DNA from: Octopus vulgaris
Taxonomy: Eukaryota
Length of the DNA: 64,000 bases
Reading direction: 5' to 3'
Assembly (NCBI GenBank): GCA_951406725.2
Contig: OX597834.1
Span: 7,130,001 to 7,194,000 of the forward strand
Below the pieces are notes generated by a model that saw only the letters and a list, made by a program, of their open reading frames with translations, was not told where the DNA came from and did no database searches. Positions 1-64,000 of the stretch are shown here, in pieces; position 1 is the stretch's first letter; each line of letters opens with the position of its first letter. The translations under genes and the position numbers were made by a program.

Positions 1-30
1 CTCTAATCACTGGACCATTGCACCTCCACA

Positions 31-280
31 AATGCGTCCTTTTAAAGCCTAGCCAGGCTCATGGGCCCGGTTTCCCAGTTTCTATGCTGTATGTATTCTC
101 CAGCTGGACAGGACGCCAGTCCATCGCAGCGTTACTCATTTTTGCAAGCTGAGTGGACTGAAGTAACGTGAAATGAAGTGTTTTGCTCAAGAACACAACG
201 CGTCGCCCGGTCCAGGAATTGAAACCACAATCTTACAATCATGATGCTGACACCCTAACCACTAAGCCACGTGCCTCTAC
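31..280 (-). mobile_element. tRNA-derived SINE with V-SINE-like central segment
   Basis: The minus strand starts GTAGAGGCACGTGGCTTAGTGGTTAGG (A box) ... GGTTTCAATTCC (B box) and contains GCGATGGACTGGCGTCCTGTCCAG. Related pieces lie at about 38830-38970, 55797-55930 and 61374-61550. Confidence 0.75.
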
Positions 281-856
281 ACTGAAAATATGGTATTTTT
301 TTTTTTAAAAAAGGGGATAGTCAGCCATAGTTCTGATAGAAAAGATATATTTGGCGCACGACATCTTTCTCACATGATAACCACATCAACGAATATTAGG
401 AAAATAAGTTCTAAATTTCCTTTAATAATCATACCTTACAAGGTGTGTAAAATGCTCATCCACTGTCAAACAAGTTATGCAAATATCTAAAAACTAGAAA
501 ATGAAAAGAACTAAGAAAATGCAGATTTTGGGGAAAAAATATATATATAACACTGACAACAACAATAACAACACCAACAACGATAAACCAGGTAGTGACG
601 ATGGCATGAGGTCCATAGAGTATACATCTAAAAATAAACGCTTCAAACATAAATACACATTTTGTAAACATGTCAGAAAAATTGTAAAAATCCTGCCATT
701 CAACACCCACGGCATTAAAGAATCTTTAAGGCTCTAGAATATTTATGGTGCCATAATTCAAGAAACAATTTTACTACCGAAGCACAGAACACCAAACATT
801 ATGAATTACACGACGGGAAAAAGTTTATAACACAGATAAGCAAAATTGTATCTTAA

Positions 857-980
<124 letters not shown>

Positions 981-1004
981 GTTATCATGTACATTGTTTT
1001 GTCT

Positions 1005-2075
1005 GAAGTGTTATCATGTACATTGTTTTGTCTTGGTATAAAAGATGGGCTACAGCAAATATTCTGCTCAATACCACAGATTTGCTTGTCAGTTGTTTGA
1101 CCTTAACAAGTTGAGCATGTCCCTTAGTGGCTGACGATACGTGCATCTCTGATCACGAGCAGAAGTAGTGGGGGAGCATCATAGCCATGTGTTGAGAGGG
1201 ATTCTTTGAGGTTTGAATAATTCACCTCTGGAAACATGGGTGGTTCTTTCAACATCCTTAAACAACCCTTATTCAGAGACCTTTTGAGCGGGATGGGTTA
1301 CTTGATCTGAAGAAAATTCTAACTGGGCTCCACCTGCAAGGTCATGTGCTGTTTATCTTGATATGAGATCACCATGTCGCGCACATATGGTTGTGATGCA
1401 TGTGCCTGGTGTACCCTTATCAGACGGGTAGTCATGATGGGTATACTGGGCTTCGTATATTTTACCCCAGTGTCACTTTGATGGCATGCACTGCTCTCTC
1501 ACTCAATAATAATAATATGCCCTGATGCAGTATCAGGCAGTAGCGCTCATGGATTTTAATCTTAATTGATTGGAAGTGATATCATGTACATTTTTTTGTC
1601 TTGGTATAAAAGATGGACTGCAGCAAATATTCTGCTCAATACCACAGATTGAGGTCGACTTTGCCTTTCATCCTTTTGGGGTCGATAAATTAAGTACCAG
1701 TTACGCACTGGGGTCGATGTAATCGACTTAATCCGTTTGTCTGTTCTTGTTTGTCCCCTCTGTTTTTAGCCCCTTGTGGGTAGTAAAACAAGTCTGGAAA
1801 CATGGGTGTTTTGTTCAACATCCTTAAACAACACTTATTCAAAGACGTCTTGAGCGGGATGGGTTACTTGACCTGAAGAAAATTCTAACTGGACCCCGAC
1901 CTGCAAGGTCATGCATTGTTTATTTTGATCTGAGATCACCATGTTGTGCACATATGGTTGTGATGCATGTACTTTGGGTAGCCTTATCAGACGGGTAGCC
2001 ATGATGGGTATATTCGGCTTCATATATTTTACCCCCCCCCGTGTCACTCTGATGGCATGCTCTGCTCTCTCACTC
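1005..2075 (+). mobile_element. Two tandem copies of a non-LTR retrotransposon 3' UTR ending in (AAT)n (probably Dong/R4-like)
   Basis: 1005-1516 and 1517-2075 are near-identical and end ...GTGTCACT(T/C)TGATGGCATGC(A/T)CTGCTCTCTCACTC. The first copy has an AAT tail. The second is interrupted by a Meta-domain SINE fragment (about 1650-1790). The same terminus occurs inside (ATT)n at about 25128-25177 and 25270-25308 (-). Family assignment is inferred from TAA-repeat targeting. Confidence 0.6.
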
Positions 2076-2095
2076 CCTCAACGATGATGATAATG

Positions 2096-2129
<34 letters not shown>

Positions 2130-2427
2130 CAATAATAATGATGATATTTATGAAATGAAAGGATATGTATATATATGTATATATATATATGTGTGTGTGT
2201 ACACACACTCGTGTTCACACACACATGCACACACATATATATGTTCACACACATCCACACACACAAACACACACATATACATATATGTTTATATGTGTGT
2301 ATAGTTGAAATTTACAGAAAAACGCAAGACGAAGACAGGTGTATAAACAACAAGCAGGTGTTTTAGTTTGACGATCGGGAAGGTGAGAAAGTCTTTAATG
2401 TTATATATATATGTATGTATATATATA

Positions 2428-2500
<73 letters not shown>

Positions 2501-2520
2501 TGTGTGTGTGTGTGTGTGTG

Positions 2521-2631
2521 TTATTGTGCTTCTGAGACTAAAATGATGTGCTCAGCAAGTTCTGTGGTAATGTAAGTAACATTACCACAGAACTTGCTGA
2601 GCACATCATTTTAGTCTCAGAAGCACAATAA
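2521..2631. repeat. Perfect inverted repeat, 53-bp arms with 5-nt loop
   Basis: 2521-2573 is the exact reverse complement of 2579-2631; the loop is AAGTA. Confidence 0.97.
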
Positions 2632-3062
2632 TTGAGGGATATATTACGATACCCAACACAATGTGTTTATTGTGTAGGACAAATACGAAAAGGGGCAGCA
2701 TAATATTGTTTCCATTCATATCCCTTTTACATCTTTAATAATCTATCTTAACACAGAGATTAACCTCATTAATCCAACTTCAACAGCCCTTTCTTAGCTA
2801 TCATTGTCTTGGGGGTTAGAGACCAGGCCACACAGCATCTTGCTAAACAAAATTCTCACTCTCTATCATTATACATCATTTATTCATTTATTCACTGTGA
2901 TAAAAAGGGATAACTACCTTTCCCTGAAACAGCAGCTAAATATTACTCAAATAACACTGCTGGGATAAAAAAAAGAACCCCAAAATTACACTGAACAATG
3001 TAGCAGTTAAAATGAGATGGTATGGTTACAACTGGAATATATTGTGCAATAAAATCTGGCAT

Positions 3063-3466
3063 AGGCGTAGGAGTGGCTGTGTGGTAAGTAGCTTGCTTAC
3101 CAACCACATAGTTCTGGGTTCAGTCCCACTGCGTGGAACCTTGTGCAAGGGTCTTCTACTATAGCCTCGGGCCGACCAAAACCTTGAGTGGATTTGGTAG
3201 ACGGAAACTGAAAGAAGCCCGTCGCATATATGTATATATACATATGTGTGTTTGTTAGTGTGTCTGTGTTTGTCGCCCCCAACATAACTTGACAACCGAT
3301 GCTGGTGTGTTTAAGTCCCTGTAACTTGGCGGTTTGACAAAAGAGACTGATAGAATAAGTACTAGGATTACAAAGAATAAGTCCTGGGGTTGATTTGGTC
3401 GACTAAGGGCAGTGCTCTAGTGTGGCCACAGTCAAATGACTGAAGTAAGTAAATGAGTAAAAGGGA
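3063..3466 (+). mobile_element. tRNA-derived SINE family A (about 400 bp, internal (TA/TG)n, GTAAAAGA-like tail)
   Basis: Head AGGCGTAGGAGTGGCTGTGTGGTAAG ... GGTTCAGTCCC (pol III A/B boxes). More than 15 homologous copies or fragments occur in the window. Confidence 0.9.
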
Positions 3467-3530
<64 letters not shown>

Positions 3531-3534
<4 letters not shown>

Positions 3535-3738
3535 AATGTGACCGCGTGTATACTGTTGGCGATTTTTTTTCCTTCGTCTTCCCTTCTCTGGATCTTTCCT
3601 TTTGCTATGTTTCTGACGAAGAGCTCCGCTCGAAACGTTAAACCCTCCTTCTTCCCTACCTTCCTGAGCGTCCAATAACACTATATTTGTTCTACATCCT
3701 CGCGTTGTTGTGTTTTCACTTTGTGTTTTCATGTTTGG

Positions 3739-3746
<8 letters not shown>
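3531..3746 (+). mobile_element. About 215-bp PLE-derived mini-element carrying a minimal hammerhead, within (TA)n
   Basis: Flanked by (TA)n on both sides. A second copy with the same boundaries lies at 39613-39826. Confidence 0.75.
3609..3643 (+). ncRNA. Minimal type I hammerhead ribozyme
   Basis: GTTT-CTGACGA-A-GAGC(TCC)GCTC-GAAA-CG-TT-AAAC: stem I GTTT/AAAC, stem II GAGC/GCTC, palindromic stem III ACGT, GUU site. Confidence 0.8.
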
Positions 3747-3817
<71 letters not shown>

Positions 3818-3860
3818 GAATAAAAAAATGGAGTTAACGCAGGTGTAATCAAATATTTTT

Positions 3861-3944
3861 CTTTCGACACATGTTTCGAAAATTCCACTGATACTATTCA
3901 AAAGAATAAATGGTATAAACAATGCAATCTTCTCCTCAGGAAAG
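3861..3944 (-). ncRNA. Hammerhead ribozyme with extended stem II (inverted copy of 4662-4745)
   Basis: The reverse complement reads CTTTC-CTGAGGA-G...C-GAAA-C-ATGT-GTC-GAAAG. Confidence 0.8.
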
Positions 3945-4144
3945 TGAAAAAAAGAAACTCGTCAATAAGACATTTTAGCAAAAAATGATGGATTTGCATA
4001 GCGATAGACAGAACGCTATTAATATTGTTTTAAAAACGTTATATGATATAACGTCATAAGTAGCTAACAGAAAGAGTAGGGATATTAATAGTGAATGTTA
4101 AATATAAAGGAAATTAAAGTTTAAATTATAAATGATGATAGAGA

Positions 4145-4430
4145 CTACTTATATGCACTAAATGTATGTTTTTGCCAATGCTTACATCTGTATGCTCGCT
4201 CTATAACCGTGTTTATTAGAGTATTTTTAGAAAAAATAATGAAAAATAGCTCAGAATTGCAGAGAAGACGGAATTTCTTGCCTTTATCATATGGTATCGA
4301 AATTGAGAGAAACAACCATTCTAAATGAAATTGTTCATTGTGGTCTTTTAAATCCCAAATCAGTTTGCTGAGACCGGTACTATTCCGTTTATTTCTATCC
4401 ATAAATGTTGAGTAATGGATAGAAATTTGG
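4145..4430 (-). pseudogene. C-terminal fragment of a Penelope-like GIY-YIG endonuclease
   Basis: HYSTF...NSTGLSKLIWDLKD...LEW...PY...LCNSELFFI...LIN...RCKH resembles the STxLSKxIWxLK...CxLCxxEK...LN...CRH C-terminus of PLE ORFs. Confidence 0.8.
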
Positions 4431-4661
4431 CTAAAACATACATTTAGTGCATATAAGTAGTCTCTGTCATTATATATAATTTAAACTTTAATTTTCTTTA
4501 TATTTAACATTCACTATTAATATCCCTACTGTTTCTGTTAGCTACTTATGACGTTATATCATATAACGTTTTTATAACAATATTAATAGCGTTCTGTCTA
4601 TCGCTATGCAAATCCATCATTTTTTGCTAAAATGTCTTATTGACGAGTTTCGTTTTTTTCA

Positions 4662-4745
4662 CTTTCCTGAGGAGAAGACTGCATTGTTTATACCATTTAT
4701 TCTCTTGAATAGTATCAGTGGAATTTTCGAAACATGTGTCGAAAG
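4662..4745 (+). ncRNA. Hammerhead ribozyme with extended stem II
   Basis: Stem I CTTTC/GAAAG, CTGAGGA at 4667-4673, about 55-nt stem II hairpin (CATTG/CAGTG, ATAC/GTAT, TATTC/GAATA), GAAA at 4729-4732, palindromic ACATGT, GUC site at 4738-4740. Confidence 0.82.
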
Positions 4746-4938
4746 AAAAAATATTTGATTACACCTGCGTTAACTCCATTTTTTTATTCATATTATTCAA
4801 AATATTCAACGTAAACACGAAGTTTCTACCTTTATAAACAAGGAGTTACAACACCTTTACTTGTGAGATTTTTGCTGCCCTGGTAACTAGTTATTAATTT
4901 TTTCCGTGTTAATTGTTAACAAGGTAAAAATACACTCA

Positions 4939-4986
<48 letters not shown>

Positions 4987-5829
4987 AATATATACATATA
5001 TACATGTATGTGTGTATCTGTGTTTGTCCCCCCAACATCGCTTCACAACCGATGCTGGTGTGTTTACGTCCCCGTAACTTAGTGGTTCGGCAAAAGGGAC
5101 CGATAGAATAAGTACTAGGCTTACTGTGCTCGACTAAAGGTGATGCTCTAGCATGGCCACAGTGAAATGACTGAAACGAGTAAAAGAGTAAAAAGAGACA
5201 GAGAGAGTATAAAGCTATAAAAACAACTTCTATAAAACTCCATTCGTGTTACCATGACCTGACAATAATTGGAGCAATGCACCACACCATCATAAAATTT
5301 TCAGGTGTTTATTTGAAGAATGCAATTAAAAATCTATTTGGCTTAATTTCCTTGAAGCACTGTAAGAGAGGCAAGGCAATCGGATAAGAACTATTGTATT
5401 GGGTTTTATTAAGGAAGAAGAATTTGCGTATTATATTCTGTAGCAACCAATTAATTTGCAATAAATATATAATCATCTTGAAGAATACGGTAAACATCAT
5501 TCTACTTCCATACACAGGTGCAATTCTTGTCTTACTTGTAATAATCCACTTCGTAATTATCTTTGACAGTTAATTAATTATACTCATATGAATTTAATAT
5601 AAAAATGAAATTAATAAAGAAAATGAAGCACATATGTTTCCATGAGCTGACGAAATGACATTAAAACATTTCTTAATAACATCGTTATAAGTTTCTTATA
5701 TATTTGCCATCGACAGAAATTTCTTTTATTCTTGTGGTTAGCAAGATTATTATTTATAGTTCTGCTTTTAACTATTCAATAAACAGCAGATTTCTTTTAT
5801 TGCCAATATTCATACTTATACTTACACAC

Positions 5830-6424
<595 letters not shown>

Positions 6425-7029
6425 TGTTATATGTTCTAAAATTACTTCCATTTGCATTAATTTTATTTATCGCCTCCTTATAAAGAATGAAAAGAACTGA
6501 ATTTTCTTTGCAATTCAGTGTAAACAATTCAACTTAGAAAATGCTTAGAAAAGTTTTCTTCAGTGCAAATATTGTACTGAATTCTATTCGAAAATATGTT
6601 GCAACATTCCTCTTTTTTTCTTTTTTTAATCTTATTTCTAAAACTTTCGTTTCTAATAAAATTTGAAATGTCAAATAATCATAATTATATACATACATAA
6701 ATATATATTTTATTTGTATTATATATATATATATATATAAATGTATATATATATATATATATATACATATATAAACATGCATACGTATCTATACATAAAA
6801 TACATACATACACACACACATGTATTTACATACATCCATCTACACGCATATATACGCACACACACACACATATATATATATGCATGCATATATCTATATG
6901 TGTGTGTGTGTGTGAGTGTGTGTGTATGCACATGTGTGTGTGAGTAGTGTGTATATGCGTGTATATGTTTACGTATAAGCATTTCGTTTGTCCGGTTAAA
7001 TTACTTGTCTGTTTCTATTTTGAAGTTAG

Positions 7030-7290
7030 TGAGGAGGAGGAGGAGGAGGAGGGAAGGAGGTGGGGAGAAGGAGGAGAAGAAGAAGAAGAAGATGAAGGAG
7101 GAGAAGAAATTGAAGAAGGAGGAGAAGAAGATGAAGAAGGAGGAGTAGTAGAAGAAGATGAAGAAGGAGAAGGAGTATGATGAAGAAGGAGGAGAAGAAG
7201 ATGAAGAAGGAGGAGGAGTAGATGAAGAAGGAGAAGATGAAGAAGGAGGAGTAGATGAAGAAGGAGGAGAAGATGAAGAAGGAGGAGGGA

Positions 7291-7328
<38 letters not shown>

Positions 7329-7481
7329 AAGATAGAAGAAGAAGATAGAAGAAGAAGTAGTAGTAGTAGTAGTAGTAGTAGAAGATAGAAGAAGAAGAAG
7401 AAGAAGTAATAATAGTAGTAGTAGTAGTAGTAGTAGTAGAAAATAGAAGAAGAAGGTAGAAGAAGTAGTAGTAGTAGCAGC

Positions 7482-7513
<32 letters not shown>

Positions 7514-7545
7514 AAGAAGAAGGTAGAAGAAGTAGTAGTAGTAGC

Positions 7546-7583
<38 letters not shown>

Positions 7584-7620
7584 AAGAAGAAGAAGCAGAA
7601 GAAGAAGAAGAAGAAGAAGA
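7030..7620. repeat. Purine-rich (GAA/GGA/GTA)n trinucleotide tract
   Basis: Directly visible low-complexity sequence. Confidence 0.95.
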
Positions 7621-8260
7621 ACTGAATACAATCTCAGTACCTTCAATGGTGAGACTTAGTAAAAGATAAGTAGGATGGTTTGGTGTGGTTATGGTTCAGT
7701 CAAGCATTGGTTGATATTGTTAAGTGTTTGGTGTGATCTGAATGAATAGCTTTGAGGCAAAGGAGAGTTTGGAAAAATTAAATGTGTTTAATAGCCACGA
7801 GGTGAAATGAGGTAACATCTCTGATTGCTGCCCTTCTTGCGAAATAGAGTATTTGAGAGAGAGAGAGGGGCAGGGAGAGACAGAGAGAGAGTGAAAGAGG
7901 AGAGAGAGAAAGAGGAGAGAGAGAAAGAGGAGAGAGAGAAAGAGGAGAGAGAGAAAGAGGAGAGAGAGGGGGTGGGAGAGTACTGGCATTGAAAAAAACA
8001 GGTAAAATGTTGAAGAGGAAGGCTGATGCAGAGGGAGGTGGAGATATGTTGAATCTCATATCTTTTACTTGTTTCAGTGATTAGTCTGTGGCCATGCTGG
8101 GGCACTGCTTTGTAGAATCTCCTAGTACTTTTTTTTAAGTCTGGTACTTATTCTATTAGTCACCTTGGTCAAATTTGATATTCTCTGTTATTTTGTTGAC
8201 TTAAGAAGTGGTGGAGGGATTTCGGCTGAGAACATAGCTGCCAAAGTAAGATGAGAAAGG

Positions 8261-8440
8261 TTTAACCCTTTCATTACTGTATTTATTCTGAGATGCTCTG
8301 TGTTTCTTTCATTTACTTTAGATAAAACAAAGAATTTAATAAAATAATTTTGTCATCGTTACGCTAACGCTAGGAACATAAATTGTGACTAAGGTTTGAT
8401 CGAAGATTTTAATTCAAAACTTATGAAAACTTATGAAAAC
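8261..8440. mobile_element. Fragment of a piggyBac-like (TTAA-CCC) MITE
   Basis: Starts TTAACCCTTTC and is homologous to the fuller copy at 36830-37037. Confidence 0.55.
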
Positions 8441-9478
8441 TATTATCACTATGCATGTTCTTGGGATTATTGCTCCTATGAAATTGCTGAGGGGCTTACC
8501 ATTCTAAAATAAACAAATTCAACCAAACTATCATCTACCTTATGTTGCAATCTCCTGAAATAAAATTTTTCTGACTGAAAACCAAAAGCTTAATTTGGTG
8601 CAATGACCATAGTCAACCAGGTTGGTAACGAAAGGCTCAAGGATGCTATTACCTTTAATTGGCATCAAAAGAATTCTCCATCTGAGTGAAGGGTAAGTTG
8701 TATCATGCTCATATGCACAGTGTGGAGATATTGGCAATACATAAGTATTGGATGCTAAAAATCTGCGAAGGCAAAAAGGAAATGAATTGAATATGCTCCA
8801 CTGATGGTAATATTGATTTCAAATTTTGGTACAAGGCCAGAAATTTTTATGAGGGGTCAGAGTGTATGTGTGTGTGTGGGGGGCTAAGTCGATTACATCA
8901 CCCCCAGTATTCAGTTGGTACTTATTTTATTGACATTGAAAGGATGAAAAACAATGTAGACCTTGGTGGAGTTTGAACTCAGAACATAAGGGCAGACAAA
9001 ATGCTGCTAAGCATTTTGACCATTGCACTAACAATTCTTCCAGCTTGCCGTCTTTCATCTGGCAGTAATATATATATATATATATGAAGGAATGAAGGAG
9101 CACAAAGAAGGTGGGTAAAACTGGAAATAAGAAGAATAGAAGTAGTGTGCAAGGGAGAACTTCTCAACTGTACAGGAATATGGTGTGCATAGAGGATGTC
9201 ATTAGGCCAAAGAAGTGTCAAGTGCTCCAGATGAAAGGAACTGATAAAAGAGGAAGACATGGGAATAAGTAGCTGAGGATTACCTGAAGAACTGACAAAA
9301 CCTGCAATAAGAGGTGGGTCTCTTTGCGGAAGGAAACCTGTTCAAATCACGCGATGTGATTTGCCTTTTTTTAAGTCATTGATTTAAAAATGATTCGATT
9401 ACTATATTTTGCTGACAAAGTGATAACATCGATGCTTCTTCACCAGCTCCTTTTTAAGCCGTACTAGACATAGCAAGA

Positions 9479-9692
9479 GTGGAGGCACATGGCCTAGTGG
9501 CTGGAGCAGCAGACTCACAATCGAGGGATCGCAGGTTCGAATCTCAGGCTGGGCGATGTGTGTGCTTATGAGCGAAACACCTAAGCTCCACGTTTCTCCG
9601 ACAGAAGGTAATGGTGAACTTCTGCTGACTCTTTTGCCACAACTTTCTTGCTCTTTCCTCCTGCATTTTGCAGCTCACCTGCGATGGACTGG
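9479..9692 (+). mobile_element. tRNA-derived SINE (head related to 28796-29186)
   Basis: GTGGAGGCACATGGCCTAGTGG ... GGTTCGAATCTC pol III boxes. Confidence 0.75.
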
Positions 9693-10413
9693 AAACAATT
9701 CTAGAGAAAATGCAGTGTGCTAAAGGTTAACTTCATTTATTGTTAAGTATTGTAAATGAATGAACATCACAATGCATGTCTGGCTCAGGGCAGCATATGT
9801 CTCTCAGCAGAAATTTCTATAAAATTATTTCAAATTTACTCTGAAAGCAATCAATTTAGATCTCTGTTGAACATGCACAATACACCAATACTTGCCTCCT
9901 ATTGTTTTGTCACTGCAATTACAAACTAATTGATGTAATTGTTTAATCATTATCGGTTGGAATAATCTTCTATTCATCTTGAGATGAATAAGAGATACTT
10001 ATTAAACTCAAGATGTTTAAGGAATTAATTATAATAAATTTATTTTGTCACACAGAAAATGAAATTAAATATTTAACGACCACTTTAAAATTCATGTTTA
10101 CAAAAAGATTTTTTTTTTATACAAGGGAATTGAAGCATATTTTTATTTTACATATTTTCTCCATCTCAGTAGAATGGAGATTCTTGCAAAGGAGAAGCAA
10201 TGCATTCATATATAAATGAAGTGAGTATATAAAAGGAAATATTTGTTAAGAAACAGGTGCAGGTGTGGCTGTGTGGTAAGAAGCTTGCTTCTCAACCACA
10301 TGGTTCCGGGTTCAGTCCCACTGTGTGGCACCTTGAGCAAGTGTCTTCTCCTATAACCCCAGGCCAACCAAAGCCATGTGAGTGAATTTGGTAGACAGAA
10401 ACTGAAAGAAGCG

Positions 10414-10979
10414 AAGGCGGCGAGATGGCAGAAACATTAGCACGCCGGGTGAAATGTTTAACGGTATTTCGTCTGCCGTTACGTTGTGAGTTCAAGTTCT
10501 GCTGAGGTCGACTTTGCCTTTCATCCTTTCGGGGTCGATTAAATAAGCACCAGTTACGCACTGGGGTCGATATAATCGACTTTAGCCGTTTGTCTGTCCT
10601 TGTTTGACCTCTCTGTGTTTAGCCCCTTGTGGGCAGTAAAGAAATAGATATTTCGTCTGCCGCTATGTTCTGAGTTCAAATTCCGCTGAGGTTGACTTTG
10701 CCTTTCATCCTTTTGAGGTCGATAAATTAAGTACCAGTTACGTACTGGGGTCGATACAATCGACTTAATCCGTTTGTCTGTCCTTGTTTGTCCTCTCTTC
10801 ATCTGCCGCTACGTTCTGAGTTCAAATTCCGCCGAGGTTGACTTTGCCTTTCATCCTTTTGAGGTCGATAAATTAAGTACCAGTTACGCACTGGGGTCGA
10901 TGTAATTGACTTAATCCGTTTGTCTGTCCTTGTTTGTCCTCTCTTTGTTTAGCTCCTTGTGGGTAGTAAAGAAATAGGT
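10414..10979 (+). mobile_element. Meta-domain-like SINE family B, tandem array (one head plus two partial units), following a family A head at 10255-10411
   Basis: GGCGGCGAGATGGCAGAAACATTAGC head, repeated GCCTTTCATCCTTT(C/T)G(G/A)GGTCGAT...AAG(T/C)ACCAG core, ends AAAGAAATAGGT. Confidence 0.85.
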
Positions 10980-11462
10980 ATATGTATTTGTGGAGTGCTC
11001 AGCTACTTGCATGTTAAATATGAGCCGGCTGTTCCATTGATCGGATGACCTGATAGATGCTCATATCTGTATATATGCGTGTGTATATATATTGGAAAAT
11101 ATTCTTTTTAAAACATGATTTATTGGAAACAAGACAATGTTGAAATCCAGTTTTTTTTTTATTAAAGATTTTTTTTTTCATATTTCCATAATAATTCTTT
11201 AGAATTTCAAAAATATTAGGAAGGTTATTGTTCCAAAACAAACATAACTTACTAATAAAGAAATACAAAAAACCTCCAAAATGGAAAAAAAAACCTGGAG
11301 AACAGCCATGTCTTTAATATACGCATATGTGTGTGTGTGTGTGCATATGTATGTCTACGTATATGCATGTACATACATATATACATATATCTATATATAT
11401 ATATATGTATATATATTTATTTATATATATATGTATATAAACATATATATATATACATATAC

Positions 11463-11511
<49 letters not shown>

Positions 11512-11514
11512 TAT

Positions 11515-11604
<90 letters not shown>

Positions 11605-12617
11605 GTGGGGGTACACACATACATATATATATTGCATGTGAGTGTCTGATGTGCTTTAAGAACAATATCTATCATATAAGACATTTCACAATTGAGCTTC
11701 ATTTATCAGAAATATGAAATTCCTGATAAAATTTAATCGCTTTTTTTTTTGGTAAAAGAAATGAAGGATAGCAGAAGGAAGAGTCGATAATCAGATGGGC
11801 GAAGGAAGTAGAAGAGAATGTGGAACAATATCAATAAAGAGCGATGTTGTTAAGGAAATATATCGGAAGGAAATAAATTGTTATTCGGAATAAGAAAATA
11901 AACAGGAGAGCATATCAGGCAACGGGATAAAACACACTTATAATAGGAGGAAGAGTGGGAGGTGACAGGTGTGTGGAAGTAATCAATGGTGTTGACATTC
12001 CTTTATATTTTACAGCAAAGAACATGTGGTTAAAATCTCTTTTATCTTTTTTGTTTCTGTCTTTAGACTGTGGCCATGCAGGAGCACCACCACCATCTTT
12101 TAGTCGAATGGATTGACTCCAATATTTATTTATTTATTTATTTATTTTTTTTTTTAAACCTGGCGCTAATTCTATTGGTCTCTTTGCCAAACCATTTAGT
12201 TACGGGAACCTGAACAAATCAATATCAGTTGCCAAGGGGTGGCAGGGAGACGAACACAGACACAACAATACATACATATATATATGTATGTAAAGCTTCC
12301 CGTTATATATTATGCGCTCACGTGGTCTCACTTTCATCCTATATTCTACCAATACCACTATCAACACTTACCTCTACCTTGGATTTTCTTTATACTTACC
12401 ATTGGCTGCACCTCTCTTTCGCGGATCAAAGTGACTTTGTTATTGATGTGAAATCCTTAAAAAATATACCACGACGTCTACACATTTCTAACCTTGAACT
12501 CTCAACCTTGAACTTGTTCGCATAAACTGTCCCGTTTGTTGTATTTTTATTTTCTCATATATTACTGCACGCATTTTTTTTCTCTCCTTCTTTCTGTGTT
12601 TTTTTTCTCTCTGTGTA

Positions 12618-12655
12618 TCTTTCTGTTGAAGAGCGTAGGCTCGAAACGTTAAAGA
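12618..12655 (+). ncRNA. Minimal hammerhead variant (CUGUUGA core) in a PLE-like pLTR fragment
   Basis: TCTTT-CTGTTGA-A-GAGC(GTAG)GCTC-GAAACGTT-AAAGA. All stems pair, but the core deviates from CUGANGA. Confidence 0.65.
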
Positions 12656-12809
12656 CTTGTTTTATTTATATTTCCTGACCACCATACTACCTACGAGAGA
12701 TTTGAAACTCAATATTTCCATATTCGTATATTGTATATATTCATATATATATATATATATATATACATATATATACACATATATATATATACATATATAT
12801 ACGCATATA

Positions 12810-12859
<50 letters not shown>

Positions 12860-12920
12860 ATCGATTAAACCACATGGGTATTTGACGCTCGTTAGGGTCT
12901 AATAAATTGTATCGAAGACA

Positions 12921-12999
12921 AACTGCCGCTGATGATTTATAGATAAATATGTGAGTAAAATTGCATATTATATTAATAATGAAACAATTGTTCGGCGTT
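12921..12999 (+). ncRNA. Hammerhead ribozyme with extended stem II in a pLTR-like fragment (about 12857-13250) flanked by (TA)n
   Basis: GCCG-CTGATGA (12929-12935), AT-rich hairpin (AATATGTGA/TTGCATATT), GAAAC-AATT-GTT-CGGC; palindromic stem III ACAATTGT. Confidence 0.75.
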
Positions 13000-13246
13000 A
13001 ATTTATTTTTTCGTTGTATTTCACTTTCCTTACGTTGAATTTAATGTTATTTCTTATTGGAAACAACCTTTGGTGGCTATACCAGAAAAAGGAGCTATTT
13101 TTAGCACTATAGTTAACCACTTAGCGGTAACTCTCTTATATTTAAGTATAAATTTGTATTGTCTCCCTGGTTTTTTATGTGCTAAGCCACTTGGTGTTAA
13201 ACTGATGGTATTATTAAATTGATATCTAATTTTTCACCCTCATTTA

Positions 13247-13347
<101 letters not shown>

Positions 13348-13354
13348 GCATATA

Positions 13355-13395
<41 letters not shown>

Positions 13396-13588
13396 TACTA
13401 ATATAGGATGAAGTTTTTTTCTCTACAGAAAAGAATTCCATCAAGAAATGTGGCAGCATATTAAAATACCTTTACGGTTAAAATTATAAACAACTTATAA
13501 GACAGGGCTAAAGAAAATTATTTCAAAGCCAATATGCTGATTTTCCACATATAATCTACTCACTACAGAAAAATTGAACTGAAATTAT

Positions 13589-14470
13589 TGTTACGGGACC
13601 TCCGAAGGTTGCTACGGAATCCCACCTGTCGTCGCTCGAACTCGAACCCGGGATCCCAACAAGTCGAGCGACGACGATTGACCAGGCCCGATCGATCGGC
13701 GAATGTTCGCCACGGAACCCAGAGAGGAGAGAGATAACAACAACAACAACAACAGCAGCAGGAAGAGACTCAGAGGCACAAAGAAACACAGCGGAAGGCA
13801 ATTGGCTTACATTTAACCTACTAGTTTATAACACTTTATAATTGTTACAACATCAAATACATCAAGATACATATCAGGTACATCAAAGAGGAAATACATG
13901 CAAGAAACAACACATCAAAGCATTATACAATGTTCATAGACAAATAAGTTCACGTTACAAATCAATGTTCAATTAACGTACACTTCAAATCACATTAAAG
14001 GCATATACAGGTCAATGTTTATCAAAGACTACAACAGAGTCTCTCTCTTTCTTTAACAGTTCTGTAACACAATGTTCAATTCTTTTACATTTCAATACAT
14101 CGATTCTTTTTCCTTCTTTTTCTTCACATATCAAAACATACAATTAACACATACCGTTACATCAGCCAATGCCTCACATTGTAGTCCATCTCTATTGGCT
14201 GCCTAATCCTCTGTATATCTCTTCCTCAGCCCCTCAACATTTCTCTCACTGTCTCTCTCTGTCACAGCAGAACAGCCACTGCTAAATCCAAACTGCCAAC
14301 TGCTTGCCCTGAATCCCAAATGCCGACTGCCTCTCACAAACTGAACTCTAATTCACCTGAAAGGGTCGGGGAGTTTCCCCAGAGCTAATTAATCAACCCG
14401 CATCTGGCAGAACAATGGATTCATTCCCAAAAGTAGGTCGCCAGCTCTGTCCTTAAGTTGAACCACAACA
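13589..14470. mobile_element. Solo LTR (882 bp), probably Ty3/Gypsy-like
   Basis: TGTT...AACA termini and a 4-bp TSD TTAT (13585-13588, 14471-14474). Removing it restores AAATTATAAACAACTTATAAGA, which also occurs at about 13480-13502. Confidence 0.8.
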
Positions 14471-14599
14471 TTATAAACAACTTATAAGAAAGAATTTTTA
14501 TTTTTAGATATAAATGGAGTACTTAAGTGTACTCATGTTTTTTGCTTCGGCTTTTTCCATGGGCGCATGTAAGTATCTTATTTACAATCTCTCGTAAGC

Positions 14600-14657
14600 T
14601 CTACTGAAGACGAATAAATCTTTTATGAGATTAATTCCGAAATTGATTCAATATAGA
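14600..14657 (+). ncRNA. Hammerhead ribozyme, probably decayed
   Basis: TCTA-CTGAAGA-C-GAAT.AATCTT/GAGATT.ATTC-C-GAAA-TTG(ATT)CAA-TA-TAGA. The stem II closing pair is a C-C mismatch. Confidence 0.65.
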
Positions 14658-15844
14658 AATAACGAAATTTAAATATTCTAACGGTTAGATTGCCCGACTT
14701 CAGTTCAATTTTTCTCTAGTGAGTAGATTATATTTCGAAAATCAGCATATTGGCTTTGAAATAATTTTCTTTAGCCCTTTCTTATAAGACACAAAAAGAA
14801 AATGTCTCTCCTCAGCCACAACAGAATATGCTTCAACACATGAACTCATATAAAGAATCATGCAAACCAAATCCAAAAACGAAACTGAATGAAAATATCT
14901 ATACAAATTTTTCCTTTACTGAAGTGTGTATGAATTTTTGGTTGACTCTGTACATGCCTGGCAGGCTTTTCTTAAAATCCATCCAGCAAATCCACTCTCA
15001 AGGCTTTGGTTGCCAAAGGTGCCATACAGCAGGACTGAACTTGGAACCATCTGGTTGGGAACCAAACTTCTTATCACACATCCACATCTGCGCCTATATG
15101 GTAAATTTTCTTTAAAATTCCAGTTAAGGAACTCGATTTGTTAGTAAGGGACTGAATAAGTTAAAGTTTGGTTTTCCATAATTACATAAATCAGATTTAT
15201 ACAATTAGGAATTAATAATATATAATTAATTAATGGAATCCAAAACTGTAATTTTAGTTCTATTTAAAGAATCTATGACAGATTTATATTTTGGTTAAGC
15301 GATATATTTATGATGAAACAATATATCTAATTACGGAAAATAAAATTGTAATATAAATATATACCCAGAAAATATAATGTAATATTTCAGAATTATTTAA
15401 AATTAATTTCAATAAAATTACAGTTCTATGAAAGCTATGAGAAAGTAAGATACCGATCTATTTTTAATTAAAAATGACATCTTACATGTTATATCATTCA
15501 CTAGAAAGATTTTTTTTTCCCTCACAGTAAAAACATAAAATGTTTGGTGAAAATATAATTAAAACTTTCTAATCTACCACATGCAATTAAAGTCAAAATA
15601 TTGCTTCTTCCGATCTGGTTGAGTTGAAAATACTTTTGCAATACCATGTACCACAGCCTACTTTCCTGCTTTAGCATAAATTATTGCTCCTCTAATCTGG
15701 TTCTGTGACTAGAAACGAACTGGGTTCTTATTTCTAGCATCTACAACTGCACTATTTCAAGGAACTTTGCACTTAAGTGTTGACGCCATATCGAAGAGGC
15801 CAGGGAACAGAAGAAAGAAGAAGAAAGAAAACATGCACTCAACA

Positions 15845-15953
15845 CCAGAGCTGAAGACACCTCCGAATGGAGTGCCCCGCCATGTCAAAACGGTTGAGGA
15901 GTAGGGGCTGAAACCGGACATGGTTCCTCCTGATGATGTCTTGAGCTAACTGG
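15845..15953 (+). ncRNA. Candidate permuted hammerhead-like structured RNA
   Basis: GUU at 15893-15895, stem I GAGGAG/TTCCTC, stem II GCCCC/GGGGC, GAAAC at 15910-15914, stem III CGGT/ACCG, CTGATGA at 15930-15936, basal helix 15845-15859 with 15937-15953. Confidence 0.55.
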
Positions 15954-16239
15954 ATCCTATAAAGGAGCTGTTACAGTAGCAGACCACGAAACACGGTTGA
16001 AATTCCTCCACTGTTAATTCCACCAAGTTGTATTGATATACCTGCTAAAAATGACCATTTTTACCAAAGCCATTAGCATATACATTCATTCTGCCGCTCA
16101 TCAACAAGTAATATGGTACATATTTTGAATTTTTTTGAGATTAAGAATTAAAAGAGTAGTTACTTTGGGAAATCCTCGTCAAAGTAATTTTTTTAAAGTT
16201 CTAAGCTTCAAATAGATTTTGAAAGAAGAGTCACATTAT

Positions 16240-16430
16240 AATAATAATAATGAAATTATTGTATACAGTGCTCATGTGCACCACAACTTGTCAAAAGTGC
16301 GCATAAAGTATATGCAGTAATGTACAAATGTCTGGAAAGTGAACAGTGTATGAATCAGATACATGCTTGCGTGTGTATGGAAGGGAGAAAATCAGGTGTA
16401 GTGTTGGCGAATCTCAGGAAGCATTATGTG
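16240..16430 (-). mobile_element. Probable LINE (CR1/L2-like) 3' terminus with (ATT)n tail
   Basis: The minus strand ends ...GCACTGTATACAATAATTTCATTATTATTATT. Only a few codons remain, so the assignment is tentative. Confidence 0.4.
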
Positions 16431-16917
16431 TTGCTAGATTGCAGAACGAATGTGCAAGCTGGTGGTTTCTGTAAAACTGAACTTCTCAGTGAATTCTTTT
16501 GCAGGAAACACAAAACCATTTAACCATCAACTTGTTAAAACCTGAAAAATGCTCATTTCTAATTGCTCCCTTCTCTACAAGAATTCCAGTTATTAACATA
16601 ATACTTCAAATGTTAATCCCTTGCATAAAATATCTAAATAATATTCGATGCACTTCAAGAGGGCAACAATTTATAGTAAATATTATTCTTATCTCTATCT
16701 GATAGATAAATTTAATCAAGCAGATAGCTACTATCAATTTTATACATGCATCAGTCTTCTAGAAAACATATGTTTTACTTAAAGATTTCAATAAACGTAA
16801 CACTGAATTCAAAGTCCCTATCTAGAAATTTTACAGTTATCTTGTAAGTGTATACAAGATCACTGATAACCAATTGTTACTAAGCACTAATACTCTTAAG
16901 CATAAGTCTTATAACAG

Positions 16918-17315
16918 CGTTGTGGCTGTGTGGTAAGTAGCTTGCTTACCAACCACATGGTTCCGGATTCAGTCCCACTGCGTGGCACCTTGGGCAAGTG
17001 TCTTCTACTATAGCCTTGGGCTGACCAAAGCCTTGTGAGTGGATTTGGTAGACGGAAACTGAAAGAAGCCCGTCGTATATATGTATATATATATGTGTCT
17101 GTGTTTGTCCCTCCCCCCCCACAACATCGCTTGACAACCGACGCTGGTGTGTTTACATCTCCGTAACTTAGCAGTTCGGCAAAAGAGACTGATAGAATAA
17201 GTACTATGCTGACAAAGAATAAGTCCTGGGGTCGATTTGCTCGACTAAAGGCGGTGCTCCAGCATGGCCACAGTCAAATGACTGAAAAGAGTAAAAGAGA
17301 AAAGAGAAAAAGAGT
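16918..17315 (+). mobile_element. SINE family A, full length
   Basis: Homologous to 3063-3466. Confidence 0.9.
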
Positions 17316-18128
17316 CTTAATTGTATATTGGTGAACCTGATTACACATAGTAGCACCAGAAAAGATCATTCACCCACATGAAGACATCATGGATCAATAT
17401 ATAGATATGTTTGAGTGTTTCGAGCTAATATTTAAAACCTTATACATTTAAAACAATTTTGGTATCAAATTTTGGCACATGGCCAGCAATTTCTTGCAAG
17501 GAAGTTAGTCAGTTACATGGACCCCAGTACTCAGCTGGTACTTATTTTAAGGACTCTGAAAAGATGAAAGGCAAAGTCAACCTTGATGGAATTTGAACTC
17601 AGGATGTAAAGATTGACGAATATGCCACTAAACCCAGTGAGCTAAAGATTCTGCCTGCTTGCCTATAATATTGGTTTCAAATTTGGGCACAAGGCCAGCA
17701 GTTTCAGAGAGGGATAGGTCAATTAGATCGAGCCCAGTGTACAACTGGTACTTATTTTATCGACCCCAAAAAGATGAAAGACAAAGTCAACCTTAGCAGA
17801 ATTTGAACTCAGAACATAAAAACGGACAAAATGCTGTTAAGCATTTGTCTTGTGTACAAATTATTCTGCCAGCATGCCTATAATACTAAAACCAAATTTG
17901 AGCTCTATCAAATGAAAGTTATACTACTATTTTTCTGACACGTAAGTGCACTTACTTAAATACACTTACTTAAGTACACTTCTACAATTTCATTGTGACT
18001 TTTTGTGAATCATATTTTGGTCTTAACACATATAGTACTTATTTAAATACACATCACTGATTAGTCATGATTCCATTCGTACAAATGTCCTCCGGAGCAC
18101 ACTTATCAAATCTATAACTCACCATTTA

Positions 18129-18728
18129 AGGCGGCGAGCTGGCAGAAACGTTAGCATGATGGGTGAAATGCGTAGCCGTATTTCGTCTGCCGTTACGGTC
18201 TGAGTTCAAATTCCACCGAGGTCGACTTTGCCTTTCATCCTTTTGGGGTTGATAAATTAAGTACGAGTTATGCACTAGGGTCGATATAATCGACTTAATC
18301 CGTTTGTCTGTCCTTGTTTGTCCCTTCTATGTCTAGCCCCTTGTGGGCAATAAAGAAATAGGTATTTCGCCTGCCGTTAAGTTCTGAGTTCAAATTCCGC
18401 CGAGGTCGACTTTGCCTTTCATCCTTTCGGGGTTGATAAATTAAGTATGAGTTATGCACTAGGGTCGATATAATCGACTTAATCCGTTTGTCTGTCCTTG
18501 TTTGTCCCTTCTATGTCTAGCCCCTTGTGGGCAATAAAGAAATAGGTATTTCGCCTGCCGTTAAGTTCTGAGTTCAAATTCCGCCGAGGTCGACTTTGCC
18601 TTTCATCCTTTCAGGGTTCATAAATTAAGTACCATTTACGCACTGGGATCGATGTAATCGACTTAATCCGTGTGTCTGTCCTTGTTTGTCCCCTCTATGT
18701 TTAGCCCCTTGTGGGTAGTAAAGAAATA
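18129..18728 (+). mobile_element. SINE family B, three-unit tandem array
   Basis: A head plus two about 184-bp units joined at AAATAGGT|ATTTCG. Confidence 0.9.
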
Positions 18729-18926
18729 TATAACTCACCATTCTAAGCCATGTCTTGGTGTCTTGCATATCTGGTTACCATATTGCATCAGGCACCAAAA
18801 AAAAAAAAAGGAAAAATACATCATATTCATCTTCCTTATGTGCGTGTGTGTGTGTGTGCAAAAAAGGTTGAATTAAATTTCGTCCTTGAATTTGGAGGAT
18901 TCTAATAAAACATTTCTAATATAGAT

Positions 18927-19347
18927 TCTCTCTCTTTTACTCTTTTACTCTTTTACTTGTTTCAGTCATTTGACTGCGGCCATGCTGGAGCTCCACCTTT
19001 AATCGAGCAACTCAACCCCGGGACTTATTCTATTTGTAAGCCCAGTACTTATTCTATCGGTCTCTTTTGCCGAACCGCTAAGTGACGGGGGACATAAACA
19101 CACCAGCATCGGTTGTCAAGCAATGCTAGGGGAACAAAGACAGACACACAAACACACACATGCATATATATATATATATACATATATACGACGGGCTTCT
19201 TTCAGTTTCCGTCTACCAAATCCACTCACAAGGCATTGGTCGGCCCGAGGCTATAGTAGAAGACACTTGCCCAAGGTGCCACGCAGTGGGACTGAACCCG
19301 GAACTATGTGGTTGGTAAGCAAGCTACTTACCACACAGCCACTCCTA
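18927..19347 (-). mobile_element. SINE family A, full length
   Basis: Reverse-complement homologue of 3063-3466. Confidence 0.9.
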
Positions 19348-19607
19348 TGATTCTTCATATTTTGCTGGTAGCTTACTGGCGTAAGTATGCAGATATGGAA
19401 ATAATACTTTTATATGGTGTGTTGTGTGAATTTATAGAAAGGTATTCCATAAAATTCAACAAATTTGTTAAAGATGGAGAAGAGAAGGTTTTAAAATATA
19501 TAAGAGAATTTCAATTCATGCAGACTATCGTTTCATACAGCAAAATAAAAATTATAGTTGAACAGAAATAATTAAATTAATTAAATTGATTATATATTGA
19601 TTATATA

Positions 19608-20020
19608 GGTGCAGGAGTGGCTGTGTGGTAAGTAGCTTGCTAACCAACCACATAGTTCCGGGTTCAGTCCCACTGCGTGGCATCTTGGGCAAGTGTCTTC
19701 TGCTATAGCCCCGGGCCGACCAATGCCTTGTGAGTGAATTTGGTAGACGGAAACTGAAAGAAGCCTGTCGTATATATGTATATATATATATATATATATG
19801 TGTGTGTATGTGTGTGTGTGTCTGTGTCTGTCCCCCTAGCATTGCTTGACAACTGATGCTGGTGTGTTTACGTCCCCGTCACTTAGCGGTTCGGCATAAG
19901 GGACCGATAGAATAAGTACTGGGCTTACAAAGAATAAGTCCCGGGATTGATTTGCCTGACTAAAGGTGGTGCTCCAGCATGGCCGCAGTCAAATGACTGA
20001 AACGGGTAAGAGTAAGAGTA
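19608..20020 (+). mobile_element. SINE family A, full length
   Basis: Homologous to 3063-3466 and inverted relative to 18927-19347. Confidence 0.9.
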
Positions 20021-20318
20021 ATATATCACTGTACTCTTCAGTGCAAAAAGCATGAACAAAATTTTTACAAACTACTTGGAAAAGGAAATAGCAGATTAAG
20101 ATATAGGAGGTTCATATTTATCCTTATGAGAAAAAAAGAGATGTGATTCCAGGCACATCATCAGTTATTAAGAACTGTTCAATAAGGGGAAATTACTCCA
20201 ATAGGCATGGGGGAGAAAGTAATGCTTCGTTCATAGAAACCGCAATCGATCCCTGCTGTCCTTACGGCTTTACGGTCTTCGAAATTTACTTTCTTGTCTA
20301 GAATATACATATATATAA

Positions 20319-20427
<109 letters not shown>

Positions 20428-20433
20428 TGTATG

Positions 20434-20501
<68 letters not shown>

Positions 20502-20509
20502 GTATTATA

Positions 20510-20663
<154 letters not shown>

Positions 20664-21417
20664 TAACAAATATATATATACATACACACACACACACACA
20701 AACATATGCAAGCACTTGTTATTCATAATAAGAGAGATCATGAAAGAAAAATTGAAGAAGGAAATTTCCTGTATCTAACTTATTACTTTATAAAAAACAG
20801 CAATAATTATAAACATAAAAAAAACATATATAAAAACAAAGCATCAAGAAAGACCAAAGATTTTGGGGAAAAATATCAAAAATACGAAAACTTGATAATT
20901 TGTTTTGGAACATATGCGGAATGTAATGTAAGTTTGTCCTTATCATTCTGAAGACCGGGGGGGGGGGCGGGGAAAAAAATTGATGATGAAGGGTTGTGGG
21001 CATTGTAACCTTTGAGATTACTTACTGCGTCGAATTCTTGACCATATTTATCAGTGGTTTTTCCCAAGACTAGCGTTGTCATAGTAATAGCAATAGTGAT
21101 GGTTTCGGAAGCTATTTATGAGATCAGAATGACCTTTGTCTCTTGTCAGGCTTTCTCATATATCGCATGACAACATCGACTTCGTAATTGGGTAGTTATA
21201 GCAAACTCTTACCAAGAAAGCAGTGATATAGTAAAACAGGTGGTGGTGGTGGTGGTGGTGGTGCTTCTGTGACTATTATATTGTTTCAAGATCGGTTTAT
21301 GATACGTTTATTATGGAATTATAATATAATTATTATCATATGGTGTTCTGATTTTTGTGTGGAATCAAAATATTTGTCAATTGAGAGATTAAAATGGATC
21401 CCAGTAACTATTGTGAT

Positions 21418-21860
21418 TTCTTCTTCTTCTCCTTCTTCTTCTTCTTCTTCTTCTTCTTCTTCTTCTTCTTCTTCTTCTTCTTCTTCTTCTCCTCCTTCTT
21501 CTTCTCCTTCTCCTCCTTCTTCTCCTCCTCCTCCTTCTTCTTCTTCTCCTCCTCCTTCTTCTTCCTCTTCTCCTCCTCCTCCTCCTCCTCCTTCTTCTCC
21601 TCCTCCTCCTTCTTCTTCTTCTCTCTCCTCCTCCCCTACTTCTTCTTCTCCTTCTTCTTCTTCTTCTTCTTCTCCTTCTTCTTCTTCTTCTTCTCCTTCT
21701 TCTTCTTCTTCTCCTTCTTTTTCTTCTTCTTCTTCTTCTTCTTCTTCTTCTCCTTCTTCTTCTTCTTCTTCTTCTTCTTCTTCTTCTTCTTCTTCTTCTT
21801 CTTCTCCTCCTCCTCCACCTCTTCTCCTACTCCTCATCCTCCTCCTCCTTCTTCTTCTGT
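21418..21860. repeat. About 440-bp polypyrimidine (CTT/CCT)n tract
   Basis: Directly visible. It is the source of the poly-S/P, poly-E and poly-F ORFs. Confidence 0.97.
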
Positions 21861-22358
21861 TCTTTTTTTGCATTACTAAACCAAAATTCAAAACCAAGGC
21901 AGCTGTTGTTCCTTTCTTTCTTTAGACAACATATAAATGTCACTCGCTTAAATTCTTATTATTGGTTGAGGATTTTTATCCAACAAGCGGCCTGAAGGAA
22001 GGTCACATACTTCTTGCTTCTCGAAGTCAAGAAAGAAGAATTAATTAGGCTCTCAAAAACGCAATTATGAAAAGCCCTAAAACAACACCTTGATAAGTAA
22101 GGGCAACGAGAGCATGTGATTGAAAAGACAAGAAATCAGGCGGCAACGTTGCATCACATATCTGTTCCTACGCTGGTTCCATATTACAAACATGTCATAA
22201 TATAAAGATCTGAGGAAAGGACATTGTTTGTGATATTGACCATTGGTTCTTCAGTGCCTTTAAGTTGCAGTATGGGCCAGGAGTGACTATTGAATTACTA
22301 TACGATGCTATGTGGTTGGGTGGATTATATTCTTTAAGTAATATAAGTTAGTTTCCTG

Positions 22359-22521
22359 AGGCGCAGGAGTGGCTGTGTGGTAAGTAACTTGTTTACCAAC
22401 CACATGGTTCCGGGTTCAGTCCCACTGCGTGGCACCTTGGGCAAGTGTCTTCTACTATAGCCTCAGGCCGACCAATGCCTTGTGAGTGGATTTGGTAGAC
22501 GGAAACTGAAAGAAGCCCGTC

Positions 22522-22584
<63 letters not shown>

Positions 22585-22805
22585 TGTGTGTTTGTGTGTC
22601 TGTCTTTGTCCCTCTAGCATTGCTTGACAACCGATGCTGGTGTGTTTATGTCCCTGTTACTTAGCAGTTCGGCAAAAGACCCCAATAGAATAAGTACTGG
22701 GCTTACAAAAGAATAAGACCCGGGGTCGAGTTGCTCGATTTATAGGTGGTGCTCCAGCATGGCCACAGTCAAATGACTGAAACAAGTAAAAAAGAGAAAA
22801 AAAAA
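22359..22805 (+). mobile_element. SINE family A inserted into a locally duplicated segment
   Basis: Its flanks join to match the uninterrupted paralogue at 24361-24594. Confidence 0.88.
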
Positions 22806-23121
22806 AAGAGATGAAATAAAGCTATCTTCAAAGAATTTCTTGCAGAGAACAACAACAACAACAACAAAAACAACAACTCCAACAGAAACAATAACAAGCG
22901 AGATTTGAAGACAAAAATAAGAACAGAAATAAAAGGTTTCCATAGTAATTTATCTTTGGTTATTGGTTAATTCTCTGTTACCTTCTATGACAAAAATCTA
23001 GCTTCATACTGGTCACCCTGAGTATCATAGGATCTGGTTACCCCAAATACCACAGAATAATCATGGAGAAGCACTTTCCTTTTGATGCAAAGAGAAAAGC
23101 TTGTCAGTCTGTTGCACAATA

Positions 23122-23362
23122 TCTCTCTCTCTATCCGCTCAGCCATAGTCGACTCTTGGCCACTCGTTGGATCAGTGTCCTCCAGTCAGTTCTATCCTGG
23201 GCCGCTTCCTTCAGACTGGCCATGTCCATTCCAGTATCACTCCTGATGGTGCCAAGCCAGCGGGTTCTGGGCCGGCCTCTTCTTCTCTTGCCACTGACCA
23301 TTCCGAGCATGATGTCCTTCTCCAGGGATTCTCTCTGCATAATATGATCAAAATATGCCAAT
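23122..23362 (-). mobile_element. RTE (BovB-like) LINE 3' fragment
   Basis: AYFDHIMQRESLEKDIMLGMVSGKRRRGRPRTRWL...AAQDRTDWRTLIQRVAKSRLWLSG*; same family as 27889-28400. Confidence 0.88.
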
Positions 23363-25039
23363 ATAGGAAAATAAAAATGTTGAGGTGGCATGGAATGGCA
23401 CACATTCGGATTAGGGTCTGCATGATCATACAAAATTCTAAGACCCCTGTAGACTACAGTCCAAAATAAAACCAGTAAATGTGCTGGCGCTGGGCAGAAT
23501 GATTATTACAAGTGTTATTGTAAAAGTCCCTCGTGAACTTGCTAACCACAGAAGCTGGAAATTCAGTAATGGGAAAGAAGTTAATTAATACAAGACATTT
23601 ATATCATTAATCAATGTTCAATATAATCTGATTAATTATGTACATTGTATTCTGTTTGAACACCCAGTATTGTAAACTACTTATTGATTTGGCTGAGTAA
23701 TGTTACTAATAACTCAAATGCAGTACAGTCCATTACAGTTCTGGTGACTAGGAGTGAATGGTAATTTCAAGTAATGGGAAGCAGAAATGGTGAAAGATAT
23801 GGATGAGGGTGAAGAGAAAGTAAAGATGAGAGAGGGGGGAGAGAGGGAGAGTCAGAGACAGAGAGGCAAAGAAGAGAGTGTGTGTGAGAGAGAGGGCATG
23901 GCAAGGGTACAATAAAATGAGAGAGAAGGGGAGAGCAAGAAAGGTAAGGTAATAGTATGATAAAGAGAGAGAAAGAGAGAGAGAAAAAAAGAAGGTAGGA
24001 GTACGATAAAGTGAAAGAAAGGCAGAGAGAGAAGGGGGTAGAGAGTGGGGCAGGCAAAGAGAGAGAGTGTGTGTGGGAGAGAGAGAGAGGACATGGCAAG
24101 AGTACGATAAAAAGAGAGAGAAGTGGAGAGCAAGAAAGGTAAGGTAATAGTATGATAAAGGGAGAGAAAGAGAGAGAGAGAGAAAAGGAAGGTACGATAA
24201 AGAGAAAGAGAGGCAGAGAGAGAGAGAGAAGGGGGTAGAGACAGAGAGGGGGAGGGGGAGAGAGAGAAGAGGAATGACAGAAAAAGGTAAAGAAACAGAG
24301 AACAATAAATGCAAAAGACGAAGAAAAGCAGAAATAATATGGTTAAAAGAATATGTTTTTTAAGTAATCTAAATTAGTTTCCTGAGATGAAATAAAGCTA
24401 TCTTCAAAGAATGTCTTGCAGAGAACAACAACAACAACAACAACAACAACAAAAACAACAACTCCAAATAGAAACGGCAACAAAAGAGCTTTGGAAAACA
24501 AGAATAAAATTAAAGGTTTTTCAGAGTAATTTATCTTTGGTTATCGGCTAATTCTCAGTTACCTTCTAACCATGACAAAAATCTATCTTCATACTTTAGC
24601 AAACTCATCTTATCTTTTAAGTGACATAGACAGATAGACAAACAGACAGACAGACACATGCGCTGCCCTTGTCCTTTCTCTCACTCGCCCCACCCACCCA
24701 TCGTTTCTCATTTTGTCCCCTTCCCTCCCGCACGTATATATTTCTAAACACTCAAATACAGTCGTATACACACACACACGTACCTCAGAAACTTACATAA
24801 TTTTCGCTATTTTTAGCTTCAAAGAATATTGCCCCAATCCTTTGTGTAACAACTTCAGATAATGGTTATCGTAGAAACGAACATAACTTTTATTATCTTT
24901 TCTCTTTTCTCTCTTTGGGGATCAATAAAACAAAATACCAGTCAAATAATGAGGTAAATTAATATTTCTAAAAAGCATCCTAATGGGAATGAAGTTATAA
25001 CAAGTGTTATTGCCCCAATATATCTAATAATAAAATTAC

Positions 25040-25096
<57 letters not shown>

Positions 25097-25228
25097 CATC
25101 ATCATTATGAATATTATTATTATTATTATTGAGTGAGAGAGCAGTACATGCCATCAAAGTGACACTGGGGTAAAATTATTATTATTATTAATATTATTAT
25201 TATTATTATTATTATTATGAATATTATT

Positions 25229-25269
<41 letters not shown>

Positions 25270-25310
25270 TGAGTGAGTACATGCCATCAAAGTGACACTG
25301 GGGTAAAATT

Positions 25311-25351
<41 letters not shown>

Positions 25352-25451
25352 CCTCTCCTCCTCATCATCATCGTTGTCATCATCATCATCATTATTGCCC
25401 CAATATATTTAATAATGAAATTATTATCATGATCATCATCATCATCGTCAT

Positions 25452-25487
<36 letters not shown>

Positions 25488-25990
25488 TATTATCATTGTT
25501 GTTGTCAAGGCAATGAACTGGCAGAATTGTTAGCACATTGGGAAAAAGCACTTCACAGCGTTTTGTCCGTCTTTACATTCCGAGTTCAAATTCTGCCCAG
25601 GTTAACTTTGCCTTTTATCCTTTCAGGGGTCCATAAATTAAGTACTAGTTGAATAATAGGGGTCGATGTAATTGAGTTATCACCTCCACCAAAATTGCTA
25701 CCCTTGTGGCAAAATTTGAAATTATTGAGCTGGCAGAAACGTTAGCACGCCGGGCGAAATGCGTAGCTGTATTTCGTCTGCCGTTATGTTCTGAGTTCAA
25801 ATTCCGCTGAGGTCGACTTTGTCTTTCATCCTTTCGGGGTCAATTGAAAAAGTACCAGTTACGCACTGGGGTCGATATAATCGACTTAATCCGTTTGTCT
25901 GTCCTTGTTTCTCCTCTCTCTGTATAGCCCCTTGTGGGTAGTAAAGAAATAATAATAATAATAATAATAATAATTATTAATAATTATTAA

Positions 25991-26027
<37 letters not shown>

Positions 26028-26505
26028 GAATGTAGGAAAGTCAATTACATCAAATGTAAATAATGTAAATAATTTGTCAAACGTATACTACCTCAAATAG
26101 TAGGATGAAATTTTCAAATTGAAATTTGACTGGTATTTCAAGGGAACTGCATAGCCATTTAGGTGGTCATTCATTAACTCAAAGAAGCTTTCAAATGTAA
26201 ATTCAGATGTGATTATCAACCAATAAGAACCTTTACAATATGACGATATGTAAAGATAATTTAACTCTTTGAATATTGCTCTTCACCGAGAGTAAAGAAT
26301 GACCAGAAAATCGGTGTGGTCGCTTGGGTTGGAATCAAGTCCAAGAAATTAATTATTTGTATGACCTCAGCTGAAGTCACAAGGCATAAGATACATTTCC
26401 TGGGTGAGCTGAGACGTACCAATGTACCACCAACAATTTGACCTGGGGTTATCGGTGTTCAGCATCTTTCATCCTCAGAAACTCTCAAGCAGGTATCTCA
26501 GTCAA

Positions 26506-26739
26506 GTGGTGGCGAGCTGGCAGAAACGTTAGCACGCCGGGCAAAATGCGTAGCCGTATTTCGTCTGCCATTACGTTGTGAGTTCAAATTCCGCCGAGGT
26601 CGACTTTGCCTTTCATCCTTTCGGGGGTCGATAAATTAAGTAACAGTTATGCACTGGGGTCGATGCAATCGGCTTAATACCTATGTCTGTCCTTGTTTGT
26701 CCCCTCTGTGTTTAGCCCCATGTGGGTCATAAAGAAATA
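26506..26739 (+). mobile_element. SINE family B, single copy with about 15-bp TSD
   Basis: Flanked by GGTATCTCAGTCAAG and GGTATTTCAGTCCAG. Other single or older copies lie at about 25507-25950, 47040-47255 (+) and 17460-17880 (-). Confidence 0.88.
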
Positions 26740-27888
26740 GGTATTTCAGTCCAGGTTAACCAGACCACATTCTGCATGCAATCAGCAACAGTTCATGGAT
26801 CAACCGCCTTAATCCATGCCATCAGGAAGTTTATCTTTTAGCTTTGCTCGCAGACTGAATGACTCGCTTCTTTCCACTCCATGTAAAACTGAATCAGGTA
26901 AAGGCTTTAATCCTGGCTCTCTCCCATCAATTCCTGATAATTGGTCTGTTTCCTGTTAATGGTTTCTTCTCAGAGCATCTAACTTCCAACAGGATCAGTT
27001 CTTTTGTCGCTTTCAGAGCATTGCCAAAACTCGCAGGAACAATGCTGGTGCCATATGCTCTTGGAACTTATCACAGCTTTTACTCTGTGGGCTGAGTTAA
27101 TCGTTTAATGATGCAGACATGGCTGTGTGGTAAAGATGTCCACTTTATAAATCCATGGTTTCAGGTTCAGTTCCACAGCATGGCATCTTGGGCAAGTATC
27201 TCATACTATAAATCTGGCCTGACCAATGCTTTGTGAGGGTATTTAGCATACGGAAACTGTGTGGAAGCCTGTCATTTATAGAAGTGCCTGTGTCTGTGTG
27301 TCTGCATGTGTGTGAGTATTTGTAGTTGTGTTTGCGTTTGTTCTCCCCCTATTGCAATGTTGGTTTGCTTATGTCCTTCTCACAGAGCAGTTCAGCAGAA
27401 AAGATCGATAGAATACGTACCAGACTTAGAAAGATAAACTCAGTACTAGGATGGACACATTCGACTAAACCTGTCTGGGCAGTGCTCCAGCATGGCCGCA
27501 GTCTCATGACTGAGATAGGCAAAAAGAGAATTCTTCACTTTCCTCGTAGTAATTGATATTTATATATATTGAACTTTCTCATTGATTTTGGTGCATCAAT
27601 AGAAGCTGGCACCAGTTTCTTGGGATTTCGGATATTATTCTATAATGTTTATGGTTTCGCTTATGTTCTTATTTAACTCCTATGTCGGAGGTGAACCAAG
27701 AATTACGAGGTTCGGCTTTACTCTGATGCTAATGTAGCTATAAGGAGCTTAGCTATTCTTTTCCTTTTTTACTAGTTCGAGTCCTTGGTCTGCAAACGTT
27801 CCTGGATATCTTCAAGAACTGCAGCCGATCCCATTGGCCTGAATAATTATTTGTGTCGTGTACATATTTTTTGGAAACAATATATTGA

Positions 27889-28400
27889 ATGACTAAGTTA
27901 ATGAGCAAGGTCTGGAAGAGTAGAGACATCAGACTCGCTACCAAATGCAGATTGGTGAATGCATTCGTCTTCCCAGTAGCAACATATGGATGCAAGACCT
28001 GGACACTAAAGAAAGCTGACCAGAAGAGAATTAATGCATTCGGGCTTTGGTGTTGGAGAAGACTTTTACGGATTCCATGGACAGTGAGGCTCACCACTGG
28101 AGAAGTTCTTAACCAGATCAGGCCAAAAATGTCGCTAGAAGCTAGGATCACCAAGCATAGAATGGCATATTTCGGTCATATTATGCGGAGAAAATCCCTG
28201 GAGAAGGACATCATGCTCGGAATTGTCAGTGGCAAGAGAGGAAGAGGTCGACCAAGAACCCACTGGCTTGACACCATCAAGAGTGACACAAGAATGGCCA
28301 TAGCCAATCTGAATGAAACTACCCAGGATAGAACTGGCTGGAGAACACTGATCCATCGAGTAACCGAGAGTCGACTTCGACTGAGCGGATAGATAGATAG
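27889..28400 (+). mobile_element. RTE (BovB-like) LINE, 5'-truncated 3' fragment
   Basis: Open frame MTKLMSKVWKSRDIRLATKCRLVNAFVFPVATYGCKTWTLKKADQKRINAFGLWCWRRLLRIPWT...YFGHIMRRKSLEKDIMLG...GRPRTHWLD, followed by a (GATA)n tail. Confidence 0.92.
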
Positions 28401-28795
28401 AAGTTAATTTTAGACTTAAATGGATGCATATCAACTCACTATTTTATACTCATATACACAAACAGAGATGTACACAAACATACATGCACTTAGAACCACA
28501 CAATATGCAAATATTTTATAGAAACATCCGATGCACAATACAACAGGCTGGTATTATTACGATGGTATCTATTATATATGTACGAAAATACATTATGCAT
28601 TAAGTTGACACTCACAGCAAAATTTCGTTTATATATAGAATCAAATATACTATCTATACTAACTACAAGCACAGTAGAGTATGTTAGTATAAAATGTATT
28701 ATTTGTATATCGGTAAGAACAATTTCTCAAAAATGATTTCTTTGCAGCAAAGTAAAAATGGTAAAACAAAAATTACACGTCAAACATTTGGTAAT

Positions 28796-29186
28796 GGATG
28801 GAAGCACTCCGTCGATTACAACGACGAGGGTTCCGGTTGATCCGATCAACGGAACAGCCTGCTTGTGAAATTAACGTGTAAGTTGGCTGAGCACTCCACA
28901 GACACGTGTACCCTTAACGTAGTTCTCGGGGATATTTTCAGCGTGACACGGAGAGTGACAAGGCCGGCCCTTTGAAATACAGGTACAACAGAAACAGTAA
29001 GAAAGAGTGAGAGAAAGTTGTGGTGAAAGAGTACAGTAGGGATCACCACCATCCCCTGCCGGAGCCTCGTGGAGCTTTTTTAGGTGTTTTCGCTCAATAA
29101 ACACTCACAACGCCCGGTCTGGGAATCGAAACCGCGATCCTACGACCGCGAGTCCGCTGCCCTAACCACTGGGCCATTGCGCCTCC
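28796..29186 (-). mobile_element. tRNA-derived SINE, full length with TSD
   Basis: Head GGAGGCGCAATGGCCCAGTGGTTAGGGC...GGTTTCGATTCCC; direct repeat ATTTGGTAAT on both sides. Confidence 0.88.
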
Positions 29187-29450
29187 ATTTGGTAATAGCG
29201 AACAAGCAAAACAGACTACAGTTGCCGAATATACACGATAGAGTTTCCCTCGATGATGTTGGCAAAACGAGACTTGAATCAGAAAGTCATTAACTGTAAC
29301 AGTTAATGAAGCAGATAAACACGACACAGCTTTGTCTACAATAAAGTCTAAAGCAATCTCAGGGTATCTGCTAATTTTGGTGCGAAGACTGCTTTGTGTC
29401 CATCGAGGCTATTAAACTATTAAACACACACACACACATGCACACACACT

Positions 29451-30298
29451 ACCTATTTCTTTATTACCCACAAGGGGCTAAACACAGAGGGGACAAAGAA
29501 GGACAGACAAACGGATTAAGTCGATTATGTCGACCACAGTGCGTAACTGGTACTTATTTAATCGACCTATTTCTTTACTACCCACAAGGGGCTAAACACA
29601 GAGGGGACAAAGAAGGACAGACAAACGGATTAAGTCGATTATGTCGACCCCAGTGCGTAACTGGTACTTATTTAATCGACCTATTTCTTTACTACCCACA
29701 AGGGGCTAAACGCAGAGGGGACAAACAAGGACAGACAAACGGATTAAGTCGATTACATTGACCCCAGTGCGTAACTGGTACTTATTTAATCTACCTATTA
29801 CTTTACTACCCACAAGGGGCTAAACACAGAGGGGACAAACAAGGACAGACAAACGGATTAAGTCGATTACATCGACCCCAGTGCGTAACTGGTACTTATT
29901 TAATCGACCTATTTCTTTACTGCCCACAAGGGGCTAAACACAGAGGGGACAAACAAGGACAGACAAAAGGATTAAGTCGATTATATCGACCCCAGTGCAT
30001 AACTGGTACTTATTTAATCGACTTATTTCTCTACTACCCACAAGGGGCTAAACACAGAGGGGACAAACAAGGACAGACAAACGGATTAAGTCGATTACCT
30101 CGACCACAGTGCATAACTGGTACTTATTTAATCGACCTATTTCTTCACTACCCACAAGGGGCTAAACACAGAGGGGACAAACAAGGACAGACATAGGTAT
30201 TAAGTCGATTACATCGACCCCAGAGAGTAACTGGTACTTAATTTATCGACCCCGAAAGGATGAAAGGCAAAGTCAACCTCTGCGGAATTTGAACTCTA
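29451..30298 (-). repeat. Tandem array of seven about 114-bp units of the SINE family B 3' half
   Basis: Units start at about 29451, 29564, 29679, 29793, 29907, 30021 and 30135. Confidence 0.92.
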
Positions 30299-30714
30299 CA
30301 CACATACACGCACACACACACACTCATGTACGCGCACACACACACACACACACACACATACATGCACACACACACACTCATGCACACACACACAAAAATG
30401 CATGTTCTAGTGGCTAGAGCATTGCACTCATGTTCAAAAGATTGTGGTTCCAATCCCCAGACCAGCATTGTGCTCTTGAGGTGTAAATGGATAATTCTGC
30501 GATGGACTACCATCGTACTCAAGGGAATGTTAGCTTGTCAACCTAGTCAGTGGGGGTGACATAATTCAAAAGCTAAAACAATGCAAAGCGCACTGTGACT
30601 AGTGGTATGTAACAACATCCGAAACTCAAGTTGATATTGGATACACACACATACGCTTGCCTATGTATCTATGGTTGCATAAGTGTGCGTTTGTGTGCGC
30701 ATGTGTGTGTGTTT

Positions 30715-30751
<37 letters not shown>

Positions 30752-30756
<5 letters not shown>

Positions 30757-31580
30757 CGAAAGTAATGCAAAGGTGATGATAGTTTTGTTATCTACTGACA
30801 GAGGTCGCTCAAACTGCACGTATTTATACAGCAACACTTCTCTGGAACACCATCTCTTCTTGTTCTTGATCAGAAGCAAATAATGGGCACCAAGGAGGGC
30901 ACCAAGCAAGATGCTGTCACCGAGTTCTTGACAGAAGAGAGGGGCAGAAGAAATTTAAAGAAAGGCGCAGGAGTGGCTGTGTGGTAAGTAGTTTGCTTAC
31001 CAACCACATGGTTCCGGGTTCAGTCTCACTACGTGGCATCTTAGGCAAGTGTCTTCTGCTATAGCCTCGGGCCGATCAATGCCTTGTGAGTGGATTTGGT
31101 AGACGGAAACTGAAAGAAGCCTGTCGTATATGTGTCGTATATGTGTATATATATGCGTGTGTGTATGTGTTTGTGTGTCTGTGTTTGTCCCACTAGCATT
31201 GCTTGACAACCGATGCTGGTGTGTTTATGTCCTTGTCACTTAGCGGTTAGGCAAAAGAGACCGATAGAATAAGTACTGGGCTTACAAAGAATAAGTCCCG
31301 GGGTCAATTTGCTTGACTAAAGGTGGTGCTCCAGCATGGCCACAGTCAAATGACTGAAACAAGTAAAAGAGTAAGAGAGTAAAGGGAAATCAGTTTTGAA
31401 GAGGAACCACACAGGAGATCATAATTTACGCTTCAGCCCTGAACAGAAGAATTGTCTGTAGACAGACAAGTAACGGTTCGTCGTAAGCTTGGTGCAGTGT
31501 GGTCACCATGCATTATTGATGTTGGTGGAAGACTTTGCGGTTACAGAAAGTATGTGCAAAATGAGTTCCTTGGAGATAAG
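30752..31580 (+). pseudogene. Decayed mariner transposase 5' part, interrupted by SINE A (30963-31384)
   Basis: KQDAVTEFLTEERG, ISFEEEP, DRQVTVRR and GYRKYV resemble the mariner N-terminal KQRAVIEFL, DRRxTVRE and GYRKVxxxWVP motifs; frameshifted. Confidence 0.55.
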
Positions 31581-31874
31581 GATGGATCTCTCTTCTACTC
31601 TGCTAGTATCCTTTGAAGCCAATAGCAGTGGTGACGAGGAAATCGTGGATTGCACAGCCACTGTGTAGTATTGCGATATAACAAACTATATGTATGAGAA
31701 TTTATACATAAAAACAAAGCATATAAAATGTGTACATGCATGGATCTTAAATACTGCTCACATACTCACATACATGCAAAAAATATCCTGTTGATGTTTA
31801 TGAAATTCCAATGGGGAAGCCTTGGATCTTGGTTAGGAACCATCTCTTTCTGTGTTAGGAAGAAAGCTTGAAAT

Positions 31875-32740
31875 ACCTATTTCTTTACTACCCACAAGGG
31901 GCTAAACACATAGAGGACAAACAAGGACAGACAAATGGATTAAGACGATTATATCGACCCCAGTTCGTAACTGGTACTTATTTAGTCGACCTCGGACGAA
32001 TTTGAACTCAGAACGGGAAGATGGACGGAATACCTATTTCTATTTCTTTACTACCCACAAGGTGCTAAACACACAGAGGACAAACAAGGACAGACAAACG
32101 AATTAAGTCGATTATATCGACCCCAGTGCGTAACTGGTACTTATTTAATCGACCCCAAAAGGATGAAAGGCAAAGTTGACCTCGGCGGAATTTGAACTCA
32201 GAATGTAGTAGCAGACGAAATACCTATTTCTTTACTACCCACAAGGGGCTAAACACAGAGAGGACAAACAAGGAAAGACAAACGGATTAAGTCGATTATA
32301 TCGACCCCAGTGCGTAACTGGTATTTATTTAATCGACCCCGAAAGGATGAAAGGCAAAGTCGACCTTGGCGGAATTTGAACTCAGAACGTAACGGCAGAC
32401 GAAATACCCATTTCTTTACTACCCACAAGGGGCTAAACACAGAGAGGACAAACAAGGACAGATAAAGGGATTAAGTCGATTATATTGACCCCAGTGCGTA
32501 ACTGGTACTTATTTAATCGACCTATATCTTTACTACCCACATGGGGCTAAACACAGAGGGGACAGACAAACGGATTAAGTCGATTATATTGACCCCAGTG
32601 CATAACTGTGTAACTAGTACTTATTTAATCTACACCAAAAGGATGAAAGGCAAACTCGACCTCGGCGGAATTTGAACTCAGAACATAGCGGCAGACGAAA
32701 TACTGCAAAGCATTTCGCCCGGCGCGCTAACATTTCTGCC
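31875..32740 (-). mobile_element. SINE family B tandem array with mixed unit lengths
   Basis: Repeated CTATTTCTTTACTACCCACAAGGGG unit starts; head at about 32740. Confidence 0.9.
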
Positions 32741-33257
32741 ATAAAACTGTATACATCGATACATGTACATCACATGCACTTATGTACATTCGTCCATAAC
32801 ACATAACTCATACTCTGCTCTGTTTTTATTGTTAATTACTTAACATAGTTTCTCCATATATGTTAACGACACATCTGGTGATTGATCTTGAAAAGCAGCT
32901 GGGTCCGTTAAATCAATGCCGTTTCTTTCTCAGCAAGCACTCATGATACAATACACCTGCTTCTACCATTTCTATTCTTTGTATTAGTTTATGACTATTA
33001 ATGCTGGAATACTTCAACTTACCATCTGATGTCCCGATGTAAGAATTTTCCGTTTCGTCCACAGATCTCCTGCAGTTATTCTATATTTGTTAAACAATGT
33101 TATTCCTCTCCCTTCTGAATATAAGGAATGGCACTTAACTGCAGTTTAGCTGTGCAGTAGTCTTGATAGTATTTCTAAATTAACACATCAATTATCGTTG
33201 TTAAAAGCGAATATTTCTCGCATAGAAACACACTTTGGTATACACAATGAAATAGGA

Positions 33258-33575
33258 GTGGCTCGTGGAAGCGCCATCCAACCAAAATGCAAATATATGG
33301 GAAACTACCACCTGTATCATCTCTTGTGAAATGTAGGAGAGTCCAGTTTGCTGGACATTGTTGTAGAGCTGAAAACGAGGTAATTTCTACTCTTCTCCTC
33401 TGGAAGCCATCTACTCGCAATACCAGAGGGCGCACACTCTCCTACTCTGATGTAATCTCCAGGGATACAGGCATCCAGCAACAGGACCTCCGTAATGCTA
33501 TGATGGACCGTGAAGTCTGGCGTAACATAGTAAATTCCATTGTCTCGACCACGGTTGAACAATGATGATGATGAT
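33258..33575 (+). mobile_element. RTE-like LINE 3' fragment with (TGA)n tail
   Basis: SWKRHPTKMQIYGKLPPVS...RRVQFAGHCCR...LLLWKP...RGRTLSYSDVISRDTG...MMDREVWR; followed by SINE A at 33575-33982. Confidence 0.8.
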
Positions 33576-34197
33576 GTGGTAAGTATCTTGCTTACCAACC
33601 ACATGGTTCCGGGTTCAGTCGCACTGCGTGGCATCTTGGGCAAGTGTCTTCTACTATAGCCTCGGGCCGACCAAAGCCTTGTGAGTGGATTTGGTAGACG
33701 GAAACAGAAAGAAGCCCGTCGTATATATGTATATATATATATATATATGTATGTGTATGTGTATATGTTTGTGTGTCTGTGTTTGTCCCCCCAACATCGC
33801 TTGACAACCAATGCTGGTGTGCTTACGTCCCCGTAACTTAGCGGTTCGCCAAAAGAGACCGATAGAATAAGTACTAGGCTTACAAAGAATAAGTCCTGGG
33901 GTCGATTTGCTCGACTAAAAGGCGGTGCTCCAGCATGGCCACATTCAAATGACTGAAACAAGTAAAAAGAGTAAAAAGAGTAATGATTCCTGTGGCTTTA
34001 CAGAGGACGGATGTGAGCAGAATTGTAATTCTTTGAACGTCATCATCTTCATCGTTCTCATTGTATTTCCACTAAAACCACCATCAGCATCATCGTGATA
34101 ATAAAAATTCTTCCTCATTTGGTATAAGGTCGCCATTTTTAAGAGGAGGGGACATAGCGATTACATGACTATATTAATCCTAATTTCTTGACTGATA

Positions 34198-34490
34198 ATC
34201 ATCATCATCATCATCATCGTTTAACGTCCGTTCTCCATGCTAGCATGGGTTGGACGGTTCGACCGGGGATCTGGGAAGCCAGGAGGCTGCACCAGGCTCC
34301 AGTCTTATCTGGCAATGTTTCTACAGCTGGATGCCCTTCCTAACGCCAACCACTTCGTGAGTGTAGTGGGTGCTTTTTACGTGCCACCTGCACAGGTGCC
34401 AGGCGAGGCTGGCCCCGGCCACGGTCGGATCGGTGTATTTTACATGCCACCGGCACGGAAGCCAGTCGAGGCGGCGCTGGCATCGGCTGC
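34198..34490 (-). mobile_element. (GAT)n-tailed SINE-like element with internal about 60-bp repeats
   Basis: Contains GTTGGCGTTAGGAAGGGCATCCAGC and ends GGACGTTAAACGATGATGAT on the minus strand. Copies lie at about 34975-35360, 39194-39600, 52625-52795 and 56640-57025 (-), and 37503-37655, 49050-49470 and 53450-53655 (+). Confidence 0.8.
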
Positions 34491-35760
34491 GAGTCATATT
34501 AACACACACACACACACACACATGTCTCTTATGGTAGCGCCCCACCATGGCTAAGGTCTAATGATTGAAACAAGTAAAAACGTAAAAAAATAAAAATATA
34601 TATATAAGCGCAGACATGGCTGTTGGGTGAGAAGCTTTGCTTCCCAACCATATGGTTCGGAGCTCTTGTTATTCTCTGGGCAACAAACTATTGCAACAGG
34701 ATTGACTGCAGAGACGGGACTAGGAATTACTAGGAAGGGAATCTAAAATAAACTAGCATTAATGCTAGTGGCAGTGCCCCAGTATGGTCCAGCCTCTGGC
34801 TGAGAGACCAGTAATGGAATAACAGAATAATAGGATGTCACTATTATACTTTCAGCATGCTCCTTTAGGCTGAGAATAATTTATACAAAGAACTTGCCCT
34901 TGTTGGCCAAGGCTATAATAAATATGCGAGACTCCTTGACTGTCTGTAGGTCGTATTTCTTCTCTTGCATCATAATCATCATCATCGTTTAGCATCTGCT
35001 TTCAATGCTAGCATGGGTTGGACAGTTCAACTGGGGTCTGGGAAGCCAGAAGGCTGCACCAGGCCCAGTCTGATCTGGCAATGTTTCTACGGCTGGATGC
35101 CCTTCCTAACGCCAATCACTCCGAGAGTGTAGTGGGTGGCTTTTACGTGCCACTAGCATGGGGGCCAGGCAAGGCTGGCAACGACCATGATCGGATGGTG
35201 CTTTTTACATGCCACCGGCACGGGGGCCAGGCGAGTCTGGTAACAGCCACGATCGGATGGTGCTTTTTACATGCCACCGGCATGGGGGCCAGGCAAGGCT
35301 GGCAACGTCCACGATCGGATGGTGCTTTTTACGTGCCACCGGCACGAGGCCAGTCGGGGCGACGCAAGAAAAGTATTAATTCACAAAGGAGTTATTTACA
35401 TGGGATAAAGCTTGTCATTCCTTTCCAAAATATGTGTGTTTTTCCGGCAGCTGTTGTTGAAACAGGAGCTGAGCATCAACTCCATGAATCTCTGTGGTGA
35501 AGGAAGACCAACAAGCACCGTGAACACTGCTGTTTATTTTTGTGATAAACGTATAAACAAACACTAATTCTTTCCCATTTGTTTAGTGGTATTTACAGCC
35601 TGTAGAGTACATATAATCACATTCTTATTCAAAGATAATTGGTTTTTTAAAAAAACAAATTTTGTATCATTAAAAAAACATTTTGTTGGATATCTATTCT
35701 TATTTTCATTGAGGTACTGCCCAATTATAAACTAGGTATTTTGTAGTGATTTTTGCATGC

Positions 35761-35804
<44 letters not shown>

Positions 35805-36082
35805 GTGTGTGTGTAACTATGCATGTGAATGAGTGTGTGAGAGAGAGAGAGAGAAAGAGTGAATTTGTGTGAGTATGAATGTTTGTAAGTATTTTGTATA
35901 TATGTATGCATGCATATAGTATATAAATATGTGTGCATATGCGCGCTCACACACATATGTATACACACACAGATATATATACATATTTAGTGTGTATGTA
36001 TATATATGTGTTTGTGTATACGTATATATATATATCTTGGTATATATTTATATAAATATGTGTTTATGTGTGTGTGTCTCAG

Positions 36083-38085
36083 TAAATTTGAAAGAAAAGA
36101 TGTTGGGTTTTGTGGAATTAAAAGAAGCAACTCATGGCACTGACATAAAAAAAAATATGCTTGACAGAGCCTTAACAAGTGCTCTGGCATTCTACTGAAT
36201 GAACTTGTCAGTGTTCCAACAACTGCCGTTCCTGTAAAGATTGGTTAAAAAGCAAGATTAATTGCACTTATGAAAAGTGAACCCAGATTCCCAGAGTTTC
36301 TCACTGTGCATTGTAATATTCATCATGAACACCTCGTAGCCAGATACTTCAAATAGGGAGATGTAATGAAACCTGCACTTGAAATTGTGAATTCCATATT
36401 TTTAAATCGGAAGACACACGGACAGTTCAGAAATTTTATTGAAGAACTGGAATTTGAAGATAGACCCAGTGATGTATCTTTATACTGCATTGCGAGATGG
36501 CTATCAAGCATCAAAATCCTGAGTGGGTTTATAGATCTGTTGGGGCCTATTATTACTTTTCTTTAAGAGTAAAGAACCGATTTCCAACTGGAAAATGATA
36601 AATGGATGTGAAATATGCTGCTCCTTACTGTTATAATGAACCATAACCATATACAAACTCCCAGCTTGGCACACCAGGGAAAGAATAAGATTATTCTGAA
36701 CTTTCTCTGACAGTTTTTAGCTTTCAGAATAAAATAAAAGCTTTTCAGTGAGGCATATTGCCAAGAATTTCCAGCCACTTTCCCAATCTCAAAGAGTATA
36801 TGCATTCCCTGATATTGCAATAGAAGACCAACCCTTTTGCTACCATAATTCTTTTTTGAGATGCTCTGTGTTTCATTCAATTAATTTTAAATACAACAAA
36901 GAATTTAAAGCTAGTGTTAGGAACATAAATTGTGACTAAAGTTTGGTGGAAGATTTTAATTCAATATTTATGAAAACAAGACATTTGTACTACAGAGCCA
37001 GAGGCAGTTTTGGCCGGGTTGGTATCAAAACAGTTAATTAGGAGAATATAAACATAAACTACCATGACTGCTTGACAATTTCCTGGCCAGGAATTTGATG
37101 ACATGCAGAAGATGAAGCACTGTTTTATCCCTCTGGAAAATCCTTTTATGGTTGATGTGGTCAATGATGGTTGTACAATTCTTAAACCTCTAATCACAGA
37201 ATCATCTGCTGTGTGAATGAAACTAATGAAATTACAGGAGGACTTGGGTCTAAAGATGATCTATAAATCCCAGTCTACTACTGATTTTTGGAAACAAGTT
37301 TCAGGAATAAGAGTGGCTGTGTGGTAAGTAGCTTGCTTATGAACCACATGGTTCCAGGTTCAATCCTACTGCATGGCAACTTGGGCAAGTGTCTTCTACT
37401 ATAGCTTCAGACAGACCAAAGCTTTGTGAGTGGATTTGGTAGACGGAAACTGAAAGAAGCACGTCGTATATATGTATATATATATATATATATATATGTA
37501 TGTTGTGGCATTAGGAAGGGCATCTAGCCATAGAAACACTGCCAGATCTGACTGGGCCTGACGAAGCCTTCCAGCTTCACAGACCCCAGTTGAACCGTCC
37601 AACCCATGCTAGCATGGAAAGCGGACGCTAAACGATGATGATGATGATGATGATGTGTGTGTGTGTGTTGTTTGTGTGTGTGTCTGTGTTTGTCCCCCCA
37701 ATATCGCTGGTGTGTTTATGTCCTTGAAACTTAGCGGTTTGGCAAAAGAAACCGATAGAATAAGTACTAGGCTTACAAAGAATAAGTCCTGGGGTCGATT
37801 TGCTCGACTAAAGGTGGTGCTCCAGCATGGCCTCAGTCAAAAATGACTGAAACAAGTAAAAGAGTAAGCAAAATATCCCGAACTGAAGAAAACTTGTTGT
37901 GTCACTCGTCTCAATTTTCAACGCAGCCTACAGCCGTGAATCATTGTACCCTGTAAAGAAATTTGTGCACCTGAGGCACTGTGCAAACCTTACCAACCAT
38001 CATCACCTGACAGAACTAATTCGTAGAGCACTGACTACATACCGGCAGATTACAGCCAAGATGGAAATCCACAAGACATCAATTA
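36083..38085 (+). pseudogene. Decayed hAT (SPIN/GTF2IRD2/Charlie-like) transposase interrupted by a MITE and nested SINEs
   Basis: Motifs HCNIHHEHL, EIVNSI...HGQFRNFIEEL, ARWLS, FWKQV and SIFNAAYSRESLY...LTNHHHLTELIR (dimerisation domain); multiple stops. Confidence 0.85.
36830..37037. mobile_element. piggyBac-like MITE
   Basis: Degenerate TIRs (AACCCTTTTGCTACC ... GGTATCAAAACAGTTAA) interrupt the hAT frame; homologue at 8261. Confidence 0.6.
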
Positions 38086-38216
38086 GCAATAATAATAATA
38101 AAAAAAAAGGACTAGTACTCTGTTGGATACCAGGACAAGGTTTCCAGTCGATGTGATTAAAATTTATATGATTTTATGAAAACAAGACATTTGTATTTTA
38201 GATTTGATTTATAAAA

Positions 38217-38700
38217 TCTTTCAGTTTCCGTCTACCAAATCCACTCACAAGACTTTGGTCAGCCCGCGGCTATAGTAGAAGACACTTGCCCAAGAAGCCA
38301 CGCAGTGGGACTGAACCCGGAACCATGTGGTTGGTAAGCAAGCTACTTACCACACAGCTATGCCTGTGCCTATGCGACAGGCTTCTTTCAGTTTCCATCT
38401 ACCAAATCCACTCACAAGGCTTTGGTCGGCCCAAAGCTATTGTAGAAGACACTTAACCCAAGGTGCCACGCAGTACGACTGAACCCGGAACCATGTGGTT
38501 GGTAAGCAAGCTACTTACCACACAGCCATGCCTGTGCCTATGCGACAGGCTTCTTTCAGTTTCCATCTACTAAATCTACTCACAAATCTTTGGTTGGTCC
38601 TAGGCCATAGTAGAAGAAACTTGACCAAGGTGCATCACAGTGGGGATGAACCCATATAGTTGGTAAGCAAGCTACTTACCACACACCCCACTCTTATGCC
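38217..38700 (-). repeat. Three tandem copies of the SINE A 5' half
   Basis: About 170-bp units joined by GCCTATGCGACAGGCTT. Confidence 0.85.
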
Positions 38701-39158
38701 TGAAACTTGTTTCCACAGTCTGCTTGTGGAATTAAATTACAAGTGGCTGAGTACTCCACAGACATGCATGTAGTTCTCGGGGAGATTCGGTATGACACAA
38801 AGAAAGCGACAAGGCTGGCCCTTTCAAATACAGATATTACTAATTTTTTCCGGTTGAATTCACTGGAGTAACATGAAATAAAGTGTCTTGCTGAGTGCTG
38901 CTGGGAATTGAACTCACAGACTTATGATTGTGAGCTGAATGATCTAACCACTTAGCCATGCACCTTCACAAACAAGCAATAAATAGCAGCTTTAGTAGAC
39001 TGATATGTGTTGCATTGTCTGTTTGTCATAAAAAAAAGCCTACTTTAATAAGGAACTGATTAAAACTATCTCTAATTTTATAGGTTTGCTTTTTTCTGTA
39101 TATAATTTTCCTCCAAGTTTTAACCAGATATTAACTAAGATATATATATAAATACCAT

Positions 39159-39189
<31 letters not shown>

Positions 39190-39612
39190 CATACATCATC
39201 ATCATCATCGTTTAGCGTCCGCTTTCCATGCTAGCATGGGTTGGACAGTTCAACTGGGGTCTGGGAAGCCAGAAGACTGCACCAGGCCCAGTCTGATCTG
39301 GCAAGGTTTCTACGGATGGATGCCCTTCCTAACGCCAACCACTCCATGAGTGTAGTGGGTGCTTTTTACGTGCCACTGGCACAGGTGCCAGACGAGTCTG
39401 ACAAACGGCCACGATCGGAGGGTGCTTTTTATGTGCCACCGGAATGGGGGCTAGGCGAGGCTGGCAACGGCCACGAACGGTTGGTGCTTTTTACGTGCCA
39501 CCGGCACGAGGCCAGTCAAGGTGGTGCTGGCAACAGCCGCGTTCAGATGGTTCTCTTACGTGCCACCGGCACTGGTATCTCAGCTGCAATTTCCATTGAT
39601 AGATTTCACATG

Positions 39613-39826
39613 TCAAAATGTGACCTCGTGTGTACCGTTGGCGATTTTTTTTCCTCTGTCTTCCCTTCTCTGGATCTTTCCCTCTCCTATGTTTCCGACG
39701 AAGGGCTCCGCTCGAAACGTTAAACCCTCCTTCTTTCCTTCTTTCCTGAGCGTCCAATAATACTATATTTGTTCCACGTCTTAGTGTTGTTGTGTTTTTT
39801 TTGTGCTTTCTTGTTTGGATTAACTT
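39613..39826 (+). mobile_element. Second copy of the about 215-bp HHR mini-element (HHR at 39691-39725, core mutated to CCGACGA)
   Basis: Same start TCAAAATGTGACC and same end TTTGGATTAA..TT(TA)n as 3531-3746. Confidence 0.75.
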
Positions 39827-39836
39827 TATATATATA

Positions 39837-39883
<47 letters not shown>

Positions 39884-40013
39884 ATATATATACACACACA
39901 TTTTATCATTAATTAAAGTCTTAGGGTGGCAAGAATATTTATTGGAAAAATTCTTAGTTACCAGTGGTCTAGTGAGAAGGAAAAAATTAGTCAATAGACT
40001 ATATATTATTCAG

Positions 40014-40347
<334 letters not shown>

Positions 40348-40607
40348 ATGTATATATATAAGTATGTATGTATTTATGTATGTATGTAGTTTCGTTTTAA
40401 CTTTTATTTTTGACAGTCAAATTTTATGTAACTGAAATGCTAATCCACAAATTTTTTCTTTAAGTGTTTCTGTAATATAAAATATGCTAAAACTTTTGGT
40501 ATGTAAGCTGAAACTAATAGAATTTAAAATTTTAAAATCCTGCATTCATGAATAAATGCTATTGCATGCATACAAAATGCGCACGTAACAATTAAAATTC
40601 TGTTACT

Positions 40608-41935
40608 GGTGCAATTCAGATGGAAGCACAGTTTTAACGCCCTGTAATTCATTTTCTGTTTTTGGTCTTCAATTCTTGTTTTTCTTTTGATTTTGTGTTC
40701 TGTTAACTCTATTTCATACAATTTTCCAAAAACCATCTAATTCTAATTTTTTATAAACCAACTCCTAAAATTCTTAATGTTTCAAATGTTTTGCAGATGC
40801 TTTACTTAATGTTTTTAAATGTGAACATTATGAACACATTGTTTGTCTATCTCATAATTTCAAATTAATTTTCGAAATGGAAATTTTGAAATTTAAGCAA
40901 GCGTTTGTGCATGCGAGCAGCCAAAAATGTTAACTGCTCGTTTCATTCGCAAATTTTTGTGTACATACTCTCTCTTTTTAAATTTTGATTTAAAAAATTA
41001 ATTTGAAATTATCAGCTTAAACCAATGACACACGCATAATGTCCACAATTAAAGATGTAGGTTTTTAGAAATGCAAAAAATCTCAAACTTGAAGGATTTT
41101 TGGAGGGATAAACTTGTATGGGACAGAGTTAGTTACTCTTTTACTCTTTTACTTGTTTCAGTCATTTGACTGCGGCCATGCTGGAGCACCACCTTTAGTC
41201 AAGCAAATCGACCATGGGACTTATTCTTTGTAAGCCCAGTACTTATTCTATCAGTCTATTTTGCCAAACCACTAGGTGACGGCTACGTAAACACACCAAC
41301 ATCGGTTGTCAAGCAATGCTAGGGGGACAAACACAAACACATAAACATAGACACACATATATATATATACATATATACGACGGGCTTCTTTCAGTTTCCG
41401 TCTACCAAATCCACTCACAAGGCTTTGAGCGGCCCGAGGCTATAGTAGAAGACCTTGCCCAAGATGCCACGCAGTGGGACTGAACCCGGAACCATGTGGC
41501 TGGATAGCAAGCTACTTACCACACAGCCACTCCTGCGCCTATGTCTATCTGTTTAAATTTTAATTTTAAAAATTAATTTGAAATTATCAGCTTAAACCAA
41601 TGACACACACATAATGTCCACATTTAAAGATGTAGGTTTTTAGGAATGCAAAAAATCTCAAACTTGAAGGATTTTTGGAGGGATAAACTTGTATGGGACA
41701 GAGTTAGTTACTCTTTTACTCTTTTACTCTTTTACTTGTTTCAGTCATTTGACTGCGGCCATGCTGGAGCACCACTTTTAGTCGAGCAAATCGACCCCAG
41801 GACTTATTCTTTGTAAGTCCAGTACTTATTCTATCGGTCTCTTTTGCCGAACTGCTAAGTGACGGGGACGTAAACACACCAGCATCGGTTGTCAATCAAT
41901 GCTAGGGGGACAAACAAAGACACACAAACATATAT

Positions 41936-41966
<31 letters not shown>

Positions 41967-42238
41967 CGTACACATATACGACAGGCTTCTTTCAGTTTCC
42001 GTCTACCAAATCCACTCACAAGGCATTGGTCGGCCTGAGGCTATAGTAGAAGACACTTGCCCAAGGTGCCACGCAGGGGGACTGAACCCAGAACCATGTG
42101 GTTGGTAAGCAAGCTACTTACCACACAGCCACTCCTGCGCCTTCTTGAACACAAAATCATAAAAAATTTTGGAAAAAGATTAAAAAAGCAAATGAATCAC
42201 AGGGTGTTAAAAGTTGTGCTTCCATCTGAACTGCACCC
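40608..42238. mobile_element. Fold-back MITE with long TIRs, a SINE A insertion and an internal tandem duplication
   Basis: GGTGCAATTCAGATGGAAGCAC... at the left and ...GTGCTTCCATCTGAACTGCACC at the right. SINE A lies at 41135-41541 and 41709-42141 (-), each preceded by the same about 160-bp flank. Confidence 0.75.
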
Positions 42239-42507
42239 TTATTTATCAATGGTTTCAGTCATTAGACAATGGCCATGCTGGAGCTCTGCCTTGAGGGCAT
42301 TCGATCGATCGCATCAACCCCAGTACTTATTTTATTGATCGAGGTTGCAGAATACAAATACAGACACAAATATAATGTAAACACATTTGGTTCATGTCTT
42401 GGATCTCTCAGACATCTGGATTTGATTGGATGTGGCTCTTACGTTAAGCAAGTTTGACCCCCTCAACCCTTCCATCACTGGTATATGCATTGTTATATAT
42501 ATATATA

Positions 42508-43109
42508 TCTATTTCTTTATTACCAACAAGGGGCTAAACACAGAGGGGACAAACAAGGACAGACATAGGTATTAAGTCGATTGCATCGACCCCAGTGCGT
42601 AACTGGTACTTAATTTATCGACCCCCGAAAGGATGAAAGGCAAAGTCGACCTCGGCGGAATTTGAACTCAGAATGTAACGCAGACGAAATACCTATTTCT
42701 TTACTACCCACAAGGGGCTAAACACAGAGGGGACAAACAAGGACAGACATAGGTATTAAGTCGATTACATCGACCCCAGTGCGTAACTGGTACTTAATTT
42801 GTCGACCCCGAAAGGATGAAAGGCAAAGTCGACCTCGGCGGAATTTGAACTCACAACGTAACGCAGACGAAATACCTATTTCTTTAATACCCACAAGGGG
42901 CTAAACACAGAGGGGACAAACAAGGACAGACATAGGTATTAAGTCGATTACATCGACCCCAGTGTGTGTAACTGGTACTTAATTTATCGACCCCGAAAGG
43001 ATGAAAGGCAAAGTCGACCTCAGCGGAATTTGAACTCACAACGTAACGCAGACGAAATACCGCTAAGCATTTTGCCCGGCATGCTAACGTTTCTGCCAGC
43101 TCGCTGCCT
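42508..43109 (-). mobile_element. SINE family B, three-unit tandem array
   Basis: About 183-bp units with the head at about 43109. Confidence 0.9.
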
Positions 43110-43488
43110 TTGTTATATATATATCAATAGAGACATCTACTTGTTACCTTCTACTTTTCTTGTTACACCTGTTTTCCGTGTCAAAGATTACAGGTATGGT
43201 ATTTGAGACATGACAGTCCAGGTTAGTAATATTCCAACATCCATTTACAAATCTAAGAAAATCGATAGAAGCACCACCACCGCCACAACCACCACCACCA
43301 CCACAACCACCACCACCACCACAACCACCACCACCACCACAACCACCAGTCAGAATATTTGGACTGGATATGGCTGGTTCAAATGTCACATGATGTGATT
43401 GTTTGTTTCCGATGACATTGCAGGGTAGATATGAAAGGTCTGACCCAGCTGGTTTGATCACGAAACATTAAAATATTTGGGCTGCATA

Positions 43489-43698
43489 TTCTCTTTACTC
43501 TTTTACTTGTTTCAGTCATTTGACTGCGGCCATGCTGGAGCACCGCCTTTAGTCGAGCAAATCGACCCCGGGACTTATTCTTTGTAACCCCAGTACTTAT
43601 TCTATCGGTCTCTTTTGCTGAACCGCTAAGTGACAGGGACGTAAACACACCAGCATCAGTTGTCAAGTGATGTTGGGGGGACAAACACAGACACACAA

Positions 43699-43757
<59 letters not shown>

Positions 43758-43918
43758 TACGACAGGCTTCTTTCAGTTTCTGTCTACCAAAACCACTCAC
43801 AAGGCATTGGTCGGCCCGGAGCTATAACAGAAGACACTTGCCCAAGATGCCACGCAGTGGGACTGAACCCGGAACCATGTGGTTGGTAAGCAAGCTACTT
43901 ACCACACAGCCACTCCTG
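43489..43918 (-). mobile_element. SINE family A, full length
   Basis: Reverse-complement homologue; further copies at 47735-48176 and 60200-60521 (-). Confidence 0.9.
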
Positions 43919-44014
43919 TTCGTTTAAATTCTAAAGGCTGAAGCAATGTTTTCATAATTGAGAGTGTGGTGATAGCATGTGCACGCATATGTATATATGT
44001 GCACGTGTATTTTT

Positions 44015-44525
44015 TTTCATTTCATCTAGTTTCAGCTCACGAGCTTTGGCCAAGCTGGGGCAACGCTATTTGGTGTTGCTACATAATTTTACTTCACGAA
44101 TGCTTTTTAGCAAATGATATTTGGTGCATGAGAGAGTTTGATGCAGCTGCCCTCATCTGCACCTCCTGCCGTGAAGTTGGTTCATCTGGGACACCTGACA
44201 GGAAGAGGTCCAGCTTTATTTTGAAGACACCTACATCCACCCCATGCAGGTCTCTTAGGTCCTTTGGGAGGATATTGAAGAGCTGTGGATCTCTGAAGCC
44301 CAGGCTATTGCAATATCTTGTCCTACATCTTGATGGCAAATTTGGAGTCCTTGGCACTATGCAATGGCACCCAGTTCTAGTATTTGTGTAACTCTCGATG
44401 CCAAAGTTTGGGACAAGTCCTTCCAGGATCTTCCAGATGTATACTATGGTATAACTTTTTCGCCTACGCTTTAAGGAATAGAGTCTTAATCTCTTGAGTC
44501 TTTCCCAATAACTTGTTTGCCTGTA
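44015..44525 (-). mobile_element. CR1/L2-group LINE 3' fragment
   Basis: SYWERLKRLRLYSLKRRR...IVYIWKILEGLVPN...LFNILPKDLR...FKIKLDLFLSGVPDEP, then a short UTR and ATGAA-repeat tail. Confidence 0.85.
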
Positions 44526-45512
44526 TTTCATGATAAGCACACAGACTATGACGAATGGTTTAGGAAATTGTTTCACAGTTATGTGAGAGAAAGTTTGATC
44601 ACACAATATATCACCCTAGGCAAGTGTTTTCTACCATAAGTGCAAGCTGACCCCAGATTTGTGGCAGAAGTTAGTTAAGCAGAAACTATGAAGAAAGCAA
44701 TCAGATGCCTGATATCTCTAGTTCAATGACCTATGATACAATGTCACACATTGAATCATACTTATGAAGCCTGAGGATACATATTAAAGATACAAACTTC
44801 TATGGAATACACAGCCATTAAACAACTCTAGAGTTTAATACGTAAGACAGTGGTTCTATTGATTGAAAAACTGGAAAATTCATAATCGAAGTGGATACAG
44901 GATCCTCGTATTTCATATTTTTATGTTAAAACGTAGCCTTTGTTTCACCAATTTGCAGCATTTTGAACAAAAGTTTACCAAAGTCAGTTCCTAATTGACG
45001 TAGAACTGGATTCCCTTGACTCCAACACACAAGGCAGCGTATCAACGATTTTATTTCAACAAGCAGATATCTGATAATGTTAAAGATGCCAAGGGAAATA
45101 TGAAAATATGAGTTTGGGTACTTTGCCTGAGCACACCGTTGTGTCGTTTACTTCCAAACTAATGGAGAAACCGGTTCTTGTGATTTAGGATTATATCAAA
45201 GCGGATAGGAAGGAGAAATGTGTTTAGGATGGGGAAACAATATTATTTGAAAGGAAAGTCATCTCAAACACAATATACTTATGTGTGCGTTTGTATGTGA
45301 TTGAAATTAGGTGTGAATGGTGAGGGCGTGTATATAAGTGTATGCCTCTTGCCTTGATGTATATATGTGTGTGTGATTATGCATGTGTTTCTGTGTGGGA
45401 TATACGTAGAATGTATCTTATTCTATCTATCTATCTATCTGTCAGTCTGTCTGTCAGTCTCTCTGCCTATCTGTCTTTCTCTCTCTCTACTCTCTCTCTT
45501 TCTTTCTCTGTT

Positions 45513-45566
<54 letters not shown>

Positions 45567-45663
45567 CATATATATACACACATACATGCACACATTTATA
45601 TCTATTAATTTCCCTTTCTATATAAATATCTACTCTCTCTCACTTCCGCTGTGTGTGTGTGTG

Positions 45664-45701
<38 letters not shown>

Positions 45702-45715
45702 CATACATACATACA

Positions 45716-45747
<32 letters not shown>

Positions 45748-45839
45748 CTGACACACACACACAGACACATATATACATATATACATACATGTATAAATGT
45801 ATATAAATATGTGTATGTGTGTGTGTATGTGTGTGTGTA

Positions 45840-45887
<48 letters not shown>

Positions 45888-46633
45888 CATGTATATATAT
45901 ATATATGTGTGTGTGTGTATATATATATATATGTATGTGTATGTATAAAATTCTTTATGCAGGATTTAACGCGTGTGTATATGAATATGATTGAATTCCT
46001 TCCCACCTCGTTCCCCACGCCAACCACCAGTACGTGCCTAGGATAAAAGACAAAGCAGATCCGTTGATGTTTCAAATCAGAACTGATGGTTATGCATTTA
46101 GCCAAGTGCCTTCCTTCCTATTTCCATCATTCTAATAATCTGTTGCTATTCAGGCATTGACGATGTTGTGGTTGTTGCTGATTAGCCTCAGATCAACACT
46201 AATTGAGTAACCTCACGTTCAAAAGGCTCTAAGCCACTGTAATCCCATCGAAAATCGTTTTTCGGGAATGAGGAGATTAAATAGAATGTGTTGCGATGTA
46301 GGTTTCAGTCGTCCGCACCTTGAGTTCAAATCATGTATAGGTCAATTTTTCCTTTCGTTCATTTGAGGGTTATTAAATAAAGCACCAAACTGATGCTGCC
46401 TTAGTGCCCTCACCCTCAGGTTGTCACAGTGCCCCCATCCTCAAGCCGCTACAGCGTTCTTGCTCATGATTATTAACAGGGCTCTTACTATTTAGCAGTT
46501 GCAGTTAGGGTGTCCCTCTAGAGCAGTGATGACCAATATATTTCCCCATGTGCCCAAGGCCCCACTAGAACATTCCAGAAAAATGTCTGCATCATTAGTG
46601 GTTGGAAAAAGCAATTTCATTTTTAATTTTTGA

Positions 46634-47030
46634 CTAGCAGTATCGCCCGGCGTTGCTCGGGTTTGTAAGGGAAATAACTATATAAGCATTTTTAGAGATG
46701 TAAAGTATAATAGCCATCTCCATATGGCTAACCTCAAAGGGAGGGGTGTTACTGTAGCTTTTTACGTTCTGAGATTTAATAATACATTTTTAGAGAGTTA
46801 CTTCCCTTATATATGCCAAAAATGCATTAAAAATGGGAAAAAATGATGGTAAATTTTTTTTTAAATCGTAGACTCATCGTAGACGTGCACTAATACCCAG
46901 AAGGGCATGATATGAATCACGACTATAAAATACCCGGTTTTGGTTAAACTGCACCGCAAAATGTGGGAGTAGTTAGGAATCTAAATCGTAGGAGACAGAC
47001 AGCACACAACCTCACTTTTATATATAAAGA
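46634..47030 (-). mobile_element. Complete non-autonomous Helitron (397 bp)
   Basis: The minus strand begins TCTTTATATATAAAAG and ends with hairpin CCCGAGCAACGCCGGG followed by CGATACTGCTAG. It is inserted between A and T with no TSD. Confidence 0.88.
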
Positions 47031-47282
47031 TTACTGATTAAGGTGGTAAGTTGGCAAAATCGTTAACACACTGGACAAAGTTCTTAGTGGCATTTTATCC
47101 ATCCTCACATTCTCGTTTCAAATGTCACTGAAGTTGACTTTGCTTTTCATCCTTCTGGGGTCGATAAAATAAATACTAGTTGAAAACTGTGGTTGATGTT
47201 GTTGACGTGTGCTCTCCTCCAGATGTGCTAGCCTTGTGCCAATATTTGAAATCAATATTTCATAATCAATATCTATGTAAAC

Positions 47283-47705
47283 CACCTCGAGGAATGTGAA
47301 GATGCAGGCTGGAAAGCGGAACATTTTCCTATCGAAGTCGGATGTAGAGGGTTTGTTGGACACAGCGTGAGACGACTGTTGTTATTGCTAGGCCTAACTC
47401 ATCGTAAAGTCAATATCACCATGACTGATATCCAATCTACAGTGGAGAAGGCTAGCCACTGGATTTGGTTAAAAAGAGACGATGAGCGATGGCTAGAAGG
47501 ATATAGAGTTTAACTTCATAACCAGCTGATCTAGCAAGCGGGGCCTCATATCAGTGAGGGGGGGGGCAGGTGCGCATTGATGCCGTCGAGAGGTAGGCCC
47601 CGAAACAGCGTGCATTCTCTCCTGATGACCCCATACACTTGCTCGCTTCCAGTATATGGAGATTTTGACTGGTTGCACTTGCATGTGCAAGTTGTTTGCA
47701 AGACA
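47283..47705 (+). mobile_element. HERO-like (restriction-like endonuclease) non-LTR retrotransposon 3' end
   Basis: Uninterrupted frame 47283-47513: EECEDAGWKAEHFPIEVGCRGFVG...LG...EKASHWIWLKRDDERW. The GW-x-PxEVGCRGF...ASxWxWLKR pattern is typical of the HERO-type REL C-terminus. A structured 3' UTR follows. Confidence 0.8.
47521..47673 (+). ncRNA. Candidate permuted hammerhead-like structured RNA in the HERO-like 3' UTR
   Basis: GUC at 47585-47587, stem I GAGAGG/TCTCTC, stem II GGGGCCT/AGGCCCC, GAAAC at 47602-47606, stem III ATGCCGT/ACAGCGT, CTGATGA at 47622-47628. Confidence 0.6.
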
Positions 47706-48172
47706 TATATATTATTATATATTTTATTCCTATATTCTTTTACTTGCTTCAGTCATTTGACTGTGGCCATGCTGGAACACTGCCTTTAGTCGAACAAGAT
47801 GATCCCAGGACTTATTCTTTGTAAACCTGGTACTTATTGTATCAGTCACTTTTGCCAAACCACTAGGTTACAGGACGTAAATGCACCAGCATCGGTCAAC
47901 AAGCAATGGTGGGAGGATAAACACAGACACACAAATACATACATATATCCATCCATCCATCCATCCATCCATCCATCCATCCATACATACATACATACAT
48001 ACATTCATATATATATGATGAGCTTCTTTCAGTTTTTGTCTGCCACATCCACTCACAAGGTTTTGGTCAGCCTGAGGCTATAGCAGAAGACACTTGACCA
48101 AGGTGCTATGCAGTGGGACTGAACCCAGGATCACATGGTTCAGAAGCATAGCTTCTTACCATACAGCCACTC

Positions 48173-48220
<48 letters not shown>

Positions 48221-48367
48221 ATGTGTGTATGTACTACTAATATAGGATGAATTTTTTACAGAAAAAATTTCATCCAAAAAAGTGGCAGCATATTAAAATA
48301 CCTTAAAAGGTTAAAATTATAAACAACTTATAAACAAGGGCAAATTTTCTTTTGCCCTTGTTTATAA

Positions 48368-48415
<48 letters not shown>

Positions 48416-49435
48416 TGCACACCATACCCATAGCAGCTATGTATCAATGTCCACCAGAAAAACCCTACCCATGGTACTGTGGTCAATATGATTCCTCTTT
48501 AGTCGTCAGTAAATTCTCATATGGGGTGCATATGCAGAGCCTACCCTTACTGTCGCATGGCCTATGTCGTGTCTAAAATTATTCCTTCTGTCACATACTC
48601 TGTTATCAACTGCTTCTTGAACTAACAATATATTTGCCTCATACTCTCCAAATACCTTCCAATTTTTATGGAAACTCATAGACCAATGATCAGAACACTC
48701 TCTAATTACATAAAATACCCTCAAGATATCTACTCGATACTCTCAACAGAATAGAATATAGATTTCAAATTTTGGCACCAGGCCAGCAAATTCTGAGCGG
48801 GGGTAAGTCTGTTAGAATGACTCCTGTGCTCAACTGGTACTTTGCCTTTCATCTCAAAAGGATGAAAGGCGAAGATAACCTTAGCAGAATTTGAACTCAG
48901 AACAGTATGCTAATGGTACTGCCATCTCACCATCTTACCAGAAGTAATTGTAGTAGTTCCAAATTTTGGCACATGGATGACAGTTTCAGGGAAGGGACAA
49001 GTCTATTAGATTGCCTCCAATGCTCAGCGTGTATTTATTTTGTTGATCGTGGCCTTTGCCAGCCTACCCTGGCACCTGTGCCGGTGGCACCTAAAAAGCA
49101 CCATCCATATGTGGCCGATGCCAGTGCCACCTTGACTGGCTTCTGTGTTGGTGGCATGTAATAACTACCAACTGATGGTGGCTATTACCAGCCTCCCCTG
49201 GCTTCCGTGCCGGTGGCACATAAAAAGCACCAACAGATCATGGCCGTTACCAGCCTCCCCTGGTGCCTGTGCCAGTGGCACATAAAAAGCACCCACTACA
49301 CTCATGGAGTGGCTGGCGTTAGGAAGGGCATCCAGCTGTAGAAACACTACCAGATCAGACTGGAGCAGGCTCCTGGTTTCCCAGACCCCAGTTGAACCGT
49401 CCAACCCGTGCTAACATGGAAAACGAACGTTAAAC

Positions 49436-49470
<35 letters not shown>

Positions 49471-50226
49471 CAGCTGAAAGGAGGAAAAGCCATGTCAAAC
49501 TTGGCAGAATTTGAAATCAGAAAATATACAAGAAAAGTTCTGCTAAGCATTTCGCCTGGCATGCTTACAATTCCACTAGCTCACTACCATTCAACAGAAC
49601 AGAATATAATGTAATCTGTCAAAGAACAAGGCTTTGGATATCAAAGAAGTTAGCTTTATCATTTAATAGAATTCAAAGATTCTTCAGGATATCTACCATA
49701 TGCCTTAATGCACCAAACTTACAGAACCAGATTCTTAGACATGAAATTTAATGAGCATCACAGAGTACCTTCTCCTGATTGCTACAAGCTTCTTCAAAAT
49801 CTCTGACTGCCCCACCCCTCAGATCAATAAAACTGAAGAATCAGGTATGCTTTTAACTTTATGGAATTTTGAGTTTTAAAGATTTAAGTCTCAAACTGTT
49901 GTTACAAATATTGAAATTCTATTAAATATGGTGAGAGTTTTTATCTTAGAATTTGTCCACTTAAGTGTATATCTCTCTCACTCTCTCCCCTCTCTCTCTC
50001 TTTCTCTTTCTCTCTCTCCCTCTTTCTCTGTCTCTGTCTGTCCATCTGCCTGTTTGTCTGTCTCCCTCTCTCTCCCTCTCTTTCTCATATATATGTATGT
50101 ATGCATGCACAATTGTTGCTTCAATCAAGTGTATAAATATATATGTACGTATATGCACACACACATACATATATATTTTTTATGTAGCTATGTATCTATC
50201 TATGTATCTATATCTCTCTGTTTATG

Positions 50227-50291
<65 letters not shown>

Positions 50292-50380
50292 GTCTGTCTA
50301 TCTATCTATCTATCTGTCTGTCTATCTGTCTGTCTATATATCTATCTATCTATATATCTATCAATCTATCTGTCTATCTC

Positions 50381-50466
<86 letters not shown>

Positions 50467-50939
50467 TACATACATATAGACAGAGAGAGAGAGAGAGGTA
50501 AGTGAAACAAATAGATTGACTGACAGATAAATAGATATAAATACACACACAAACTTTATACACATGCGCACACACACACACACACAAACACACAAACACG
50601 CAAACACCCACCCACCCACACACACATGCATCATTATCATCCTTTTATTGCATATTTACATTTTTTTAAAGTACTGGTCTGAGTTTCAGAAATTTTTATA
50701 TCGAAATTATGTGAATAATAATAATAATAATGATGCAGAGACATAGCAGAGTATGTGTGAATGTGTGTGTGTGTGAGGGGAGGGGCAGGAGGTGGAGATA
50801 TAAGTTAAGTATGAGGAGGACATTATACTGTGATAATGTACATAATATTTTAGCTTATAACAGAAAATTATTGAAGCCTATTTGCATTATAAGTGCTAAA
50901 ATATGTAGTTACCCTGAAACTATGATAGCAACGAATAAC

Positions 50940-50951
50940 GATAATATTAAA

Positions 50952-50989
<38 letters not shown>

Positions 50990-51110
50990 TAATAATAATA
51001 ATAATAATAATAGTAATGATAATAATAACAATAATAATATTAAGAATAATAATAGTAATATAATAACACTAATAATAATAATAATAATAATAATGTGGAT
51101 GATGATGATG

Positions 51111-51176
<66 letters not shown>

Positions 51177-51256
51177 GTAGTAGTAGTAATGATAATAATA
51201 ACAATAATAATAATAAAAATAATAAAATAATAATAATAATAGTAATAGTAATAATG

Positions 51257-51313
<57 letters not shown>

Positions 51314-51545
51314 TTAATAATCAGAAGAAGAACAATAAGAATAATAATGAAAGTGATGATGATGATGATGATGATGACGATGACGACATTGATGATGATG
51401 ATTATAACAATAATGATAGTGAAGATGATGATGATGATGATGGTGGTGGTGCTGACGACGACAATGAAAATGATGATGATGATGAGAGGATGATGATGAT
51501 GACGGTAATAACGATAGCGATGACGATAACGATGATGATCATGAT
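50940..51545. repeat. (AAT)n/(GAT)n trinucleotide tracts
   Basis: Directly visible. Similar tracts lie at 25040-25500, 52300-52545 and 56008-56440. Confidence 0.96.
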
Positions 51546-52504
51546 AAAAAAATAACAATCGCTACAACACTAAAACCATCAATTATAATTGTTTCCATTT
51601 TTTTTTTTTGTCTTTTTTTTCATTCTATATCCCCCACCCCACCCCACCCCTCCACTTCTGTACTTATACAATACATTGCTATTCATTTTTTTTTTGTTGT
51701 TTTTGCTTCGTTGTTTTTTTTCTTCTTTTTCTTTCGTTTGCTATAATAACTATTAACATTATTTTTCAATAATACTTTACTTTCAATATTAAAATAATAG
51801 AGATTTATGTGGATTAAAGGCCAACATCTCATAGAATGGCTGTATGCATAATCAATGAATATAGCAGAATATATTCTATTAATTCTCTATTGTGATGTCT
51901 GGCATTTTTAGCAGGTCATTTCCTGCCAATCACTTCACAGCTAGACTAAACACGGCTACGTATCACTCTCTAAACTTATTTATTCATAATCCAAGATGTA
52001 TTGTTCACAGCGCTACTAATTATTGGTGAGGGCGTTAACCTGGCCATAAGTAGTTTTCCGCAATATTATTATTATCAGTCATCGGATTGGTGGTTGTGGT
52101 GGTTGGGGAGGAAAGCGGAAAGGTGGAGACATAATCGAATCCTGAGGAGTTTGTTAAAGAAACTGCGAAAGGCCGTACAAAGCATATTTGCAAGATACTG
52201 GAAACGTTTCTGGTCTCAGACAGGTGGCTTAATTTTATATGGACATAGAAAAGCGCACACGAAGTTGTCGATGTCATTGTCCTTGTTGCCATCGTAACCA
52301 TCATCATCATCATCAACATCATCATCATCATTATCATCACAACCACCACCACCACAATCATCATCATCATCATCATATCATCATCACCACCACCATCACC
52401 ATCACCATCATTATCATCATCACCATCACCATCATCATCATCATCATCATCACCACCATCACCATTACCATCATCATCATCATCACCATCACCATCATCA
52501 CCAC

Positions 52505-52544
<40 letters not shown>

Positions 52545-53275
52545 TGCTTTCCATGCTAGTATGGTATGGATAGTCATTACTGCACTTCTAGTATTTATCT
52601 ATCTGTCTATGTATGTATGTATATACCATCATCACTATCATCATAAGCATCATCTTTTAACGTCTATTTTCCATGCTGGCATGGGTTGGACGATTTGACT
52701 GAGGGCTGGCGAACCAGATGGCTGCACCAGGCTCCAATCTTGATCTGGGAAAGTCTCTACAGCTGGATGCCCTTCCTAACGCCAACCACTCTGGGTGTGA
52801 AAGTGGACAAAATCCCCAAAGTTATATTTTTTGAGTATTTTTTCGTCTTTTCACCTTTTCTTTGTTTCAGTCTAATGACTGAGGCCACGCTGGGGCACCA
52901 CCTTCAAGTATTTTTAATTGAACGTATATCAACTCCAGAATTATTTTTCCCTTTTAGTTGTTGCAGTTATTAGACTGCAGTCATGCTGGGGCACCATCTT
53001 GAAGAATTTTTGGTCACAGAAATTTCAGCATTTTAAGATAAATATCTAAAATCTTTTATTTTCTTCTCTCAGCGCTTACAGATTAATGAGAATAAGTTGA
53101 CCTTCTGAACTTTCTTCAGCTGTTGAAGGTCTAACAGATGGTGCCGAAGGCTGGCTAGTCATTCAAACTTACTTCGTATAGTTTTGATGTTTCTTCGCAA
53201 TTCTTGAAGTAAATGCTTTCCCTTTTGTTAGAATTCAAACAATATGGACATTGAATCTTGTGTTCTGTTACTCTA

Positions 53276-53450
53276 TTGGGTTGTCCAGAAAGTGCATGCC
53301 AATTTTTAAAGGAAAGAAACAGGTCAATAAATACTTGCCATTACATTTTTAATCAACCAAATATGAAACATTTTGTTGCACAATGCATCTCCATCTTTCC
53401 TTTAACTTGAAAATACCCTCTTCCCAGAATTGAGGTGATTTCATGGCAAA
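53276..53450 (-). mobile_element. Mariner 3' end with TIR
   Basis: Minus strand FAMKSPQFWEEGIFKLKERWRCIVQQNVSYLVD*; terminus TA|TTGGGTTGTCCAGAAAGT. Confidence 0.8.
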
Positions 53451-54234
53451 TGACTGGTACTCATGCTGGTGGCATGTAAAAAATCACCCACTACACTCTC
53501 AGAGTGGTTGGCATTAGGAAGGGCATCCAGCTGTAGAAACCTTGCCAGATCAGATTGGAGCCTGGGGCAGCCTTCTGACTTGCCAGTCCTCAGTCAATCC
53601 ATCTAACCCATGCCAGCATGGAATGCAGACGTTAAACGACTATGCTGATGCTGAAGAGCTTTATATTACTCAGAATATATAAGACAAGGGCTAAAACCTA
53701 AAGGTCTAAAAACAAGCATAGATGTTCAGGACAAATTTATGAAAATGTTTTGGACGGGCAAAAGGTTACCTCAGCTGACACATTATAGCCTTGGATGGAG
53801 TTTATATTAATTTGTATCTTATGTCTCAATTTCTGTTACTTGAGTCACAATGAAAACTTGAAGGTTTCTTTGAAGTCGACTCTGGAAATCTGACAAAGCT
53901 AAGAGTTATTTTACAAAGAGATAGCAGCCCATCTGTTTCGCTATATCGATGACATACAAGGACAGGTAAGGTGGTTGAGAGGTAGAGAGACAGCGGGAAG
54001 GTGGGGTACATATAGATGATAATAATAATAAAAAAAATAGTGATAAATAGAGAGAAGATAAAACTTTAAAGTAAATGAAAACAAAACAAAGGTACGTGCA
54101 GCCACATAATTTCTCTTGGTTTTTATCTGTATTTATGTATAAATATATTGATGTATCCTAGTATGTGACACACACACACACACACACACATTAATATACA
54201 TGTGTTTACGTATATTTATATAATATATATATAT

Positions 54235-54293
<59 letters not shown>

Positions 54294-54298
54294 AATAA

Positions 54299-54356
<58 letters not shown>

Positions 54357-54596
54357 ACCCGTCTGTTTTCTGTGTTCGTCCCTTTGTGTATTTCACGTTC
54401 TTGTTTCTTTATATATAAATTTGATTCCTATATATATGTATATATGTATATATGTATATACATATATATACATATATATTTATATATACATATATATATA
54501 TATATACATATATATGTATATATATATATATTTATATATATATACATATATGTATAGATAAATATGTATATATATATATATGTATATATATATGTG

Positions 54597-54639
<43 letters not shown>

Positions 54640-55347
54640 CATGTATATATATATATATATATATATATAGGGGGAGAGAGAGTGAGAGGAGAGAAAAACA
54701 CACACACACATACACACACACACAAACAAACACATATATTAAAATGTGTGCAAGTGCTTGTGATAAGATATATAGAAATAACATTTAGACTCTTTGAAAT
54801 GTCTTGCACAGAATTTGTCAAAAGCTAGCAAGTCTGCATCTTTTCCTTCTTTTCATTCTCTCCTCTCTTTCTTTCTTCAAGTCCATTCACCCCGCCCCCA
54901 CCCCCACCCCTCTCCATCTCTTTCATATCTTCTCATGTTTTTATCAAATTCTTTTTTTTGTTTTCATTGCACCTTCTTCTGAATATCTTTCCTTTCTTTT
55001 ACTCTCATCTATTTTCCTCACAATTTCCATTACAGCTCGAGACTATCTCTGCATCTAATTCCTTCTCTCTCTTTCTCTACCTCTCTCTCTCCCTACCTCT
55101 CTCTCTCTACCTCTCTCTCCCTACCTCTCTCTCTCTACCTCTCTCTACCTCTCTCTCCCTCCCTCTCTCTCTCTCTACTTCTACCTTCTCCATTTCTTTG
55201 TGGCTCTCTCTCAATATCTGTCTCTTTGTTGTTCAGTTTGTCTGTTTTGTTTGTTGCTCTATTTATCTATCTCCCAGCCTGCCAGTTTGTCTGTCTATCC
55301 ATCTTACCATCCCTCCATCCATCCATCTATCTATCTATATCTATCTA

Positions 55348-55465
<118 letters not shown>

Positions 55466-55528
55466 CCTACCTACCTACCTACCTATCCATCCATCCATCC
55501 ATCCATCCATCCATCCATCCATCCATCC

Positions 55529-55573
<45 letters not shown>

Positions 55574-55652
55574 CTTACCTACCTATCTATCTATCTATCC
55601 ATCTATTTATCTGTCTATCTATTACTCTCCCTCCTTAACTATCTATCAATCT

Positions 55653-55684
<32 letters not shown>

Positions 55685-55714
55685 TACTCTCCCTCTGTAA
55701 CTATCTATCACTCT

Positions 55715-55796
<82 letters not shown>

Positions 55797-56058
55797 GTGT
55801 CTCTGTTTCAATTCCCAGGCCTGGTGGTGTGCTGTGTTTTTGAGCAAAACCATTCTGCTTTCATATTGCTTCACTCTACTCACCTGTAAATGGATGACCC
55901 TGTGACATACTGGCATCTTGTCTGAGGAGACCGTTGTGACCCTGGCCAGTTGTATGCTGATGAACAGCTATGTGGGTCCTAGGACTTGAGGCAGTAGTGA
56001 CCAGGGACTGATGATGATGATGAAGGTGATGATGATGATGATGATAATGATGATGATG

Positions 56059-56090
<32 letters not shown>

Positions 56091-56102
56091 GACGACGACG
56101 GC

Positions 56103-56136
<34 letters not shown>

Positions 56137-56337
56137 ATGATGGTGACGATGATGATAGCAATAATGATGCTGATGATGATGGTGATGGTAGTGGTGGTGC
56201 TGGTGGTGATGATGATGATAGTGATGATAGTGATGATGATCAGGAGGAGGAGGAGGAGAAGGATGATGAGGTGGAGGTGGAGAAGAATGATGATGATGAT
56301 GTTGATGATAGTAGTGGTGATGATGATGATGATGTCA

Positions 56338-56370
<33 letters not shown>

Positions 56371-57567
56371 AGGAGGAGGGTGTTGGTGGTAACAGCAGGA
56401 GTAGCAGTGGTTGTAATTAAGATGATGATGATGATGATTGATGACGTTATATACAGTGAGATGCCCCTCCAGACATCAACTCCTTTTTGCCACACAGATA
56501 ATGGCTGTGTTCCAAATCTGGTGGCGGTGGTGGCGAAAGATGCTATTATGGCTATAAGTAGACAGCATCATTTGGTCGATATTTATTGAGTTGCTTTCGA
56601 TAGCTTCCCTGACAAACATTTTAAGATATTTTATGTTTGTCATCATCATCATCATCGTTTAACGTCCACTTTCCATGCTAGCATGGGTTGGACGATTTTG
56701 ATTGAGGGCTGGCGAACTAGAAGGCTGCACCAGGCCTCAATCTTGATCTGGCAGAGTTTCTACAACTGGATGCCCTTCCTAATACCAACCACTCTGAGAG
56801 TGTAGTGGGTGCTTTTAAAGTGCCACCGGCATGGGGTCAGTCAGGCAGTACGGGCAACGACCTCACTTGAATCCTTAACACATGCCACCGGCACAGGTGC
56901 CAATAAGGTGATGCTGGTAACCATCATGCTCTAATGGTGTCTTTACGTGCCACCGGCATAGACGCCAGATAGCCGCTCTGGCAATGACCATGCTTGGATG
57001 GTGCTCTTAATACCCTACTAGCATGGATATGTGTGCATTACAATTAAGCTGTGACAAATGATAAAAAAAGACAGACCAAAATGAATACACAAAAATGCCA
57101 AAAGTTTTGTCGTACACTTTCCCTTTGTCACAACTTCAACTCATTCTACTTACATATATACACATAGCCATTAATGAAACGGTAAAAATATGTAGAACTT
57201 CTAAAATTTTGCCTCTAGCATCCGTATATGCATGTGAGTATAGTCATGCAAATTTATGTATGTATATAATACAAAATATACAGTCTGAAACATGCAATAA
57301 AATGCATGAATGCACTTACATATATATGAGCAGGTGTGTTCATGAAAAACCTACTTGATGTTCTGTACATAAATACATAGGCATGCAATGACACACACAC
57401 ACTCACACACTTATATATTGTCAATGTATCATGTATCCAAATAAGAAATACATTCTAAAGTATATATCCATGCATGTGTGTGAGTGTGTGTGTGTGTATA
57501 TATATATATCATCATCATCATCATCATCGTTTAACGTCCGTTCTCCATGGTAGCATGGGTTGGATGC

Positions 57568-57614
<47 letters not shown>

Positions 57615-57878
57615 GTATACTTACATATATAGATATATACATATACATACATATATATATATATATATACATATAGATACAAATATATATATACATATAC
57701 ATACAAATATATATATACATATACATACATATATATATATATACATATATATATACATATATATATATACATATATATATACATATACATACATATATTT
57801 ATATATATATATACATACATATATATACATATATATATATATATACATATACATAGATATATATATATATATATACAC

Positions 57879-57921
<43 letters not shown>

Positions 57922-59281
57922 TATACATATATATGCATATATGTATGTGACTGTATATATATATATACATATATTCATATATGTGTATATACATATATAG
58001 ATAAATATATATGTGTATGCATGTGTGTGTGTGTGTATTTGTGTGTCAAAACAAATTCTCACAAATAGAGACAGTACACACACACACCCAGCTGTATATA
58101 CAATGATGCAAACAAAAACTTCAAACTGCATCTGATGCCATGCATTATGAAAATGGTGTCCTGTTGGGCAATCCTGCTTGTCAATACTGCTTTTTGACCT
58201 CTTATTAAAACCAATTACCAAACCCACTCAAAAAACAATAATGCTTGTAGTGCTTCTAGAAATGTATGGCCTAAATCAAAAGATATCTTTCACCATCTCC
58301 TTTGTAGTTGACCTGAAATGCTTAAGGCCAAATATTAAGAATGACAGAAACCAATGGGACCTTATTGCCTGACATTTTACAAACATTGGAGGGAAATATG
58401 GTGACCTGAAATAAGCATTTTTCTCTGGTTAGATAAAGAAAATTTATTGTCATTAAGGAAAAAAATAAAACCTTTTTTATGTGGATAAGAGCTAATTCTT
58501 TTCTACTCTAAGCATAAGATCCGAAAATTTGGGGGAGTGGTGTTGGTGGTGGTGGTGGGAAGGGGCAATCGGTTTGGTCGACCCCAGTTTCCAACTGGTA
58601 CTTAATTTATTGAAACCCAAGAAGATGAAAGGCAAAGTCAACCTTACTCTTTTACTCTTCTACTTGTTTCAGTCATTTGACTGTGGCCATGCTGGGGCAC
58701 CACCTTTAATTGAATAAATATATATACAACCGTATATATAAAGGTGTGTTTACGTTCCCGTAACCTAGCAGTTCAGCAAAAGTGACCGATAGAATAAGTA
58801 CTAGGCTTACAAAGAATAAGTCCTGGGATCGATTTGCTTGACTAAAGGCGGTGCTCTAGCATGGCCACAGTCAAATGACTGAAAAAAGTAAAAGAGTATA
58901 GTCAAAAAGGCCACTTGTCCTCCAGCTAAGAACGCCTCTTCTAAAATCGCAGATGGGAATTAATAGAGACAACTACAGTGAAAGCTGCTGTTTATTTACC
59001 CAATTATAAAATCACATTAACATCAATAATAATTGATGCTTGATGTGACATGAGTAAATGTTTACCTTAAAGTAAATAGGCAAGAAATCAAAACTAAAGG
59101 AAAAAAAACACAAAAATTTAAAAAGGAGTGGCTGGGTGGTGAGTAGCTTGCTTACCAGCCCCATGGTTCTGGGTTCAGTCCCACTGCATGGCACCTTGGT
59201 CAAGTGTCTTCTACTATAGTCTTGTGAGTGGATTTGGAAGACGGAAACTGAAAGAAGCCCTTTGTATATATATATTTACTT

Positions 59282-59513
59282 TTTACTTTTTAGCATTCAG
59301 ATTATGTGGTCAAGTGTGATGCTTATTTATTCTCATTCTTTAAAATTAATCATGTATTATCATGTAGGTTTGAAATGTTGAAGTTATGATTTTTTAATTT
59401 TTAGAATGACATTGCAAGGTAGGTGTGAGAGGCTGGATCTGGTCAGGTGCAATATAAAAAAAGAAGTAGAGCGTTTGGACTAGATATTGCTGGTTTAAAT
59501 GCTGAAGGTTTAA
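59282..59513. mobile_element. piggyBac-like MITE (second family)
   Basis: Degenerate TIRs TTTAGCATT...AATGCTGAAGGTTTAA; related fragments at about 43350-43485. Confidence 0.5.
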
Positions 59514-59626
59514 ACTGGAGGTATATTGTAAGCAACCCAACTAACAAGCACAGATACAGACTTATATGTGTATAATAAGAAGTTTAGCCTCTCTCTCTCC
59601 CTCCCCCTCTCCCCTCTCTCTCTCAT

Positions 59627-59674
<48 letters not shown>

Positions 59675-59676
59675 AC

Positions 59677-60200
59677 CAGGCTGAATCAAAAGTTCTTTTC
59701 TTTCAAGCTTTAATTAATAGCTCCAACAAATTACGTACATAAAGTGTTTATTCATCAGGATATATCTCATCATATTCTACTGCCTGTTGCCATCGTTATG
59801 CTAGAAGCTTGATTCCACGTTTATACCATTCGCCTGCTTTAGAGGCAAAATAATCCCTGCACCCATTTTTAACCTTATCTACATTGTTGAATCTCTATCT
59901 GTGTAGGAAATGAACCATGGTCCAGAAGAAGTGGTACCCTGATGGTGCAAGTTGTAGACTGTAGGAAGAATGAGACCACTTCCAGCTCCTCAAATTTCTC
60001 AAGTTCATGCTTGGTCATTTTGAAAGTGTGTACTGGAGCATTGTCATACTGTAAGAGTGATCATCTTCAGTTGATCATAGCTGGGTAGCGAGCTTTCAAA
60101 GTATCATATACTCAATGCAGTTGTTGGGCATAAAGGCTAGTGTTTAGAAGCTCAAGTTTTTGAGCTTGGTCATTGGTCAGTTCATGAAGAAAGTACTGAG
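59677..60200 (-). pseudogene. Decayed mariner transposase C-terminal part
   Basis: Minus-strand LLQYDNAPVHT (HDNARPH-like) and SYSLQLAPSGYHFF (YSPDLAPSDYHLF-like). Confidence 0.75.
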
Positions 60201-60910
60201 ACTTATTCTTTGTAAGCCCAGTACTTATTCTATTGGTTTCTTTTGCCAAACCGCTAAGTGACGGGGACATAAACACACCAGCATCTGTTGTCAAGCAATG
60301 CTAGGGGAACAAACACAGACACACAAACATACACACACACATATATATATATACATATGTACGACGGGCTTCTTTCAGTTTCCGTCTACCAAATCCATTC
60401 ACAAGGCTTTAGTCGACCTGAGGATATAGTAGAAGACACTTGCCCAAGGTGCCATGCAGTGGGACTGAACCTGGAACCATGTGGTTGGTAAACAAGCTAC
60501 TTACCACACAGCCACTCCTGCACTTTGTTGTCAAATATCATCAGTGAAAATCCTCAAAGACATCTGAGTCAACCTAGTACCGGTATGCATGTATTTGGGT
60601 AGTTTTTGTGTTGATGTGTATAAATACTGATATCCTATATTCTCATTGCTTGACTGATCTGTGTCGATGTTCCATGCTGCATTCCTTTTGGAGATAATTA
60701 CAGACCGGTCACTCACTCGGTGCTTTCAAAGAACTTTGGAATAAAAAAATTCCTTATGTGAAAACAGATAACAGTTTGGCAACAGGAATTGCATTCAGCC
60801 ATAAAATCCTGCCTCAAAGAAACTCCAAGCCCAACCAAATCCATGTTAGCAGGGAAAAGATGTTAAGCAAAGATGGATACGTGTGTATATATATTTACAT
60901 ATATATATAC

Positions 60911-61093
<183 letters not shown>

Positions 61094-61113
61094 CATATGT
61101 ATATATACATATG

Positions 61114-61147
<34 letters not shown>

Positions 61148-61227
61148 CAGAGAGAGAGAGTTATAAACGAACACATAATACGTACACACAAGCATATAAT
61201 ACATATATAAATACAAATATTTGTGTT

Positions 61228-61271
<44 letters not shown>

Positions 61272-61608
61272 TATATTCATACACACTCACATACAAATAC
61301 AAACACACACAAACAATAAACAATTATGGTGATAATAGTAAAAACGAAAGGATCAAAGTTTCTTGCTAAGCCCTAGGCTCATAAGACTGGATTTCTGGAT
61401 TCTGTGGCATATATATTCCCCCACTGGATAGGAAGCTGATCCATCACTGGATTACTCACTTTTTCCAGCTGAGTGGGCTGGGACAGTGAGAAATGAAGTG
61501 TTTTGCTCAAGAGCACAACGCGTCTCCCAGTTTGGGAATCAAAACCATGATAAAACAACCAGAACTTCACATCCGTGGCTACATACATACATACATACAT
61601 ACATACAT

Positions 61609-61985
61609 TATGGCTGCCCCCTCGTTATCGAGTATGGTCATTGCACGAAGCTTAACTGTTACTGGTGCTGTGATCGAATGTGACTTTTTAGCCCAGCTAA
61701 AGATCTACAATGTCTTGTACAGAATTAGCAACTAAAACCTTTACCGGTCATAGCCGGCTGTAGTTGTAACTGGGCCTCATGTACCTTTGCATGTCGTTTA
61801 AGTCCTCCTGCCGAATTACACTCTCTTCCACATGCCCGACAGATATGATTAGTATGGTGTGTTACACCACCACCAGTGGCCAGGTTGTCACTCATCTGTC
61901 TCGTTTTATGATGATGAAGATGACTCTTGAGTCCAGCTTTACTGAGGCAGGGTCTTGCACAGACATTGCATGTCAGCATCAAAGG
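61609..61985 (-). mobile_element. Non-LTR (RTE-like) 3' fragment with tandem C2H2 zinc fingers
   Basis: CNVCARPCLSKAGLKSHLHHH, CRACGRECNSAGGLKRHAKVH and C*FCTRHCRSLAGLKSHIRSQH, then a short UTR. Embedded in (TACA)n with an in-frame stop. Confidence 0.65.
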
Positions 61986-62070
61986 AAGACCCTACGTACA
62001 TACATACATATATACATACATACATACATACATACATACATACACACACATACATACATACACACATACA

Positions 62071-62105
<35 letters not shown>

Positions 62106-62259
62106 GTACATACGTGAATGCATGCATGCATACATACATACATACATACATACATACATAATACATACATACATACATACATACATACATACACATATAC
62201 ATACATACGTGCATGCATGCGTACATACATACATACACATATGCCGATACACACACATA

Positions 62260-63945
62260 CTAGGTGGTATCAAAATATTCCTGGACTAGTTTTGTAATGC
62301 ACCAACAGATGGCAGCACATGGTTGTGCACAGTGAGAGCTAGCAGTGACCTCTATGAGGCAGTGCACCAAGTGACATTGCTGTGTTTACTTGGTAAATTG
62401 TGAAATTTGTGTTTTTGCAATCCCATGAATGCATTAGACCGCGATTTTGTCAAGAGCCAACGTGAAATTTTGTGTTAAACTCAGAAAGTCTGTGACTGAG
62501 AAATCAAGATCATGCTTTGGTAAGCTTATGGGTCTTACACAATATTTCGAGTGGAATGGGTGCTTCAAAAGCAGAAGAACATCTCTGGAAGATGGTAAGT
62601 GATCTGGAAGGCCTGCTGCAAATATCATCCCTGGAAACAGGGAGAAAAATTATCAGCTTGTACATAATGATTATCAGAAGACAATCAATGATATTGCTAA
62701 CGGTGTTGGTCTGTCGTATGGGTCCATGCAGGCAATCCTAGCATCTGAATTGAACATGCAGCATGTTTGTCCCCTGCCTGATGCCCGCTGAGGAGAAAGA
62801 AAACCCACATCGAATTCTGTCAAGTTGTCCATCAGTGTGCCACTGATGACCCACCCTTCATGTCAAGGATCATTACCTATTTCTTTACTACACACAAGGG
62901 GCTAAACACAGAGGGGACAAACAAGGACAGACAAACGGATTAAGTCGATTATATCGATGCCAGTGCATAACTGGTACTTATTTAATCGACCCCGAAAGGA
63001 TGAAAGGCAAAGTCGACCTCAGCGCAATTTGAACTGTGAACGAAATACCTATTTCTTTACTACACACAAGGGGCTAAACACAGAGAGGACAAACAAGGAC
63101 AGACAAATGGATTAAGTCGATTATATCGACTGCAGTGCGTAACTGGTACTTATTTAATCGACCCCGAAAGGATGAAAGGCAAAGTCGACCTCGGCGGAAT
63201 TTGAACTCAGAACGTAACAGCAGATGAAATACCGCAGAGCATTTCGCCCAGCTTGCTAACATTTCTGCCAGCTCGCCGCCGTCGAGGATCATTACTGGTG
63301 TCGAGGGTTCGGTCTATGGGTAAGACCCTGAGATGAAGCAGCAGTCATCGCAATGGAAGAGCCCTTCATCTCCATGACTGCAGGAGGCATGACAGAGTCA
63401 CAGCTCAATCAAGGGCATGCGCATCGTGTTTTTTTTTTTTGACATCTGTGGTATTGAGCATTGAGAATGCATCCCCCAGAAACCAGGCCATCGATTGAGA
63501 GTTCTTCTGTGACGTTTTGAAGTGTTTGCGGGAGGACATTTGGTAAAAAACAACCAGATCTGTGGAATGTGAAGAACTGGATTCTTCACAAAAACAATAT
63601 ACCGAGTCACCAACCACTCTTCACTCATGAGTATCTCACCAAAAACAACATCGTATTGCTTCTGCCCCTGCCCTATTCGGCAAATTTAGCACCTACAGAC
63701 ATTCATCACTTTCCCAAGATGAAAATGTACCTCAAAGTTGTCATGATGCAGAGCAGCTGGCAGAGGGTCCTTCAATTGCTTATGGAAAATGACTTATCCA
63801 GGCCAGATTCCAAATGTGGAGGAATGCTGGGACTGGTGTATAGCTGCACAAGGGGGCTATTTTGAAGGAGACCATAATAAAACTTATATAAATAAGCCCC
63901 TTTTTTTTTATTAAACATTACTAGTCTGGAAACCTTTTGATAATT
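62260..63945 (+). mobile_element. Near full-length decayed mariner element with both TIRs, interrupted by SINE B (62877-63280)
   Basis: TIRs TATCAAAATATTCCTGGACTAGT and ACTAGTCTGGAAACCTTTTGATA; motifs RANVKFCVKL, SGRP, WILHKNN..SH and YSANLAPTD. The SINE has a 15-bp TSD GTC(A/G)AGGATCATTAC. Confidence 0.88.
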
Positions 63946-64000
63946 ATGTATGTGTGTATGTATATATATATATATATATATATATACACTCACGGAGTGG

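Follow-up and report, generated by a model that had tools for sequence, protein, structure and literature searches.

The closest described RNAs to the one reported here are the hammerhead ribozymes permuted in a non-circular way, types SGC (HRIMA-1), CSG and GCS (Eckert et al. 2023, PMC10085705), of which SGC examples cleave during transcription at 0.007-0.19 per minute. In PMC10085705 block C, made up of a stem I strand, CUGAnGA and a stem II strand, is assumed to be interruptible by 1-2 bases at most, and SGC examples in its supplement have links of 0 nt between stem III and the interaction helix and of 3 nt between stems I and II. Among mobile elements, Cervera and de la Pena (2014, PMC4209133) proposed a cycle with a circular template for Penelope elements, and for retrozymes circles have been shown, RtcB being more efficient than self-ligation in vitro (PMC7229834). 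HERO is a largely non-specific RLE clade (PMC4640811), for which neither a ribozyme nor a more-than-unit layout was found in the literature searched.

Our analysis concerns 64,000 nucleotides of the Octopus vulgaris genome (GCA_951406725.2, contig OX597834.1, positions 7,130,001 to 7,194,000, forward strand), called the window below and providing all coordinates. A sequence-only reading had placed a permuted hammerhead in the 3' UTR of a HERO-like retrotransposon there, and our data bear this out: the motif lies in such a UTR and is conserved with covariation across distant families. The host, positions 47274-47706, is a 5'-truncated repeat copy with 2433 candidates in the 2.8-Gb assembly (227 contigs), the best 40 at 94-100%, and a 22-base anchor from the UTR of this family (family 1) has 1032 exact genome matches. 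The family-1 unit is 3738 bases long with one ORF of 1115 amino acids; the protein of long copies has a weak N-terminal zinc finger and a reverse transcriptase (RT), and its best solved relatives are R2 proteins. With a single ORF, an RT followed by CCHC and PD..D nuclease motifs (the latter read by eye; Pfam names the RT only) and dispersed 5'-truncated copies, the element belongs to the RLE-type non-LTR retrotransposons. We term it HERO-like from its anatomy and lack of site specificity, a putative clade placement. With the HERO clade (PMC4640811) it shares a single ORF encoding zinc finger, RT, CCHC and restriction-like nuclease, and dispersed copies, often in AT-rich or microsatellite sites. 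The coordinates of all features are collected in Table 1. A common short interspersed repeat adjoins the 3' end of the element (47750-47920, + strand) and is also found beside several sister copies. Further upstream, 44094-44615 on the minus strand resembles what we take to be the C-terminal end of another LINE ORF.

Table 1. Features of the two retrotransposon families in the window.
Feature	Position	Strand	Basis or remark
Second, older HERO-like family, same architecture, different helix sequences	15779..16010	+	descriptor
Family-2 motif	15849-15947	+	H17 at 15895
ORF 3' end, restriction-like endonuclease C-terminus, of 5'-truncated non-LTR retrotransposon copy	47274..47513	+	ORF translation, sister copies
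Outer helix, 5' strand	47521-25	+	pairs with 47669-73; folds of six copies, alignment
Basal helix, 5' strand	47531-38	+	pairs with 47638-45; folds of six copies, alignment
Helix A, 5' strand	47540..47543	+	pairs with CCCC 47629-32, immediately 3' of CUGAUGA
Hairpin B	47544..47559	+	stacks straight onto helix A
Stem II, 5' strand, from G10.1	47563..47567	+	second G-run
P4, 5' strand	47571..47575	+	counterpart of type SGC's stem I-II interaction helix
Stem III strand and GUC triplet	47582..47587	+	predicted cut 3' of C47587
Stem I, 5' strand	47588..47592	+	covariation
Stem II 3' strand; GAAA; stem III strand	47597-601; 47602-05; 47605-09	+	core alignment
P4, 3' strand	47610..47614	+	pairs with 47571-75, stacks on stem III
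Stem I 3' strand; CUGAUGA	47617-21; 47622-28	+	core alignment
Helix A 3' strand; basal helix 3' strand	47629-32; 47638-45	+	folds, alignment
Terminal hairpin and ragged insertion end without poly(A)	47678..47706	+	sister copies

A letter check found every string of the sequence-only reading in place, namely GGGGCCT (47540-46), ATGCCGT-C (47580-87), GAGAGG (47588-93), AGGCCCC (47595-601), GAAAC (47602-06), TCTCTC (47616-21) and CTGATGA (47622-28), all 3' of the ORF stop TAA at 47511-13, whereas most sister copies stop at 47505-07. Its pairing of stem II was wrong: the 5' strand is not 47540-46, a choice that is helical in 2 of 22 representatives, and the true partner is the second G-run. Two further helices, P4 and hairpin B, were absent from it. 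The corrected strand order is A5'-hairpin B-II5'-P4-III-GUH-I-II-GAAA-III-P4-I-CUGANGA-A3', which has the topology of type SGC with a gapless three-way junction set in between A9 and G10.1. In this predicted fold the RNA ends leave the hammerhead through helix A and block C is split. The A-C mismatch in stem III had been put down to CpG decay, in keeping with the sister copies, where 58 of 90 position-ordered loci, taken among the first 100 matches listed of 1032, carry ACGGC and 11 carry ACAGC (9 matches were left out of this set, 6 of them long copies already included). As for the basal closure, the GATCT/AGATT pairing is private to the window copy; most copies have AGCTT there and pair CTAGCAAG with CTTGCTAG, as judged from folds and an alignment of 30 sister copies. 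The window copy is decayed, with a G>A change at 47607 in stem III, a second G-run 9 long compared with 5-6 in young copies (47568 being a C>A change) and loss of the usual stop codon; other copies would be better suited to an assay. Its pseudoknot-blind fold is unremarkable (z 0.06), minimum-energy folding being blind to the motif's two pseudoknots.

The RNA has the hallmarks of a hammerhead. CUGANGA, GAAA and UH with A15.1-U16.1 are present (letters demanded by our descriptor, H17 excepted), stems I, II and III abut this core and covary, with G10.1-C11.1, and the C3-G8 tertiary pair is found, replaced by U3-A8 in two related loci (L110 and L112). The blocks run S-G-C and not in the C-G-S order of the circularly permuted three-way junctions of types I, II and III, which agrees with the earlier proposal of a hammerhead core outside these types. 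Block order and the stem I-II interaction helix are those of type SGC, from which the RNA departs in that its block C is broken, the stem II strand coming from upstream in 22 of 22 representatives. No Rfam family covers the motif: in 42000-50000 Rfam gave only microsatellite-driven miRNA matches below threshold, and in 10 loci nothing at gathering score. The novelty holds in part, since the non-circular permutations SGC, CSG and GCS were already published (PMC10085705) and the opening at A9/G10.1 and the host context are new. We found no tested precedent for helices inserted at A9/G10.1, nor this strand order in the literature searched. Outside that search, which was judged from listings and passages, lay subscription journals, Repbase Reports and preprint supplements; it likewise returned no paper in which a hammerhead is tied to HERO or to other RLE elements. 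From the comparisons that follow we regard this as a real, widespread hammerhead variant, built like SGC and lying outside types I-III and type SGC as defined, which was apparently undescribed before.

Relatives were fetched with an alignment of 21 C-terminal proteins, yielding 82 loci at 24-60% protein identity (80 metagenome loci, chosen as the best of 83, plus 2 on genome contigs). A descriptor of the strand order demanded GAAA, (C/U)UGAN(G/A)A and U16.1 and left H17 free. It parsed the six-helix architecture on the forward strand of 33 of the 82 loci, a count that includes near-duplicates, and hence matches that are not independent, and one locus with a wrong stem II (L092). No match occurred in 234,431 bases of reverse strand, and when the core letters were fixed and the rest shuffled, the six-helix score of the real sequence was reached by 0 of 100 shuffles at every one of 14 loci, the window copy and 13 others; on these two counts chance resemblance was rejected. 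The remaining 49 loci gave no parse, many of them ending soon after the ORF or being visibly decayed. In some (L114, L162) the motif lies 500-600 bases out, and no parse was obtained in a subclade for which 2 kb of downstream sequence is available (e.g. L117, L118, L125-L127). On a quick protein tree with many short rows the motif is spread across the clade. Among viral contigs the pattern had 8 matches, none of which was confirmed. Several of the long 3' UTRs (L109, L114, L119, L122, L124, L127, L136, L137) also hold a short conserved AGCCGAGG-like stretch outside the hammerhead motif, possibly another structured RNA. Loci L161 and L162 are contigs in bacterial genome bins with animal-type retrotransposon ends, likely host contamination.

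All six helices covary in 22 representatives, which were chosen because they were parsed and were trimmed by the descriptor. Pairing of the helices is 0.91-1.00 within families, partly by construction, compared with 0.38-0.91 across families outside two invariant pairs. Helix sequences are replaced wholesale across families (helix A of L081, for example, is TGGAGA/TCTCCA), and the hammerhead core is fixed. In stems I and III 98.2% of 168 cells are paired with 41 two-sided changes, against 35-52% in slid controls. The links from A9 to helix A, helix A to hairpin B and hairpin B to G10.1 hold 0, 0 and 0 unpaired bases in 20 of 22 representatives, G10.1-C11.1 is present in 21 of 22, and the sequence 3' of CUGAUGA could form only 0-2 pairs with stem II in all 22. 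A structure-blind alignment of 21 of these descriptor-trimmed sequences (49% column identity) left as invariant columns only GU, GAAAC, U4-G5-A6 and A9. H17, free in the descriptor, is C in 14, U in 10, A in 9 and G in 0 of 33 loci, and N7 takes all four letters. The U3-A8 swaps of L110 and L112 are probably one event, U3 stands with G8 in L085 and L086, and a compensatory U3-A8 swap occurs in active natural hammerheads (PMC3088659). The letters that the descriptor leaves free behave as in active hammerheads, and we consider it very probable that the six-helix RNA of the 3' UTR is an active hammerhead which self-cleaves after GUH.

The second family in the window has 1416 candidates and about 43% protein identity. 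Most of its copies have A at H17 and some have U, and in many copies part of the stem II 5' strand is missing. Head-to-tail copies of more than unit length were found at 3 of 20 family-2 loci.

The layout of family-1 copies bears on what such a ribozyme might do. Of 20 long loci picked for long ORFs or paired matches, 18 were oriented, and 7 of these consist of a partial copy followed by a full one with a period of 3734-3738 and one junction sequence. Copies long enough for the 5' UTR are more than unit length and therefore contain two motifs one unit apart; in them the equivalent of the terminal segment (47678-47706) continues seamlessly into the 5' UTR. At all 25 loci where the 5' UTR start is present, 3'-end sequence lies directly upstream of it, on which ground a linear RNA starting at the 5' UTR was rejected. 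The seamless head-to-tail junction has 19 exact matches in the genome, no two of which lie one unit apart. Upstream, 15 of these loci extend past the predicted cut and 4 stop short, and a linear RNA starting at the upstream cut in the manner of R2 was rejected as the sole route because of the 15. In three of the seven tandems both repeats share private variants (1, 5 and 3) that are absent from all others of the 18 aligned loci, so one unit was copied twice; no such variant was seen in the other four, whose overlaps are short. Layout and shared variants together indicate a template that was continuous across the junction and the GUC site, with the unit sometimes copied more than once. Insertion ends are ragged and without poly(A), and of 74 recognisable ends 37 run 1-6 bases into the junction, 17 of them 3-6. 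Contigs from 3 of 4 contig-only sequencing runs span the junction with about 31-35 letters on the short side; as the RNA status of these runs is a guess and contigs do not reveal ends, we give them no weight. The more-than-unit layout is also seen in the distant loci L103, L110 and L086, where an ORF start lies behind the UTR, though collapsed assembly is possible. Repeated GGAAAGAC-like words occur in 5' UTRs of several families (in the 5' UTR of L064 and L517, downstream in L103 and L110), and at one locus (L072, G000:C11:84626000-84635900) two family-1 copies about 5 kb from each other face in opposite directions, where pairs are usually head-to-tail.

We lean towards a whole cycle in which unit RNA is cut from more-than-unit copies, circularised and reverse-transcribed from an internal site, a reading of the genomic copies that we hold to be somewhat more probable than its negation. 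Read-through transcription and cleavage at both motifs would release a 3.7-kb monomer, whose ends would be brought together again by pairing in stems II and III, P4, helix A and the basal helix and could be joined by the ribozyme or an RtcB-type ligase. The element protein would then bind the folded domain, target-primed reverse transcription would start about 120 bases past the joined site, and its passage across that site, sometimes for more than one round, would regenerate more-than-unit copies. A template other than a covalent circle, either a clamped doubly cleaved monomer with an RT jump or an uncleaved linear read-through RNA from a locus that is more than unit length or arrayed, would give head-to-tail copies equally well, and uncleaved oligomers have been proposed as Penelope templates (PMC6765202). 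There are copies that end precisely at the cut, and in one or two (L172, L292) distant element sequence is joined on at this point. The sequence across the cut is nearly always exact (GTC/GAG in 62 of 90, most others being single changes), however, no two junctions lie one unit apart, although arrays could have been collapsed by the assembly, and the shared private variants call for one unit copied twice; we therefore judge an active ribozyme with such a template rather unlikely.

If cleavage occurs, truncated copies might record it. A pattern for copies starting right after GUC had 12 matches, of which 8 follow unrelated flank, 1 follows distant element sequence and 3 are intact with two changed letters. 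With a position-blind pattern (106 matches, 100 listed, of which 70 were analysed as loci and 30 left out for element sequence upstream by eye), 9 of 47 true truncations spread over 49 positions fall at the predicted bond, the equivalent of 47588, and the next highest position has 4. All 9 follow a T, without a match to the element. The pile-up has p 2e-5 under a uniform model; allowing for over-dispersion, p is 7e-4 if the site is set beforehand and 0.036 if any of the 49 positions may count. Truncations in a control window were also clumpy, a single position in a broad T-rich cluster taking 7 of 55. In family 2 the pile-up was not reproduced (0 out of about 14 and 1 out of about 9, by eye, in the first 100 of 271 and of 197 matches), with patterns swamped by indel variants and of low power. 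The family-1 pile-up is thus suggestive as a possible trace of cleavage. Three loci on different backgrounds (L166, L167, L170) have GCT in place of GTC at the scissile bond, which could reflect either an error that recurs at a nick or a pair of ordinary substitutions, and a broad hot zone of 5' truncation lies 237-251 bases upstream of the cut, with about 14 of 90 family-1 copies in 15 bases.

About 1% of copies stop at the predicted bond and the rest cross it, and this near-uniform passage is what would be expected if the fold were a non-catalytic or relic hammerhead kept as a binding site for the element protein that places the start of reverse transcription. Insertions do end at a fixed distance behind the RNA domain, about 116-126 bases past the cut, and the split block C is without a tested precedent that we could find. 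The pattern of conservation is nonetheless a catalytic one, with H17 never G, N7 free and the U3-A8 swap, and the truncations gather at the exact bond, so that we give a mere binding fold little credence. The position of the insertion ends also speaks against the earlier suggestions that the cut defines the 3' end of the element or that the motif acts as a switch making the 3' end of the RNA. The same reading had held the linker too short for an easy monomer fold and had proposed that the motif may act in trans, with the core shared by two RNAs. The three inter-block links are indeed all retained and short here, more of them than in any tested permutation, so that monomer folding is a prediction, and Penelope hammerheads do act as dimers (PMC4209133, PMC6765202). 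Yet equally short-linked SGC ribozymes stand in the supplement of PMC10085705 and SGC examples cleave co-transcriptionally, which weakens the linker argument, and stem III has a full 5-6 bp here and is not the short palindrome of dimeric forms. A core formed only in trans, or a 3'-end switch, is to our mind the least probable of these readings.

Beyond the octopus family, we see even chances that an entire clade of autonomous R2-related animal LINEs replicates through circular coding RNA made by a hammerhead whose core is split by the three-way junction, with target-primed reverse transcription starting inside the circle and not at a 3' end of the RNA. If true, the split-core form would be a seventh hammerhead architecture, and one breaking the three-block rule used to enumerate permutations, for which reason Rfam would miss it; non-circular permutations would move from environmental RNA to abundant animal repeats. 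The circular-template idea of the Penelope type, proposed and unproven, would gain a testable R2-related case. As the R2-related lineage is now used for genome writing, it may also matter that its endonuclease-RT may start inside circular RNA.

Compared with known systems, the RNA is closest to type SGC (PMC10085705), with which it shares the S-G-C order, the core, the short stem I-II linker and the helix that connects stems I and II at their far ends. HRIMA-1 has one extra U between A9 and G10.1, in likeness to the opening seen here. In type SGC, however, CUGAnGA enters stem II on one strand, whereas in the octopus element it runs into the helix A/hairpin B junction. The SGC, CSG and GCS examples described come from metatranscriptomes, metagenomes and one bacterium, with no eukaryote genome or retrotransposon among them, while here the motif lies in animal genome repeats. 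Penelope-like elements (PMC4209133) likewise have head-to-tail more-than-unit copies, a hammerhead in the repeated part and a proposed circular template; they differ in having a telomerase-like RT and a GIY-YIG nuclease, neither found in the octopus protein with its R2-like RT and restriction-like nuclease, and minimal type I dimeric hammerheads in place of a large pseudoknotted form. Retrozymes of metazoans and plants (PMC7229834; see also PMC4918200) are cut twice into monomers that bear 5'-OH and cyclic phosphate ends, as the octopus RNA would be in the cycle proposed, but are short and non-coding with type I or III motifs, whereas the octopus element is a 3.7-kb autonomous one whose 3738-base unit encodes 1115 amino acids. 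In R2, with an HDV-like ribozyme (PMC13580325), and Perere-3, with a twister variant (PMC8501958), a self-cleaving ribozyme likewise frees the element RNA from a longer transcript; there the RNA is linear with the ribozyme at its 5' end, and the cut is where copies begin, whereas in the octopus element the motif lies behind the ORF and the junction copies mostly pass the cut upstream.
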